The position numbers and the translations under genes were made by a program. From assembly GCA_963755915.1 (NCBI GenBank), contig CAVWLP010000002.1:1600001-1664000 (forward strand): a DNA stretch of 64,000 nt, in the 5' to 3' direction. Each line of letters starts with the position of its first letter. The first letter of the stretch is position 1. Source of the stretch: an uncultured Phycisphaerales bacterium (GTDB lineage: Bacteria; Planctomycetota; Phycisphaerae; Tepidisphaerales; Tepidisphaeraceae). The notes under the pieces were generated by a model. That model was given only the letters and a program-made list of their open reading frames with translations, made no database searches and was not told the origin of the DNA. Below, piece after piece: positions 1-64,000 of the stretch.

Positions 1-3
1 AGC

Positions 4-1098
4 GTGAACATTACCTCGGCCAAAGGCTCAAAACTTGGGCACCTCGCCAGGCAGATTGAAGGCGATATTCGAGCCCGCGGTCTCCGGCCGGGCGATCGAT
101 ACCATAGCTGCGCAAATGTCGGCATGCTTCTGGGCGTCAGCGCGGCCACGGCCCACCGGGCGATGAATGTCCTCGTCCAGGAACAGGTTCTCACCCGCGA
201 GCATGGCAGAGGAACCTTCGTTGGACACGGAGTCGAACCAGCCCCATCCGTTGCCGTTCGCACCGTCTATATTCTGATCGAAGAACAACAGCGCGATCTG
301 ACCAGCGTTCCGCTTGATGTCCTTGTCTCTTCCGTCCGTGCGGAGCTTCCGCAAACCAATGTCCAGTTCAGCTTTATCTCAGGCCGATCGAGCCTGGAAT
401 TTCTGAGACAATTGGTCGAGGTTGCCCAGCTTGCGGGGCAGTTCGCCGGCGCTATTCCGATCAGTTGCTCGCGAGAGGTCTACAAGTATTTGTCGGAGAC
501 CGGGGAACCGGTCGTGGTGCTCGGCTCCCTTTATCCCGATCAGTGGCAACTGCCGTCCGTCGATCTCGACTACCAGCAGTCGGGATACCTGATGAGTAAT
601 TTCCTGGCCTCGCGCGGGCATCGCAAGCTCGCGCTGCTGACCACCGGTGGCGGCCGGCCGGGCGACAACGCATTTTACGACGGCGTCGTTGAGGCAATCA
701 CCGCAGCCCATCTGCCTCCCAATTCCCTGTTGCTGCGCATTTTCCCCCAGGATTTTGACGGATTTCACAGCCAGATCCGCGAAATGCTCCAGCGCGACGA
801 CAGGCCGACAGGCATCATGTGTGCCAGCGATCGCCTGGTAAGCGCCGTGGCGTTTGCCGCCCGCGAAATGGGATTGAAGATTCCGGGCGATCTCGAACTG
901 GTGTTTGAAAGCCAATCAGCTCCAAGCGAGGCCCTGGGCAAATATCCGTACGTCAAACCCAGACTCTCTTTTTATGAGATTGCCAGGACCGTCGCCCGGA
1001 TGCTGAACCAGGTCTCTAACCGGATTCCGCTCGAGAACAAACGGGTGGTGATTCCGGTGGAGTTGCATTCCGAGACTAAAACAGCCGGCGTTTTTTGA
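4..1098 (+). CDS. GntR-family HTH regulator with LacI-type sugar-binding domain
   Basis: N-terminal GntR wHTH (LRPGDRY...GVSAATAHRAM..L..E..L.REHGRGTFV) followed by a periplasmic-binding-protein-like domain (RGHRKLALL, RPTGIMCASD, LKIPGDLELV). Confidence 0.85.
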   Translation: MNITSAKGSKLGHLARQIEGDIRARGLRPGDRYHSCANVGMLLGVSAATAHRAMNVLVQEQVLTREHGRGTFVGHGVEPAPSVAVRTVYILIEEQQRDLTSVPLDVLVSSVRAELPQTNVQFSFISGRSSLEFLRQLVEVAQLAGQFAGAIPISCSREVYKYLSETGEPVVVLGSLYPDQWQLPSVDLDYQQSGYLMSNFLASRGHRKLALLTTGGGRPGDNAFYDGVVEAITAAHLPPNSLLLRIFPQDFDGFHSQIREMLQRDDRPTGIMCASDRLVSAVAFAAREMGLKIPGDLELVFESQSAPSEALGKYPYVKPRLSFYEIARTVARMLNQVSNRIPLENKRVVIPVELHSETKTAGVF

Positions 1099-1311
1099 AC
1101 CGAAACGACCGCTGTAATGGGTGGCACATTTCCGCCCCGACTGCTGAAAGCCGCGTCTTGCATGTTTGTTGTTTCTTGAGTTGTCGTCAGTATCGCTCCT
1201 GCGACCGTAGCGCGTTTTCGTTGAAAGGGCGCTGAGCCGAAACCGAGCCGTAGGGCTCGCTAAATGCAGAGGTGAGCTATGCTGTGCACTTCGTCCACTT
1301 CTTTCAAAAAA

Positions 1312-2151
1312 ATGCGGGATCGCAGGACCTCGAATTACCGGGGATTTACGCTGGTGGAATTGCTGGTGGTTATTGGGATTATTGCACTATTAATTTCCAT
1401 GCTGCTGCCGGCGCTGAACAAGGCAAGAGACGCCGCGGTAACCACCCAATGCATGAGCAACATGCGCCAGGATGGCCTGGCGATGGCGATGTATGCCTCA
1501 GACAATCCTTGCTGCTTCCCTCCCTATCGTACCGCCCTCAAATTCGGCGCTGTGAGTTACCCCTATTTCTTTGAATACCTGCCGGGATTGTACCAGGCTC
1601 CGAACTCACAGACGTTTCGATGCCCCGCAGACCAGATGCTTGAGGATGATCCTTCGTATCCCACCGGCTCGATGCGCGGCACGTATGACGAGTTAAATCT
1701 CAGCCCGACCGGTCAGCCGATTTCAGATTTGTACTTTAGCTATTGCCTCAATGCAGACGGCCCGCAACTGGGGTATCCCCTATATCCCATAAGTTTATTT
1801 CCACTAACTTCGCCGGCCAGAATCGATGACTTGGGTCTACCCAATCGGTACAATCCGATTATGACAACGTACGTGACTGATTCCACCCATTTTGCGGTAA
1901 TGCTCGAAACTCAGGACGCCGCGCAGCAAGGTTACGATACCAATTGGACGTCCTACCGGTTCGATCACCGCAAAGGGACGTCGCAAAACGTCTTATTTCT
2001 AGACGGCCATGTGGAGACCCTGGTCTTGAAACAATTCCTGCCACCCTCGGCCAATCTTGCTGACCTTGAGCAATACCGTCCCCCTGGATTCCACAGTTTC
2101 TGGTTCGGGCGGGCTGACGCGCTCGACATTTATTTCATTGACGAGCCGTAG
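1312..2151 (+). CDS. Prepilin-type N-terminal cleavage/methylation protein with H-X9-DG motif (DUF1559-like)
   Basis: [42 protein letters not shown] and C-terminal [16 protein letters not shown]; start ATG 1312 assumed (ORF opens at 1279). Confidence 0.9.
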
Positions 2152-2171
2152 ACATCGCCCTGACATCCCAT

Positions 2172-3410
2172 TTGCCCTCGGTATCGCTTTTTCATGTTGG
2201 TTTGCGAGAAATGCTTCGGATTCCCTCCGGCCGCCGTACGCGAAGGAACCGCGTCGTGAGACGCAAGCAGTATTGCCTGATATTTGCATTAGTATCGATC
2301 ATCTTTAGAAGCGCAACTGCGCAATCGAATACCACCACCTCATCTGCTCCCGTCCTGTTGTCGCGCTCGGTCATCTTTAATTATCCTGAAACCGATCCAT
2401 ACGACCCGACTAATCGTTACGGCTACAACCATGCGCCCAGCATCGTGACTTTGGCAAACGGCGATCTACTCTGCGCCTGGTTTTCTGGGCCCTACGAGGC
2501 GGCAGTAAATCAGGTGATCCTCGCTTCCCGCTCGCGCGATCACGGCCTGACGTGGGAAAAAGCATACGTGCTGAACAGAACTGTACATCAGTCTGATTTC
2601 GATCCCGCCTTCATCGCCGACGCCGATCGCACCTGGATTTTTTTCACCAACGGACGTTGGGACAAGTACCCGCTTCTCAAGCACGAACTTGAGGGCGCCG
2701 TCGGAATCGCATCGTATCACACCAATTGCATGTTGACGTTCGACAGTGGACTGACATGGACCGATCCCTTTCAGTTTCCCGACACTTTTTTCTGCCGAAG
2801 CAACGGCATCAGACTCAGCTCCGGCGAACTGCTGCTCCCGGTATACAAGGTGAGGCCCACGGGCAAAGACGGCGAAGCTTACGCCTTTCGCTCCATTGAC
2901 GGCGGCAAGCATTGGGCCATGGGAAACGGCATTTGGTCGTCAGCTGGCGCCGACGAACCCAGCATCGCGGAAGTTTCCGGTGGAAGGGTCATCATGATCC
3001 TTCGCACGGTGGACGGGCTCCTGTGGCGGTGTTATTCCTCCGACAAAGGACAAACATGGTCGCAGCCGATCAAATCGGACATACCCGCCGCCTGGTCATC
3101 GCATAACATTTTTCGGCTTCGCGACGGACGCCTTGCACTCACCCACAGCCCGTGCCCGGCGAAATTCAGGACGCCGTTGACCATTCGGATTTCCGATGAC
3201 GACGGCCAGACCTGGGGGCACCCGTTGCTACTTGCCCAGGTGTCGCCGCCGCCACTGGCCCGCGAGCACCAGGTGACGTATCCATCCGTAACGCAACTGT
3301 CAGACGACACGCTGGTCGTTGTGTGGGCTGAAATCGTACTCAACGACAACCAGCAATATGGAAATATCTGGTCCGCCCGTGTAAGCGTTCCGCCGATCGG
3401 CCGTTCTTAA
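2172..3410 (+). CDS. Secreted BNR/Asp-box sialidase-like glycoside hydrolase
   Basis: Asp-boxes SRDHGLTW, TFDSGLTW, SIDGGKHW, SSDKGQTW, SDDDGQTW; YNHAPSI and TYPS motifs; hydrophobic signal stretch; true start probably downstream of 2172. Confidence 0.85.
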   Translation: MPSVSLFHVGLREMLRIPSGRRTRRNRVVRRKQYCLIFALVSIIFRSATAQSNTTTSSAPVLLSRSVIFNYPETDPYDPTNRYGYNHAPSIVTLANGDLLCAWFSGPYEAAVNQVILASRSRDHGLTWEKAYVLNRTVHQSDFDPAFIADADRTWIFFTNGRWDKYPLLKHELEGAVGIASYHTNCMLTFDSGLTWTDPFQFPDTFFCRSNGIRLSSGELLLPVYKVRPTGKDGEAYAFRSIDGGKHWAMGNGIWSSAGADEPSIAEVSGGRVIMILRTVDGLLWRCYSSDKGQTWSQPIKSDIPAAWSSHNIFRLRDGRLALTHSPCPAKFRTPLTIRISDDDGQTWGHPLLLAQVSPPPLAREHQVTYPSVTQLSDDTLVVVWAEIVLNDNQQYGNIWSARVSVPPIGRS

Positions 3411-3418
3411 GTCTGGAT

Positions 3419-4174
3419 TCACTGAATCACTTTCAAAACACCGTCAGCGATGATCCGGTGCCCTGCGGCATTGGGATGCATGCCGTCCATAAGTAGATCG
3501 GCGAGCTGATGCCCGGGCGCCGCAGCATAAGCGCGAAACATCTTATCAACGTCCACCAGCGACACCCCCTCCCCCGCCGCCACTCGCCGAACCGCCTCCG
3601 CATATCGCTTCAGGTAAACATTCCACCCATCCGGATCGTCCGGCCGATAAGGAGCACGACCATAGAGCTTGAGAATCTCCGGCGTCCACGCGACAGGATT
3701 TGGCGTCAGCAAAGTCGGCCTCCCCCCGGCCGCGCGAACCCGCTCCACAATCGTCCGCAAGTTCGATTCATATTCTGCCAGCGGAACCCGCGGCTCCGTC
3801 GCGCCCTTCCATACATCCACCGCGGAATCGTTAATCCCAAAAAAGATCGTGACGATGTCCGGATGCCGAGAGATCACATCGCGATCGAGCCGCGCCAGCG
3901 CGCTTCGTGTCGTGTTTCCCGGCACGCCGGCGTTGATAATTGCCACCGAAGGCATCCGATCGTGAAGGATGGTCGCAAATACACGAATATTTCCCCGAGG
4001 CGCACTCGTTGAATCGCCAAAAATCACAATGACGCGCGGCAAAGGCGGTGGCCCCGGATGAGAAGCACTGCTGCACGAGGGTGCAAACATCAGAAAGCCC
4101 AGTGGCAGCGACCAGATTACCCCCGGGATTCGAAAAACCGCTTGAACGCGAGACAAAGCTTCGATGCGCTTCAA
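3419..4174 (-). CDS. SGNH/GDSL esterase
   Basis: Blocks FGDST, NAGVPG, FGINDS, DGMHPN. Confidence 0.9.
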   Translation of the reverse strand: MKRIEALSRVQAVFRIPGVIWSLPLGFLMFAPSCSSASHPGPPPLPRVIVIFGDSTSAPRGNIRVFATILHDRMPSVAIINAGVPGNTTRSALARLDRDVISRHPDIVTIFFGINDSAVDVWKGATEPRVPLAEYESNLRTIVERVRAAGGRPTLLTPNPVAWTPEILKLYGRAPYRPDDPDGWNVYLKRYAEAVRRVAAGEGVSLVDVDKMFRAYAAAPGHQLADLLMDGMHPNAAGHRIIADGVLKVIQ

Positions 4175-4183
4175 AATGAACCT

Positions 4184-5209
4184 TCAATCGCCATGCACTT
4201 TCGGCTGAATCGCGATGTCCACCGCCGTGCGTCGGCCGCTTTCGGAGCTGCTTTCGGCCGCCGCCAGCGTGGCCGTCGCCCATGCCGAGGCCTGATAAGC
4301 TTGCGGCCACTGGGCGCCGCGTTGAATTGCATCAATAAATAAACTGATCTCCCGACGATAGCTTTCTTCCAGAACGTCTTTCATCGCACCCAGGTTTCTC
4401 ACATCGCGCGCACCCTTGCGATATTCCCGGCGAATTTCCCCGGAAAACAAATCGAAAAACACCTGCCCCGCATCCCCGAAGCACCACCCTTGCCGCAGCG
4501 AGCCGGGACATCCCATGAGCACCATGAGCTGTCCGGCCCCGCCATTTTCGAGACGCATTTCCAGCGACCACGTGTCCTCGACCACCCCCGGCAGGCTCCC
4601 GCCGCAGGTCACAACTCCCATGACGTCACGCGGCATGCCAAATACAAAATCGAGCCACAGCAATTCGAACGGAACCATCTCGCGCCCCGCCGCCGTGTTG
4701 CGGTGCCGCGCATAAAACTCCGGACCTTCGCTCGGGTGCCAGTCCGGCATAAAGGTGTTCAACACCATCTGATATCCCTGCATACGGCCAAGTTCTTCCC
4801 GCACGATGCGCGACAACTCCTGAACAGCTGGAAGAAAATAGAGCGACGATGAAGGCGCACTGATCAGCGATTTAGCTTCGGAAACCTGCCGAACGAGCTG
4901 CGGATCGATCGTCCAGATATTCGCTTCGCAAAAATGGTGAAGTCCCGTTTCCAGGGCCAGATGGACGTACTGGTCATGCGACTGGGGCGGCGTGGATATC
5001 GACAAGGCCTGTGGCGCCCACCGCAGCGCTTCGTTCAAATCGCCGAACGTCGTGAGCCTGGAATTGAGCGAAGCCGCCTGCTGCCGGCGATCCTGCCGAG
5101 TTTCGAAAAGTGCCAACTCGACATCATCGCGATCCTTCAGGTTGCGCAGCCGGCGCTTGCCCATCGATCCGGCTCCTATCTGCAGCACCCGTATTTTTTC
5201 GCCCGTCAT
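4184..5209 (-). CDS. Gfo/Idh/MocA family oxidoreductase
   Basis: Rossmann motif IGAGSMGKRR, ISTPPQSH, HHFCE. Confidence 0.85.
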   Translation of the reverse strand: MTGEKIRVLQIGAGSMGKRRLRNLKDRDDVELALFETRQDRRQQAASLNSRLTTFGDLNEALRWAPQALSISTPPQSHDQYVHLALETGLHHFCEANIWTIDPQLVRQVSEAKSLISAPSSSLYFLPAVQELSRIVREELGRMQGYQMVLNTFMPDWHPSEGPEFYARHRNTAAGREMVPFELLWLDFVFGMPRDVMGVVTCGGSLPGVVEDTWSLEMRLENGGAGQLMVLMGCPGSLRQGWCFGDAGQVFFDLFSGEIRREYRKGARDVRNLGAMKDVLEESYRREISLFIDAIQRGAQWPQAYQASAWATATLAAAESSSESGRRTAVDIAIQPKVHGD

Positions 5210-5226
5210 GAAATCTTCCCGTCACA

Positions 5227-6581
5227 TCAGGTCAATCGGCTGAAGCCGCTGTGGGCGACAGGCCCGCGCAGCCGGGTGGTCACATCCCCTTTTGCCGCAG
5301 CGTCGGCGAGAACCGCAAAGGTTTCATCCAGCGCGGCGATATAACTATCGAGAATCGGTCTTTCGTGCGCGACGGTCGGATAGAACACCACGTTGGCCAG
5401 GAAACCGCGATCCAGCATCTCCTGCGTCAGCAGCGTGCGCAGCGCCGGATTTTTCGCCGTAATTGAGCGAGAACGTGCACAGCGCGGACCAGCCCGATAC
5501 CGTCAAATCCAATCCATGCCGGCTTGCCAGGGATTTCCACGCCGCCTGAACAGTTGCCCCCGCTTCCTGCACCAGCCCGCTGGCGTTGATCCGCTGCATT
5601 TTCGAGAGCGTCGCCAGCGCCGCCGCCGGCCCGATTGCTTCGGTCCAGAAGCTGCTGCTGATGAACGAATCCTGAGCGGCCTGCATGACCTCGGCGGTGC
5701 CCAGAACTGCTGCCATTGGCAATCCATTGCTGAACGACTTGGCGAATACAGCAATATCAGGATTAACCCTCAATCGCAGGTGAACGCCGCCCAGGCAATG
5801 CCGCCACCCCGCTGTGATCTCGTCGAAAATGAGCACCGCCCCGGTCCGGTCGGCGACTTCGCGAACGCGCTGGAGAAAATTGTCGCTCGGCTCAGAAAAT
5901 CGCATCGGCTCCATGACAATGGCCGCCAACGACGATCCCGCACGCGAAGCAATCGCTTCAAGCTCCTCAATATGGTTGTAGCGGAAGGTCAGCGCGGTGC
6001 CGGTCAATTCGCGCGGAACTCCGCTCGGTTGAAGACCCGGCAGCAGATGCCCGTCGAGGGCACGATCCGTCGAAAGATTCGCGGCGATATACCAGTCGGC
6101 CCACCCGTGATACCCGCAGCACGCGATAACCGAACGCTCCGTAAACGCGCGGGCGATGCGCACCGCGACGGCCATGGCCTCGCCGCCAGTCCGCGTAAAC
6201 CGAGCCATCGCCGCCCAGGGATGCAAATCGCACAGCCGCTGCGCGAGCTCCACCTCATCCGGCGGGTTCAGCGTGGTCATGTTCCCGCAATCGATTGCGC
6301 GCTTTCGCAGCAGCATTCACATCGTCGTCCGCATAACCCAGCAGGCACGCGCCGATGCCCGTCGTTGTCATGTCGATGAAGCGGCGGCCCTCCAGGTCCC
6401 AGATCTCACACCCTTTGGCACGCGTGTAGTAAACCGGCCATCCGTCCGGAAGAAACAGTTCCGGCCGCTTGCTCAGCAATTGCGTACCGCCGGGAATCAG
6501 CTCTTTGGCCTGCTCATAGCGCTTCCATCCCTTGTTGCGCTGCTCCTCGGCAGCCTCAGGCGTTATTGAATGAGTTGGCAT
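5227..6581 (-). CDS. Class III PLP aminotransferase (GSA-aminomutase-like), split by two frameshifts
   Basis: Three overlapping ORFs join: PGGTQLLSKRPE..RAKGCEIWDLEG / FTRTGGEA, GYHGW, LIFDEITAGWR, PDIAVFAKS / MLDRGFLA; shifts near 6300 and 5445. Confidence 0.85.
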
Positions 6582-6632
6582 AAAACTTTCCTTGATTCGC
6601 AACGAAATAGAGCCGGCGTAAAATATTCACCA

Positions 6633-7778
6633 TCACTTTTGAACGGTCTTAACGGACTCCCTCTCAACAAGCCGGCCGGGAACAAAGACCGGCTCCGTTG
6701 GCACCGAGCGGCGCTCGGCAAAGCTGGTAAGAATGTTTGCGACCTGTTCGCCGATCAATTCTGCTTGCGGGACATAGCTTGTTATAGCGACCGGCGCCGA
6801 AAGATGCTGAACATTCTGGCCGTAACCGACCAACGAGATGTCTTCAGGAATTCTCAGACGCAACTGATTCGCCGCGGCCAGCATCGCCTGGCAGACTCGC
6901 CAGCTTTCGGCAAATATCGCCGTGGGCCTTGACGGCCCGCTCAGCAACTCTGCAAACAATTGCATCAGCGGTTCCCCCGTGTACGCCTGACAGAGCAGTT
7001 GTCGATTGAGTGGCACCGACGCCTCCGCAAACGCATCGCGATACCCGCTGGCAAACAGTGCATACGCCGCCTGATCGATGGTTGATCCACAAACCATTGC
7101 GATTCGCCGATGACCGCGGTCGATCAGATGCTTAACGCATTCCCTGCTCACAGCTCGAATGTCGGGACCCACCCACGGCGCCGCCAGCGGTGAGAACGAG
7201 CACGAAGAGACCACCGGCAATTCTTCCTTCACAAGCGAGCGATACGGTTCAAAGCAGGTTCCGATGGCGCAAATGCCTTCGAGATGTCCGCGTTCCAGTA
7301 ATCGCCGCAAGCGAGCCTCGTCGTCCGGCCGGTTTTCACCGACCCCAAGGATCTGAACAGCAAATTCCTTGTTTGCCAGCGATCTTTCGATCAAACGCAA
7401 AACGGTCGCGAAGGCAAAATCTTCGTTCAACTGGGCGGTTTGTTCGTTCGAGCAAATGACCAGAACCGTTCCGCGAAGCAGATGGCTCCTGGAAATCGAC
7501 CCCGTCACATTCCCCACAAACGTTCCGCGCGCCTGCTTGCGCGATACGTACCCATCCTGCTCCAGCACCGCCAGAGCCTGACGCACTGTGGCCCGGCTAA
7601 GGCGGTGTCGCGCAATCAATTCCGTTTCAGTCCCGATTAAGTCTCCGGGTTTCAGCCCGCGAGTTGTGATGTCCAGCAAAACTTTTTGAGCGAGATGGAG
7701 GTACTTCGGCGTGAAATGAAAATCACCCCGGTGAAGTAGTGATGATTTGCCGTCTCCACTCGACGAACCCATAGACAA
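6633..7778 (-). CDS. GntR/LacI-type transcriptional regulator
   Basis: LKPGDLIGTE.EL..RH.LSRATVRQAL..L...G...RKQARGTFV, plus LacI-like C-domain (RGHRRIA, RPTAIF, LRIPEDISLVGY). Confidence 0.85.
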   Translation of the reverse strand: MSMGSSSGDGKSSLLHRGDFHFTPKYLHLAQKVLLDITTRGLKPGDLIGTETELIARHRLSRATVRQALAVLEQDGYVSRKQARGTFVGNVTGSISRSHLLRGTVLVICSNEQTAQLNEDFAFATVLRLIERSLANKEFAVQILGVGENRPDDEARLRRLLERGHLEGICAIGTCFEPYRSLVKEELPVVSSCSFSPLAAPWVGPDIRAVSRECVKHLIDRGHRRIAMVCGSTIDQAAYALFASGYRDAFAEASVPLNRQLLCQAYTGEPLMQLFAELLSGPSRPTAIFAESWRVCQAMLAAANQLRLRIPEDISLVGYGQNVQHLSAPVAITSYVPQAELIGEQVANILTSFAERRSVPTEPVFVPGRLVERESVKTVQK

Positions 7779-8117
7779 ACCCGCCGCTAATACCTGTACT
7801 CTTGCCGCGACCTCGTCAGATTATACCAATTATGTATCGAATTTCGACTTATTTGTCCGTATTTTTGGCCAAATCGGAAATCCATCGAATTATTTCCTCT
7901 ATTCAACCGAAATTCCTCCGAGAGATGCCCGCCAACCGCCAAATCAACACGTACATATCTTTTTACTATATCAGCAACTACGAAACAATCTCCGCGACTC
8001 TGTTGCGGACAGACTTTTTTCTTGACTTCGAATCGCGCAAAAGTAGCATCGTACGGACAAATGGTATCTATTGCGCGGGAGAACCCCTGTTTGAGGCGAC
8101 ATAGGTTGACGAAAGGT

Positions 8118-10525
8118 ATGTCAGTTATCGCGGGTCTGCTGTTAGCCCTGGCAGCTCTTGGATTGCCCGTGGCTCGGGCCGCCGAGCCCTCCTGGCCAGC
8201 GGACCGCAAGTACCGGATTTTCGTACGCGTAGATCCAATCGATATGGGAAATCACCCGCGGGAGGCCATGGTTGCCTCTATTCATGTCGATTTCAGCAAA
8301 TACCTCTCCGGCAAGTGCGATCTATCCAGTCTCCTGATTCAGCAGTATGACCCCGACACCGGTCAAATCATCGATACGCACGACAATGCCCTCGCGACTG
8401 TTCCCGGTGAACTTCCCCTTCGCTTTTATGACGATCAGGTTCCCTGGATGTACCCCGATTACCAGGGATATTCTGATCCCAAGACCGGTATGGCACTGCC
8501 GATCCGCATCATTCCCGGCGGTGGCCGATTCTTTAACACAATCGGCGACGGGCGCACCGGAAAAATCGCCTGGGCTCACATACAGACCGGAAACAACCCG
8601 AGCTACTACGAAATATCATTCAGCGAGCTTCCGCCTGGCGCCGGCGATCGCCCGCCACCGGCCGGAATGCTCGGCGATGGTGTAAATCGCTGCCTTCCCA
8701 TGGGCGGTGACACCTCCGTTCCCGTCATCCACGCCCGCGTTGCCGTGGGCGATCTCAGCGGAACCGGAATGTTCGACATGGTCGTCGGCAACGGTACCGG
8801 CACGCTTCTCTGGTACCAGAACCATGGAACCCCAGGACATCCGGTTTTTGACACGGCACGCCTGCTTTGCACCGAAGACGGTACGCCGATCGATGTCGGC
8901 TGGAGTTCGGCGCCCGATCTTGTCGACTGGTACCATCATGGCCTGCTCGACCTCATCGTTGGGGCCGAAAAAGAATCGGTGATCCTTTTTAAGAATGTCG
9001 GGGATAAACATCATCCGGTGTTCCGGTTGATCGGACCGCTGCAGGCCGACGGCAAGCCGCTTCGCGTGCCTCACAATTATTGTGACACGGATCCACAGAA
9101 CAAAATTTATCCGGTCGACTACGAGCCCGTGCCCCAGGCCGTTGACTGGACCGGCAACGGCAAACTCGATCTTCTGGTCGGCGGCTATATCACCGGCAGA
9201 GTCTTCTATTACGAGAACACAGCCGATTCACCGGATGATCCTCCGAAGCTGTCCTATCGCGGCCCCCTCCAGGCAGATGGCAAAGACGTCGATGTAACCT
9301 GGTGCCGCCCCCTGCGCCGCCGATTTCCGTCACTGCGGAAAGCTCGATCTCATCAGCGGCGCAATGCAGGTCACGGCCGGCGGCGCGGACTGGGCCGATC
9401 CAGCCAGGGCCATGTGGTACTACGAAAACGTCGGCACCCGCCAGAACCCCGTGCTGCACCACGTTCCTTTCCCCTCCTCCGGGCAATTTCCCTTTGGAGC
9501 TTTGGCTACCCCGCGCGGTCGACATCACCGGCAATGGCATGCTCGACCTGGTTACCAGCGTCGATCAGGAAATTTACCTTATTCGCAATATCGGCACACC
9601 AACCAATCCCTTATTCGATGCCAGCTCCAAGCCGATCAAGATGCCCTGGGGTGCAGCAAACCTGATGTTCGACCCCCAGTTCATCGATTTCAGGCACAGC
9701 GGATGGCCCGATATCTTCTACAGGGATGAAATACAGCTCAACAGCCAGCGCGGCACTCCGGGTTTCTTTGATCAGATCGTCCCGCTGCCTGGTGCCGAGT
9801 CAATTCACCATCCCGCGCCTCGCGGCGATCCATGGGACACGCGCGTATTGGCTGACGTCGACGGCGACGGCAAGCCCGACATCCTCGTCACCGACAACGA
9901 CGGGTGCATTTGGTTTCACAAGAACATCGGAACCGCCGATCAACCCCGATTCGATTCCGAAGGCGTGCGATTGAAGCTCACCGACGGCAACTTCGTACAG
10001 GTCGGCATTCCAGCCAAAGGCGCCGCTGCATTCGATGTGCTGCAAGGCGCGCGCCCCTGGGCGGCAGTGATCGACATGAACCACACCGGCTTCGGCGATC
10101 TGGCAATTTCCGACGAGTATGGGCAAGTTCATTTGTTCCTTCACGATCCCAGTGACAAACCCGGCGAAACCCCGAGATTTCTACCCGGAATCGCCCTCCC
10201 CAGCATGGAGCCGGTTCGTTTGGTCGTGCGAAAAATCGATTGGAATCACGACGGCTGGGACGACCTGATCTTCGCCTACGCCGACGATCACTATTACATT
10301 CTCTTGAACGAGCCCGGCCCCAATGGCACGCGCCAATTTTCTGCCCCGCAGAAAATAGACGTCCCCGGCTGCTATGGCGATCCATTCATTTCCGTCGTCG
10401 ATTGGAACCGTGACGGTGACGCCGATCTGATGATAAACCAATACGGCTACATACGTTTCGTCGAACAATCGTTTATCCAGCACGGTTACATCAACGGGGA
10501 GCCGCTGACCGCAGAATCCCGTTAA
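8118..10525 (+). CDS. Secreted FG-GAP/VCBS-repeat beta-propeller protein, split by two frameshifts (~9305, ~9515)
   Basis: Repeats GDLSGTGMFDMVVG, VDWTGNGKLDLLVG, ADVDGDGKPDILV, DWNRDGDADL with YENxGT linkers across ORFs 8022-9665, 9364-9729, 9302-10525; signal peptide. Confidence 0.8.
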
Positions 10526-10631
10526 CGCGTCGCGCGGCGCAAGATGTTTTCATCGTCCCGGCAGGTCGTTCCAGCCAAACGCCGGCGCTGCGATATACTG
10601 ATCGCCAGCGCTTTCGACTTTCTCGAACCAC

Positions 10632-12214
10632 ATGCACTTTGCGCATCCCATCTTTCTACCACTCGCCAGCCTGGCATACGGCAACTCGTTGGGAAGGCTC
10701 GACTACGCCGTGCTGCTGGCCTACCTGGCCGCGAGCATTTTCGTCGCTACGTACGCCTCACGTGGCAAAAAAAAATCGTTTGACGACTACTGTGTTGCCG
10801 ACCGCGCAATTCCCTGGTGGGCCGCATGCGTCTCCATCGTAGCAACCGATCTGAGCGGAGTGAGCTACATTGGGGTGCCCGCCTGGATTTACCAGCACGA
10901 TCTGAAATACAACTTCGGCACCATTCTGATGCCGCTGGTCATGCTCGCGGTGGTGCTGATTTTCGTGCCGGTTCTCTGCCGCCTGGGGGTTTACACCATT
11001 TACCAATACCTCGAGCAGCGCTTCCACAGTGCGCTCGAACAGTGACAGCCTGCCTGTTTCTCATGAAGGGGCTCATCCACCTCGGCGGCGCGATCTATAC
11101 CCCGTCGCTTGCCCTCACCGCCGCCACAGGCATTCCCCTGTGGACCTGCATCCTCATCATCGGTCTCTCCACAACACTCTACACGATGAAAGGCGGCATG
11201 CGCGCCGTCATCTGGACCGACCTCACCCAATTCATCGTCCTCGTCGGTGGGCTGGTCCTGATGATCTGCGTCGCCATGGCCGGCCTCGGCTGGGACTGGG
11301 CCGGAATGTGGCACACCGCCTCCCAGCTCCGCGCCCCCGCCACCGGAACGCCCTACACAACTCTGCTTGACTGGCATCTGAGTTTGAAGACCGAGGCCAC
11401 CGTCTGGTCGCTCCTCGCCTTCTATTTCGTTTTCAATCTCGGAACCTATGGCACCGACCAAATCGCCGTTCAGCGCTACTTCACAGTCAAAAATTTCCGC
11501 GAGATTTTCAAATCGGTTATCGGATCGGGATTCGTCAACGTCGCCGCCGTTGCCATGATGGCCGGCCTTGGCTTGGTCCTGGTCGTTTACTATCACGCAC
11601 ATCCAAGTCTCGCCGGCACATTGACGCGAGCCGACGACGTTCTGCCCCATTTTGTGATGAACGTACTCCCCCCCGGCGCCCGCGGCATCATTTTCGCCGC
11701 GATTTTCGCGGCCACCATGTCGTGCGTCAGCGCCGGGCTCAACTCCTTTTCCACCGTCGGCGCCGTGGACCTCTACCGCGAACTCGTCAAGCCCGACGCC
11801 ACCGACAACCACTACCTTTTCGTCGCCAAGGTCCTGACCGCCGTGAGCGGAATCATCACCACGTGCCTCGGCTTGCTAGTGAGTTTATCCCACACCACGA
11901 TTTTACAGACGATCAATTCGCTTCTTTCGATTTTCATCGGCCCGATTACCGCGATGTTCTTCCTCGGCGTTCTGACGCGCCGGGCAAATATCGTGGGATT
12001 AATGATTGGTGTCGTCGCCGGACTGCTTTGTGGAGGACTGCTCCAGTGGACATCGCTCGGCAACGACGTCAATTGGCTATGGCTCGCCCCCTTCGGTTGC
12101 GCGATCACCTTTGTTGTGGGCTATGTCACAAGCCTTCCTTTTGCAGCGAGAATCCCGCCGCGCCAGGATGAACTTCCCAGCTCCGTGGCGATCCGGGCGC
12201 TTTCGGATAACTGA
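10632..12214 (+). CDS. Sodium:solute symporter (SSS), frameshift ~11030
   Basis: SIVATDLSGVSYIGVP, TIYQYLEQRF, GGMRAVIWTD, GTDQIAVQRY, AAIFAATMS.VSAGLNS. Confidence 0.9.
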
Positions 12215-12259
12215 TATCTGAAAAAACAGAAACCCGTCAAGTGCGCGGACCAACTCGGT

Positions 12260-13035
12260 TCACTTGGCTGTATAACCGCCATCAACCGCGATATTCGTCC
12301 CCGTGATATACGCCGACGCGTCCGATGCAAGGAAAACCACAGCCCCCGCCAGATCCGTATCATTAGCCATACGGCCCAGAAAAGTCCTGCGGGAATACCG
12401 CTCCACAAAAACCGGATCCTGCCCAGCCAGAAAACCGCCCGGGCTGATCGCATTGACCCGCACTCCCCGCGGCCCGAGCTTGGCCGCCGCAAACCGCGTC
12501 AGTTGCAACAGCCCCCCCTTATGAAAGAAGTAATCGGGCGGCGTCTCCCAGCCCAATTCCTCATAAAGCGTGAAGTCGGGCCCTACCGAGCCCTGAATCG
12601 AGCTGACATTGATGATGCTCCCCCGCCCGCGCTGCGCCATGTGATCGCCGAAGATTCGCGTCATCATGAACAGCCCCGTCGCGTTGACCGCCATACTTTT
12701 TGCGAAATCCGCGCTCGGCGAAGCCCAATCTTTCATCGTTCTCAGAACCGCATTGTTCACCAGTACGTCAACCCCTCCCGCCTGGCGCACGATAAAGTCC
12801 AGCGTTTCCTGAATTGATGCTTCCTCCGCCTGGTCCAACCGGAGCGCTTTGCGCGGAGTCCTTCTTTTGCGAACTGATCGGCAAGCTGCCGCAAGCCGTG
12901 CACGTTTCGGCTGGCCATATAAAGTGTCGCCGCCGCCTGCCCCAATGCCCGCGCGATTTGCCTGCCGAACAGTCCCGCCGCGCCGGTCACCAGAGCAACT
13001 TTTCCATCGAGCCGAAAGGAGTCCATCACTGTCAT
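12260..13035 (-). CDS. SDR oxidoreductase, frameshift ~12850
   Basis: LDGKVALVTGAAGLFG, DVLVNNA, YxxxK (YFFHK), VRVNAISPGG, DGGYT. Confidence 0.85.
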
Positions 13036-14498
13036 TGCAACTCCTCAAAAGGAAACAGCGGGCGTCGCCGTTGCTTAAATGGTAGCCGCGCCATGTTCGC
13101 CGTCGTCACACCGGGCGTGTCCACGCGGATAAACGTCCGGCACACTGGCGAATACGCCGCGATTGGCGCATTAACGCCTTTTGCAACCAGAACCGAAAAT
13201 TTCTCCGGCTCAATCCCGCACGATGTCAATTGATTCAAGCTAAAAGGCGGCGTGCGCTGTGAGTGCACCAGCAAAGTTAACGACTCCCATTCAATCACCG
13301 CGGTCTTACCCATATCAAAGCGCCCCTGCCCACCGTGGCGAATCTGGTTTTCGTGAAATACTCCATCGTGAAGACTTCGAACGCGTCCTTTGACCGGTAA
13401 CGGCTCGCCGTGCATTTTGTTGTTCTTTCCCCCGACAAACCCTTCAAACATCGCGCCCGTGCCCAGAGAGATCGCCGCCTTGGCCGCGTCCGCATCGCAA
13501 ATCGCAACAAAGCTATGTTCAAACCTGCGCCGTTGCAGAGCGTGCGCGATGATCGTCCCATCCCCTGGTGAGCCGCCGCCGACGTTGTCTCCCAAATCCA
13601 GAAGGCATACGGGCTTTTCAGATCGCGTTGCAATGTCGATTGCTTCTTCGACGTTCGGCAAATGGGCGACGAAATCCTGTCGATATGAGACGAGATAATC
13701 GCCTAACTGATCTGCCAAGCGGCCTGCCTGCTCGTGATCGTTGTTCGTCACGGCGACAAAACTTGAACCCATTTCTTGCACGTCGGCATATGGAAATCCC
13801 AGAACCACTCCGTTGGCCAACACGCCCGGCAATTTCAATTGGGCATCCGCCAATCGCACCAGCTCCAGACAAGGCGGTGCTTCGGTATGTTGTGCGGCAA
13901 TATTGATCGCGACGCGTGGAAAAGCCGCGGCCATTGTCGGCCGCACTTCGCCCCGAAGCGTCCGTACCATCAGCGCCGCCGCTTCAAGGCCCCGAGCGTG
14001 CTGATCGACGTGAGGATTCGTGCGATATGGAATAATCGCCTGGCAGGCACTGACCATTGCCGCCGATAAATTCGCATGTGGATCAATCGTAGCAATGATC
14101 GGCTTGGCCTGGCCCAGGCGCTGGCGAACCAGCCCCAACCAATGCCCATCCATATCCGGAATCTTTTCGCTCACTCCGGCCCCATGGGGCGCCGCCAGTA
14201 TTCCCGCCAGCGGACCAGCGCCATCGAGGCAATCCAGCATCTCCGTCAGAAGATGCCCAAATGCATCGTCGGTGACGACTCCGCCTGGCGTGGCGATCGC
14301 CGCAAACAGCGGAACCGCCTCCATCCCTGCCGACCAAAGCCCGTTGAAAAATCCCCCCACTTCATGATGGCTGTTTCGGAAATGCTCTCGTACTGCTTCT
14401 CCGGTTAACAGCACGTTTCGCCGGAAGTCTTCCAGGCTCGTCGCTTGCGGAAGGAACGTATTCGACTCGTGCTGGAGAGCTATGATTCCGACGCGCAT
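13032..14498 (-). CDS. M81 family metallopeptidase (MlrC-like)
   Basis: HESNTF, PHGAGVS, DPHANLS, YRTNPHVD, GFPYADV, GDNVGGGSPGD. Confidence 0.9.
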   Translation of the reverse strand: MRVGIIALQHESNTFLPQATSLEDFRRNVLLTGEAVREHFRNSHHEVGGFFNGLWSAGMEAVPLFAAIATPGGVVTDDAFGHLLTEMLDCLDGAGPLAGILAAPHGAGVSEKIPDMDGHWLGLVRQRLGQAKPIIATIDPHANLSAAMVSACQAIIPYRTNPHVDQHARGLEAAALMVRTLRGEVRPTMAAAFPRVAINIAAQHTEAPPCLELVRLADAQLKLPGVLANGVVLGFPYADVQEMGSSFVAVTNNDHEQAGRLADQLGDYLVSYRQDFVAHLPNVEEAIDIATRSEKPVCLLDLGDNVGGGSPGDGTIIAHALQRRRFEHSFVAICDADAAKAAISLGTGAMFEGFVGGKNNKMHGEPLPVKGRVRSLHDGVFHENQIRHGGQGRFDMGKTAVIEWESLTLLVHSQRTPPFSLNQLTSCGIEPEKFSVLVAKGVNAPIAAYSPVCRTFIRVDTPGVTTANMARLPFKQRRRPLFPFEELQ

Positions 14499-14531
14499 GC
14501 GATTTTGCCGCGATCTGTCACCGATCTTGTA

Positions 14532-14568
14532 TTCCACGATACGAAACGATATATTCACAATAATGGAA
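14532..14568. promoter_or_regulatory. Two imperfect 15-bp palindromes, candidate IclR operators in a divergent promoter
   Basis: TTCCACGATACGAAA (14532-14546) and TTCACAATAATGGAA (14554-14568) between the divergent starts at 14498 and 14563. Confidence 0.5.
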
Positions 14569-15321
14569 TCGACTTCGATTGTCAAAGCCTTTTCCCTGCT
14601 TGAATTATTGGCCGAATTGAAAGGTTCCGGCTCGCTCAACCAGCTCGCCCTCGGTACCGGCACCACAAAGCCAAGCGCTCATCGCATCTTGCGCTGCCTC
14701 GTCGGGCTCGGATATGTTCAGCATGATTCGGGGGGTATATACCGCCTCACCCCGAAGCTTCACTGGGTCGCCCTTGGACGAAGCGATCGCCGGTTGGCAT
14801 CGATCGCCGATTCGCTCCTCCGCCGGCTTCATCAGCAAACCGCAGAAACCGTCAACCTCGGCGTCCTTCGCCGCAATCGCATCGTTTACATCACAGTACT
14901 GGAGTCCTCTCATCCGTTGCGGCGCGTCGTCGAAACCCATGAGAGCGATCCCGTCTTCTCCACCGCTCTCGGCCGCGCAATCGCCGCCTTTCTGCCCGAG
15001 ACAAAGATCGACAACTTGCTCTCTACCGCCGCGATTGAGGTCAGAACTCCTCGAACGACCAGAAACGAGGAAGAGTTGCGGCGAGTTCTCGCCAAGGTCC
15101 GCCGCGTTGGGTACGCCATCGAGCGCGATGAAACTGATCTGGGTGTAACCTGCATTGCCGCACCGGTGATGTCCGACGGACAGCCGATCGCGGCGATCAG
15201 CCTGAGTGTTCCCTCGGCCCGCGTCGATGCAAATTCAGAAAAACGCTGGACTTCCGACGTGCAGTCGACCGCGCAGTCCCTCAGCCGTGAGCTTGCCGCT
15301 TCCGAGCGAGCAACCGCCTAG
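14563..15321 (+). CDS. IclR family transcriptional regulator
   Basis: SIVKAFSLLELL, KPSAHRILRCLVGLGYV, ETVNLGV, STALGRA, GYAIERDETDLGVTCIAAPV. Confidence 0.92.
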   Translation: MESTSIVKAFSLLELLAELKGSGSLNQLALGTGTTKPSAHRILRCLVGLGYVQHDSGGIYRLTPKLHWVALGRSDRRLASIADSLLRRLHQQTAETVNLGVLRRNRIVYITVLESSHPLRRVVETHESDPVFSTALGRAIAAFLPETKIDNLLSTAAIEVRTPRTTRNEEELRRVLAKVRRVGYAIERDETDLGVTCIAAPVMSDGQPIAAISLSVPSARVDANSEKRWTSDVQSTAQSLSRELAASERATA

Positions 15322-15336
15322 GCACAGGGTTCGATT

Positions 15337-15999
15337 ATGGCCAAGACAACTGAAATCACGCTCGGCATGATGAGAGAAAAGCTCTACAGCGCCGTCGTCT
15401 GCGATGCCTTGGACGCCATCGGTCGCCGCAACCAATCCCCTTGTCTCCCCCTGCAACCAATGACCGGAATCTCCCGACTTGTCGGCCGGTGCCGCACCAC
15501 CCTCTGGGCCGATATGGCCCACGAAGATCCCCGCCCTTACGAACTGGAACTTCAAGCGGTGGATGGCTGCCGGCCCGACGAAGTATTGATCTGCGCAGCC
15601 GCGGGATCCATGCGGTCTGGAATCTGGGGCGAACTACTTTCCACCGCCGCGCACAACAGCGGCTGTGTTGGCGCGATTGTTGACGGCGCCGTCCGCGATC
15701 TCCAGAAAATGACGACGATGGGCTTTCCCGTCTTCGCGCGTGGAACCTGCGTTTACGATAGCCTTCACCGCCAGCGCGTGATCGATCTTGACGTACCCGT
15801 CGAAATCGATGGCGTAGCCTTTCGAAGCGGAGATCTTGTTATTGCAGATACCGACGGCGTTGTCGTCATCCCGCGAGAAGTTGAGACCGAAGCAATCCAG
15901 CGAGCCTGGGAAAAGGTCCACGCTGAAGACCACATGCGCAATGAGATTCGCGCCGGGATGAAAGCCACCGCGGCTTTTTCCAAGTACGGAATCCTCTGA
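15337..15999 (+). CDS. RraA-family / HMG aldolase-like protein
   Basis: SAVVCDALD, GIWGELLSTAA, IVDGAVRD, GDLVIADTDGVVVIP. Confidence 0.85.
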   Translation: MAKTTEITLGMMREKLYSAVVCDALDAIGRRNQSPCLPLQPMTGISRLVGRCRTTLWADMAHEDPRPYELELQAVDGCRPDEVLICAAAGSMRSGIWGELLSTAAHNSGCVGAIVDGAVRDLQKMTTMGFPVFARGTCVYDSLHRQRVIDLDVPVEIDGVAFRSGDLVIADTDGVVVIPREVETEAIQRAWEKVHAEDHMRNEIRAGMKATAAFSKYGIL

Positions 16000-17096
16000 T
16001 GTCCGAGCAATACACTGAGCCAAGCGTCACCCGAGACGGTTGTCAGGCGCGTCAAATGCGCTTTGCCGACTTGCTCGCCGAAAGTGGATATGACGGCGCC
16101 ATCCTGACCCACCCGGGACAAATCTTCTCCCTCAGCGGCCATTGGACGCGCGGCGTCTTCCAATCGCTCCTCTTTGTATGCAGCGAAGGAAAAACCACCC
16201 TTGCCACTCCAATTTCCCCAAGGCTGCCCGTGTTCGTCACCGACACAATAATTTTCCCCGGCGCCAAGCTCGGAACCCTGATCGACGATCAATTGGCAGC
16301 AGGACTGGAAGCACTTTCCCCCCGGACTTCCGCCCTGAAACGAATCGGCTCCGACATGCCGATGGACGCGCTCACCAGCGGACAAATCTCTCCCTACGAC
16401 ATCGCCCCCCTGCTGCGTAAACTTCGACGCACAAAACTCCCCGACGAGATTGAACTAATCCGCCGCGGCATCGCCGGCTGTGAGACCGCCTATGAGGTTG
16501 CAAAGGAAAGCGTCCGTCCCGGGTACTGCGAATGGGAAATGTATTTAGCGCTTCATGCCGCCGCCGTGGCCGCCGTCGGCGAACCCATCGGTGAATTCGG
16601 CAACGATTTTCAGGCCGGCACGCCCGGTGGCCCGCCCCGACGGCGCCCAATGGCCGATGGCGAACTGATGCCCCTCGATTTATCCGTAGTCGTCCGCGGC
16701 TATACGTCCGACATGTGCCGAACGTTTTGCGTCGACAAAGATCCGACTGCCGCGCAAGCCGACGCCCATCAGTGGGTCGCCGACGCTCTCGCTTTCGTCG
16801 AACAAACCGTCAGGCCCGGCGTCAGTTGCCGCCGTCTCTATCTCGACGTCGCCGAAATGCTCCGCAAATCCCCTTGGGACTTCCCCCACCATCTCGGCCA
16901 TGGAATCGGCCTGTCGGCCCACGAAGCTCCGCGGCTGAATCCGAATTGGGACGACACCTTTCAGGAAGGCGATGTCTTCACCGCCGAGCCCGGCCTCTAC
17001 GGCGAAGATCTGCGCGGCGGCGTTCGATTGGAAAATGACTACGTCGTCACCGCCGATGGTGTCCGTTCTTTGTGCCGTTTTCCCCTTGATTTTTAA
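15999..17096 (+). CDS. M24 family (Xaa-Pro) peptidase
   Basis: RRTKLPDEI, DL...GYTSDMCRT, HHLGHGIGL.AHE.P, TAEPGLY, GVRLEND. Confidence 0.9.
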   Translation: MSEQYTEPSVTRDGCQARQMRFADLLAESGYDGAILTHPGQIFSLSGHWTRGVFQSLLFVCSEGKTTLATPISPRLPVFVTDTIIFPGAKLGTLIDDQLAAGLEALSPRTSALKRIGSDMPMDALTSGQISPYDIAPLLRKLRRTKLPDEIELIRRGIAGCETAYEVAKESVRPGYCEWEMYLALHAAAVAAVGEPIGEFGNDFQAGTPGGPPRRRPMADGELMPLDLSVVVRGYTSDMCRTFCVDKDPTAAQADAHQWVADALAFVEQTVRPGVSCRRLYLDVAEMLRKSPWDFPHHLGHGIGLSAHEAPRLNPNWDDTFQEGDVFTAEPGLYGEDLRGGVRLENDYVVTADGVRSLCRFPLDF

Positions 17097-17114
17097 CTTT
17101 CCAGGTGTGATCCG

Positions 17115-18038
17115 GTGTCACAAGACCAGCTCATTTCGACCATCTATTACGGAGCCGACGGCCCCACCCTTTTGATTACCGCTGGTGTCCACGGTGACGA
17201 ATACGAGCCCATGCTGGCGATCCGGAGCCTCTTTCCCATCCTGGAATCGACGAATTTGCGCGGCAAGGTAATTCTTGTGCCCGTCGTAAACGCCTCCGCC
17301 TACGCGCACGGCGCACGCACCGCCGAAGATGGCCTCGATCTGGCGCGGGTCTGCCCCGGGCAAATCGATGGCTCGATCACCCGGCGCATCGCTCACCATC
17401 TGAGCGAGCTGATTCGCGTCTCCGACTTTTATATCGATCTTCACACCGGCGGCGCCGCTCTGTCGCTGATTCCACTCGCCGGATATCTTTTGCATGCTGA
17501 TCCGGCAATTCTTGAAACCCAGCGTCAAATGGCGCGGGCATTCAACTTGCCCTTTATCTGGGGAACCACTCCCACCCTCAACGGCCGTTCTCTCTCGGTT
17601 GCCCGCGATGCCGGCGTCCCTGCCATCTACGTCGAATACGGCGGCGGCACCGGATTCAACGCAGCCGCCGTCGCCGATCTTGCTTCGGGCTGCCTGAACG
17701 TCATGGCCGAACTCAAGATGATCGATCGGCCCCTGCCCCCGCGACAAAAGCAGCAAATCATCGAAGATCCCAGCCCCCAGAGCGGCCATCTTCAAATCAA
17801 CTATCCTTCGCCGTTAAATGGGACCTTCGAACCTGCCGCGACACTGAGCCAATGCATTGAGCCTGGCGAAGTCATCGGCCGCATCACCGATCCTAACACC
17901 GGTGCTTCTGCCGCAATTCGCGCCGAGAAAGCCGGCTTGCTCGTGATGCTCCGCGCAATGCCGCGCGTTCAAGTCGGCGACGCCCTCGCCACGATCGTCC
18001 CCCGGCAATCGCCGGCAACTGGAGGAACCCATGCCTGA
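17115..18038 (+). CDS. Succinylglutamate desuccinylase/aspartoacylase (M14) family hydrolase
   Basis: AGVHGDEYE, DLARVCPG, IDLHTGG, IYVEYGG, C-terminal biotinyl-like domain. Confidence 0.85.
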   Translation: MSQDQLISTIYYGADGPTLLITAGVHGDEYEPMLAIRSLFPILESTNLRGKVILVPVVNASAYAHGARTAEDGLDLARVCPGQIDGSITRRIAHHLSELIRVSDFYIDLHTGGAALSLIPLAGYLLHADPAILETQRQMARAFNLPFIWGTTPTLNGRSLSVARDAGVPAIYVEYGGGTGFNAAAVADLASGCLNVMAELKMIDRPLPPRQKQQIIEDPSPQSGHLQINYPSPLNGTFEPAATLSQCIEPGEVIGRITDPNTGASAAIRAEKAGLLVMLRAMPRVQVGDALATIVPRQSPATGGTHA

Positions 18039-18846
18039 AAAACGCGTCGCACTTATCACCGGCGCCCCGACGGGAATCGGTCGGGCCACCGCATTCGAAT
18101 TTGCCGCCAATGGATACGATCTCGGTATCACCGCATTCGAAGCTGAATCGCTCAATAATGTCGCTGAGCAACTTCGTGCCAAAGGCGCCACCGTGCTGGC
18201 CCGCCCAGGCGATCTGGCGGATTTGCGCTTCGCACAGTCTTTTGTTGAGGCTGCTGCTGCCGAGCTGGGCGCGCCGCACGTCCTCGTCAACAATGCCGCG
18301 TGGCGCGAGCTCGTCACCATGCGCGAAATCTCCACCGATTCCTGGGAACGAACCCTCCGCGTCTGCGTCACCGCCCCCGCCTTTATGGCTCGCTGGGCCG
18401 CCGAGCAAATGGAACCGCTGCGCCGCGGCGTGATCATCAACGTCTCCAGCATCATGTCCGGCCAGGCCCATGGATTTGCCCCCGCCTATGTCGCGTCAAA
18501 AGGTGCAATCGATTCCCTCACCTACGACCTCGCCGCCCTCTACGGCCCCTCGGGCATCCGCGTCTTGTCCGTGCAACCCGGCGCGGTGGACACCGCCATG
18601 AGCGCCGACATCGCCCCCCAGGATTCCCAGCCCGCCGCCGATCTGCGCCAGTGGACCGAGCAAATGATCAGCCTCCGCCGTTGGGCCCAGCCTCAGGAAA
18701 TCGCCCGCGCCATCGTCTGGCTCGCCGGCGATGAAGCTTCGTACATCACCGGAACCTCCATCGCTCTCGACGGCGGTTGGAGCCGCCAGTTGTATCCCTA
18801 CGGCCTCAAAACTGCCCTCCGCCCCGGGCAATTTCCCAATGGATGA
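18031..18846 (+). CDS. SDR oxidoreductase
   Basis: LITGAPTGIG, LVNNAA, YVASKGA, YITG...LDGG. Confidence 0.9.
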   Translation: MPEKRVALITGAPTGIGRATAFEFAANGYDLGITAFEAESLNNVAEQLRAKGATVLARPGDLADLRFAQSFVEAAAAELGAPHVLVNNAAWRELVTMREISTDSWERTLRVCVTAPAFMARWAAEQMEPLRRGVIINVSSIMSGQAHGFAPAYVASKGAIDSLTYDLAALYGPSGIRVLSVQPGAVDTAMSADIAPQDSQPAADLRQWTEQMISLRRWAQPQEIARAIVWLAGDEASYITGTSIALDGGWSRQLYPYGLKTALRPGQFPNG

Positions 18847-19929
18847 TCAAATGTCCAATTCGCACTCTCCCAAACTCGCCCCAAAAATGAGGCCGAATCT
18901 CAAATCAGCCTCGGCGAGGGCGAAACTCCCCTGCTTCTGTCGCGCTGCATAGGTCCCTCCATCGGCCTGCCCAATCTCTATTTCAAACTCGAAACCGTCA
19001 ATCCTTCAGGATCCTACAAAGATCGCTTCGCCGCCGCCGCCATCTCCCAGATGCTGAAAGATGGCAAAAAACGCTGCCTCGCAACTTCCAGCGGAAACAC
19101 CGGCTCTGCTCTGGCCGCCTATTGCGCAGCGGCTGGAATATCCTGCGAAATCGTCACCGTCGAAACCGCCCCCAGCGAAAAGCTCCGCCAAATGGCCGCC
19201 TATGGCGCTCGAATCTTCAAGGTCCACGGCTTCGGCCCCGATCCCGATACCACTCGTCGCGTTTTCGCCTGGGTTCAGCAGACAGGAAATCGCAACGATT
19301 CCTCGCTGCAAATCAGCGCCTACTGCTTCTCTCCAGTCGGAATGGCCGGTGTCGAAACAATCAGCCATGAATTAACCGCCCAATTGCCCACGGGCATCGA
19401 TCACGTTTTCGTTCCTGCCGGTGGTGGTGGACTAACGCTCGCCGTAGCCCGTGGATTCGATCGCGCGCCCTCGAACTTTTCCCGCCCGCGCATTCATTGC
19501 GTCCAGCCCGAAGGAAACGACACCATCGCAACCCCCCTTCGATCCGGCGCACCAAAGGCTCGCTCAGTCACCTGCACGACAAAAATCAGCGGACTGCAGG
19601 TCGCCAGCGTCCTCGACGGCGACGCCGTCATTTCCGCCTGCCGAAACTCTGGTGGAACCGGCCATCTGGTCTCAGATAACGCCGTTTGGGAAACACAGCG
19701 GCGACTGGCCCGCGAGGAGGGAATATTCTGCGAACCCGCTGCGGCCGTCGCGCTCGTGGGGGCCCTGAACGCATTTTCCGCCCGTGAAATTCCCCCTGAC
19801 GATCGCGTTGTTTGCATCGTCACCGGTATCGGATTCAAGGATCTTCAGTCCATCGACCGAATGGTCGCCGACAACGACTGGCCTGTTTTCGATCTCTCAC
19901 AACTCGAGCAAATGTTAGGACAACAATAG
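18839..19929 (+). CDS. Threonine synthase-like fold-type II PLP enzyme (5' end frameshifted or non-ATG start)
   Basis: In frame upstream of ORF 19051: ISLGEGETPL...LYFKLETVNPSGSYKDR; also TSSGNTGSALAAY, VPAGGGG, EGIFCEPAAA, TGIGFKD. Confidence 0.85.
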
Positions 19930-19948
19930 GGAAGGAGCTCCTTCAAGT

Positions 19949-20707
19949 ATGTTCGATCTCAGCGGAAAATTTGCAGTGGTAACCGGCGCGGGCTCCGGGA
20001 TTGGAGAGGCGATTGCCCGCGTTTTCGCCCATGCCGGCGCACTAGTCTTTTTGTTTGATCGCGACGCCTCGGCCGCGCAACGCGCCGCCGAAAAGCTCCC
20101 CAATGCCAAGACGATTCTCGCCGATGTATCGGATGAAAACTCCGTCAATGAAGCCGTTAACCAGGTTCTTGAGCAAACCAGTCGCCGAATCGACGTGCTG
20201 GTCAACAACGCCGGTATCGGCCACGTCGGTACCGTCCTCACCACCACCCCGGCAGATCTCGACCGCCTCTATCGCGTCAACGTCCAGGGAATTCTGATGA
20301 TGACCCGCGCCGTCCTACCTTCGATGATCGCCCGAAGCGCGGGCTCGGTCATCAACCTCGCCTCCATCGGCGGCATCGTCGGCATCCGCGACAGGCTCGC
20401 CTACTGCACAACCAAATTTGCCGTCGTCGGAATGACCAAGTGCATGGCGCTCGACCATGCGACAACCGGCGTCCGATTCAACGCCATTTGTCCCGGCCGG
20501 GTCGAAACGCCTTTCGTCACCGCACGCCTTGCCGAATACCCCGACCCGCAAAAAGCCCGCCAGGAAATGGCCGCGTCCCAGGCCATCGGCCGAATGGGCC
20601 AACCTGACGAAATTGCCGCCGCCGCGCTCTATCTTGGTTCCGATGAATCCCGGTTCGTCACCGGCAGTTCATTCATCATCGATGGGGGATTCTCCGCAGG
20701 GAAATAG
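19949..20707 (+). CDS. SDR oxidoreductase (keto-deoxy sugar-acid dehydrogenase-like)
   Basis: TGAGSGIG, NNAGIG, DRLAYCTTKFAV, NAICPGRVETP. Confidence 0.9.
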   Translation: MFDLSGKFAVVTGAGSGIGEAIARVFAHAGALVFLFDRDASAAQRAAEKLPNAKTILADVSDENSVNEAVNQVLEQTSRRIDVLVNNAGIGHVGTVLTTTPADLDRLYRVNVQGILMMTRAVLPSMIARSAGSVINLASIGGIVGIRDRLAYCTTKFAVVGMTKCMALDHATTGVRFNAICPGRVETPFVTARLAEYPDPQKARQEMAASQAIGRMGQPDEIAAAALYLGSDESRFVTGSSFIIDGGFSAGK

Positions 20708-20718
20708 GAGGTATCGTT

Positions 20719-22479
20719 ATGACATACAGCATCAAGCACCGCATTAGTACCACTTTTGTCGTCCTGACATTTTTGTCGGCAAGTCGCATCTTCGCACAGG
20801 ATGCCTCGGATAAAATCCCCGCCGCTTCGCCCACGATCGTCTCCACATTCACAGCCGCCCCAGGAGCGAAATATCCCTTCCGGGAAAACATGTACGAGCC
20901 CCTGCTCCTCCCCGACGGCCGCATCCTCGCGCTTTCGGTAGCGCGCACCAACGGCCAGCAAACCATGCAAGGCCGGTATTCCAATGATGAAGGTCGCACC
21001 TGGACCTCACCCGTCGATCTCTTCCAGTTTCCCCGCGAGGCGGGCGGTTTTGCAATCTTCAATCGGCTCATCGACCGCAATGGAGACATTCATATTTTCA
21101 TTCTTGGCGACGCCAACTCCGGCACACTCTATCCCGCCTCCCAGGAAGCCCCCGCAACTCGCCCCGGAACAATTCTTGAAACCTGGTATGTGAAGTCCTC
21201 CGATCACATGCAGCATTGGAGCACCCCGCGCCGCATCTCCGAGCACGGCGACGACCTCCTTTCCGTCATCCAATTGCGCAGCGGCCGAATCGTCCTCCCC
21301 CTTTCCTTCCAGCGCATCGCCGACTACAACGCCAAGCGCTCCGGCCTCGAGGGATTCACCTACTACGGCAGCTACGGCGTCACCAGTCTCTACTCCGACG
21401 ATGACGGAGACACCTGGAATCAATCACCCGACGTCCTCACCGCCGAAGCCCCCGATCTCAGCACCTATGGCCTCAACGAACCGGTCGCCATTCAACTGAA
21501 CGACGGGCGCGTCTGGATGTTGATGCGCTCACAGTACGGCCGATTTTTCGATTCGTATTCTCCCGACGGTGCCCATTGGTCGCCCGCCGAGCCAACCGAT
21601 CTCATTTCCTCCGACTCCCCCGCGGCCCTGCTTCGCCTCAAAGACGGAAGCATTCTCCTCTTTTCCAACGCCTGCCTGCGCTACCCCTACGCCTACGGCG
21701 GGCGCGAGGTTTTGCACGGCGCCATCTCAACCGACGAAGGCAAAACCTGGCGCGGATTTCGCGAAATACTTCGCGATCCGCTCCGCGCCCAGCCCAGGGA
21801 CTTCCACGGCGACTATGGATATTCCTACACCTTCCCCGTGCTCACCGCGCAGGGAAACGTCCTCTTCACAAATTGGGTCGAACCCGACTGCGGCCAAACG
21901 CGCACTTTCAAACTGCTCGACCCAAACTGGCTACTCCAAACCCATCAGGAAACAGATTTCTCCAACGGACTCGACGACTGGTCGACCTTCGGCACCAAGG
22001 GCGTCGAATGGCGGCAGAACCCGGACAACAAGGACGCTCACGTGCTTTCCGTCCAAAGGGCCGACACCGCCTGGCCGGCCGCCGCCATCTTCAATTTCCC
22101 CATGGGATCCAAAGGCACGCTGAAAATCCGCCTCCAAATAAGGAGCGGATTCCAGGGCGCTCAACTGGGTCTCACCGATCACTTTTCCGTCCCGTGGGAT
22201 AACCAGGACAAGTTCTTTAACGCCTTCAATCTTCAAATCGACCCATCCGGCAGGCTTAGCACCGGCCAATCTCTTTCAACCGATCAGTGGCACGATCTCC
22301 AGTTCAGTTGGGATAGCAACACCGGCGAATGCCAGATCACCGTCGATGGAAACCAGGCCGGATTCGTGCAGGAAAACCGTCGTCCCCTTGGAATAAACTA
22401 TCTCCGGATTCGATCGACTAGCGACGAGCCCGATGCGGGTCTTCTGGTCTCGCATGTCACCGCCGACGTCTCCAACTGA
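20719..22479 (+). CDS. Secreted BNR/Asp-box sialidase-like hydrolase with C-terminal beta-sandwich
   Basis: Signal peptide; SNDEGRTW, SDDDGDTW, SPDGAHW, STDEGKTW; NEP.AIQLNDGRVWMLMR. Confidence 0.8.
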   Translation: MTYSIKHRISTTFVVLTFLSASRIFAQDASDKIPAASPTIVSTFTAAPGAKYPFRENMYEPLLLPDGRILALSVARTNGQQTMQGRYSNDEGRTWTSPVDLFQFPREAGGFAIFNRLIDRNGDIHIFILGDANSGTLYPASQEAPATRPGTILETWYVKSSDHMQHWSTPRRISEHGDDLLSVIQLRSGRIVLPLSFQRIADYNAKRSGLEGFTYYGSYGVTSLYSDDDGDTWNQSPDVLTAEAPDLSTYGLNEPVAIQLNDGRVWMLMRSQYGRFFDSYSPDGAHWSPAEPTDLISSDSPAALLRLKDGSILLFSNACLRYPYAYGGREVLHGAISTDEGKTWRGFREILRDPLRAQPRDFHGDYGYSYTFPVLTAQGNVLFTNWVEPDCGQTRTFKLLDPNWLLQTHQETDFSNGLDDWSTFGTKGVEWRQNPDNKDAHVLSVQRADTAWPAAAIFNFPMGSKGTLKIRLQIRSGFQGAQLGLTDHFSVPWDNQDKFFNAFNLQIDPSGRLSTGQSLSTDQWHDLQFSWDSNTGECQITVDGNQAGFVQENRRPLGINYLRIRSTSDEPDAGLLVSHVTADVSN

Positions 22480-22496
22480 CCGAGCCCGCAATAACG

Positions 22497-24347
22497 TCAT
22501 TCTGCATCGGCAGGCAGCCCCAACGCCTCAAATAGCGGCCCCAGATGCCGCCGGTAATGTCGCCAGCGCCCCACAGATCCGCTGTAAATCGGCTGGCGAA
22601 CCTGCCAGGAACTGATCGTCTGCACCGTCCTCTCCGTTCGATGGAACTCCAGGCATTTGGGATCCCACGCCAAATCCAAAAAGCTGATAATCCGCCGGCT
22701 CTGCCCCTCCAGATCCCCCACGAGTTGCTCGTATTGCACCTGGAGCATCCGCAGCGGAAGCACCTTCAGCCAGTGCTCGATCAGTCGATCCGTCTGCACG
22801 TGATGCCGCCCGCAATCCCGCAGATCCAGCGAAAAAAGACTCCCCGCAATAAATTCCTGAAAAAAACATGAGAGACACGTGTCGCGAGCATCACGCCGGC
22901 AGAAAATAATCCGCGCCGTTGGAAAAAGTGTGGCTATCAATCCCAGCCGCTCCACGTTAGAGGGCATCTTGTCGATCACACGCTTCGCCGCTCTGCCCAA
23001 ATTCCGCAACCGATCCAACTGCTTACCGGCCGCCGCCCTGATCGGACCCGGTCGCCCCTTCGTCGCGCTCAGCGCCACCGCAATATTGCCGATATCCCGC
23101 AGCTCCCCAGCTCCGAAAACCTCCGGATGACTCGACGCAATCTGCTCAACCAGGCTTGTCCCCGAACGCGGCATCCCCACGATGAACACCGGCAATTCCG
23201 AACTCTCCCCCCAACCCCGCGTGAGCTCGAAAAATTTCGCGGTAAACATCTCAATGGCCCCGTCCACCTGTCGCGCAAACTCGCTGCTGCTGTACCGTGC
23301 CCCCGCCGCCTGCCGCATCTTCAGCACAATCGAATTAGCCCGCGAGAATTGCGCGAAGGCCTCATCATATCGATCTGTCTTGTCCAGCATCTTTCCCAGC
23401 GCGTAACTCAGTTTCGATCGATCGCGCAGCGAAATTCTCGGATCCTCCACCAGCGCAAGCAGCTCCTTCAGTTCCGTCTGATTGATGGCTGCCCCCACGC
23501 TGGCCATCAACGCATACGCCTGCACGGCTCCCGGCTCCCGGATAAGGATCTGCCGACAACATTCAGCCGCCTCCTTAAACTGCCCGATCTGCCGCAAGGC
23601 ATACGCAAGATTGATCCACGCAGAGCTTAACTCCGGCGCGATTTCCACCGCCCGGCGAAAGTTAGTCACCGCCTCGCTTCCTCGACCCTGACGCGACAGG
23701 ATCATTCCCCGCGCCGCATGGGTCAGCGGAGAATTCGGCTCCATCGCCGCTCCCCGATTTAAGGTGGTCAGCGCCTCGTCGAATCGATGCAAATCCGCCA
23801 GTGCCGTGGCCACAAAACTGACCGCATCGACGTTTTGCGGCTCGATCCGCATCGCTCGCTGAAAAGCCGAAAGGGCTTCCTCCGCTCGCCCTTGCTCGCG
23901 GAATAGCTGCCCCAAATTAAGTTGCGGCGTCGCCCAATCAGGCTTGTGCCTGCTGGCATCGGTAAAGGCGATTATCGCTTCTTCGAGTTGTCCCAGATCC
24001 TTTAGCGAAAGCCCCAGATTGTTGTGTGCTTCCGAAAAGTTGGATCTGATTAGAATCGCCTCTCGATATGCCTCCACCGCCCCCTCAAGTTCCCTCTTTT
24101 TCATGAACACATTTCCAAGGCTGTTGTGGGCTTCCGCGTAGTCCGGCAGGAAACGGATAGCCCTTCGAATTAATTCCAGGGCCGCGTCCAACTGCCCCGT
24201 ATGGCCCATGACAACTCCCAGGAGATGCAGCGCGTCAGGATTATTCGGCTCCTCTGCCAGAGCCTTGCGGTAGATTCTCTCCGCCTCGTTCAGCTGTCCT
24301 GCCTGCTGTCGTGACATGCCGGATTTAAGCTGCTGTTCCAACGTCAT
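22497..24347 (-). CDS. TPR-repeat sulfotransferase
   Basis: Multiple TPRs; PVFIVGMPRSGTSLVEQI, DKMP.N, RDARDTCLSCF, QVRQPIY. Confidence 0.9.
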   Translation of the reverse strand: MTLEQQLKSGMSRQQAGQLNEAERIYRKALAEEPNNPDALHLLGVVMGHTGQLDAALELIRRAIRFLPDYAEAHNSLGNVFMKKRELEGAVEAYREAILIRSNFSEAHNNLGLSLKDLGQLEEAIIAFTDASRHKPDWATPQLNLGQLFREQGRAEEALSAFQRAMRIEPQNVDAVSFVATALADLHRFDEALTTLNRGAAMEPNSPLTHAARGMILSRQGRGSEAVTNFRRAVEIAPELSSAWINLAYALRQIGQFKEAAECCRQILIREPGAVQAYALMASVGAAINQTELKELLALVEDPRISLRDRSKLSYALGKMLDKTDRYDEAFAQFSRANSIVLKMRQAAGARYSSSEFARQVDGAIEMFTAKFFELTRGWGESSELPVFIVGMPRSGTSLVEQIASSHPEVFGAGELRDIGNIAVALSATKGRPGPIRAAAGKQLDRLRNLGRAAKRVIDKMPSNVERLGLIATLFPTARIIFCRRDARDTCLSCFFQEFIAGSLFSLDLRDCGRHHVQTDRLIEHWLKVLPLRMLQVQYEQLVGDLEGQSRRIISFLDLAWDPKCLEFHRTERTVQTISSWQVRQPIYSGSVGRWRHYRRHLGPLFEALGLPADAE

Positions 24348-24492
24348 ATGCGCTCCTTGGGACCAGAACGGAGCCATGGAGTTTAACGGGAATGACGGAA
24401 TTTAATCTAGACGGTCTCACCCGCGGGGTCATTCCAATATCCGATGAGGAGAGGATCAAAGTCAAAACGATCCGCGACGTCTGTGCGAGATC

Positions 24493-24600
24493 GGACATAT
24501 CCAGAGATTTAACGAGAAATCCAGACATGAGCTCCTGGAGCGGGAGATCCTTTACAGTTTGAAGGAGCTGAAAGTGCTGATCGAGATGTGGCGGAAGCAT
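24493..24600 (+). pseudogene. IS3-family transposase C-terminal remnant
   Basis: Hand translation GHIQRFNEKSRHELLEREILYSLKELKVLIEMWRKH resembles the IS3 ESFNGKLRDELL..EIFY.L.EA...IE.WR motif. Confidence 0.6.
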
Positions 24601-24678
24601 TGGTTGACTCCGTCCAGTGTAAAGGCGAAATCAACCCCGCTCCAATGAGCAGGCCATATATCGGTCATCCCTCGTAAT

Positions 24679-25320
24679 TTGGGCGATCATGCCTCCGGCT
24701 TCGGCGTGGTAGAATCTTCCTCCGTGAACCACCGCCGGCCACTCTTCGTGATGCTCGCCGCGCTTTCACTATCGGTGTCGGTATTGGTCGGGGCTCTGAC
24801 GCTGCGGAGCTTCTCCATCTCAGACGGCATCTCGCATTCAATCGGATCCCGCTTCGCGATCGTTTCCTCCCGCGGAGCCATAAACTTCACATCGTTTAGA
24901 TTTGGACGAGAAAGCCTGCATGAGTCCACCAAGGGTATTATTACCTATTCGTTCGTCGAGGTGTACGCACCGCATCCACGCACAATCGAATACAGCCGCA
25001 CAATCGCAAAACCGCCTGCCCATGCGCTGGTTCATTTTGAACGACTGAAACACACGCCGCTGGCCCTGCCATCGTGGCAGCCAGGTAGAACCGCCGATGT
25101 CGGTTCCTTTCAAACTTTGATGGGCTGGACGGTCTGTGTCCCGTACTGGATAATTTTTGTCGCTGGCGCCGGGTCGACCTGGTTCTTCTGGACGCGGCGT
25201 GCTCCTGTGGACGCGCCGGGCCGCTGCCAAGCCTGCGGATATGATTTGCGAGCAACGCCAGACCGATGCGCGGAGTGTGGCACATTCCCGCCGCCTCAAA
25301 AGGAGATTGCCGCGACCTGA
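24679..25320 (+). CDS. Two-TM membrane protein with C-terminal zinc ribbon
   Basis: Hydrophobic N-terminal helix, VPYW TM, CQACGYDLRATPDRCAECG. Confidence 0.75.
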   Translation: MGDHASGFGVVESSSVNHRRPLFVMLAALSLSVSVLVGALTLRSFSISDGISHSIGSRFAIVSSRGAINFTSFRFGRESLHESTKGIITYSFVEVYAPHPRTIEYSRTIAKPPAHALVHFERLKHTPLALPSWQPGRTADVGSFQTLMGWTVCVPYWIIFVAGAGSTWFFWTRRAPVDAPGRCQACGYDLRATPDRCAECGTFPPPQKEIAAT

Positions 25321-25463
25321 ACCACGCGGCGCAAGTTGCCCTGCACTTCATGTACTACAACGACTGCCGCGTTCACCAAACGCTTCGCGTGACGCCAGCC
25401 ATGCAAGCCGGGCTGGCCGATCATGTTTTGGAGATTGGCGAATTGGTGGGGATGATCGACTGA
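25320..25463 (+). pseudogene. IS1-family transposase C-terminal remnant
   Basis: NHAAQVALHFMYYNDCRVHQTLRVTPAMQAGLADHV resembles the IS1-type C-terminus. Confidence 0.7.
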
Positions 25464-25484
25464 GACGCGGTACAATTCTCGGCA

Positions 25485-26129
25485 ATGAAACGCTTCGCGC
25501 GACCGGTGTTCAATGCAACTGCAATGATCTCACTGGTGCTCTGTTTGGCCACGATGGCGCTGTGGGCGCAGAGCTATTGGCGATTCCTTGATTTCGGAAG
25601 GATTAGCACGTCGCGCGACGCGGTGGCTTATACGCAGCACCTTATACGTATCGGCTCTAACGACGGTCGATATCTCTTTACGTGGCGTGACATCATTTGG
25701 GCTTGGTCCAATCCGTCAACAGCCTACACAAGCAAAACATGGGACGCGTCCAACGGCGTTTATCTGACGCAAAAAAAACCTTTTGATCTTTTCCACAAGT
25801 TTCCGAAGCAGCCGGACTCCGTCGATCGATCTTGGGAACTGGCTTTTGGGGGCTGGCACTACACACGTCTTATCCAGGATTCAATTATCCCCCCTCTGCA
25901 CATGAGCCCGGGTCCCGGTACGAGGGGGATGCTAATTATCGTGCCACACGCCTACATATGCGCCGCTCTGGCAATTCCTCCCATTGTTTTCATGTTGAAG
26001 TGGCGACGGAAGCGCATGGCTGCTCGATTTGGCCTGTGCTCAAATTGCGGCTACGACCTCCGCTCCACACCTGACCGATGCCCGGAATGCGGAACGATCC
26101 CCCCAACAAAAGAAATCATTTCAAACTGA
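25485..26129 (+). CDS. Two-TM membrane protein with C-terminal zinc ribbon (paralog of 24679)
   Basis: SLVLCLATMALWAQSY, IVPH TM, CSNCGYDLRSTPDRCPECG. Confidence 0.8.
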   Translation: MKRFARPVFNATAMISLVLCLATMALWAQSYWRFLDFGRISTSRDAVAYTQHLIRIGSNDGRYLFTWRDIIWAWSNPSTAYTSKTWDASNGVYLTQKKPFDLFHKFPKQPDSVDRSWELAFGGWHYTRLIQDSIIPPLHMSPGPGTRGMLIIVPHAYICAALAIPPIVFMLKWRRKRMAARFGLCSNCGYDLRSTPDRCPECGTIPPTKEIISN

Positions 26130-26138
26130 CTCACTACC
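26119..26138 (-). repeat. Candidate IS1-family terminal inverted repeat
   Basis: Reverse complement GGTAGTGAGTCAGTTTGAAA begins GGTA, like IS1 ends; lies downstream of the IS1 remnant. Confidence 0.5.
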
Positions 26139-26474
26139 GAATCTTCGGCAAACTCGACAAGGAGGGCATACCCTGTTTGCCCTTGCCCTGCCTCGTTGCC
26201 AGCGGAAGCCGGGCATGTCGTATTCGATTGTCAAAGATCAAATAGTCTATGCAGGAATCGAACACACTGCCTTTCCATTCAACCGTGCGCGTTTCCTCCG
26301 AAGCGCGGCGCACTTTGGGTCGCCCTCAGGCAGAAACCGAATACGGACCGAACCTCCCAATGATCATTTCAACCTAACTTCAGTGATGAAAGTACGATAC
26401 GCGTCCTCGTCTCAGCCATTGTCTGTAATATAGACCTATTGCGAACAAATCTATAGATTCATTTCATAAATGCA

Positions 26475-28772
26475 ATGAGGAGTTTAGCAATGCGGCAATC
26501 GTGTATTTTGATTTGTCTTCTTTTTATCTGTCATTTTGCCTTTGCTGATTCGCTGCCGCTGGAATTGCGGATCAGTGTCGATAACACAGGTTTGGGGCCG
26601 ACTGGCGCGAAAATGCCCGCGCGAGTGAGAATAGATTTCCGTGAAATCCTGCACGACCCCACCGCTCGAATTCGGCCCGAAACGCTGAAGCTTTGGCATT
26701 TGAAAAAAGATGGCGTAACCGCGGAGAGCGATCCCGTTCCCGTCCGTTTCGATGATCCCGATCCCAAGCCTGAGAGCTTCTTTTGGGATTTCGTTGGCGG
26801 CGGGGGACAGAGCGGGGATCTGGTCTTTCAGCACCGTGTCGATTCCAGCCCTGTGAGCCATTACCGCCTCGAATTCGAGCAATGGCATCCGCAGGATGGC
26901 CCGGTGTTGCCCTCTCCCACGCCTCAGATCGGCGACTATGACATTCTTCGATACGAAACCGGCGGTCCGATGAGCGGAATATTCCAGACGAAGATCGCCA
27001 TCGCCGACTGGTATGGAGACGGCAATTTGGACATCCTCGCCGGCGACGGCCTGGGACATATCACTATTTATCGCCGGCTCGGCAAGGACTCCTTTGCCTT
27101 TGGGGTGCCGGAACTTCTCAAGGTCAATGGAAAGCCGATCAAGTTCGATTACATGACCGATCTCGACGTCGTCGATTGGAAGGACTCAGGAAAGCTCGAC
27201 CTCATCGTGGCGGATGAAACATCGAATCTGTGGTATGTCGAAAATATCGGCACGAGAACGAACCCGGAATTGGCTCCGCCCGTGCCCCTGCTGGACGCAA
27301 CAGGGCAACAAATCAAGTCCCCCAAAGATCCTTGCAAGGAATTGGACTTCTTCAAAAAAGATTATGCCCCGCTTCCGACCGTTTATGACTATTTCGGTCA
27401 CGGCAAACACGACCTGATATTGGGCGGATACATCACAGGTCAGATGTTCCTATATGAAAACGTAGCAAAAACCGCGCATGAAGCGCCGGTACTCGTATCC
27501 CGAGGCCCTATTCCGGGCGCCGATGGTAATCCGATCGACGTCACATGGTGCGCGTCTCCATCCTTTGGAGATTTGGAAGGCAATGGATTGCCCGTAATGG
27601 TCAGTGGCCATATCGCAGAAAATAAGGCCGCCTTTCATTGGACGAACGAGCCATCACTCTATTTCTTCAGAAACACGGGCACTCGGGATCATCCCGTCTG
27701 GACCCCCGCGGAAATGGGTTTTCCGAAGCACTGGACTGATTTTCCGCCTGACGTCACAACGCCGCGTTTTGTGGATTGGACCGGCGATGGCCGGCTCGAC
27801 ATCATCATGAGCGGACGTTCGGAAATCTTCTTCTTTAAGAATGTGGGCACGCGCACAAAGCCGAAGTTCGAATACCGCGGCCGCTTTCAAATGGCGCACG
27901 GGCCGATGCTGCTTTGCTACAACTACAACGCCATCGCTCCATGCTTCGGCGATCTCGATGGAGATGGCCTGCCCGATTTGATCAGGGGCGGATCCGGAAA
28001 TGATCCCTGGGCCCACATGGTCAGCTTCGACAATGCTCCGCGTTTTGAAGATCGTGGATTGCTCACTGCCGATGGGAAACCCATCTACCACGAATTTCCT
28101 CCCGGCGACGATACCTCGTTTCCCTACCTCTACGATTGGACAAACCACGGATTGCTTGACCTGATTCTGGGGGACGGCGATGGATACGTCTGGTATTACA
28201 AAAACATCGGGACGCGAGCGTCCCCACAATTTGCGGCGGGTACAAAGTTGCTGATGACGGACGGACAACCCCTCTGCGTGGGTCCACCCACTTCAAACGT
28301 CATCAACACGTTCGAAGCGCACAGCGGCAATCGCGCAGTGCCCGCGCCGGCAGACTACGGAAACGGAAAGACCGATCTCATATGCTCCAACGCCAATGGA
28401 GATATTTTCTATTACCGCAATGCGGGGAACGGACGCTTTGAGCCGGGTGTCAAACTCGCCTCCGGCAATAACCGCGCCTTCGTCTGCCCGGTGGATTGGA
28501 ATCATGACGGCAGGATGGGGTTTGTTGCCGTTTGGAGCTCGGGACCCAAGGCAAAATTGTTCCTGAATCGTGGTATTGGGCCCAACGGAATCCCTGATTT
28601 TGACGTCAAAGACATCACCATGCCCTGGATTCCCACGCCACGGCCGCTGGCGATGGATTGGAATCACGATGGGCAGGTCGATCTTCTTTTCGCATCGTCT
28701 TACGCGCTTCTACATTTCGCGGAACATCATTTCGTCGAACATGGGTATGTTGAAGCAACGCTGGAGCGATGA
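26475..28772 (+). CDS. Secreted FG-GAP/VCBS-repeat protein (paralog of 8118)
   Basis: ADWYGDGNLDIL, VDWTGDGRLDII, GDLDGDGLPDLI, DWNHDG; shares GGYITG, DVTWC and F..HGY motifs with the 8118 protein. Confidence 0.85.
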   Translation: MRSLAMRQSCILICLLFICHFAFADSLPLELRISVDNTGLGPTGAKMPARVRIDFREILHDPTARIRPETLKLWHLKKDGVTAESDPVPVRFDDPDPKPESFFWDFVGGGGQSGDLVFQHRVDSSPVSHYRLEFEQWHPQDGPVLPSPTPQIGDYDILRYETGGPMSGIFQTKIAIADWYGDGNLDILAGDGLGHITIYRRLGKDSFAFGVPELLKVNGKPIKFDYMTDLDVVDWKDSGKLDLIVADETSNLWYVENIGTRTNPELAPPVPLLDATGQQIKSPKDPCKELDFFKKDYAPLPTVYDYFGHGKHDLILGGYITGQMFLYENVAKTAHEAPVLVSRGPIPGADGNPIDVTWCASPSFGDLEGNGLPVMVSGHIAENKAAFHWTNEPSLYFFRNTGTRDHPVWTPAEMGFPKHWTDFPPDVTTPRFVDWTGDGRLDIIMSGRSEIFFFKNVGTRTKPKFEYRGRFQMAHGPMLLCYNYNAIAPCFGDLDGDGLPDLIRGGSGNDPWAHMVSFDNAPRFEDRGLLTADGKPIYHEFPPGDDTSFPYLYDWTNHGLLDLILGDGDGYVWYYKNIGTRASPQFAAGTKLLMTDGQPLCVGPPTSNVINTFEAHSGNRAVPAPADYGNGKTDLICSNANGDIFYYRNAGNGRFEPGVKLASGNNRAFVCPVDWNHDGRMGFVAVWSSGPKAKLFLNRGIGPNGIPDFDVKDITMPWIPTPRPLAMDWNHDGQVDLLFASSYALLHFAEHHFVEHGYVEATLER

Positions 28773-28810
28773 GCTGACCTTCCCCACGTTCGGTGGGCGC
28801 GGCCAAATCG

Positions 28811-29671
28811 TCAGTTCAGGCTGGCCTCGAACGCTTCGGGGCTTTGGTAGCCTATCGCCGAGTGACGTCTCTGGCGATTGTAAAACACTTCAATGTACTC
28901 AAAGATCGAACGCCGAGCCTCCGCTTGCGTTGCGTAGTGCTCGTGATAAATGAGCTCCGTCTTCAGCGTGCTGAAAAAGCTCTCCATCACCGCGTTGTCG
29001 TAGCAATTGCCGGTGCGGCTCATGCTCCGCTCCATCCCATGCTCCGCCAGCATCTGTCGATAAGTCTCGCAGGCGTATTGGACACCGCGATCGGAGTGGT
29101 GCAGCAAACCTCGCTCCGGTCGGCGATGTGTCAGCGCCATCGATATCGCTTCCAGACACAGCTCACTTCGCAGATGATCGGCCATCGACCAGCCGACTAT
29201 TTTCCGACTGCACAGGTCGATCACGGCCGCCAGGTATAGGAATCCTTCATCCGTCGGAACGTAGGTGATGTCGCAGCACCACTTGCGGTTGGGCGCCTCA
29301 GTTGCGAACTGGCGGTCCAGCACATTGGCCGCGACCGGCTCATCGTGATTCGAATCGGTGGTATGGACGACGAATCGCCGGCGAATCCGCGATTGCAATC
29401 CGGCCTGTTTCATCAGACGCGCCACCGTGTTCACGCAGACGCTCACCTGCCGATCCGCCAGCTCCGCGTGCACCCGCGGGCTGCCGTAGGTATAGCGACT
29501 CTCCTCATGAACCTCGCGGATCTTCTCAGTCAGCTCTTCCCGGCGCTTGTGCCGCGGGCTGGCTGGACGTTTCAGCCAGGCGTAATACCCGCTGCGGCTG
29601 ACTTCCAGCGCATCGCACAATGCGGCCAGATCGAACGGGTCCCAATGTTCTTTGATCCAGGCGAATCTCAT
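28811..29671 (-). CDS. IS3 transposase OrfB (DDE)
   Basis: YGSPR, WCCDITY, HSDRGVQY, GNCYDNAVMESFF. Confidence 0.95.
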   Translation of the reverse strand: MRFAWIKEHWDPFDLAALCDALEVSRSGYYAWLKRPASPRHKRREELTEKIREVHEESRYTYGSPRVHAELADRQVSVCVNTVARLMKQAGLQSRIRRRFVVHTTDSNHDEPVAANVLDRQFATEAPNRKWCCDITYVPTDEGFLYLAAVIDLCSRKIVGWSMADHLRSELCLEAISMALTHRRPERGLLHHSDRGVQYACETYRQMLAEHGMERSMSRTGNCYDNAVMESFFSTLKTELIYHEHYATQAEARRSIFEYIEVFYNRQRRHSAIGYQSPEAFEASLN

Positions 29672-29970
29672 GGGTTCTGGCTGGCGAAGTAGGCCGTCGC
29701 TTTTTTTAAAATCTCCTTCTCGGTTTCGACCCGCCGCAATTGCTTTTGCAACTCGCGGATGCGGGCCTTGAGCAGCGTCGGATCGTTGGTGTCTGGAAAC
29801 GCGGGCTCCTCAGCCGCGGGCTTGATCAGTCCACGTTTTTTCATCCAGTGATGCACGATGTGCACCGGAAGGCCCAGTTCCTGGGCCGCTTTCCTTTGTG
29901 TGTAGCCTTGATCGGTGACGAGTTTGCAGGCTTCGTCCTGAAACTCCCTGGAATAATGTTTGCGTCCCAT
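29668..29970 (-). CDS. IS3 transposase OrfA (HTH)
   Basis: YSREFQDEA, EKEILKKATAYF; A7 slippery run on the minus strand at 29701-29707. Confidence 0.9.
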   Translation of the reverse strand: MGRKHYSREFQDEACKLVTDQGYTQRKAAQELGLPVHIVHHWMKKRGLIKPAAEEPAFPDTNDPTLLKARIRELQKQLRRVETEKEILKKATAYFASQNP

Positions 29971-30065
29971 GGCAATTCGCTCCTTCAGCCGGATTATCCG
30001 GCTTCAGGCCGCGCCCACCAAACGTGGGGAAGGTCAGAGCTAGCCTCTTGAGAAATCAAAATGGA

Positions 30066-31085
30066 TCACGGATCGCCTTTCAGATATCTCTGCGCCCAAT
30101 CCCAGGTCATGTCGTAAAAGTTTTCGGTGCTCACTGAGTCTGAGCCGGACGGATGATCCATATTCGGATAAACGGCTAGGGCCTTGATTCCCGGAAGCTG
30201 GTCAAACACCGCCTGGATGGTTTGCGGCGGGCAAGTTGTGTCTTTACCGCCGGCACAAAGGAGCGTGGCGGCATGGTTGCGATGGGCAAGGTTGAGCTGG
30301 TCGAAATAATCGAGCGTTGAAAGATTCTGCGGCGTGAGCGCGTGATATCGGTTCAGCAGCGTCTTGGCGAGAGACTCGTGGGCAACGGCGGCAAGACGCA
30401 TGTCGCACAAAAAAGGTATTCTGGCAACGACCGCCTTGATGCGCGGGTCCAGCGCCGCCACAGCCAGTGCAAGCCCACCGCCCTGGCTTATACCAATCGC
30501 GCCGATGCGGTTCGGATCGACATCGGGCCGTGAGCAGAGATAGTCAACGCCTCGAACCATATCCATGTACGCGCCTTGGTAAAAATATCCTTCCGGGCGA
30601 GAGATGTGCCACGTCAGGAAATCAGGACCGTCGATTTTCCAAAGCTCAGCCGATTCCCCCTGAGACCGCGGGCATACATGCAGAATGACATACCCGCGCA
30701 GCGATTCGCTCAATTCCAGTCCCCATCCGTCGCCGCGATATCCGGGCCCCGTGATAATTGCCGGAAATCTCCGAGGCACTTTGCTTCCGGTGTCGTAAGG
30801 TTTGGCGAGATAGGCGCGAATTTTGACGCCGTCGAGACTTTCATAGGTCACCCTGATTTTCACGTACTGCACCGGCTCATTAACCAGTTCCTCCTGGGCG
30901 TTCAGCGACTTGCTTTCCGTACGCTTTAATGTTCGGCTCCAGAAGTCATCGATTTTGTCACTGCTCGGCCGGTTATCGTTGGCCGGTGGAGTGGATTCAG
31001 CGTGACCAATTTGAGCGACAATTTCTAATAGGGACAGAACGAGCAAGATTGTTCTAATTCGCTCGTTATTTATGAAGCTTCGCAT
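30066..31085 (-). CDS. Acetylxylan esterase / cephalosporin-C deacetylase (CE7-like)
   Basis: DDFWSRT, GPGY, RSQG, GISQGGGL, DTTCPP, catalytic His near the C-terminus. Confidence 0.85.
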   Translation of the reverse strand: MRSFINNERIRTILLVLSLLEIVAQIGHAESTPPANDNRPSSDKIDDFWSRTLKRTESKSLNAQEELVNEPVQYVKIRVTYESLDGVKIRAYLAKPYDTGSKVPRRFPAIITGPGYRGDGWGLELSESLRGYVILHVCPRSQGESAELWKIDGPDFLTWHISRPEGYFYQGAYMDMVRGVDYLCSRPDVDPNRIGAIGISQGGGLALAVAALDPRIKAVVARIPFLCDMRLAAVAHESLAKTLLNRYHALTPQNLSTLDYFDQLNLAHRNHAATLLCAGGKDTTCPPQTIQAVFDQLPGIKALAVYPNMDHPSGSDSVSTENFYDMTWDWAQRYLKGDP

Positions 31086-31241
31086 TCGTGGAATTCTACT
31101 TTGAGTTTAGTCCGGTGCGAAAAGCCGCATCTCAACTTCTCTTTCCGCAGCGCAAAAAAGAGATGCTGTTCACATATCGGACACGCAAAACTTACAGATT
31201 GACTGACGGCCTTAATCCATCACACATGAAAAAAAGAGGCT

Positions 31242-31370
31242 GTGACCAACACGTGCAAGCGACACAGGATCAATCCCCAGCGATACCTTGCGCAAATGCT
31301 CTTGAATCTACCGGTGACCCTAATCAGTCAGATTGAGCGGTGGCTGCTGGACAGGTCGAAGTTGCGAAAT
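31242..31370 (+). pseudogene. IS66 transposase C-terminal remnant
   Basis: Hand translation VTNTCKRHRINPQRYLAQMLLNLPVTLISQIERWLLDRSK resembles the IS66 TCxxxx.P..YL...L C-terminal domain. Confidence 0.6.
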
Positions 31371-31627
31371 ACCTCGCCGTCAGAATAGATTTATCGCTCA
31401 CCAAGATTCCGAAGGCATCCGCCGACGCATGCCGATCTTTGATTTCTCAGATGGTGTCAGCAAATTCCGCAACAAGGTCGGTGACTTAATAATCACCGAA
31501 GAAGCTGTTGTGTCATGGGGCGCGCAAAACCGGCCAATTGAGGGCGCACCAAAACCGGCCATTTTGAGGCACAGGAGATTGGGTTATCGACCTTGGCTTT
31601 CGGCGGTTGCCGCAAGCCAATGGTGGG

Positions 31628-33479
31628 ATGGCCAATCAACTCAAGATGGCGGAAGTACAAGCAATTTTGGCACTTGCGCAGCGGCTGGTCCAATCGGAAC
31701 ATCGCCCGCCAACTCGGCGTTCACCGGGAGACCGTTGGACGCCACATCCGGTTGTCGGGCGGCGATCCTGCGGCGCCCGGATCGGATTCAAAACCGGCCA
31801 GCGCGCCCCTCGGCTCGACGGTGCTCGCCGCAGGCGGCTCGACGGTGCTCGCCGCAGGCGGCTCGACGGTGCTCGCCGCAGGCGGCTCGACGGTGCTCGC
31901 CGCAGGCGGCTCGACGGTGCTCGCCGCAGGCGGCTCGACGGTGCTCGCCGCAGGCGGCTCGACGGTGCTCGCCGCAGGCGGCTCGACGGTGCTCGCCGCA
32001 GGCGGCTCGACGGTGCTCGCCGCAGGCGGCTCGACGGTGCTCGCCGCAGGCGGCTCGGAGAGCGCGCCCACCGGGTTATCCGGCGCGCCCATCGGGTCGG
32101 TCAGTACGGCATCGCCCTGGCGTGAGGTCATTGTTCAGAAGTTGGAAGCCGGGCTGACGGCCCAGCGGATTTATCAAGACATCTCCAGCGATCACGGCTA
32201 TGCCGGCAGCTATTACAGCGTGCGCCGGTTCATCAAGAAGCTCTCGGCTGCCGCGCCGGCGCCCTTTCGCCGGATGGAATGCGAGCCGGGAGCCGAGGCG
32301 CAGGTGGACTTCGGCCGGGGTGCGCCCTGGTCGGTCCTGACGGCAAACGCAAAGCAACCTGGGTCTTCCGCATTGTGCTGAGCCACAGCCGCAAGGGGTA
32401 CGCCGAGGCGGTGGAGCGGCAGACGACCGATGATTTTCTGCGTTGTCTGGAAAATGCCTTTACGCACTTCGGCGGGATGCCGTCAGCGCTGGTGATCGAC
32501 AATCTTCGCGCGGCGGTGACGCGGGCGGACTGGTTCGAGGCGGAGTTGTGTCCCAAGGTCCGGTCGTTCGCCGAACATTATGGAATCGCCATTCTGCCCA
32601 CCAAGCCGTACACGCCGCGGCACAAGGGGAAGATCGAGCGGGGCATCGGCTATGTGAAGAGCAATGCTCTCAAAGGCCGGCAATTCGCCTCGCTCTCGGA
32701 TCAGAACGCGCATCTGCTGACGTGGGAGAAGAGCGTGGCCGACACGCGCATCCACGGCACGACGCGGCGGCAGGTGAAGGAAGTCTTCGAGCAGGTAGAG
32801 AAGCCGGCACTGTTGGCTCTGCCGCCGGTGCGATTCGATCTTTTCACCGAGGCGTTGCGCAGTGTTCACCGCGACGGGCACGTGGAGATCAAGGGGGCGT
32901 ACTATTCGGTCCCGCCGGAGTTTTTGGGCCAGCGGGTCTGGGCGCGGTGGGACGGGCGCACGGTCCGGCTGTTCGATCAGAAGATGCGTGCGATCGCTCT
33001 GCACGCGCAGCGTCCGCCGGGCAGGTTCTCGACGCAAGACGCCCATATCCTGCCGGAGAAGATCAGCGGCATCGAGCGTGGAACGACCTGGCTTCTCCAG
33101 CGGATCGAATGCATCGGGCCGCACGCCACGCAGTGGGCGCAGTCAATGCTTCAGCATCGCGGCATCGAAGGCGTGCGCGTGTTGATGGGGCTGCTGTCGC
33201 TGGCCAATCAGCAGCCGCGACCGGCCGTGGAACGAGCCTGCGAGATTGCTCTGGGGCATGGCGCGTATCACCTGCGCCTCCCTGCGGCAGCTCATCGAAC
33301 ACCAAAACGGCGCGCCGGTTCAACAACACTTCGAGTTTGTTCAGGAACATCCAATCATCCGCGGACTGGCCGATTACGGACAGTTCGTACGCGACGCAAT
33401 CACCCAAGCGGAGGCTTTGCCTGCCGCACAACCTTTACAGGCCTGCCCTGAGCAGAGCCGAAGGGAGTCCACCCCATGA
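31628..33479 (+). CDS. istA: IS21 transposase IstA (apparent frameshifts ~31677, ~32325, ~33277)
   Basis: MANQLKMA, GWSNRNIARQLGVHRETV HTH, PG.EAQVDFG, LSHSRK, IDNLRAAV, PRHKGKIE, RSVHRDGHV, YSVP. Confidence 0.85.
31812..32051 (+). repeat. Tandem repeat, 10 x 24 bp GGCTCGACGGTGCTCGCCGCAGGC (GSTVLAAG) inside istA
   Basis: Counted directly: 240 bp of identical units. Confidence 0.95.
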
Positions 33480-34366
33480 GACCTTCGTTGATGCAGACGC
33501 TCAAGCAACTTCGGCTTTCAGGTCTGGCGAGCAGCCTTGAAGTTCGCCTGAGCGAGGCGGCCGGCAATCGGCTCGACCACAGTGAGTTTTTGGAACTGAT
33601 CCTTCAGGATGAACTGAACGTCCGATCCAGCCGGCAGATCGGCCGGCACGTCAAGGCGGCGATGTTCCGCGACACCAAAAACCTCGACGAGTTCGACTTC
33701 TCCTTCAACACCTCCATCAAACGCAAACAGATTCACGATCTGGCCGCCGGCCAGTTCATTCGTGACAAACGTGACGTGCTCTTGCTGGGTCCGCCCGGCG
33801 TGGGCAAATCGTTTTTGGCCCAGGCCATCGGACACCAGGCGATCAAGAGCGGCTTGGTGGTCCTGTACCGATCCATCTTCGACCTGGCCCGCGACTTTTT
33901 AGGCGACGAGGATCTGGGAGCCCAGGACAAGACGCTGGCCCGGTATCTCAAGCCTGATCTGCTTATCATCGACGACATGGGAATGAAGCAGCTTCCGCGG
34001 CGCAGCGGCGAATGCCTGCTGGAGATCGTCATGCGCCGGCACGAGAACCGCTCGACGATGATGACCAGCAACCGTCCACTGGAGGACTGGGCCAAGCTGA
34101 TCGGCGACGTGCCGGCGGCCACGGCCATTCTGGATCGGTTCCTGCAGCACGCCACGATCATCAACATCACCGGCAAGAGCTACCGCCTTCGGCATGGGGG
34201 CCATTCGACTTCGCTCACGGCAGGCCAATCCGGGACACCGGAAAAGACAAATCCAAAAGGACGGCGGAGTACCGCCGGCGATGAAGGGTGCTCCCCCCCG
34301 GAAGACACCGTGACAGAGCCGCCGTTGTCTTCTGATGTGGGGGTATCCGCCGGCCAGACGGCGTGA
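33476..34366 (+). CDS. istB: IS21 helper ATPase IstB
   Basis: LDEFDFSFN, GPPGVGKS, LLIIDDMG, TSNRP, AILDR, GKSYR. Confidence 0.95.
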   Translation: MRPSLMQTLKQLRLSGLASSLEVRLSEAAGNRLDHSEFLELILQDELNVRSSRQIGRHVKAAMFRDTKNLDEFDFSFNTSIKRKQIHDLAAGQFIRDKRDVLLLGPPGVGKSFLAQAIGHQAIKSGLVVLYRSIFDLARDFLGDEDLGAQDKTLARYLKPDLLIIDDMGMKQLPRRSGECLLEIVMRRHENRSTMMTSNRPLEDWAKLIGDVPAATAILDRFLQHATIINITGKSYRLRHGGHSTSLTAGQSGTPEKTNPKGRRSTAGDEGCSPPEDTVTEPPLSSDVGVSAGQTA

Positions 34367-34586
34367 ACGGGGACCAATAACTCAAGGAACAGTTGCGTCG
34401 GATAGAACGGATGCGGTATAGAATACGTCAGCACATTGGCCGGTTTTGAAGCGCTCCGCCCTGGCTGGTTTTGGCGCGCCCCGTGACACTGTTGACGAGT
34501 CAATCGCAGTCGCTGCGTCTCGCGCGATGGCCCGCCCTATGGTATTCGGTACTGACTTCCTATGACTCTGAACAAGCGAAATCGTG

Positions 34587-34647
34587 TTCTAATTCTTTAG
34601 AAAAGGCGATTGCAATCTTCTGTGGAGATTGTTCTAATGAATTAGAA
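34587..34647. promoter_or_regulatory. Paired palindromic operators TTCTAA-N4-TTAGAA upstream of the BlaI-like repressor
   Basis: Perfect dyads at 34587-34602 and 34632-34647 flank a TTGCAA -35-like hexamer. Confidence 0.75.
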
Positions 34648-34664
34648 TAAATATGGAGGATCTA

Positions 34665-35060
34665 ATGCCGCGACCCGCTTCAAGTCGCCCGACCGACCTT
34701 GAATTGGAAATCCTCAAGGTTCTTTGGGAATCCGCTCCCGCCACCGTGCGGCAGGTCCAGGCGCGCCTGGCTCCGCGGCGCCCGCTGGCGGTTACAAGCG
34801 TTACCACCGTTCTTAACATTATGACGCGCAAAAGGTATCTGAAGCGCTCCACGGCCGGGGGCGTATACGTCTACCGCCCGCTTGTCAGCGAGACTTCCAC
34901 CGCCAACGGAATGATCCGCGATCTGATCAACCGACTCTTCGGTGGATCGGCAGGTTCGCTCATGCTCAATCTTCTAAGCGAACAGGACCTGGATGAAAAA
35001 ACCCTGAAGGAAATCCGAGCGGTTCTTGATCGTAAGAAAGCAAGCGAGGACCAGTTATGA
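34665..35060 (+). CDS. BlaI/MecI/CopY family repressor
   Basis: PTDLELEILKVLW..PATVRQV, TSVTTVLNIM..K.YL.R, LFGGS; RBS GGAGGA before ATG 34665. Confidence 0.92.
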   Translation: MPRPASSRPTDLELEILKVLWESAPATVRQVQARLAPRRPLAVTSVTTVLNIMTRKRYLKRSTAGGVYVYRPLVSETSTANGMIRDLINRLFGGSAGSLMLNLLSEQDLDEKTLKEIRAVLDRKKASEDQL

Positions 35061-37753
35061 ATAACCTCATCAACTCAGAGTTGGCGATCCGACTGGCATT
35101 GACTCTGATGCACTCGCTTTGGCAGGGCACGGCCATTTCGCTCCTTGCCGTGGCTGTAGCCAGCGAGTTTAGTCGTTCGGCCGCCGCACTGCGATACCAA
35201 ATCTTCTTTTTAGCACTTGTCCTATGCGCTTTGGCCGCCGTTGTGACGTTCGCGTGCCTTTCGACTGGACGGGATGTGCTGCGCGGCGCGATGGCGCCAT
35301 CGATTCCCGGGCGCACCGTGGCGGCAGTGGAAATAAATCAGACAATTTCCGCCGCTTCATCCGCGGGTGTTGTGTCGAACCCTGTTGTCAGCGTCGCACC
35401 GCATTCGATGTACTCTCCGATCGGGCCGGCGACCCCCGGATCTCCTACGGTGAAATCGAGATTCGACTGGACACGCTGTGCGACGCCGGTCGTCCAGGTC
35501 TATGCCGCTGGCGTTACCCTGATGCTCTTTCGTCTGGGAATCGCGATCCGCGGGGACCGCCGGCTTCGCATAGCCGCCTGCCCTCTGGCCGACCAGCGGA
35601 TTCACGCGGCTTTGCATCGACAGGCCGCGCGGCTTGGTCTGCGTTTCGTGCCGGCCGTCTTCCAAAGCGCTCGGGTGCTGGTTCCAACTGTGGTTGGCAT
35701 CCTCCGTCCCGCGATTCTGCTTCCTGTTTCGGTCTCGACGGGTCTTTCCCTGGATGCCATCGAAGCGATTCTCGCCCACGAACTCGGCCACATTCGGCGG
35801 TATGACCATCTGCTTCAGTTTGTCCAGCGCCTTATAGAAGCAGCATTTTTCTTTCATCCCGCGGTCTGGTATCTCTCGCGTCGTATCCATGTCGAGCGCG
35901 AAAACGCCTGCGACGACCTCGCCGTCCGGGTCTTCCACAAACCCGGCGAGTATGCCGATGCACTACTGCGGGCTGCCGAGTTGTTCGCGTTTGCCCGTCG
36001 GCCCGCCATTGCCAGTCTCGCAATTGCCAACCGCTCGCACGGACTGCGGGAGCGCGTCGCCCGTCTGGTGGAACCCGTTGCCGAGTCGCGCTTCCGATTG
36101 CCAGGCGTTTGCAGTGCGATGGTCCTGCTGAGTCTCGCTGTGGTGCTGGCCCTCGGGCTCCATCATCGTGCGGATGCCGCCGACCCGACCGCGCCAACAG
36201 CCCGGCCTGGCAATGCCCCGAGCGGCGCCGTGAGCCCGGAGAGTTACGGTGAGACAATGCATGCGTTACCGACCTACTGCGGCGCAGTCGACAAGGCGGT
36301 TGCCCCCCAGAATCTGGAAGCCCTGGCCTCCAAGACGAGCGATCCCCAAGTCCTGCTTGGTTTGGTGTACCTCGCTCCGACGGGAAGTCCGGTCCGGCGG
36401 GAGATTTCGGAATCCGCGGTGAACGCCCGACCCGAGTACGCCCCAATTGTTGCGGTGCTGACGGTTGCGATGGAAGGTGCAGATGAGCATTCCGTCGACG
36501 AACTTATCAAGAGTGATCCGGACAACGCGCTGGGGTACTACCTGAAGGCAAATCTGTTGTATCAGGCTGACTACGAGAAGGAATCGCTCGCGTTATTCCA
36601 GAAGGCGGCAACCTGCCCCGACCTGCGCCTTTACGGGACCCTGACCGCCAATGCGCTCTTCAAGACGCTTGATGCCTTGAACCTCCGTGGGCGCGATCGG
36701 CTGGCAGCCCTGAGTTGGACGGCAACCCGTATGAGCAACTTTTATACCTCGGACTTGCAAACCGTGCGTACGGACCTGAGCGAAATGAGCTTGAAGTCCG
36801 ACTTCACCACCCGAAAAGAGATCTCCGATCTACTGTTGGTCCTGGGTGGCCACCTCTTCTCGACAAACTTCACGAACCGTCGTTTGGCAGAGTGGACGAT
36901 CCAAGATGCCTTCCAGCTCAAAGCAACCGTCGCGGCCGCCGAGAAATCCCGTGACACAAACGCCTACTGTGCCGTCAGCCAGACGATCCAGCGATTCAGT
37001 TGGCCCGACACCGGCAAAGAAACAGACATACCTATTGAAGCGGAGCAGTATCTTCCCAGTAGAATCTGGGGGGCATTTGCAAGGGTTGATCAATCCCGAA
37101 GGACCGCCACAAGCCCGATGGGAACGAAATTGAACCTTTCGGGTAGTGACAAGGCCGCCTATGAAAAGGCGCAAGACGATTATATTAAGGCCGGCAATGC
37201 GCTCATCGAAGTATCGCTTACCGATGCTGATGGAATAATCGGCGCCTATCTTAAAGATCTTCCTCAACCGGACGGGTCGGGACCATCTCCGTGGATAACG
37301 AGTTACAGCGATGTCGAGAAACTGATAGCGAACCGGCCCGACGTTTTTGAGGCGGCCACCGCGAACGAACGGGCGATGCGTGCATGGGACCAGGCCGTCA
37401 GTAATGATCCTGTTGACCGGAATGTCAGGAGGTTGATGCATGTCGGCTTCGCGATTTGGTCATACGCGTCTGACCACGATCAAACTTTACCGAGCAGTCT
37501 GGAGGTTCTATATAAGGACGGAAGATATCTCAAAGACGCGGGCGAGACGAAGTCGCTTTTAACCGGCAAGTCTTACATTATCGCCGCCGCCGGCACGAAA
37601 TTTCCTGAAAAAGCTGCTCGACGGGACAGTTTCATCGTGGTCTATGATGATGATGTAGTCGATGGTCGCTATCAGTGCGCGCTCGGTAACGGTGGTGGCA
37701 CAAGCCTGCCGGCGAATGAGTTCAGGGAGTGGCTCGGAAAGCAAGGCAAATAG
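35057..37753 (+). CDS. M56 (BlaR1/MecR1-like) membrane metallopeptidase with large extracellular domain
   Basis: LMHSLWQG, P.VVGILRPAILLP, AHELGHIRRYD, FFFHPAVW...ERENACDD. Confidence 0.9.
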   Translation: MNNLINSELAIRLALTLMHSLWQGTAISLLAVAVASEFSRSAAALRYQIFFLALVLCALAAVVTFACLSTGRDVLRGAMAPSIPGRTVAAVEINQTISAASSAGVVSNPVVSVAPHSMYSPIGPATPGSPTVKSRFDWTRCATPVVQVYAAGVTLMLFRLGIAIRGDRRLRIAACPLADQRIHAALHRQAARLGLRFVPAVFQSARVLVPTVVGILRPAILLPVSVSTGLSLDAIEAILAHELGHIRRYDHLLQFVQRLIEAAFFFHPAVWYLSRRIHVERENACDDLAVRVFHKPGEYADALLRAAELFAFARRPAIASLAIANRSHGLRERVARLVEPVAESRFRLPGVCSAMVLLSLAVVLALGLHHRADAADPTAPTARPGNAPSGAVSPESYGETMHALPTYCGAVDKAVAPQNLEALASKTSDPQVLLGLVYLAPTGSPVRREISESAVNARPEYAPIVAVLTVAMEGADEHSVDELIKSDPDNALGYYLKANLLYQADYEKESLALFQKAATCPDLRLYGTLTANALFKTLDALNLRGRDRLAALSWTATRMSNFYTSDLQTVRTDLSEMSLKSDFTTRKEISDLLLVLGGHLFSTNFTNRRLAEWTIQDAFQLKATVAAAEKSRDTNAYCAVSQTIQRFSWPDTGKETDIPIEAEQYLPSRIWGAFARVDQSRRTATSPMGTKLNLSGSDKAAYEKAQDDYIKAGNALIEVSLTDADGIIGAYLKDLPQPDGSGPSPWITSYSDVEKLIANRPDVFEAATANERAMRAWDQAVSNDPVDRNVRRLMHVGFAIWSYASDHDQTLPSSLEVLYKDGRYLKDAGETKSLLTGKSYIIAAAGTKFPEKAARRDSFIVVYDDDVVDGRYQCALGNGGGTSLPANEFREWLGKQGK

Positions 37754-38808
37754 AAAGTTGGTACGATTTCCACACCGACGTCAACCGTGCCAATAGTATA
37801 CATGTTGCACTCGGCCTGAGATTGGCCGTTTCCGTTTTTTTGAGCGGGCGGAAGGATGTGCGGATGTATTCCACCCAACGGATGATTTGGACTAATGCGC
37901 CTCCGATCATTCTGTGTATTCGGCGATCAAACTAGATCTAGCCGTAGTATGGTGACGTTTGAGGCGTTCCCTGCAAGCTCGAAGTGGGTAACCTCGTTTT
38001 TATTCACTAAATTCGCATTGTAAATGCGTCATAATAAGTGAACTGGAAAATCACCATTGATGGTGACATTTTCGTCGATTGCTGGTTGGTCTGGAACCCG
38101 CCCTGCACTTGGACATATCCTGGTCCAGCCCGAATAACGGACAATCGCAGGTGCCGAACCTGCCGTACAGGCGGACCGAACCACGCGGCACATTCGATAG
38201 ATGAATAAGCCATCCGTTCGATTGATTGGATCTGCTAAATATACCCTGAAAACGTGTCATAATATTTTACCGCGGATATAGCCTTCAGCGGACGCGTCGT
38301 CCGGCCACCTAGTCCCATCTTTTCCTGCTCTCTACCTTGTATCCACGGGTCCATTTCACTTTACACCCGGCCAGATATGGCCGGGAAGGAGATCCTATGC
38401 TGCTTTGTTCTGATTCATGGACCCCGCAACCTGGCGATGATCCTGCCGGAATTGCGGGCTTCGCCTATCGGTTCGAATCTCGACCGCTCAATCGCTTGCT
38501 CGGACGGGGTGGCCGAATGGCCGATACCCCCGACCCGTCGCGTTATGCGGCCTTGTTCCGACGTCTAAGGAGCGAATACGGCGGCCAATTGCGCTATGGC
38601 TTCATGCTGCCGATCAATCTTTTGCTCGACGGGGTGGTCGCTCACCCGATCTATCACGAAAGGCGCGTGCCGCAGATGGCGCCAATTGTCACGGGGCGCG
38701 CCAAAACCAGCCAGGGCGGAGCGCTTCAAAACCGGCCAATGTGCTGACGTATTCTATACCGCATCCGTTCTATCCGACGCAACTGTTCCTTGAGTTATTG
38801 GTCCCCGT

Positions 38809-39699
38809 TCACGCCGTCTGGCCGGCGGATACCCCCACATCAGAAGACAACGGCGGCTCTGTCACGGTGTCTTCCGGGGGGGAGCACCCTTCATCGCCGG
38901 CGGTACTCCGCCGTCCTTTTGGATTTGTCTTTTCCGGTGTCCCGGATTGGCCTGCCGTGAGCGAAGTCGAATGGCCCCCATGCCGAAGGCGGTAGCTCTT
39001 GCCGGTGATGTTGATGATCGTGGCGTGCTGCAGGAACCGATCCAGAATGGCCGTGGCCGCCGGCACGTCGCCGATCAGCTTGGCCCAGTCCTCCAGTGGA
39101 CGGTTGCTGGTCATCATCGTCGAGCGGTTCTCGTGCCGGCGCATGACGATCTCCAGCAGGCATTCGCCGCTGCGCCGCGGAAGCTGCTTCATTCCCATGT
39201 CGTCGATGATAAGCAGATCAGGCTTGAGATACCGGGCCAGCGTCTTGTCCTGGGCTCCCAGATCCTCGTCGCCTAAAAAGTCGCGGGCCAGGTCGAAGAT
39301 GGATCGGTACAGGACCACCAAGCCGCTCTTGATCGCCTGGTGTCCGATGGCCTGGGCCAAAAACGATTTGCCCACGCCGGGCGGACCCAGCAAGAGCACG
39401 TCACGTTTGTCACGAATGAACTGGCCGGCGGCCAGATCGTGAATCTGTTTGCGTTTGATGGAGGTGTTGAAGGAGAAGTCGAACTCGTCGAGGTTTTTGG
39501 TGTCGCGGAACATCGCCGCCTTGACGCGCCGGCCGATCTGCCGGCTGGATCGGACGTTCAGTTCATCCTGAAGGATCAGTTCCAAAAACTCACTGTGGTC
39601 GAGCCGATTGCCGGCCGCCTCGCTCAGGCGAACTTCAAGGCTGCTCGCCAGACCTGAAAGCCGAAGTTGCTTGAGCGTCTGCATCAACGAAGGTCTCAT
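38809..39699 (-). CDS. istB: IS21 helper ATPase IstB
   Basis: Identical to the 33476 protein except H/R in the IGRxVK segment. Confidence 0.95.
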   Translation of the reverse strand: MRPSLMQTLKQLRLSGLASSLEVRLSEAAGNRLDHSEFLELILQDELNVRSSRQIGRRVKAAMFRDTKNLDEFDFSFNTSIKRKQIHDLAAGQFIRDKRDVLLLGPPGVGKSFLAQAIGHQAIKSGLVVLYRSIFDLARDFLGDEDLGAQDKTLARYLKPDLLIIDDMGMKQLPRRSGECLLEIVMRRHENRSTMMTSNRPLEDWAKLIGDVPAATAILDRFLQHATIINITGKSYRLRHGGHSTSLTAGQSGTPEKTNPKGRRSTAGDEGCSPPEDTVTEPPLSSDVGVSAGQTA

Positions 39700-41452
39700 G
39701 GGGTGGACTCCCTTCGGCTCTGCTCAGGGCAGGCCTGTAAAGGTTGTGCGGCAGGCAAAGCCTCCGCTTGGGTGATTGCGTCGCGTACGAACTGTCCGTA
39801 ATCGGCCAGTCCGCGGATGATTGGATGTTCCTGAACAAACTCGAAGTGTTGTTGAACCGGCGCGCCGTTTTGGTGTTCGATGAGCTGCCGCAGGGAGCGC
39901 AGGTGATACGCGCCATGCCCCAGAGCAATCTCGCAGGCTCGTTCCACGGCCGGTCGCGGCTGCTGATTGGCCAGCGACAGCAGCCCCATCAACACGCGCA
40001 CGCCTTCGATGCCGCGATGCTGAAGCATTGACTGCGCCCACTGCGTGGCGTGCGGCCCGATGCATTCGATCCGCTGGAGAAGCCAGGTCGTTCCACGCTC
40101 GATGCCGCTGATCTTCTCCGGCAGGATATGGGCGTCTTGCGTCGAGAACCTGCCCGGCGGACGCTGCGCGTGCAGAGCGATCGCACGCATCTTCTGATCG
40201 AACAGCCGGACCGTGCGCCCGTCCCACCGCGCCCAGACCCGCTGGCCCAAAAACTCCGGCGGGACCGAATAGTACGCCCCCTTGATCTCCACGTGCCCGT
40301 CGCGGTGAACACTGCGCAACGCCTCGGTGAAAAGATCGAATCGCACCGGCGGCAGAGCCAACAGTGCCGGCTTCTCTACCTGCTCGAAGACTTCCTTTCA
40401 CCTGCCGCCGCGTCGTGCCGTGGATGCGCGTGTCGGCCACGCTCTTCTCCCACGTCAGCAGATGCGCGTTCTGATCCGAGAGCGAGGCGAATTGCCGGCC
40501 TTTGAGAGCATTGCTCTTCACATAGCCGATGCCCCGCTCGATCTTCCCCTTGTGCCGCGGCGTGTACGGCTTGGTGGGCAGAATGGCGATTCCATAATGT
40601 TCGGCGAACGACCGGACCTTGGGACACAACTCCGCCTCGAACCAGTCCGCCCGCGTCACCGCCGCGCGAAGATTGTCGATCACCAGCGCTGACGGCATCC
40701 CGCCGAAGTGCGTAAAGGCATTTTCCAGACAACGCAGAAAATCATCGGTCGTCTGCCGCTCCACCGCCTCGGCGTACCCCTTGCGGCTGTGGCTCAGCAC
40801 AATGCGGAAGACCCAGGTTGCTTTGCGTTTGCCGTCAGGACCGACCAGGGCGCACCCCGGCCGAAGTCCACCTGCACCTCGGCTCCCGGCTCGCATTCCA
40901 TCCGGCGAAAGGGCGCCGGCGCGGCAGCCGAGAGCTTCTTGATGAACCGGCGCACGCTGTAATAGCTGCCGGCATAGCCGTGATCGCTGGAGATGTCTTG
41001 ATAAATCCGCTGGGCCGTCAGCCCGGCTTCCAACTTCTGAACAATGACCTCACGCCAGGGCGATGCCGTACTGACCGACCCGATCGGCGCGCCGGATAAC
41101 CCGGTGGGCGCGCTCTCCGAGCCGCCTGCGGCGAGCACCGTCGAGCCGCCTGCGGCGAGCACCGTCGAGCCGCCTGCGGCGAGCACCGTCGAGCCGCCTG
41201 CGGCGAGCACCGTCGAGCCGCCTGCGGCGAGCACCGTCGAGCCGCCTGCGGCGAGCACCGTCGAGCCGAGGGCGCGCGCTGGCCGGTTTTGAATCCGATC
41301 CGGGCGCCGCAGGATCGCCGCCCGACAACCGGATGTGGCGTCCAACGGTCTCCCGGTGAACGCCGAGTTGGCGGGCGATGTTCCGATTGGACCAGCCGCT
41401 GCGCAAGTGCCAAAATTGCTTGTACTTCCGCCATCTTGAGTTGATTGGCCAT
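39696..41452 (-). CDS. istA: IS21 transposase IstA (frameshifted as read)
   Basis: Same motifs as copy 1. Confidence 0.85.
41124..41267 (-). repeat. Tandem repeat, 6 x 24 bp (GSTVLAAG)
   Basis: Same unit as 31812; 144 bp. Confidence 0.95.
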
Positions 41453-41945
41453 CCCACCATTGGCTTGCGGCAACCGCCGAAAGCCAAGGTCGATAACCCA
41501 ATCTCCTGTGCCTCAAAATGGCCGGTTTTGGCGCCGCCTCAATTGGCCGGTTTTGCGCGCCCCATGACAGCCAATGGCGCTGTTTGTCCGTTAAGGCCGT
41601 TTTTGGAGTGTTCGCGCAGTGATTTCGGTGATGTCCGCGGGCGATCCGGCGATGGTGGATAAGCTCGTGCAGCTCTACGCAGATTTCGCGGTGAAGCTGC
41701 TCGTACTTACACCGGATCTGGTCGATTCCGGCTACCTCAATGGAGAGGAATTCGGCCGCCAGGTGAAGGAGGCTCTCTTCCCCGCCTGCGATACCCAGCC
41801 CTTGGCTCCCGCCCAGTCCGTCGCCTGAATCCCGGCAGTCTCTTCAGGCGATTCCCAACTTTATGAAGGAGGTGCAATCCCCCAGGCTCGTCGTACGTGC
41901 TGATTTCGTTCACCTTTCATCCATTCTCTTTAGGAGCAAGCTTTT

Positions 41946-42173
41946 ATGAAGGTCTTTTACATCAACAATGTCGGTTCAGGTTTCGCGGAACAGATCGAAG
42001 TGGACTCAGGCACCACCCTGGCTGCGCTGTTCAGCCAGAAGATGCCGGGATCCGATCCCCGGGATTACTTGATCCGCGTCAATCGCCAGCCGGTTGCCGC
42101 GGATGAGGTACTTACCGAAGGATCCCGAGTCTCCATAACACCCACCAAGATCGAGGGGGCCAAAGTCGCCTGA
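41946..42173 (+). CDS. Ubiquitin-like (ThiS/MoaD-type beta-grasp) protein
   Basis: 75 aa; [35 protein letters not shown], near-terminal Gly (KIEG-AKVA); RBS AGGAG. Confidence 0.8.
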
Positions 42174-42200
42174 TCCTGGTCCGATCCAGATGTTTCATAC

Positions 42201-42243
42201 AAGCCCGCCGGGTGCAATAGAGCCCCGGCGGGCTTTTTTGTTT
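42201..42243 (+). terminator. Intrinsic terminator after Ubl
   Basis: AAGCCCGCCGGG...CCCGGCGGGCTT followed by a T tract. Confidence 0.85.
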
Positions 42244-42270
42244 CCCCTATTTCCTGGAGGTGATCCACCC

Positions 42271-43329
42271 ATGACCAGCAAAGATCCGCCTATCCGGACA
42301 GCCGTGCGGCTGCTTCGATCCTCGGAGCAGCGGCAAACCCGATCCAACCGGCAATATGACAATGCCCTGGAGATGGTCCTGTATCACGCCAAGCTGCTGG
42401 CGCAGTACCTGAGCGCCAGCCATAAAGCCCACTGCCGCGGTTGGAATGCGGCCGTGGACCAGATGCAGATCCGCGTCTCTGAGACCCTGCGCCAATTGCA
42501 ATCCGCCGCATCCGAAGCCGCCATCCACTCCCAGCGTCCACCGATTCTTCGCCCCACCCTCCGCGATCTGCATCAGGATTTGCTCCAGCTCCATCAGGAG
42601 TTTGAAGAAGTATCCCTGGACCTGAAGGGTGGGGTAGTGACAGCGGTTACCGATGCCATCCAACTGAAGGAGGTGTATTTGGGCCCATTCAGCCTTGAAC
42701 TGCATCTTGATCGCCTGGCAGAAAGGGCGGAGGTCTCGGTATTCGATGTCGTCGCCCTCGATCCCCATCCACCGGCCAGTTCTGAGGATGTCACTCACCC
42801 GCATGTCCGGGATGACCAAATCTGTGCCGGGGATGCCACAGCCCCGATAGCCCATGCCCTGAAAGAGGGACGGATCTGTGATGCCTTCCTGGCAGTTAAT
42901 TCCGTCCTGCATACCTACAACGGCCACTCCCCCTACGTCAGTTTGAGCGACTGGGAGGGGGTGCCCTGTGCCGATTGCGGCTGTGCGACCAGTGAGGACC
43001 AGCGCTATTACTGCGAGGACTGCGGCCAGGACTTCTGCGAGGAATGCTACTCAACCTGCGATATCTGCCAAACCTCCTGCTGCCGGGGTTGCCTGGAGAA
43101 GGATCAGGAATCGGACCAGCTCTGTTGCAAAGGGTGCCGGCGGTACTGCGGGCGCTGTAATCGCATGGTCGATGCCGACAGTTTTGACGGCGAGACCGAA
43201 CTCTGTCCCGGTTGTCATGAACAGCTCCTCCAAGAGGAGGAGGAAACTAAACCCAATGAGGAGAACCAAAATGAACAACAAGATCCAAATTCGAGCCCAG
43301 AGAAGTCCCTTGTGCCGGACCGGGCATGA
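42271..43329 (+). CDS. Coiled-coil + E2/UBC-like domain + Cys-rich zinc-binding tail
   Basis: HPHVRDDQICAG resembles the E2 HPN-x-C active site; C-terminal run of CxxC pairs; RBS GGAGGT. Confidence 0.6.
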   Translation: MTSKDPPIRTAVRLLRSSEQRQTRSNRQYDNALEMVLYHAKLLAQYLSASHKAHCRGWNAAVDQMQIRVSETLRQLQSAASEAAIHSQRPPILRPTLRDLHQDLLQLHQEFEEVSLDLKGGVVTAVTDAIQLKEVYLGPFSLELHLDRLAERAEVSVFDVVALDPHPPASSEDVTHPHVRDDQICAGDATAPIAHALKEGRICDAFLAVNSVLHTYNGHSPYVSLSDWEGVPCADCGCATSEDQRYYCEDCGQDFCEECYSTCDICQTSCCRGCLEKDQESDQLCCKGCRRYCGRCNRMVDADSFDGETELCPGCHEQLLQEEEETKPNEENQNEQQDPNSSPEKSLVPDRA

Positions 43330-44029
43330 GGAGGAGAAGCAAGTTTTGACGTTCTCACCTATGGCGTGGTTGAAGCTACGCCTGTTCCTTCACGCCGATG
43401 ATGTGGAAGTCGCCGGCTTCGGAATCAGCAGCGATTACAACCTCTTATACATCAAGGATTTTGTAACCGTTAAGCAGCTTGTCAGCTCCGTCACGGTTGA
43501 ATTCGACGATGGCGCTGTTGCCGATCACTTCGACACCTGCGCCGATGCGGATGTCCCGCCAGCGCACTGTGGCCGGATCTGGGTCCATACCCATCCCGGC
43601 ACGTCGCCCATTCCCAGCTACACGGATGAGCAGACTTTTAGGCGGGTCTTCGGAACCTGCGACTGGGCGGTGATGGCCATCGTTGCCCGGGGCGGGGCAT
43701 CCTATGCCCGGCTACGCTTCAGCGCCGGACCCGGTGGGGATGCGGTTATCCCGATTGTGGTCGATTGGGAGAGGTTCCCCCAGGATCTGCTCGACCAGGA
43801 GGGGAAGATAAACGAGGTATTCACCCAATGGTTGGATGAATACGGCCTAAACGTGCATCACAAGCCCCTGTTTGATCCGATCCCAAAGCCGGTGGCCAAG
43901 GCGCTGGCCTACCAGGATCCATTTGATGAGCTGGATGAGCTTTATGACCAGCAGATCCTCATGGACGACTTCCCGCAATTCTTTGAAGCTCCCGTACCAG
44001 AAGCGTTCGCCTGGGAGGATCGCCCATGA
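43271..44029 (+). CDS. JAB/MPN+ metallopeptidase
   Basis: EVAGFG...WVHTHPGTSPIPSYTD (E, HxH, S, D JAMM motif). Confidence 0.85.
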   Translation: MNNKIQIRAQRSPLCRTGHEEEKQVLTFSPMAWLKLRLFLHADDVEVAGFGISSDYNLLYIKDFVTVKQLVSSVTVEFDDGAVADHFDTCADADVPPAHCGRIWVHTHPGTSPIPSYTDEQTFRRVFGTCDWAVMAIVARGGASYARLRFSAGPGGDAVIPIVVDWERFPQDLLDQEGKINEVFTQWLDEYGLNVHHKPLFDPIPKPVAKALAYQDPFDELDELYDQQILMDDFPQFFEAPVPEAFAWEDRP

Positions 44030-44721
44030 ACATAGACATCCAGGATCGTGATCTTCGTCAGCGGGATCTGGTGCCACCAGACAAACTCGCCAATTGCCGT
44101 GCCCTGGTGATTGGCGTTGGGGCCATCGGCCGGCAGGTGGCGTTGCAACTGGCCGCCATGGGAGTTCTTGATTTGACGCTGGTGGATTTTGACGTCGTGG
44201 ATGTGGTGAACCTGGCTCCGCAGGGTTATGCCCCAGAAGACCTGGGAAAGACCAAGGTGGAAACGACGGCACAGATGTGTCGGCGGCTGAATCCGGATTT
44301 GGTGGTGCACACCGCCGCCGAGCGATTCCGCCGCTCTTCCCCGAAAGCACTGGCGTGCTTCAGACCGACGCTGTCGGCGCGGCAATTGGTCGTATTCTGC
44401 TGCGTCGATTCGATCACGGCGCGGGGGATTTGCTGGGATGCGGTGAAGGATTTTGCGGGCTTCTTCGCCGATGCCCGAATGTCGGCCGAGGTGATTCGGA
44501 TCTTGGCGTCGGATCGGCCGGCAACCGACGTGCATTATCCAACCACCTTGTTCGCCCAGGATCAGGCGTTTGCCGGTGCCTGCACCGCAAAGAGCACTAT
44601 CTATACTGCCGCCGTCGCCGCAGGATTCATGCTCGCTCAATGCACTCGCTGGCTGCGGGGAATATCTGTTGATCGCGATCTGCTGCTGAATCTCCTAGCG
44701 AGCGAGTTGATCGCGGCATAA
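44026..44721 (+). CDS. ThiF/E1-like adenylyltransferase
   Basis: RQ, IGVGAIG, DFDVVDVVNL..Q, G.TKV, CCVDS, DARM, GACTAK. Confidence 0.92.
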   Translation: MNIDIQDRDLRQRDLVPPDKLANCRALVIGVGAIGRQVALQLAAMGVLDLTLVDFDVVDVVNLAPQGYAPEDLGKTKVETTAQMCRRLNPDLVVHTAAERFRRSSPKALACFRPTLSARQLVVFCCVDSITARGICWDAVKDFAGFFADARMSAEVIRILASDRPATDVHYPTTLFAQDQAFAGACTAKSTIYTAAVAAGFMLAQCTRWLRGISVDRDLLLNLLASELIAA

Positions 44722-44820
44722 CCGACTTTATCCTGCCCAACCCAGAACGTGACGGGCCGGAGTGCCAACTCCGGCCCGTCTTTCTTTTCCTAAACAACAT
44801 TAATTTTTTGGAGGTATTTG

Positions 44821-45195
44821 ATGTCCCTACAACCGTCTGGCGACCAGCTCGTCGATGCCAAATCAATCTTGGAGGCGATCGCGGAGTTGAAACGACGTGG
44901 CAACAGCGCCATCTTGCAGGAACTGGAATCCATCGAGCGAGAGCTCGCCGGTCACCTCATGGAGGAACTCGGCTTGATCCATCAGGGTCTACTCAAGACT
45001 GGAGCGAGAAACAAGCTCGTTCGCCAGTTGAACGAGCAGATCGAAGCCCTGGCACTGGTGAGCATCCTGTCCCTGCGAAAAGCCTATTGCCGGCTTATGG
45101 AGGAGAGCGCCGATGAAACACCGCCAGCCAGGATAGATGCTCCCGGATCGCAAGGTACTCCGCACCCAAATGGCGGCGAGTCCCCGGCACAGTGA
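44821..45195 (+). CDS. Hypothetical helical protein
   Basis: RBS GGAGGT upstream; protein-like amphipathic composition. Confidence 0.6.
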   Translation: MSLQPSGDQLVDAKSILEAIAELKRRGNSAILQELESIERELAGHLMEELGLIHQGLLKTGARNKLVRQLNEQIEALALVSILSLRKAYCRLMEESADETPPARIDAPGSQGTPHPNGGESPAQ

Positions 45196-45262
45196 TCCAA
45201 AGTGCGCGAGCAGTGTATCCAACTACTAACTTTTCTAAGTTTCGATCGGAGGATCATCATGA

Positions 45263-45583
45263 ATGACAAATTACCCCCAGGCGCCGGGTCCAGCGCCGCT
45301 ACGACGTCCGACTATCAATCTTCCCCTAGGACGGCTGCTTTCCACGCCGGGGGCCATCGAGGCCATGGCCAAGGCCGGCCAGGATCCACTGGAACTAATC
45401 AGCCGTCACCGCACTGGTGACTAGGGAGAGGTGGATGAGGGGGATTCAGTCGCTAACGACCAGGCCGTCATCCATGGCGAGCGTATTCTCTCGGCTTATA
45501 CCGTGAGAGACGGCGTGCGGCTTTGGATCATCACCGAGGCTGATCGCTCGGCAACAACCCTTCTGCTTCCAGATGAGTATTAA
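45263..45583 (+). pseudogene. Plasmid/ICE-associated small protein (LG...TPGA...RH..GDWG...WIITEADRS.TT.LLP.EY family) with premature stop
   Basis: Hand translation LGRLLSTPGAIEA...RHRTGD*GEVD...RILSAY...WIITEADRSATTLLLPDEY; TAG at 45422 where Trp is expected. Confidence 0.8.
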
Positions 45584-45757
45584 TTCGCCACTTCTTTTTC
45601 CATCTCCAATCTACGGAGGAACATTTGGATCTTCGCTTCATTATTGTGCTGATTGTCATTGTCTACCTCTTTCTGGCCTTCGGGAGTTGTCTGGATCAAC
45701 AGGCTCACCTCCGATCGTCCATGAAGCCTTTACCCACAACCCAGGAAAATTTATCGC

Positions 45758-46351
45758 ATGCACAGATTCACTCGCACAGTGATCGTTCTATTAATCGGAT
45801 CAGCATTGGGCTGGACCGGAGCTATGGCGCTTCGACCGTCGCTCCCAGCTAATGGAATCCATGACGAGCCTTCCATCGAACGGATGTCGGCGCTGTCGCA
45901 ACTGCTGACCCTCCGGATCGATGTCGCCGACGTGCTGGTCACACGGATCGATGGGGCAACGGGCGGCGTGCAGGTGGCTATGCTGGTCAAGGGGGATGTC
46001 GCGATGGGAATCGATCTCTCCCAGGGGCGGTTCGACCAGGTCGATCACGAGCGCTGCACAGCGGTCCTGATCCTGCCCCCGCCCCAAGCTTCATGTGCAC
46101 GGGTGGACCAGGATCGCTCCAGGCTGTTCGCCCTTACGTCTGACGGACTATGGATGATTACGCCTGGAAGCCGCGATTACATTGCTGTGGTGGACAAGGC
46201 CATGAGCCAGGCGCAGGATCTGGTTGCCTCGGCAGCCCACAACATCGATGCCGACGAGCGCGCCCGCGGCCATGCGGAAATATTGCTGGGTACATTTTTC
46301 CATTCGATTGGATGGGAGGTGCAAATCTGCTGGTCCGATCGATCACGCTAG
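45758..46351 (+). CDS. DUF4230-like membrane-anchored protein
   Basis: N-terminal TM; VKGDVAMGIDLS, LILPPP, C-terminal A...L..FF..IGW. Confidence 0.65.
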   Translation: MHRFTRTVIVLLIGSALGWTGAMALRPSLPANGIHDEPSIERMSALSQLLTLRIDVADVLVTRIDGATGGVQVAMLVKGDVAMGIDLSQGRFDQVDHERCTAVLILPPPQASCARVDQDRSRLFALTSDGLWMITPGSRDYIAVVDKAMSQAQDLVASAAHNIDADERARGHAEILLGTFFHSIGWEVQICWSDRSR

Positions 46352-46520
46352 GATCGGCGTCCAAATCGCGTTATTTTTTGCGCGGGCTTGTAGCGCTTTT
46401 GTAGCGATGACAAAGGAAATATCTGCAAGATATGCGCCATGGTTTTTCTTGACAGTGCGAAAAGGGGCGGTATTTTGGGGAAATCACAGATCGGCGCTTT
46501 GCGACACGATCATCGGCAGA

Positions 46521-46537
46521 GAATCTCCCCCTCTCCG
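46521..46537 (+). other. Probable att site: 3' fragment of tRNA-Ser
   Basis: GAAT-CTCCC-CCTCTCC-G parses as T-loop end, T-stem, acceptor strand and G discriminator; followed by a terminator. Confidence 0.55.
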
Positions 46538-46548
46538 TGTAATCCTTC

Positions 46549-46578
46549 TAACCCTCGCATTGTGCGGGGGTTATTTTT
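46549..46578 (+). terminator. Hairpin/T-tract terminator
   Basis: TAACCCTCGCA-TTG-TGCGGGGGTTA-TTTTT. Confidence 0.7.
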
Positions 46579-48429
46579 GCGCCGGCCGTTGAGGTGGAAA
46601 TTCTTCCGCCGTAGATCCGGAGCCGGGAACCAGCGGTATTTGAAATCGGAAGATCGTTCCGCCGCTGGGGAGGCAGTCGAAATCGATCTGGCCGCTGTGG
46701 GCTTCGATGATATTTTTCGCGATGGAGAGTCCGAGGCCGGCGCCGGAGGGGGCGCTGGGGCTGGGGACGCGGAAGAATTTTTGGAAGATCTGGGTGCGGA
46801 ATTCGGCGGGGATACCGGGGCCGGTGTCTTTGACGTTGAAGGAGATGGTTTGACCGTTTTTTTCAGACCAGACGGTTACCTTGCCGCCGGATGGGGTGAA
46901 TTTCAGGGCGTTGGAGAGGAGGTTGGTCATGACGGATTGGATCGATACCGGATCGGCATTGACCGGCGGCAGGTCATCGACGGGTTCGATGGTCAGTTCG
47001 ATCTCCTTGTCGGCGAAAAGCTGCCGCAGCGGTTCGACGGCGGAGCCGATGATTTGCGCGGGGACATCGCGCGGAAGCGGAACTGGGCGCGGCCGGATTC
47101 CATTCGGCTCAGGCTGAGCAGCTCGTCGATCGTCTGGTAAAGGCGATCGCTGTCGCGCTTGGCGGTTTGGAGCATTTTCATTTTGCTGGGGGGGAGAATT
47201 TGGCCGAGGCTTGTGATCAGCAGACCCAGAAGCAACTGCTGAGATGTGAGGGGGGTGCGCAGTTCGTGCGAAACCGTGGAGACCAGGCTGCTCTTGGCTT
47301 CGTCGACTTTGCGAAGCTGGGTGACGTCGACCAGGATCGCGGTGACGCCGATCTGTCTTTTGTCGGGGCTGCGCATCGGCACGGCGCGCGGCAGCAAAAA
47401 GCGCTCTTGGCCGTCGACGAAAAGCTGGATGGCGGATTTGTATCCCTGCGGCTCGACCGGCTGCTGGCGGCTTTTTACTTCTTCGTAGAGCGGCCCGAGC
47501 CAGTTGAGGCCGAGGCTCTGCACGGTGCGGCCGGGCTCGACGCCGAAGTAGGAGCGGGCCGCTTCATTCGCGATTGCGATTTTGTCATCGGGGCCGATGA
47601 CGAAGACGGCATCGGGCAAACTGTCGATGGCCAGTTGGGTGGTCTGTTCGCTGCGGTGGATTCGGTCGTGGTCGATGCGCTTGAATTCGCGGAGTTGGGA
47701 GATCATGCAGTTGAATGCTTCGGTGAGCTTGCCGATTTCGTCGGTGGAGTTGTTGGAGAGGTAGACGTCGAGATTTCCCTCGCCGATTTCGCGTGCCGAT
47801 CGGGTGAAATCGCGGAGGGGGCGGAGGATGCTCCCGCCGGCGGTCCACACGACGATGGTGGCGAGGAGGGTGCCGGTGATGACGAGGATCAGCAGGCTGT
47901 TGCGGACGGTGACGAGGGTGCGCTTCACCTGCCCGTCGACGGAAATCATGTTGGACATGTTCATGTCGGCGACGTGCTGAGCCACCTGCTTGAGCTCGTC
48001 GTAACGGGGGAGCAGGTCGTTTTCGTAGAGGTCGGTGCGACCGACAGAAGTGGAATTAAATTGGTCGTAGTGGGCGCGATAGTCTACCCAAAGCTGGGCG
48101 ATGTTGCGGGTCGCGTCTAATTCACCGGGCAAGGTGCAGTTGTTGAGTTGCGAGCCGAGGTTGTCATCGAAGCGGGACTCAGGCCCGGTGAAATCGGTCG
48201 CCTGCACCGCCGGGCCTTTCCAGAGCATTCGCTGGGCGCGGGTGTTGAGCTGATCGAGCGACTCCTTCATCGCGTCGCAATAGATGGCGCTGTCGTAATT
48301 CTCGCGGAAGACGCGCTCCAGGGCGCGGCTGTAGCGCGTAAAGACAATCATGCTGAGGGCGCTGACCACCAGGAGGATCAGGAGCAGGCTTCCGAACCCC
48401 AGCCAGAGTCTATTCCTTAAGCTCGTCAT
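46571..48429 (-). CDS. HAMP-PAS sensor histidine kinase (KinB-like), frameshift ~47058
   Basis: Two TMs, HAMP (DEIGKLTEAFN), VSHELRTPLT, NLLSNALKFT, DTGPGIP, GAGLGL. Confidence 0.88.
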
Positions 48430-49801
48430 CCTGTTCCTCGTTCAATTTCCGCTTGAATCGTCTGCAGAGCGTACTGGCATTGACCCCCAGCACGGCCGCG
48501 GCGCGGCGAATTGTCTTTGCCGACGCCATCACCTTCTGGATGTGCGCCTCCTCGATCAATTCCAGCGGCACAAGATCGCCAATCTTATAGCCGTTTAATG
48601 TGGAACCGTCCCTGGAGGCAGAATGAACCAGGTCGGCGGGGAGATGATCGAGCTCGATCCGGTCCGAATTGCATGCCAGCACGGCCCGCTCGACCACGTT
48701 GCGCAGCTCGCGCGAGTTTCCCGGCCAGCGATGGGAATTGAGCAGAAACGTCGCGTCGGATGAAAAGCCGGTGATCGATTTATGGTGATCGCGGCTGAAG
48801 AATGAGAGATATCGCATCGCGAGCATGAGGACATCCTCCGGCCGCTGCCGGAGAGGAGGAATATCGATCTGCGCGACGTTGAGGGCAAGCAGTAGGTCGG
48901 GGCGGAATTTTCCGAGATCGACGGCCTTGCGGAGGTCCGCGCCGGTGGTGGCGATGACGCGAACATTGATTGGACGGGCCGATGCCTCGTCCTGCCGCTC
49001 AAATTCCTTGTTGCGGATGACGTTGAGCAGCTTGTGCTGGAGGCGCATGGGCATATTGCCCACCTCATCGAGGAGGAGGGTGCCGCCGTGGCATTTGGCG
49101 ATGGCGCCGACGGGTCCGGCCGTTCCGGCGCCTGCGCCGAAGAGCTCGGCTTCCAGGGCGTCTACACCGTCGCCGTCGCAGGGGATGGAGATACAGGGGT
49201 TGTCGCGGCGCTGGCTCCAGAGGTGGATCGCGCGTGCCAGGCGGCCGCGTCCGGTTCCCGGTTCGCCCTGGATCAGGACGGCAGGGCTCGCCGTCGCGAC
49301 GCGGCGCGCGAAATCGATTCGTTCGCGGTATATCGCGTTGCCCGTGGGAAAATCCGCCTCGGGGTCGAGCGAGCCAAGAGCCGTCTGCATGGCATCAACG
49401 GTTCGCTCCAGCATCCGCCGCTCGGCGACTTTTTGCGTGCGCAAGAGAAGTTGGGTCGGCTCGAATGGCTTGGAGAGGAAATCGGTTGCGCCGAGCTTCA
49501 TCGCCTCGACGGCGGTTTCGATCGAGCCGTAGGCGGTGATAACGATGATCCGCGCCCAGGGATTTTCTTCGCGAAGCGAGGTGAGGTAATCGAGTCCGTT
49601 TTTCGTGCCCAGGCGGACATCGAGGAAGATCAGGTCGAACGCCTGGCGGGCGGTCTGATCGAAGGCGTCTTCAATCGTGCCGACGGCGACGATCTCATGT
49701 CCCTCGGTTTCGAGGCAGAGGGACATTGCATAGCGGATGTGCTCGTCGTCGTCGATGACGAGGATTCGCAAGGCTCGCGGGTCGATTTTCGATTCTGACA
49801 T
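48410..49801 (-). CDS. NtrC/AlgB-like response regulator (REC-AAA+-Fis HTH), atypical
   Basis: LVIDDD, FLDVRL, ITAY, KP; GEPGTGR, LLDEVG, FRPDL, WPGNSRELRN; no GAFTGA. Confidence 0.88.
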   Translation of the reverse strand: MSESKIDPRALRILVIDDDEHIRYAMSLCLETEGHEIVAVGTIEDAFDQTARQAFDLIFLDVRLGTKNGLDYLTSLREENPWARIIVITAYGSIETAVEAMKLGATDFLSKPFEPTQLLLRTQKVAERRMLERTVDAMQTALGSLDPEADFPTGNAIYRERIDFARRVATASPAVLIQGEPGTGRGRLARAIHLWSQRRDNPCISIPCDGDGVDALEAELFGAGAGTAGPVGAIAKCHGGTLLLDEVGNMPMRLQHKLLNVIRNKEFERQDEASARPINVRVIATTGADLRKAVDLGKFRPDLLLALNVAQIDIPPLRQRPEDVLMLAMRYLSFFSRDHHKSITGFSSDATFLLNSHRWPGNSRELRNVVERAVLACNSDRIELDHLPADLVHSASRDGSTLNGYKIGDLVPLELIEEAHIQKVMASAKTIRRAAAVLGVNASTLCRRFKRKLNEEQDDELKE

Positions 49802-50527
49802 TGTGGGTCCCTGCCTCTTCTCCACCGCCCGAGGAGAAGAATGTTGTATAACGCAGTCTGCAAATCGAATGCCGCTTGAAACGCCTGCGCAACCGCGATC
49901 AAGGGCATTCTTTTCGACAAATGGCAGTAGCCTGCCCAATAATCGCGCGAATGATTCATTTGATCGAAAATTCAGCTCGAAACTGCGCAGGCAGGCTATC
50001 TCATTCAGTCGTTACTCTCGTTCTTGAAGGGTGTTGCGAAACGCCTAATCGGGTGCGGCCGTCATCCTTACAATTAAGCAGCAGTGATTAAACAATAGGC
50101 GGACGGGCTTGGGCACGCGAGATGGCGGAACTTTTTACGGGCGTTTACAGAGCTTTTGATCGCGCACTTTACCCCGAGCCGTTCGCGCCGGAAGTGCTGG
50201 CGAGGAAGAGTTCCCATCGTGATTCACTTGCCTTCAGCGGCGCGGAAGCTGACATCGATATGCCAAAGCACTTCGACGCGCGCAGTGCATGAGCGCGCAA
50301 CGCGCGCTGCGGACTTCAAAGCGCGCACTCTGCGGCAACTCAATCAACCCCGGGTTGCTTCGATTCATCCTCGCGCACTGGCATCGGCTTTGTTGAATAG
50401 CTCGCTTAAGCGATTGCGAGCCGGCCGGCGGCCGGGCTTGTCCACAGTTCGCGAGTTGTGTGCTCCACGCAGCGGGCCGAGAGTTCGGCCCGGGCAATCT
50501 TGGTCTTTTTTGGCAAAGGGTGAATGT

Positions 50528-52326
50528 ATGAAGCATTTCTTCTGGCCGGGACAATGGCGTCTGCGGTTCTTAGCGTGTTCAGCGGCATTTATAATGTTCC
50601 TATTGATCGGAGCGCTCAATGCTCGTGGTCAATCGACGCAGCCTGTTGACGCGCCGCATGCCGACTCCTCAGGCGCAACCGGTGGCGACAATTCGCTGAT
50701 CACTCCCAACGTAGGATTGCCTGGCTGGACCGGGGGCGGGACAGACAGCAAGGGCGTTTGGCACCCGTACAACGACGACAAAGGCAATCCCACCGACACC
50801 CCCAACGCCACCAGCCTCGCTCCCAACGTCTCTAAGGCGCTTTACTCCGTCAACATCGTCTGGACGCTCGTCTGCGGCTACCTAGTCATGTTCATGCAGG
50901 CCGGGTTCGCATTGGTTGAAACCGGCTTGATTCGCGGCAAGAACGCCGCCCATACGATGTCGATGAACTTCATGATCTATGCCATCGGCATGTTCGGCTT
51001 CTTCATTTGCGGATTTGCCTTCATGTGCGGCGGCGCAAACGGCACCGGAGCGCTGGGCGGCCCGGGCCAGTTGGGCGGGATTCCGTCACTGAACCAAATG
51101 TGGGGCTTCACCACTGGTACAGGCGCCAACGCCCACTTCTGGGGTTTGTGCGGGCATACCGGCTTCTGCTTGACTGGGCAAGGTTATGACGCGGCCGCGG
51201 CGGTTTGGTTCCTGTTTGAGATGGTGTTCATGGATACCACCGCTACCATCGTCACAGGCGCTGCGCCGAACGATGGAGTTTCAAGAGCTTCTTTGTCTTC
51301 AGTTTGTTCATCGGCGCAGTCACGTATCCAATCTTCGGCTGCTGGGTCTGGGGCGGCGGGTGGCTGGCGCAGATGGGACAAAACTGGGGCCTGGGCAACG
51401 GCGCGTGCGATTACGCCGGCTCTGGCGTCGTCCACCTCCAGGGTGGGGCCTTGGCGTTCATCACCTCACTCCTGCTTGGGAAGCGCCTTGGTAAGTGGGA
51501 CAAGAATGGAAAGCTCGTTAATCCGATTTCGCCCCACAATATTCCAATGGTGCAGCTTGGAACGTTCATCCTCGCGTTCGGCTGGTTTGGGTTCAATCCT
51601 GGCAGCTCGTTGGCTTCCAGCGACAACCGCATCGGGATCGTCGCTGTCAACACGATGCTCGCAGGCATGAGCGCGACAATGTCGGCCGTTCTGTACATGT
51701 GGTGGTTCGGCCCGACCAAGAAACCCGATCCGGCGATGATGTGCAATGGGCTACTAGCAGGCTTGGTGGCGATTACCGCTCCGTCCGGTTTTGTGACCCC
51801 CTGCGGCGCGTTCTGGATCGGCGCCGTTGCTGGCGTGCTAGTCGTACTGAGCGTCTTCTTCTTCGATAAGATCGGCATTGACGATCCTGTCGGTGCGATC
51901 AGCGTCCACGGAACTTGCGGCGCCTGGGGCGTGTTGTCGGTAGGCCTCTTCGCTGACGGCCACTACGCCGGGTACAACGGCGTCGCCACTGGAGTCTGGG
52001 GTCTGTTCTACGGTGACCATCAGATGAAACAGTTCGCGTCGCAGTTCATTGAAGTGTGCGTGAACATTGGCTGGAACTGCGGTGCCGGCGGGCTCTTTTT
52101 CCTGCTGACCGGCTTGCTGGTCGGCGGCAACCGCGTGCCCGCCAAGACCGAAATCGCCGGACTGGACATGCCGGAGATGGGCCTCATGGGCTATCCGGAG
52201 ACGACGCCGTTGGTCTTGCCCGAAAACATCAGCGACGAGCAGGTCGAGGCGATCAAGGCCGGCAAAATGCTGGAGGTCGAGCCGCTCAGGTTCCCCAAAG
52301 TGCCGGCGGAAGCCGTGATGGTCTAG
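50528..52326 (+). CDS. amt: Ammonium transporter, frameshift ~51265
   Basis: LVMFMQAGFALVETG, DYAGSGVVH, GWFGFNPGS, NGLLAGLVAIT, DDPVGAISVH. Confidence 0.93.
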
Positions 52327-52350
52327 CTCGATTCGTCTCTCAACAACACC

Positions 52351-52384
52351 AGCCCGCCGACCCCTAACCGGGCCGGCGGGCTTT
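52351..52384 (+). terminator. Stem-loop after amt
   Basis: AGCCCGCCG...CGGCGGGCT followed by TT. Confidence 0.55.
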
Positions 52385-52417
52385 GCCTCATCAAGAGCAT
52401 AAGTTTAAAGGCTTTTC

Positions 52418-54038
52418 ATGCCCAAGGCGGTGAAATTCTTCGGCCTGCTTGGCGGCACCGTTTTGCTGCTGATGATTCTGCGGTGGACGGGCCTTCTGGT
52501 TTTCAATCCGCGCCAAATCTTGAGCATCGGCATTTTTTCAATGTTTATTTTCGGCACGCTGCTCTACGGCGAATTCCGGCTGGCTTTTGCCTTCGGAGGG
52601 ATCGCTCTGCTTATGGCGTGCAGCCTGCTGACGGTCGATCGCTTTACCCAGGCCGCCAGCCTCGATGTGCTGGTATTTCTCATCGGAACATTCCTCGTTA
52701 TCGGCTTTCTCGAGGAAAGCCGATTTTTCGAGCACGTGGTCGGCGCCATCGTCAGCACCGTTGGCCCGCGCCCGCAATTGCTGCTGATCACCATGATGAT
52801 CTTGGCCTCCCTGGCTTCGGCGCTGGTCGGCGAAGTGACGGCCATTCTGTTCATGGCCGGCGCCATGCTGCACCTGACGAATAAATACAAGCTGACGCCC
52901 GCGCCGTTCGTTATCATGCTGGTCTTCGCCTGCAACAACGGGTCGGCGATGAGCTCGGTGGGTAATCCGATCGGTGTGCTGATCGCGTTAAAGACGGGTT
53001 TGAGCTTCACGGATTTCCTGAAAGACGCGGCGCCGATTGCGCTGGTCGTTGACGTGGTGACGTTCGCGATTTGCCGATGGTGGTTCGCAGATGCCTTCGC
53101 CGAATTCGCCGCGGCGGTTCGGAAGGAATTCGCGCTGGCGACGGCGAGCAGAGAACCGGCGATGGCGATCGCGGGGAACGGCGGGGGAGAATTGGCGGAA
53201 TCGGCCGAAGTTGCCGCTGAATCGTCGGCGCTTCCGCGATCCCGATCCCCTCTTTACGCCGGACAATCCCGGCGATCCCGAGGCCAAACGGGCCTTCATT
53301 CTGTCCTGGGCTATTTTGCTTGGGCTGATATTTCTGCTGGTGACGCACCGCCAAAGCGAATCTTTGCTGGGCGAGATTTTCCGCTCGCCGCTTACCGCGC
53401 CGGACGGCTCCATCGTCCGCGGTCCCAATGGCGAGGTTGTTTACGGGCTTCGCGAAGGAACCATGATGGTTGCCGCCGCTTTGATCATGGGCTCCATCGT
53501 GCTGCTTCTGCGGCGGGAAAAAGCGAGGGAAATGGTCGAGCGCAGGGTCGATTGGTGGACGCTGGCTTTTTTCATGATGCTGTTCGCGTCGGTGGGGACG
53601 CTTCAGGACACGGGCGTCACCGAGGTCATCGCGGCGAGACTCAGTGGCGTGCATGGCGGCCACACCGGGGTGATCCAGGTCATCGGGTGGTCAACGGGTT
53701 GGCTGAGCGCTTTTCTCGATAACGTCCTGGCCGTCGCCACGTTCATGCCCGTCGTGCATGACATCCGCATGAAAGCGGGAGTTCCATACTCATCGGCGAT
53801 CTACTGGTTCATGCTCTTCGGCGGGACGTTCATGGGGAACATGACGATCATCGGCTCGACCGCGAACATCGTGGCGTGCGGGCTGCTGGAGCGGCGCGGG
53901 CACGGAACCATCAGGTTCGGTTATTGGATGAAGATCGGATTTATCGTGAGTATCGCGTCGATGATCGTGGCCACGGTATTGCTGCAGATGCAATCCCATT
54001 GGCTCCCCCTCATGGCGCCGCCGCGGGCTGGATCATAA
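52418..54038 (+). CDS. SLC13/ArsB/NhaD-family ion transporter, frameshift ~53240
   Basis: FACNNGS...VGNP, VDW.TL.FF, LSAFLDNV, GGTFMGNMTIIGSTANIV. Confidence 0.85.
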
Positions 54039-54050
54039 CCGGAGGTTTCT

Positions 54051-54389
54051 ATGCAGATGATTATGGCCGTTATAAAACCGAACAAGATCGAGGCCGTGAA
54101 GACGGCGCTGATTAAACTCGGCATCCTCGGAATGACGGCGGTTGAAAGCAAGGGTTTTGCGCGGCAGCTCGGACACAACGAACGGTATCGGGGGCCAAAG
54201 CTGGACGCGGGCTTCGTGCCGAAGGTGTGCCTGCTGATTTGCGTAAATGATTCCGACAAGGATAAAGCGGTCGCTGCAATCGTGGAGTCGGCGCGGACAG
54301 GTCAGGTTGGCGATGGTAAGATTTTCGTCTGGCCCCTTCCGGAGGTCATTCGAATTCGAACTGGCGAACGGGACGAATCGGCGATTTAA
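54051..54389 (+). CDS. P-II nitrogen regulatory protein (GlnB/GlnK family)
   Basis: AVIKP.K, GMT..E.KGF, YRG, ARTGQVGDGKIFV, IRIRTGE. Confidence 0.92.
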   Translation: MQMIMAVIKPNKIEAVKTALIKLGILGMTAVESKGFARQLGHNERYRGPKLDAGFVPKVCLLICVNDSDKDKAVAAIVESARTGQVGDGKIFVWPLPEVIRIRTGERDESAI

Positions 54390-54414
54390 CGGGCCCCAGC
54401 AACCTCGAGCCAAC

Positions 54415-54651
54415 ATGGCTGAAAAGGAGAAGTCACCGTTCGTGAATCCCGGCGTCGATGTGGTGGAATCCCTGCGCCACATCATGGGCGATACCGGCGA
54501 CCTGCAGGAGTCGATGGGGGGTTTTCGCATCAGGGTGTACCACGTTCGCGCCTTCCCCTGGGGTGAGGTTTGCAAGGCGCTTTTATACCGAGATTTCAAG
54601 GTCTACGTTACCCGGCACAAAGCCGACTTGTTCATAGAGGCCGCGCCCTAA
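54415..54651 (+). CDS. Small hypothetical protein
   Basis: Operon-like spacing after P-II; typical codon usage. Confidence 0.55.
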   Translation: MAEKEKSPFVNPGVDVVESLRHIMGDTGDLQESMGGFRIRVYHVRAFPWGEVCKALLYRDFKVYVTRHKADLFIEAAP

Positions 54652-54677
54652 GCAGGCGCCTACAATGAGGAGCTTCG

Positions 54678-54908
54678 ATGTCCCTAACTTGGAAACAGCG
54701 CTATCGGAAGAACTTCTGGATCAACCAGACATTGATCCTGGTCTTCTGCGGATATCTTTCCCTTTTCAGACACATGCCCCTCGCGGGCGTCGCACTTTTC
54801 CTGCTGGTCATGGAACTTGGCGCCTTCGTGGGCGCGATGTGGACAACCCGCCTGGTCGGGAAATTCGACCGCGCGAAACGCGACAAATTCGACCTCAAAG
54901 TCATCTAA
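54678..54908 (+). CDS. Small two-TM membrane protein
   Basis: RBS GAGGAG; two hydrophobic helices. Confidence 0.6.
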   Translation: MSLTWKQRYRKNFWINQTLILVFCGYLSLFRHMPLAGVALFLLVMELGAFVGAMWTTRLVGKFDRAKRDKFDLKVI

Positions 54909-54958
54909 GTGCCTCACATTGTCGTTGACCGGTGGCGGCCTAATGAAAAGGAACTCCC

Positions 54959-57314
54959 GTGCAGATGGATGTCAATCCATCGACCGGCATAGACGTCGCG
55001 CGGCTTCCCGACGCGAGCCATCGGCGCAAAGTAAATGTTCTGGTGGTGAGCAGCGTCGCCCTGGCGTTTATGAGCTTCTGGCGCGCCGCGGCGATCGTCT
55101 TGTGCGATCTCGCTAGCACCGCCTACTACATTGGCGGCATCAGCGAGCAGGCCGTCGGAAAGGCGGCGCCGTGGTTTATCCTTGCGGTGATGCTTTTTGT
55201 GTACCCGGTGACGTCCGTGTACATGGAAAGCTGCACGCTTTTCACGCGCGGCGGGGTTTACAAGGTCGTGAAAGGCGCCGTGGGCGGAGGGCTGGCGAAG
55301 CTCTCCGTCAGCGCGCTGATGTTCGATTACATTCTCACCGGGCCGATCAGCTCCGTGGCCGCGGGGCAGTATCTCGTGGGGCTTTTCGGCGACATGCTGA
55401 AGCTGGCGACTTGGCATACGAATCACCCGATTGTTTTTGACGCGACGACTTATCCCGGCTGGATCAACTTCCTCACGATGCTGATCGCGATCGGGATCAC
55501 GTTCTACTTCTGGCGGACCAACATCATCGGAATTCATGAGTCCAGCGAACGGGCGCTGCGGATCATGCAGGTTACGACGATCATGGGCCTGGTGATTGTC
55601 GCCTGGAGCGCGATGACGATCTGGGCGATGCCGCACGGCACGATCCATCTTCCCCCATTCCATCCGATCTTCACGCAAACGAGCCTCGACCCGGCCAAGC
55701 AGGCATCGTCCGGCTGGCTGGAGCATTTTCCGAGGCTTCTCGGGGCGATCGGGGTATTGATCGCCTTCGGGCATTCGCTGCTGGCGATGAGCGGCGAAGA
55801 ATCGCTCGCGCAGGTGAATCGCGAGATCGAAGCGCCGAAGCTCAAGAACCTGCTTCGGGCTGGAAGAGTGATCGCGCTTTACGCGATTTGCCTGACGGGG
55901 ACCATCAGCTTCCTGGCGGTGCTGATCATTCCCGATGGGAAACGGGTTATCACCCAGATCGTAAACAACGGCACTGCTCACGACTCCGCAGGCACTGGGG
56001 AAATCCTGGTGGGAGGTGGATTATCTGCGCCCCGCGGATCAGCAGCACGCGGCCGACTGGGGATACCTCATGCTGCGAACCGAAGACGCGCACGGGCATG
56101 AAATGCTGGCCCGGACCAACCACCCAATTGTGATCGATCCGCGATGGCAGCACGTCGAACGCGACAACGGCGGATATCGCGACAACCTGATCAACGGGCT
56201 CGTTCACTACCTCGTGGGACCGGCGTGGATCAAGATCGTCATGGAATGCTTCGTGGTGATCGTTGGGTTCCTCATCCTTGCCGGGGCTGTGAACACCAGC
56301 CTGGTGGGGTCCAATGGCGTCCTGAATCGCCTCGCGGAGGATGGCGTCCTCACGCCCTGGTTTCAGCGGCCGCATAAACGATACGGCACGACGAATCGAA
56401 TCATCAACCTTATTGGCGTTGCACAAATTGTCGTCATCATCGCCAGCCTTGGCGATGTCAACACGCTTGGCGAAGCGTATGCGTTTGGAGTCGTCTGGTC
56501 GTTTGTGTTCATGTCGCTGGCGATGGCGGTGCTTCGGTTCCGAATTCGCTCGCCGCGGCAATACAATGTTCCGCTGAACATCAACAAACAAACGCAGCAT
56601 GGGATCGTGCGATTTCCGGTCGGAATTGTCGCGGTTTTCCTGGTGCTTTTCACCACGGCCTGCGTCAATCTGGTCACGAAGAAGACGGCGACGATCTGGG
56701 GGATCAGTTTTACCGCGTTCTTTCTGCTGGCGTTTGTGATTGTGGAGCGGATCACGCATCGCCGGCATGGCGGCAACCATGAACACCTGGAACAATTCAA
56801 CGAAAAGAGCAGCGACGCGGTTTCGGTGGAGGCGCTGGGTCTGACGCACGAGGAGCCGATTCTGGTCGCGGCCCGCGGGCCGCGGAGTCTTCCGATGCTG
56901 GACAAGATTCTTCATGAGGCCGATACCAGCGAGCGCGACGTGGTGGTCGTGACCTGCAAGGTGCTTCCCCCGCGGACGCTTGGGGTCACGGAAAAAGAGA
57001 CGGCCATCGACGATACCGATCGGGAGCTTTTGACGAAGGTCGTGTCGGTGGCGGAGCATGTGGGGAAGCAAGTTTATCCCGTGGTTTTGCCGACCAATAA
57101 TCCGCTGTTTGCGATTGCGACGACGGCGCGGGACCTTGGGGCGACGGAGGTGGTGCTGGGCGTCAGCGAGCAGATGCATGCGGAGATGCAGTTGGAACAA
57201 TTCGCGATTGCCTGGGGAAGCGCGACGGCGGAGCAGCGGTATTCGGAGATTGCCTCGCGGCTTGTAGTGCGGATCATCGGGCCGCAGATGGAGATGAAAT
57301 ATCAGATGGAATGA
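54959..57314 (+). CDS. APC-family permease with C-terminal USP-like domain, frameshift ~56000
   Basis: SFWRAAAIVLCDLASTAYY, GGVY.VV, DYILTG.IS, SGEES, AVNTS, YAFGVVWSF; USP-like ILVAAR...EVVLG. Confidence 0.8.
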
Positions 57315-58068
57315 GGCTTGATGCAGGGTTTGGGGGGTGGGTGTTTCCGCGATCGCGACCACATATTGAGCGGGGTGGATTTCAAAGAAAGTTAGTGGCG
57401 GCAAACGCGTTGATTCCGCTGCGGGGCGGGGGGTTTCGTTACCGTTGACACTTTCGATATTTTTAAAATCGGGGGCGGAGGGTGTACGTGTTTTTTCGCG
57501 GAATGCGACAGGGGGGATTTTTCGGGTTGGTCGGGTTGTGAGATACATGTGCTCCGAAAATAAGGGTCAAATTGCCGGTTCGAGGCCACCCGGCAAACGG
57601 GTTTTCATCCGCTTGGGGTGTCTCAAAAATCATGCTCGTCTATATATAGGTCCAAAGGGTGTACGTTTTGGACCTATTTTGGAGCGGGGTGGGAAGATTT
57701 GTTTGGGGGTGAACAGAAATTCGAAACTCGAAAATCGAATGTTATAATGAGAAGAGTTCGCGGAGGCGTGGAGAATTTTGTTGAGGTTGGGGGGAAGAGA
57801 GGTATAAGGGAGGGGCGGGCCGGAATGTGGAAATCTCGGCGGTGAGATTGGGAATGTGAGATCAAATTTGGGGTGGGTTGAGATTGTTTTGGGGGCGTAA
57901 GATTTTTTAGCGGCGGATGTGGGCGGAATCAGGGGATTCAAAAGAAATTAGATGAGATTGAGGCCGTGTTCAAAGCGCACGGTGATCGCGCGTTAGTAAT
58001 ACGCTTCGCGTCTTTTCGGGAGCTTGTGCTTTTTGCGGGTTTTCGATGGGGCGTTTTTAGAGGCGTTT

Positions 58069-58544
58069 ATGGCTGTTTTGTGGAAAAAACTTCGGCCGGG
58101 GGAGTGGGGGGGCGAGTGGGAGGCGGAGGAGCTGAATGGGGCGGCCGCGGAGGTGGGGGATGGGGTGGTAATTACGAAGGCGGGGGGGGAGAGGGTTTTG
58201 ATCGCGGCGGTGGGGGCGGAGGTTTGGGTGAATGGGGAGCGGGTGGGGCTGGGAATTCGGGTTCTGCGGGATCGGGATGCGATTGGCGTGGGGCCGGGGG
58301 GAATTTTTTCTATTCGAGCGAGAGCCTGGCGCGGGTGGAGCGTTTTTCGGAGGCGCGGGGGGTGGTCTGCGCGGTGTAAGGGTGAGATTTGCGGAGGGGA
58401 TGTGGTGCGGTGCCCGAAGTGCGGGGCGATTCATCATCAGACGGGGGAGTTTTCTTGCTGGACGTATGCGGAGAAGTGCGCCTGTGCGACCAGGGGACGG
58501 GGCTGGATGGGGTTTATCAGTGGATCCCGGAGGGGTTGGAATGA
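58069..58544 (+). CDS. FHA-like + prokaryotic RING-finger protein (candidate E3), reconstructed across ~3 indels
   Basis: VWVNGERV.LGIRVLRDRDAI.VG (FHA-like); CARC...VRCPKCGAIHHQ....CW.....C..C; its stop overlaps the E1 start (ATGA). Confidence 0.65.
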
Positions 58545-59614
58545 GCGGGCAAAATTCCAAATTGAAGGGTGTGGGCGTGATCGGGAACGGGAATGTTGGA
58601 TCGCAGCTGGCGGTGCAAATTGCGCGGAGGGATGACGTTGGGGAGATCGTGCTGTGCGACGATCAGGTTTATACGAACGAGAATGTGCGTTGCCAGGAGA
58701 TTGATCGGGAGGATGTGGGGTTGGCGAAGGCGGAGGCATTGGCGCGGCGGCTGAGGAAGATTCGGGAGAACCTGAAAGTTACGGCGATTGTGGATCGGGT
58801 GGAGAATGTGCCGGCGGGGAGGTTCAAAGAGCATTTGATTGTCGGATGCGTGGACATGAAGCTTTCGAGGGCGGAAATCAATCGGATCAGGTGCCGGCTT
58901 GGATTGGCCTGCCTGGATGTGGCGATTCGGGCGGATGGGTTGCTGGCGCGGGTGGATGTGTATGGAGCGGGGGCTGGGGATGCGTGCATCGAGTGCGCGT
59001 TTACGGAGCGGGATTATCAGCAGATTTCGCGGAGTTATGCGTGCGATGGGGGAGTGAAAGACGCGCCGGCGACGGGGGCGAGCGCGGCGCTGGGGGGACT
59101 GGCGGCGTCGCTGGCGGTGCTGGAGTGCGGGAAAATTCTGGAGCGGGGGATGAGCAGCGATCTGGTGGGGAAGCAGATCGTGATCGAGGCGGAGAGACAT
59201 CACGTTTATGTGAATTCGCTGCGGAGGAATCCTGGGTGCCGGTTTGACCATCGGGTTTGGGAGATTGGGCGGAAGCGGGTGGGAACGCTGGGGGAGATTG
59301 TGGTGGGCGGGCCAAAGAAGGGGATTGCGGTGGAGGGGAAATCGTGGATTACGCGGGTGGTTTGCCGGGGGTGTGGGGATCAGCGGAGGGTGGTGATGTT
59401 GCAGGGGAGGGAGAAGGGAATGGGGAAGTGTGAGAAGTGCGGCGGGGATGTGCAGCCGCTGGGGTTTGGCATGGTGCCGCGGCTGGAAATCTGTGGGGAA
59501 CTGGCGGAGAGGGGGATTGGGGATGTGGGGCTGTTGAGCGGAGATGTTGTGAGCGTGGGGGATGGGGAGGGCGAGGAATTCATCGAACTGGTGGGGGCGG
59601 GGGTGGAAGGGTGA
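58541..59614 (+). CDS. E1-like ThiF enzyme with C-terminal Zn-ribbon/UFD-like extension
   Basis: IGNGNVG, CDDQVYTNENV..Q, G.AKAE, GCVD...R, CIEC, YAC (catalytic Cys candidate), NPGC, CRGC...CEKC. Confidence 0.9.
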   Translation: MSGQNSKLKGVGVIGNGNVGSQLAVQIARRDDVGEIVLCDDQVYTNENVRCQEIDREDVGLAKAEALARRLRKIRENLKVTAIVDRVENVPAGRFKEHLIVGCVDMKLSRAEINRIRCRLGLACLDVAIRADGLLARVDVYGAGAGDACIECAFTERDYQQISRSYACDGGVKDAPATGASAALGGLAASLAVLECGKILERGMSSDLVGKQIVIEAERHHVYVNSLRRNPGCRFDHRVWEIGRKRVGTLGEIVVGGPKKGIAVEGKSWITRVVCRGCGDQRRVVMLQGREKGMGKCEKCGGDVQPLGFGMVPRLEICGELAERGIGDVGLLSGDVVSVGDGEGEEFIELVGAGVEG

Positions 59615-59621
59615 GGATGCA

Positions 59622-60167
59622 ATGGATCGGATCTTTGCGAAATTTCTGGAGAAGCAGTGGGCAGCGGGAATGGAGCTGGCGGCGAGCAGCGATCTGCTGC
59701 GGCTCAAGGCGCTGCGGACTACGGATGGGCCGGCGCAGCATTTCATTGCGCGGTTTTATTGCAAGGGGTTGGTGAAGAATGCGAACGGGGAGGTGGCGAC
59801 GCGGGAGCGCTGGGATATCGGGATTTTTTTCCCAGACGATTATCTCAGGCGAGCGAATACTTTTGAGATTTTATCGTGGCTGTATCCGCGGAATGTTTTC
59901 CATCCAAATATTCTGGTGCCGGCGATCTGTTTGGGGGAGAAGTTTTTCCGGCCGGGGTTGCCGCTGGTGGAGATTTTGTTCCAGGTGCATGGGTTGATCA
60001 CGTATCGGAGGTGGGCGTCTCAGGTGAGTTTGAACGCGGAAGCCGGGCTCTGGGCGGTGAATAACCAAAATCGGTTTCCGGTGGACGATCGGCCACTGAA
60101 GAGGCGGAAGGTGGAGATTCAGGTGGAGGCTTCGGAGCCGAAAGGGGGAAGCCGTGAGATTGTGTGA
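59622..60167 (+). CDS. E2 ubiquitin-conjugating-like enzyme
   Basis: IFFPDDY, VFHPNILVPAICLG, LVEILFQV..LIT, SLNAEA..W. Confidence 0.85.
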   Translation: MDRIFAKFLEKQWAAGMELAASSDLLRLKALRTTDGPAQHFIARFYCKGLVKNANGEVATRERWDIGIFFPDDYLRRANTFEILSWLYPRNVFHPNILVPAICLGEKFFRPGLPLVEILFQVHGLITYRRWASQVSLNAEAGLWAVNNQNRFPVDDRPLKRRKVEIQVEASEPKGGSREIV

Positions 60168-61134
60168 GCAGAGTGAGATTCGGGCGCGGGTGAACAAGGT
60201 TCTCGAAGAGTGGGTTGGGCGCGGGCGTGAAGCTGCCGACGGCCCCCTCCCCTGCCCTCCCCCGGGATACCGGGGGCGGGGGAAAGAGAGGGGTGTGACG
60301 GCAGTGGTGGGAGAGAAGTGGGTGGAGCTGTGCGCGCAGGTTGCGCGGGGGCGGATTCATGGGCTGGCGATCTCGCGGTGTGCGTGGGAACTAGCGCGGG
60401 TGAATGGGGCGCTGAACGGCGCGGCGAAGATCGGGGTGAGGGGAGGGGATGGGTGTGCGGAGATTTTTCGGGAGATTTGGATTGATTCGGAGGAGGGGCT
60501 GGGGCAACGGGTGCGCGAGGGGATGGGGGATATCGAGGAGGTTCAGGGGCGATTGCGGGGGGGTGGGGAGAATGGTTTGTCCGCGCAGGAAGGCGCGAGC
60601 GAGGGGGAAGATTTGGGTGAGATCATTCGGATGGCGGGTTGGAGGTGTAACCTGAGGAGCGAGGGTCGTGTGGCGGTGGAACTGGAGGTGCCGGGGATTT
60701 TTGTGCAGGCGATGGTGCGGGGGGGCAAAAGGATTTACGCGGCGGTGGAGGTGGGGCGGGGGGATTCCGCCGGTGGGGAGACGGCTCGACTGGGCTCGCC
60801 GAAGTCCGGCGGCACTGTTCTTTTGTCGGGGGCGTCGCGAGAGGCGATTGGGGTGGTGCTGCTGCAGGTGTCGGGGAGGGTGCGGTGGGTGCGCGGGGGA
60901 GTTCGGGAGGGGAAGGTCGTGCTGGAAGGGAGTGCCGGGTCGGCAGAGGCGGGGCATCTGTTGTCGGCGCTTTCGGTGGCGGCGGGGATGTCGGTGCGGG
61001 AAGTGGGGGCGCTGGGGGATGAGGAGACGGCAAAACGATTTCTTGCGATGCGAGGATGGTCTTCGCAATCGGCAGAAAGTGTTTCAAGACCAGAGGAGTA
61101 TGCAGATGAGTCAAGTGCAAACGATTTCGTTTGA
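60154..61134 (+). CDS. Hypothetical protein in Ubl operon
   Basis: 326-aa ORF overlapping both neighbours. Confidence 0.6.
   Translation: MRLCEQSEIRARVNKVLEEWVGRGREAADGPLPCPPPGYRGRGKERGVTAVVGEKWVELCAQVARGRIHGLAISRCAWELARVNGALNGAAKIGVRGGDGCAEIFREIWIDSEEGLGQRVREGMGDIEEVQGRLRGGGENGLSAQEGASEGEDLGEIIRMAGWRCNLRSEGRVAVELEVPGIFVQAMVRGGKRIYAAVEVGRGDSAGGETARLGSPKSGGTVLLSGASREAIGVVLLQVSGRVRWVRGGVREGKVVLEGSAGSAEAGHLLSALSVAAGMSVREVGALGDEETAKRFLAMRGWSSQSAESVSRPEEYADESSANDFV
60243..60293. repeat. REP-like palindrome inside CDS
   Basis: CCCTCCCCCGG-GATA-CCGGGGGCGGG; a C-rich patch in strongly G-rich DNA. Confidence 0.55.
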
Positions 61135-61384
61135 GGTGCGCGATGTGAGCGGGCAGAAGTCGGCTCGGGTGAAGGCGTGTCCGGTGGATGCATCGGTGGG
61201 GGAGGTGGTGCCTTCGCTGCTGGAGATGATGCAGCTTCCGCCGAACGATCCGGAAGGGAATCCGGTGAGTCATACGCTGCGGCGGAACCGGGATGGGCAG
61301 GTGCTGCTGGAGTCGGATGTGGTGGGGAGGGTGATCGAGCAGGGGGAGGAGTGTGTGTTGCAGCCCTCGATTGATGCGGGGTGA
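61106..61384 (+). CDS. Ubiquitin-like protein with free C-terminal Gly
   Basis: 92 aa; beta-grasp pattern (FEVRDVSG...PVDASVGEVV..L...MQLP...L.R.RDG.VL...V...I.QGEECVL), ends QPSIDAG; RBS GAGGAG. Confidence 0.8.
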   Translation: MSQVQTISFEVRDVSGQKSARVKACPVDASVGEVVPSLLEMMQLPPNDPEGNPVSHTLRRNRDGQVLLESDVVGRVIEQGEECVLQPSIDAG

Positions 61385-61498
61385 AAATCCGGGGGAACCC
61401 ACGGCGGCGCCGTGGGCGTTCCGGGAAGGGGTGTCTGGCGGGCGTGGGTGATCGCGCCCGGCAGGCACTTTTCAGAGGTTTTTGCGCGAGTGATTGGT

Positions 61499-62570
61499 AT
61501 GCAGGATGAGCGACTTGAATTTGGGCTGGAGCTTTCGCGTCGGGCGACGGGGGAACTTGTCGGGCGTGCGGCGGTGAAGGTGGATTGGGCGCCGGTGGAA
61601 GAGCATTTGATACTCAAGCTGGTGCGCGGGGGGAGCTGGAGGATTTTGATGCGGCGGTGGGGGTGACGCTGGAGCCGGTGTGGTCGAAGGAATTGCCGGT
61701 GGTGCGGGGGGTGAAGGCTACGGCAATGGCGCAAGGTGCGGGGTCGGCGTCGATGTTGGTGACGCTGGATTACTTTCGGCCGCTAGCGCAGCGGGCGGCG
61801 AATCGGCTGGTGGAGGTGGGGAAATTGCGGTCGGGGGAATTGTTTGAGTATCGCGTGGTGGCGAAGGAATTTTCGGCGAAAGGGAATGGGAAGCAGGGGC
61901 GGATTGTAATGGAGGCGGGGGCGAAGCCGGTGAATATTCTGCCGGGGCGGATGGATGAAATGATGGGGCGGGCGATTGGGTTTGGGGCGGGGGAGGAGCG
62001 GGATGTGCCGGTGTTTGTGGACTGGGGGGCGCTGGAGGAGGCTTCGGTTTTGACGCGGCAGGCGGGGGAATTGGAGACGGGGGGGATTCTGGTGGGGCAT
62101 GTGCGGAGGGATGTGGAGACGGGGGAGATTTTTCTGGAGGTGACGGCGCAGGTTGCGGCGCGGGCGAAGTCGCAGCTTACGCGGCTAACGTTCAGTCCGC
62201 AGACTTGGACGGAGCTGGAGGAGGGGGTGAAGGCGCGGGGGAAGAATGAGGTTTGGCTGGGGTGGTGGCATTCGCATAGTTTTTTCAAGAATGCGATTGA
62301 GACCGGGGGCGCGGCAGGGGCGGAAGAAGAATATGAATCGCGCGGGTCGCGGGTGGCGCGGGCGTTTTTGAGTGAAGAGGATGTGTTGTTGCACCGGAGC
62401 GTTTTTCCGCGGGCGTACAGCGTGGCGCTGCTATTGACGGATTCGCCGCGGTGGGGGCTTTCGTGGACACTTTTTGGATGGCGGGGGGATGGTGGCGCAG
62501 CGGGGATTTCATGTGGTGAATGTGCCGATGCCGGAGACATTTTTTTCATTGCGAGGTGGGAGTCATGCGA
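61499..62570 (+). CDS. JAB/MPN+ deubiquitinase-like peptidase with N-terminal extension (frameshifts ~61628, ~62485; end approximate)
   Basis: ETGGILVG, LTFSPQTW, LGWWHSH, LSEED..LH. Confidence 0.85.
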
Positions 62571-64000
62571 AGGTCTGAATCGAATCAAATCATGGAGATT
62601 CTTGGGAAGCTGACGGCGACGGGAGAAGGATCGCTGGCGGCAGGGCAGAAGACGCAGCTTTTGCTGGAGCTGCATGCGCGGTCGCCGGAGGTGGGGGTGA
62701 TGGTGATGGGGGAAGTGTTTGGGCGATTGGAGCGGATGGATGCGGGGTTGAAGGAGGCGCGGGGGGCGGTGCAGGAGATGCGGGGGAAGTTTAACGAGCT
62801 GCTGGAGAAGACTTGGTATGTGGCGACGTTCGTCGAGTTGATTGGGAAGCCGGAGGAGAGGAATGCGCTGGTTTTTCAGGGGAGCAATAGCCGGGTGGTG
62901 GGGGTGTGCGGGGAGGTGAAGGTGGAGGAGCTGAGGAAGGGGTGCGAGGTTTTGCTGAACAAGGAGATGACGGCGATCGTGAAGTGCAGCCCGCGGAGGC
63001 GGAGTACCGGGGAGATCGCGACGGTGGTGGAGAAGACTTCGCGGGGGACGGTGATTTTGAAGAGCCGTGAGGAGGATGTGGAGGCGGAGCTTTCGGAGGA
63101 GCTGCGGGAAGTGGAATTGAAGGCGGGGGAGCGGGTGAGGTGGGAGCCGGCGGCGCGGATTGCGCTGGATCGCGTGGAGGAATCGGAGGCGGGGAGATTC
63201 TTGATGGGGGAGGTTCCCAAAACTTCGCTGGCGGCGGTCGGGGGGCAGGATGAGAACGTGATGAAGCTGATGGGGATTCTGACGGCGATGCTGGTGGATG
63301 CGAAGAGAGCGAAGGAGTATGGGTTGAATGGGAGAGCGAGCATTTTGTTGGTGGGGCCGCCGGGGTGCGGGAAGACGCTGATGGTGCGGGCGGCCGCGGG
63401 GGAGATATCGCGGATGACGGGGAAGGCGGTGCGGTTTTTCATCGTGAAGCCGAGCGAGTGGGAGAGCTGCCTGGTGGGGAATACGGAGAAGAATATCCGG
63501 ACGCTGTTCGCGAATTTGCGGGAGGCGACGAAGGATGGGTCGCAGGCGGTTTTGTTTCTGGATGAGGTGGACAGCATCGGGCGGGTTCGGGGGCATACGC
63601 AGGGGTATTACTCGGACAAGGCGCTGAACGCGCTGCTGACGGAGCTGGATGGGTTTGCGGAGAGGGATGGGGTTGCGGTGGTGGCGACGACGAATCGGAA
63701 GGATTTGATCGACAGCGCAGCTGCAGCAGAGGTTGTCGGATCATGAGATTCATGTGGGGCCGCCGGACATGAAGGGGGCGAAGGAGATTTTCGGGATTCA
63801 TCTGCGGGCGACGCTGCCGTTTGACCCCAATGGGCAGATGGCGGAGGCGACGCGGCGGGAGATGATCGAGACGGCGGTATCGCGGATTTATCACCCCAAT
63901 TCGCCGGTTGCGCAGATTTGCCGGTTGAAGTTCAATGACGGGAAGACGCGGATGGTGATGGCGAAAGACCTGGCGTGCGGGAGGTTGATTCAGCAGATCT
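62565..64000 (+). CDS. ARC/Mpa-like proteasome AAA+ ATPase (frameshift ~63718; truncated by window end)
   Basis: Coiled coil, tandem OB-like segments, EVP....VGG, GPPGCGKTL, VGNTEKNIR.LF, LFLDEVDS, LLTELDG, TTNRKDLID; C-terminal MIETAVSRIY...LKFNDGKTRMVMAKDL.CG.LIQQI. Confidence 0.8.

Follow-up and report, generated by a model that had tools for sequence, protein, structure and literature searches.

Several described systems resemble parts of the locus studied here. Prokaryotic RING-type ubiquitin-like protein (Ubl) operons, reportedly described by Burroughs, Iyer and Aravind in 2011, are said to combine E1, E2, a small RING protein, a Ubl and a JAB peptidase in one operon, and a ubiquitin operon has reportedly been described in Caldiarchaeum subterraneum. 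The present locus shares this set, but its RING protein includes an FHA-fold domain, its E2 and Ubl genes are separated by a chaperone-like gene, and a Pup-like module follows. The BilABCD, Bub and CBASS Cap2/Cap3 systems, as their biology is generally understood, share the E1, E2, Ubl and JAB enzymology; to our knowledge, they contain no RING protein, Pup-like tag or Mpa-type ATPase. In the eukaryotic 19S regulatory particle, Rpn11 sits on the Rpt ring, so that a JAMM peptidase, a proteasomal-type AAA+ ATPase and a ubiquitin-like tag come together. Equivalents of all three are encoded side by side here, although no 20S core was found and it is gene adjacency that associates JAB with the ATPase. 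The actinobacterial Pup system has the same ATPase architecture and the same order of ATPase, Dop-like enzyme, small GGQ/GGE tag and second Pup_ligase paralogue. In contrast to that system, the locus lacks prcAB and is joined to an E1/E2/RING/JAB set, and its proteins score below the equivalog cut-offs (ATPase 308 versus 505, Dop 254 versus 492, PafA 220 versus 551).

The coupling of a Ubl system to a Pup system has been noted in one sentence of Kaur et al. 2020 (eLife), with JAB, E1, a prokaryotic RING E3, Ubl and E2 accompanied by Pup-system genes, all of which are shared here. That sentence gives no gene order, tag sequence, distribution or absence of the 20S proteasome. The E2 and Ubl are separate genes in the present locus, whereas related FtsH-ternary systems have a Ubl-E2 fusion. 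The operon is real and interesting but not new in kind, the combination having been predicted before and never studied at the bench.

The window, a 64,000-nucleotide stretch of DNA from a soil bacterium (genome G000), holds genes for an FHA-RING protein, E1, E2, an unknown protein, a Ubl, JAB and an Mpa/ARC-type ATPase, arranged head to tail on the + strand at 58069-64000. All seven elements named in an earlier note on this DNA were found in place and tightly packed, but the operon continues past 64000, where the window ends inside it. The region probably makes up the first two thirds of an operon that is conserved, has ten core genes and moves horizontally. The genes downstream of the ATPase encode, in order, a Dop-like enzyme, a Pup-like tag of 64 residues with a GGE end, a second Pup-ligase-family enzyme, a Clp-type AAA+ protein and a TPR protein. 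Adjacent genes overlap or are separated by a few bases, except for a 115-base gap 5' of JAB; the E1 start overlaps the RING stop, and the JAB end and ATPase start overlap by 14 bases in G000. Upstream of the operon, 750 bases without genes contain a lone sigma-70-like promoter match, TCGAAA-16-TATAAT with TG (57721..57748, + strand). Since shuffled sequences gave a mean of 2.6 such matches, it counts as no more than a match to the consensus. A sigma-54-like site was not found upstream of the operon.

The open reading frames of the earlier note could all be identified, but RING, JAB and ATPase are frame-broken in G000. Counting the Clp-type gene, the operon contains at least six frame breaks, as might be expected of a decaying pseudogene cluster, a reading that we consider highly improbable given that the essential rpoB and rpoC genes are also split, into six pieces each, in the same assembly. 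Moreover, at four break sites (L003 1481, 5480, 6719 and 11561) contigs assembled from the short reads of four soil runs, all from one study, have indels that restore the frame; the other sites have little or no short-read cover. In the window, short-read contigs show one extra G behind 58481 in RING (one contig), GC inserted behind 62480 in JAB (two runs) and one base missing at 63719 in the ATPase gene (two runs). The RING and JAB frames are intact in the sister genome L106. Because rpoB and rpoC are broken in the same manner and the short-read indels fall on four shift sites, the frameshifts in RING, JAB and ATPase are assembly errors, and the operon genes are intact in the population.

The first gene (58069..58544, + strand; broken by a mid-gene shift pair and a further shift near 58481) encodes a candidate E3 with an FHA fold and a C4HC3 prokaryotic RING. 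Its match to Pfam Prok-RING_1 (E 3.3e-5, 24.2 bits) is below the 29.1 cut-off; the C4-H-C3 ligand set is invariant or nearly so among 41 homologues, with C97, C100, C115, C127 and C137 invariant and C112, H120 and C134 nearly invariant. The RING also fits the prokaryotic-RING description in PMC11354881. An AlphaFold2 model of the ~90%-identical L106 protein (pLDDT 94.1) shows an FHA fold in the N-terminal half, and the Foldseek matches listed are FHA domains or FHA-containing complexes (probability 0.99-1.00). The canonical FHA phosphothreonine site comprises an Arg and a Ser/His pair, and these residues are absent from the conserved columns of the domain in the 41 homologues. The proposed selection of phosphoproteins through FHA is therefore not borne out: the fold is present, but the Pfam search of the protein returned no FHA match and the conserved columns lack the canonical-site residues.

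The E1-like adenylating enzyme (58541..59614, + strand) has a ThiF fold (E 7.5e-16) and ends in a zinc ribbon, CxxC...CxxC, that is conserved in the alignment, and a short C-terminal domain. The E2-like protein (59622..60167, + strand) matched neither Pfam nor NCBIfam. Its HPN motif and catalytic-type Cys are conserved across 46 sequences, P95 and C103 being invariant and H94 and N96 nearly so; profile comparison gave weak matches to solved E2s (E 0.036-0.06), and feature matches in the ESM Atlas pointed to UQ_con clusters (score 0.96).

The unknown gene that follows (60154..61134, + strand) has 47 aligned homologues and is a real gene, with a REP-like palindromic insert at 60243-60285. Its product is modelled as two tandem alpha/beta domains (pLDDT 80.9), closest to type III secretion chaperones and YbjN (Z 5.3-7.3), and Pfam CesT matches the homologue L043 (E 9.3e-5). 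The Ubl (61100..61384, + strand) ends in ...SIDAG. In 48 sequences A93 is invariant and G94 nearly invariant, while similarity to known families is weak (YukD, E 0.0014; MoaD/SAMP1, E 0.06-0.24). The Ala-Gly pair is the C-terminus in 28 of 63 genes, and the remaining 35 have a tail of 1-30 residues. The JAB/JAMM metallopeptidase (61499..62578, + strand; frame-broken near 61636 and 62480) has an N-terminal extension of ~180 residues and the E...HxH...S...D motif, including WWHSH, with E206, H272, H274, S299 and D302 invariant in the alignment. All parts of the claimed cascade, RING E3, E1, E2, Ubl and JAB, are thus present.

The Mpa/ARC-type AAA+ ATPase (62565..64000 in the window, + strand, and onward to G000:C2:1664239; frame-broken at 63719) consists of a helical N-terminus, two OB domains (Prot_ATP_ID_OB_N and Prot_ATP_ID_OB_C) and an AAA module. 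The two genes of the Pup_ligase family directly behind it (E 4.5e-92 and 2.4e-83) enclose the Pup-like ORF, whose last residue is Q in 41 of 50 such ORFs and E in nine. The tag has no Pfam Pup match and scores 16.5 bits against TIGR03687 (cut-off 41.45). Neither the Ubl (48 sequences) nor the Pup-like tag has an invariant Lys in its alignment, and a fixed tag-on-tag linkage is therefore not indicated. NCBIfam slightly prefers Dop for the first Pup-ligase paralogue and PafA for the second, and both match solved Dop more strongly than solved PafA; from sequence, either paralogue may be the ligating or the deamidating one.

The earlier note had proposed that the ATPase receives its substrates from an E1-E2-E3 cascade in place of Pup and delivers Ubl-tagged proteins to a 20S proteasome. 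The first premise is not supported, as a Pup-like tag and two Pup_ligase-family genes adjoin the ATPase. Delivery to a 20S particle would suit the Mpa/ARC/PAN architecture, and the neighbouring JAB gene brings to mind Rpn11, which sits on the Rpt ring. Reading beyond 64000 yielded the two Pup_ligase-family genes but no 20S, and profile searches of G000 and four other carriers detected no 20S proteasome genes. The bacterial alpha model matched in none of these five genomes, and matches to the beta model were weak (21-28 bits) and confined to three (G000 is 81% complete, completeness is not reported for the other four, and one of the five is labelled a whole chromosome). PF00227 found HslV and one remote proteasome-beta-like ORF, 3.3 Mb away, in G000; in the control genome of Corynebacterium glutamicum, which has a proteasome-free Pup system, Pup and Pup_ligase matched and PF00227 did not. 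No alpha or beta gene occurs among the recurrent neighbour families flanking 69 related loci. The docking motif of Mpa is GQYL, but the Tyr-Leu pair of the present ATPase is not C-terminal, extra residues following it in contrast to actinobacterial Mpa/ARC; exactly three residues lie beyond the aromatic-hydrophobic pair in 39 of 64 sequences. Taken with the Pup-like tag encoded beside the ATPase, these findings make delivery to a 20S proteasome very unlikely. Of the proposed ubiquitin-to-unfoldase/proteasome pathway, the complete cascade and the ATPase conserved next to the Ubl genes stand, but the ATPase has a Pup-like tag of its own, and the absence of 20S genes from the five carriers leaves the feeding of a proteasome by ubiquitin only partly supported.

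We favour, as the probable reading, an operon encoding two protein-tagging systems and one unfoldase, with unfolding rather than 20S degradation as its output. As judged from the conserved motifs, E1 would adenylate the Ubl, a thioester would hold it on E2 (HPN...Cys), and its placement on targets would be guided by the FHA-fold RING protein. JAB would trim the short tail with which the Ubl of many relatives is made, leaving the Ala-Gly end. A chaperone-like protein is encoded between E2 and Ubl. The second module, mostly outside the window, comprises the hexameric Mpa/ARC-type ATPase, the two Pup-ligase-family enzymes and the 64-residue tag, which in most relatives ends in GGQ and would need deamidation by analogy with Dop. 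Tagged proteins would then undergo ATP-driven unfolding or disassembly, as in proteasome-free pupylation, an output suggested by the lack of an encoded 20S. Most likely, the two tags share their substrates. Marking or regulating these would fall to the folded Ubl, and engaging the ATPase to the disordered Pup-like tag; JAB, whose gene overlaps that of the ATPase, would strip the Ubl at the ATPase, in a manner reminiscent of Rpn11 on the 19S particle.

The two tagging systems may instead be independent, with unrelated substrates, and linked by co-transfer alone, which we regard as rather unlikely. Each half resembles a known self-sufficient system, and of 401 genomes of the phylum, 43 have Pup_ligase homologues, mostly in the absence of this Ubl set. 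In the sister genome L106, RING to JAB remain, but 6.1 kb reaching from the middle of the ATPase gene to the end of the TPR gene is gone, so the Ubl half can persist without the Pup half, at least temporarily, unless the deletion is an assembly artefact. The JAB profile, however, retrieved 69 related loci from at least nine phylum-level groups (all ten genes detected in 37), and in every one of them the ten-gene core keeps its order and strand in spite of repeated transfer. The genes also overlap at the junction of the two halves. The same order was found in six of 16 regions fetched from the phylum. By tblastn the ATPase gene adjoins the Ubl genes in 67 of the 69 loci, and both exceptions end near a contig end.

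The distribution and neighbourhood of the operon also bear on a possible role in conflict, in which infection would lead to the tagging of invader or self proteins and the ATPases and Pup-like tag would serve as effectors, akin to the Bil and CBASS Cap2/Cap3 systems. Its spread is patchy, a close E2 (38-50% identity) being found only in G000 and six others of 401 sampled genomes of the phylum, and it has crossed phyla and been lost in part in L106; the ATPase tree requires 8 changes of the Planctomycetota label, at least five of them forced by starred branches. Kaur et al. 2020 place related Ubl systems among conflict systems. On the other hand, PADLOC matches are at the domain level only (the E1 Rossmann part to E1-E2 models, JAB and AAA), with no match for RING, E2, Ubl, the unknown gene or either Pup-ligase paralogue. 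The G000 flanks, transporter and aldehyde dehydrogenase genes as judged by translations alone, form no defence island. TIR-domain genes lie beside three loci and WD40 genes beside 11, a minority, and in many loci a dedicated sigma-54 activator or regulator-like gene is found instead. We therefore hold an anti-phage function to be a tentative alternative, less probable than the dual-tagging reading. A second AAA+ gene, of the Clp type, which would fit such a function, is present in 18 of the 45 loci with at least 1.5 kb of sequence after the last core gene. The G000 locus shares ~86-90% DNA identity with the locus of a genome labelled Phycisphaerales (Planctomycetota group).

Between 58069 and the window end, seven tightly packed genes were called as ORFs on the plus strand, and together they contain all seven elements that the earlier note had claimed at 58069-64000, as judged by ORFs, Pfam, orthologue alignments and an FHA fold model. 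The first gene, starting at 58069, encodes a RING protein with similarity to Pfam Prok-RING_1. It is followed by an E1 with a ThiF domain (PF00899; 58541-59614), an E2 recognized by its HPN motif and the alignment of its Cys (59622-60167), a 326-residue ORF without a family match in this genome (60154-61134), a 94-residue ubiquitin-like (Ubl) ORF ending in DAG with weak similarity to YukD (61100-61384), a JAB peptidase gene with weak scores against Prok-JAB and JAB, and, overlapping the latter, a gene for an AAA+ ATPase in which Pfam recognizes both proteasomal OB domains. The observation held item by item, because the diagnostic residues align with those of orthologues and an FHA fold is predicted for the first half of the RING protein. 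The window corresponds to G000:C2:1600001-1664000 of the Phycisphaerales genome. The ATPase gene is the last in it and ends at position 7239 of L003, the operon region that runs 12 kb past the window end (L003 coordinates are window coordinates minus 57000). The suggestion to read past 64000 for 20S subunits, PafA and Dop paid off in part: two Pup_ligase-family genes and a tag were found, 20S genes were not. The first ligase-family gene (L003 7296-9005, E 4.5e-92) and the second (L003 about 9215-11026, E 2.4e-83) enclose the Pup-like tag, a 64-codon ORF ending in NRQQGGE (L003 9018-9212). Behind them lie a frameshift-broken P-loop gene, the intact orthologues of which are single Clp/Hsp100-type AAA+ modules, and a TPR gene, the last of the cluster.

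The enzymes of the Ubl cascade were recognizable to different degrees. The adenylation domain of the E1 matched ThiF/MoeB (PF00899) at E 7.5e-16 and 58.4 bits (cut-off 28.1), and its C-terminal CxxC...CxxC ribbon is conserved in the orthologue alignment. The E2 returned no family match in Pfam, NCBIfam or PADLOC searches; P95 and C103 are invariant among 46 sequences, with H94 and N96 kept in at least 90%. A profile of the E2 found E2s among PDB sequences at E 0.036-0.7 with capsid proteins interspersed, and in the ESM Atlas it gave feature matches (score 0.96) to clusters with UQ_con in 31-41% of their members. In the RING domain (Prok-RING_1 E 3.3e-5, 24.2 bits, below the curated Pfam cut-off of 29.1), all eight ligands of a cross-brace are present as a C4-H-C3 set that is invariant or nearly so in 41 sequences, the arrangement given for prokaryotic RINGs in PMC11354881. 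The metal site of the JAB, E...HxH...S...D, is invariant at E206, H272, H274, S299 and D302 in six sequences including that of the Phycisphaerales genome, and the orthologue in locus L039 matched Prok-JAB at E 3e-7, more strongly than the Phycisphaerales copy. The Ubl shows weak similarity to YukD, MoaD and SAMP1 in Pfam and profile searches, and its C-terminal Ala-Gly is conserved whether or not a tail follows, as one does in 35 of 63 genes.

AF2 modelled the RING protein's N-terminal half as an FHA beta-sandwich (pLDDT 94.1) from the copy in the Phycisphaerales sister genome (L106:6571-7038, about 90% identical). The matches listed by Foldseek were FHA domains or FHA-containing complexes at E 1.1e-3 to 2.3e-2, with target TM scores mostly of 0.5-0.68 for single-domain targets; the Pfam FHA model was unmatched even at E up to 0.05-0.1. 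Conserved columns of this half are W5, L18, W38, N51, G52, G58, L62, D66, F78, S79 and E81. The earlier note had proposed that the domain might select phosphoproteins; judged by the conserved columns of the alignment, a conserved Arg or Ser/His ahead of the NG, which would be expected from the canonical phosphothreonine-binding residues of FHA domains, is absent.

The 326-residue protein encoded between E2 and Ubl was predicted by AF2 with 47 homologues (pLDDT 80.9, pTM 0.81) to consist of two similar alpha/beta domains. The fold type compared is alpha-beta3-alpha-beta2-alpha, present in the model as two tandem copies, and type III secretion chaperones and YbjN-family proteins ranked at the top for each domain with both Foldseek and VIA-align. 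The values were middling on the tool's own scale: VIA-align gave Z 5.3-7.3 to SicP, SycN-YscB, Spa15, SchA and others, where Z below 8 may reflect a common arrangement only, and Foldseek matched SigE with probability 0.98 and E 0.05. The orthologue in locus L043 matched Pfam CesT at 23.0 bits (cut-off 22). As a lead only, a pseudo-dimeric chaperone-like protein of the predicted kind would suit the binding of an extended peptide, such as the tail of a tag or a substrate; a complex prediction with E2, Ubl and the Pup-like tag scored 0.12 against a mark of 0.32, which speaks neither for nor against binding.

The ATPase has the N-terminal helix, two OB domains and AAA module of Mpa/ARC, with matches to PF17758, PF16450 and PF00004, and it aligned over its full length with solved Mpa/ARC chains; its TIGR03689 score of 308 bits is below the cut-off of 504.75. 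The docking motif of Mpa, GQYL, sits at the very C-terminus. The conserved C-terminus of the ATPase reads ...RYLxVA, and the aromatic-hydrophobic pair is followed by exactly three residues in 39 of 64 sequences. Both Pup-ligase paralogues matched PF03136 (310 and 281 bits) and remained below the equivalog cut-offs. With the NCBIfam models, and far under those cut-offs, the first paralogue scored higher as Dop (254 against 229 bits for PafA) and the second as PafA (220 against 208 bits for Dop), whereas both scored higher with Dop when compared to solved structures. Since the two rankings disagree and all scores are under cut-off, similarity does not reveal which paralogue is ligase and which deamidase. 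In PMC7947786, planctomycete homologues are placed outside both the Dop and the PafA clade. Within the sample of 401 genomes of the phylum, 43 had Pup_ligase homologues, most of the carriers with a single gene in a frame of about 640-690 codons and without a close copy of the operon's E2. In family f28, each of the 11 genomes in the sample had a Pup_ligase homologue, and 10 of these also had a weak E2-like match on a different contig.

The tag had no PF05639 match and reached 16.5 bits with TIGR03687 (cut-off 41.45), so it could not be assigned to the Pup family by these models. The Pup-like ORF is kept in all five orthologous loci that reach so far, where it ends in GGQ or GGE. Among 50 such tags of 61-96 residues, 40 end in GGQ, eight in GGE and two otherwise, and 41 have Q as the last residue. 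Judged by these motifs, the tag may work in a manner resembling Pup.

The earlier note had envisaged a proteasome as the partner of the ATPase, and the genome searches argue against this. In five carrier genomes (the Phycisphaerales genome and four others, among them one record titled whole chromosome and another with the operon on a 5.35 Mb contig), none matched the bacterial 20S alpha model TIGR03691, and the beta model TIGR03690 gave just 21.6-27.7 bits in three (cut-off 191.9), with models for which the control genomes all stayed below either cut-off and archaeal 20S did match. The PF00227 matches of the Phycisphaerales genome were HslV (262.6 bits, equivalog model) and a remote beta-like stretch 3.3 Mb away. 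The latter is a 305-codon ORF at G000:C2:4949425-4950342 (L005 1471-2388) with 30.5 bits to PF00227 and 23.9 bits to the archaeal beta model (cut-off 224); these models rule it out as HslV or a 20S subunit. No peptidase occurred among the recurrent flanking families of the loci.

Conservation of the operon was surveyed at two scales. A search with the Phycisphaerales E2 across a 401-genome sample of the phylum returned homologues in 45 genomes, six of which were 38-50% identical. Sixteen E2 regions were fetched: in the six close ones the genes follow each other in the same order, beginning with RING and ending with the second paralogue, within the limits of the contigs, and the ten distant ones, most of which have a RING, E1 or JAB match alongside the E2, are other systems. 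A JAB profile search of a species-representative genome collection yielded 69 loci, all from metagenome-assembled genomes. By record label these belong to Acidobacteriota (19), Planctomycetota (17), Gemmatimonadota (9), Verrucomicrobiota (6), Myxococcota/Deltaproteobacteria (6) and Binatia (4), with one locus each from Anaerolineales, Armatimonadetes, Spirochaetales, Burkholderiales and unspecified Proteobacteria and three from unlabelled records. The genes are colinear and lie on one strand in 69 of 69 loci, so the refuting outcome named in the earlier note, an ATPase not conserved next to the Ubl genes, did not occur; by tblastn, the full core set of ten was recovered in 37. The gaps in the other 32 are at contig ends alone in 17 and have another cause in 15, namely the short tag alone undetected (6), the 326-residue gene alone undetected (3), RING and E1 unfound (3), E2 and the 326-residue gene unfound (1), tag and second paralogue unfound (1) and a deletion in L106 (1). 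Where at least 1.5 kb of downstream sequence was available, the Clp-type gene came next in 18 of 45 loci and the TPR gene in two.

From the invariant linkage of the two halves we infer that both tags probably act on the same substrates; physical contact between the halves was not seen in any computation. By analogy with the respective families, E1, E2 and FHA-RING would conjugate the Ubl and the JAB would mature and remove it, one Pup-ligase paralogue would deamidate or remove the Pup-like tag and the other ligate it, and the Mpa-like ring would engage the disordered tag and unfold the protein. A linkage of one tag to the other through a fixed lysine was rejected, as alignments of the Ubl and of the Pup-like tag each contain no invariant Lys. 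On a more elaborate and rather improbable reading, the operon would specify a bacterial equivalent of the 19S regulatory particle that works without a proteasome, where the folded Ubl would be the selective mark placed by E1-E2-RING, the disordered Pup-like tag the threading handle for the Mpa-like ring, and an ATPase-bound JAB would strip the Ubl during translocation like Rpn11, both tags being needed on each substrate. If this were true, tagging of the ubiquitin type would have become tied to a JAMM peptidase and a proteasomal ATPase, or would independently be so, in bacteria that have no 20S core.

The phylogeny of the ATPase (60 sequences) showed phylum labels to be clustered, with 16 changes where shuffled labels needed 38 on average. 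Planctomycetota needs eight changes, at least five of which are forced by well-supported branches, and Verrucomicrobiota, Binatia and Myxococcota are likewise split. Because labels cluster and phyla are yet divided, the tree points to vertical descent in some lineages combined with repeated transfer across phyla. The main rival reading is a role in defence. It would be in keeping with the operon's patchy occurrence, its transfer between phyla, its partial loss from the sister genome, the presence of a second AAA+ gene, and TIR and WD40 neighbours at three and 11 loci, respectively; the TIR association was rejected, being confined to three loci. Many loci carry a dedicated regulator instead. 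PADLOC had no families for RING, E2, the 326-residue gene, Ubl or either Pup-ligase paralogue, gave generic matches only for E1, JAB and AAA, and contained no model of the whole system. Should its function be defence, the operon would represent a new effector logic.

In the sister genome, L106 12120-12265 compares with L003 6626-12771, and 6.1 kb are absent, beginning halfway through the ATPase gene and reaching to where the TPR gene ends. The locus keeps RING through JAB only, its DNA is about 86-90% identical and both flanks are syntenic; either the Pup half has truly been lost or the assembly has collapsed there.

About 16 loci have a sigma-54 activator gene as a neighbour of the operon, usually in the same orientation. 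This enhancer-binding protein is encoded directly before the operon in Gemmatimonadota and after it in Acidobacteriota (L083 4806-6497, L069 18036-19814). A gene of about 225 residues without Pfam match lies directly upstream in 17 loci (e.g. L069 5636-6313), and the tail of its product looks winged-helix. The Phycisphaerales operon has neither of these genes beside it, no match to the promoter TGGCAC-N5-TTGC with up to two mismatches upstream, 12 matches to the sigma-54 consensus across 19 kb against 18 expected, and no Rfam family at gathering score in L003 1-13500. The GC skew over this operon is +0.35 to +0.52 (window 57000-64000 to G000:C2:1670000), G occupies 58-73% of third codon positions, and orthologous operons in other phyla have a skew near 0. 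A skew beyond |0.3| occurs in 456 of 6620 3-kb windows of the genome. The skew was rejected as a mark of foreign DNA, since such islands are common in the genome and the skew is common to the sister genome.

Orthologue-guided tblastn revealed frame changes in the RING, JAB, ATPase and Clp-type genes of the Phycisphaerales genome, an assembly of three contigs with 81% completeness in which rpoB and rpoC (G000:C2:4866817-4874979) are each split into six in-frame pieces. As the assembly is thus full of indel errors, any frameshift in the window needs a check at read level. Contigs from four soil metagenome runs, from one study and at most four samples, were compared with the locus and carried +G at L003 1481 (RING, one run), +GC at L003 5480 (JAB, two runs), -1 at L003 6719 (ATPase, two runs) and +G at L003 11561 (Clp-type gene, one run). 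The place and size of each indel restore the frame, and at these four sites with contig cover the breaks are assembly errors; the mid-RING break and the JAB break near 61636 had little or no contig cover. The source sample of the genome may be among the soil runs, which therefore test base calls and not independent occurrence. Overlapping pairs of long ORFs at 52418-54038 and 54959-57314 resemble further indel cases. A REP-like palindrome some 45 bases long, with a C-rich and a G-rich arm on either side of a GATA-type loop, lies inside the frames of the 326-residue gene (window 60243-60285) and the Clp-type gene (L003 11409-11457), has 61 near matches genome-wide with both strands counted, and shows very high contig depth and many loose ends in the soil runs.

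In the literature searched, the operon is undescribed beyond one sentence in PMC7159879 (Kaur et al. 2020), which notes a Ubl system of this sort coupled to a Pup system, and only an archaeal paper has five of PafA, Dop, Ubl, JAB, RING and Mpa. The locus is an example of a predicted, experimentally unstudied kind. Added to it here are an FHA fold for the E3, a predicted chaperone-like fold for the 326-residue protein, the range of phyla, the regulators, the non-terminal pair in the ATPase tail and the evidence that the frame breaks are errors. At the gene level, the operon is the closest that bacteria come to joining a complete E1/E2/RING/Ubl/JAB cascade to an ATPase of the proteasomal type, compact at ten genes, and spread over at least nine phylum-level groups, to date in uncultured genomes only. 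Reconstitution could reveal how ubiquitin-type and Pup-type tags cooperate, whether a JAMM peptidase acts on a bacterial unfoldase and what role pupylation has where a proteasome is absent, with a bearing on how the ubiquitin-proteasome system originated. Another Ubl system of a different make-up is encoded 140 kb downstream (G000:C2:1800423-1804477; L050 435-4489) and comprises a ThiF E1 (E 2.5e-53), a JAB, a Prok-RING_1 protein and a protein of 359 residues that carries UQ_con in its C-terminal half; it is reminiscent of the systems with a Ubl-E2 fusion in Kaur et al. 2020.
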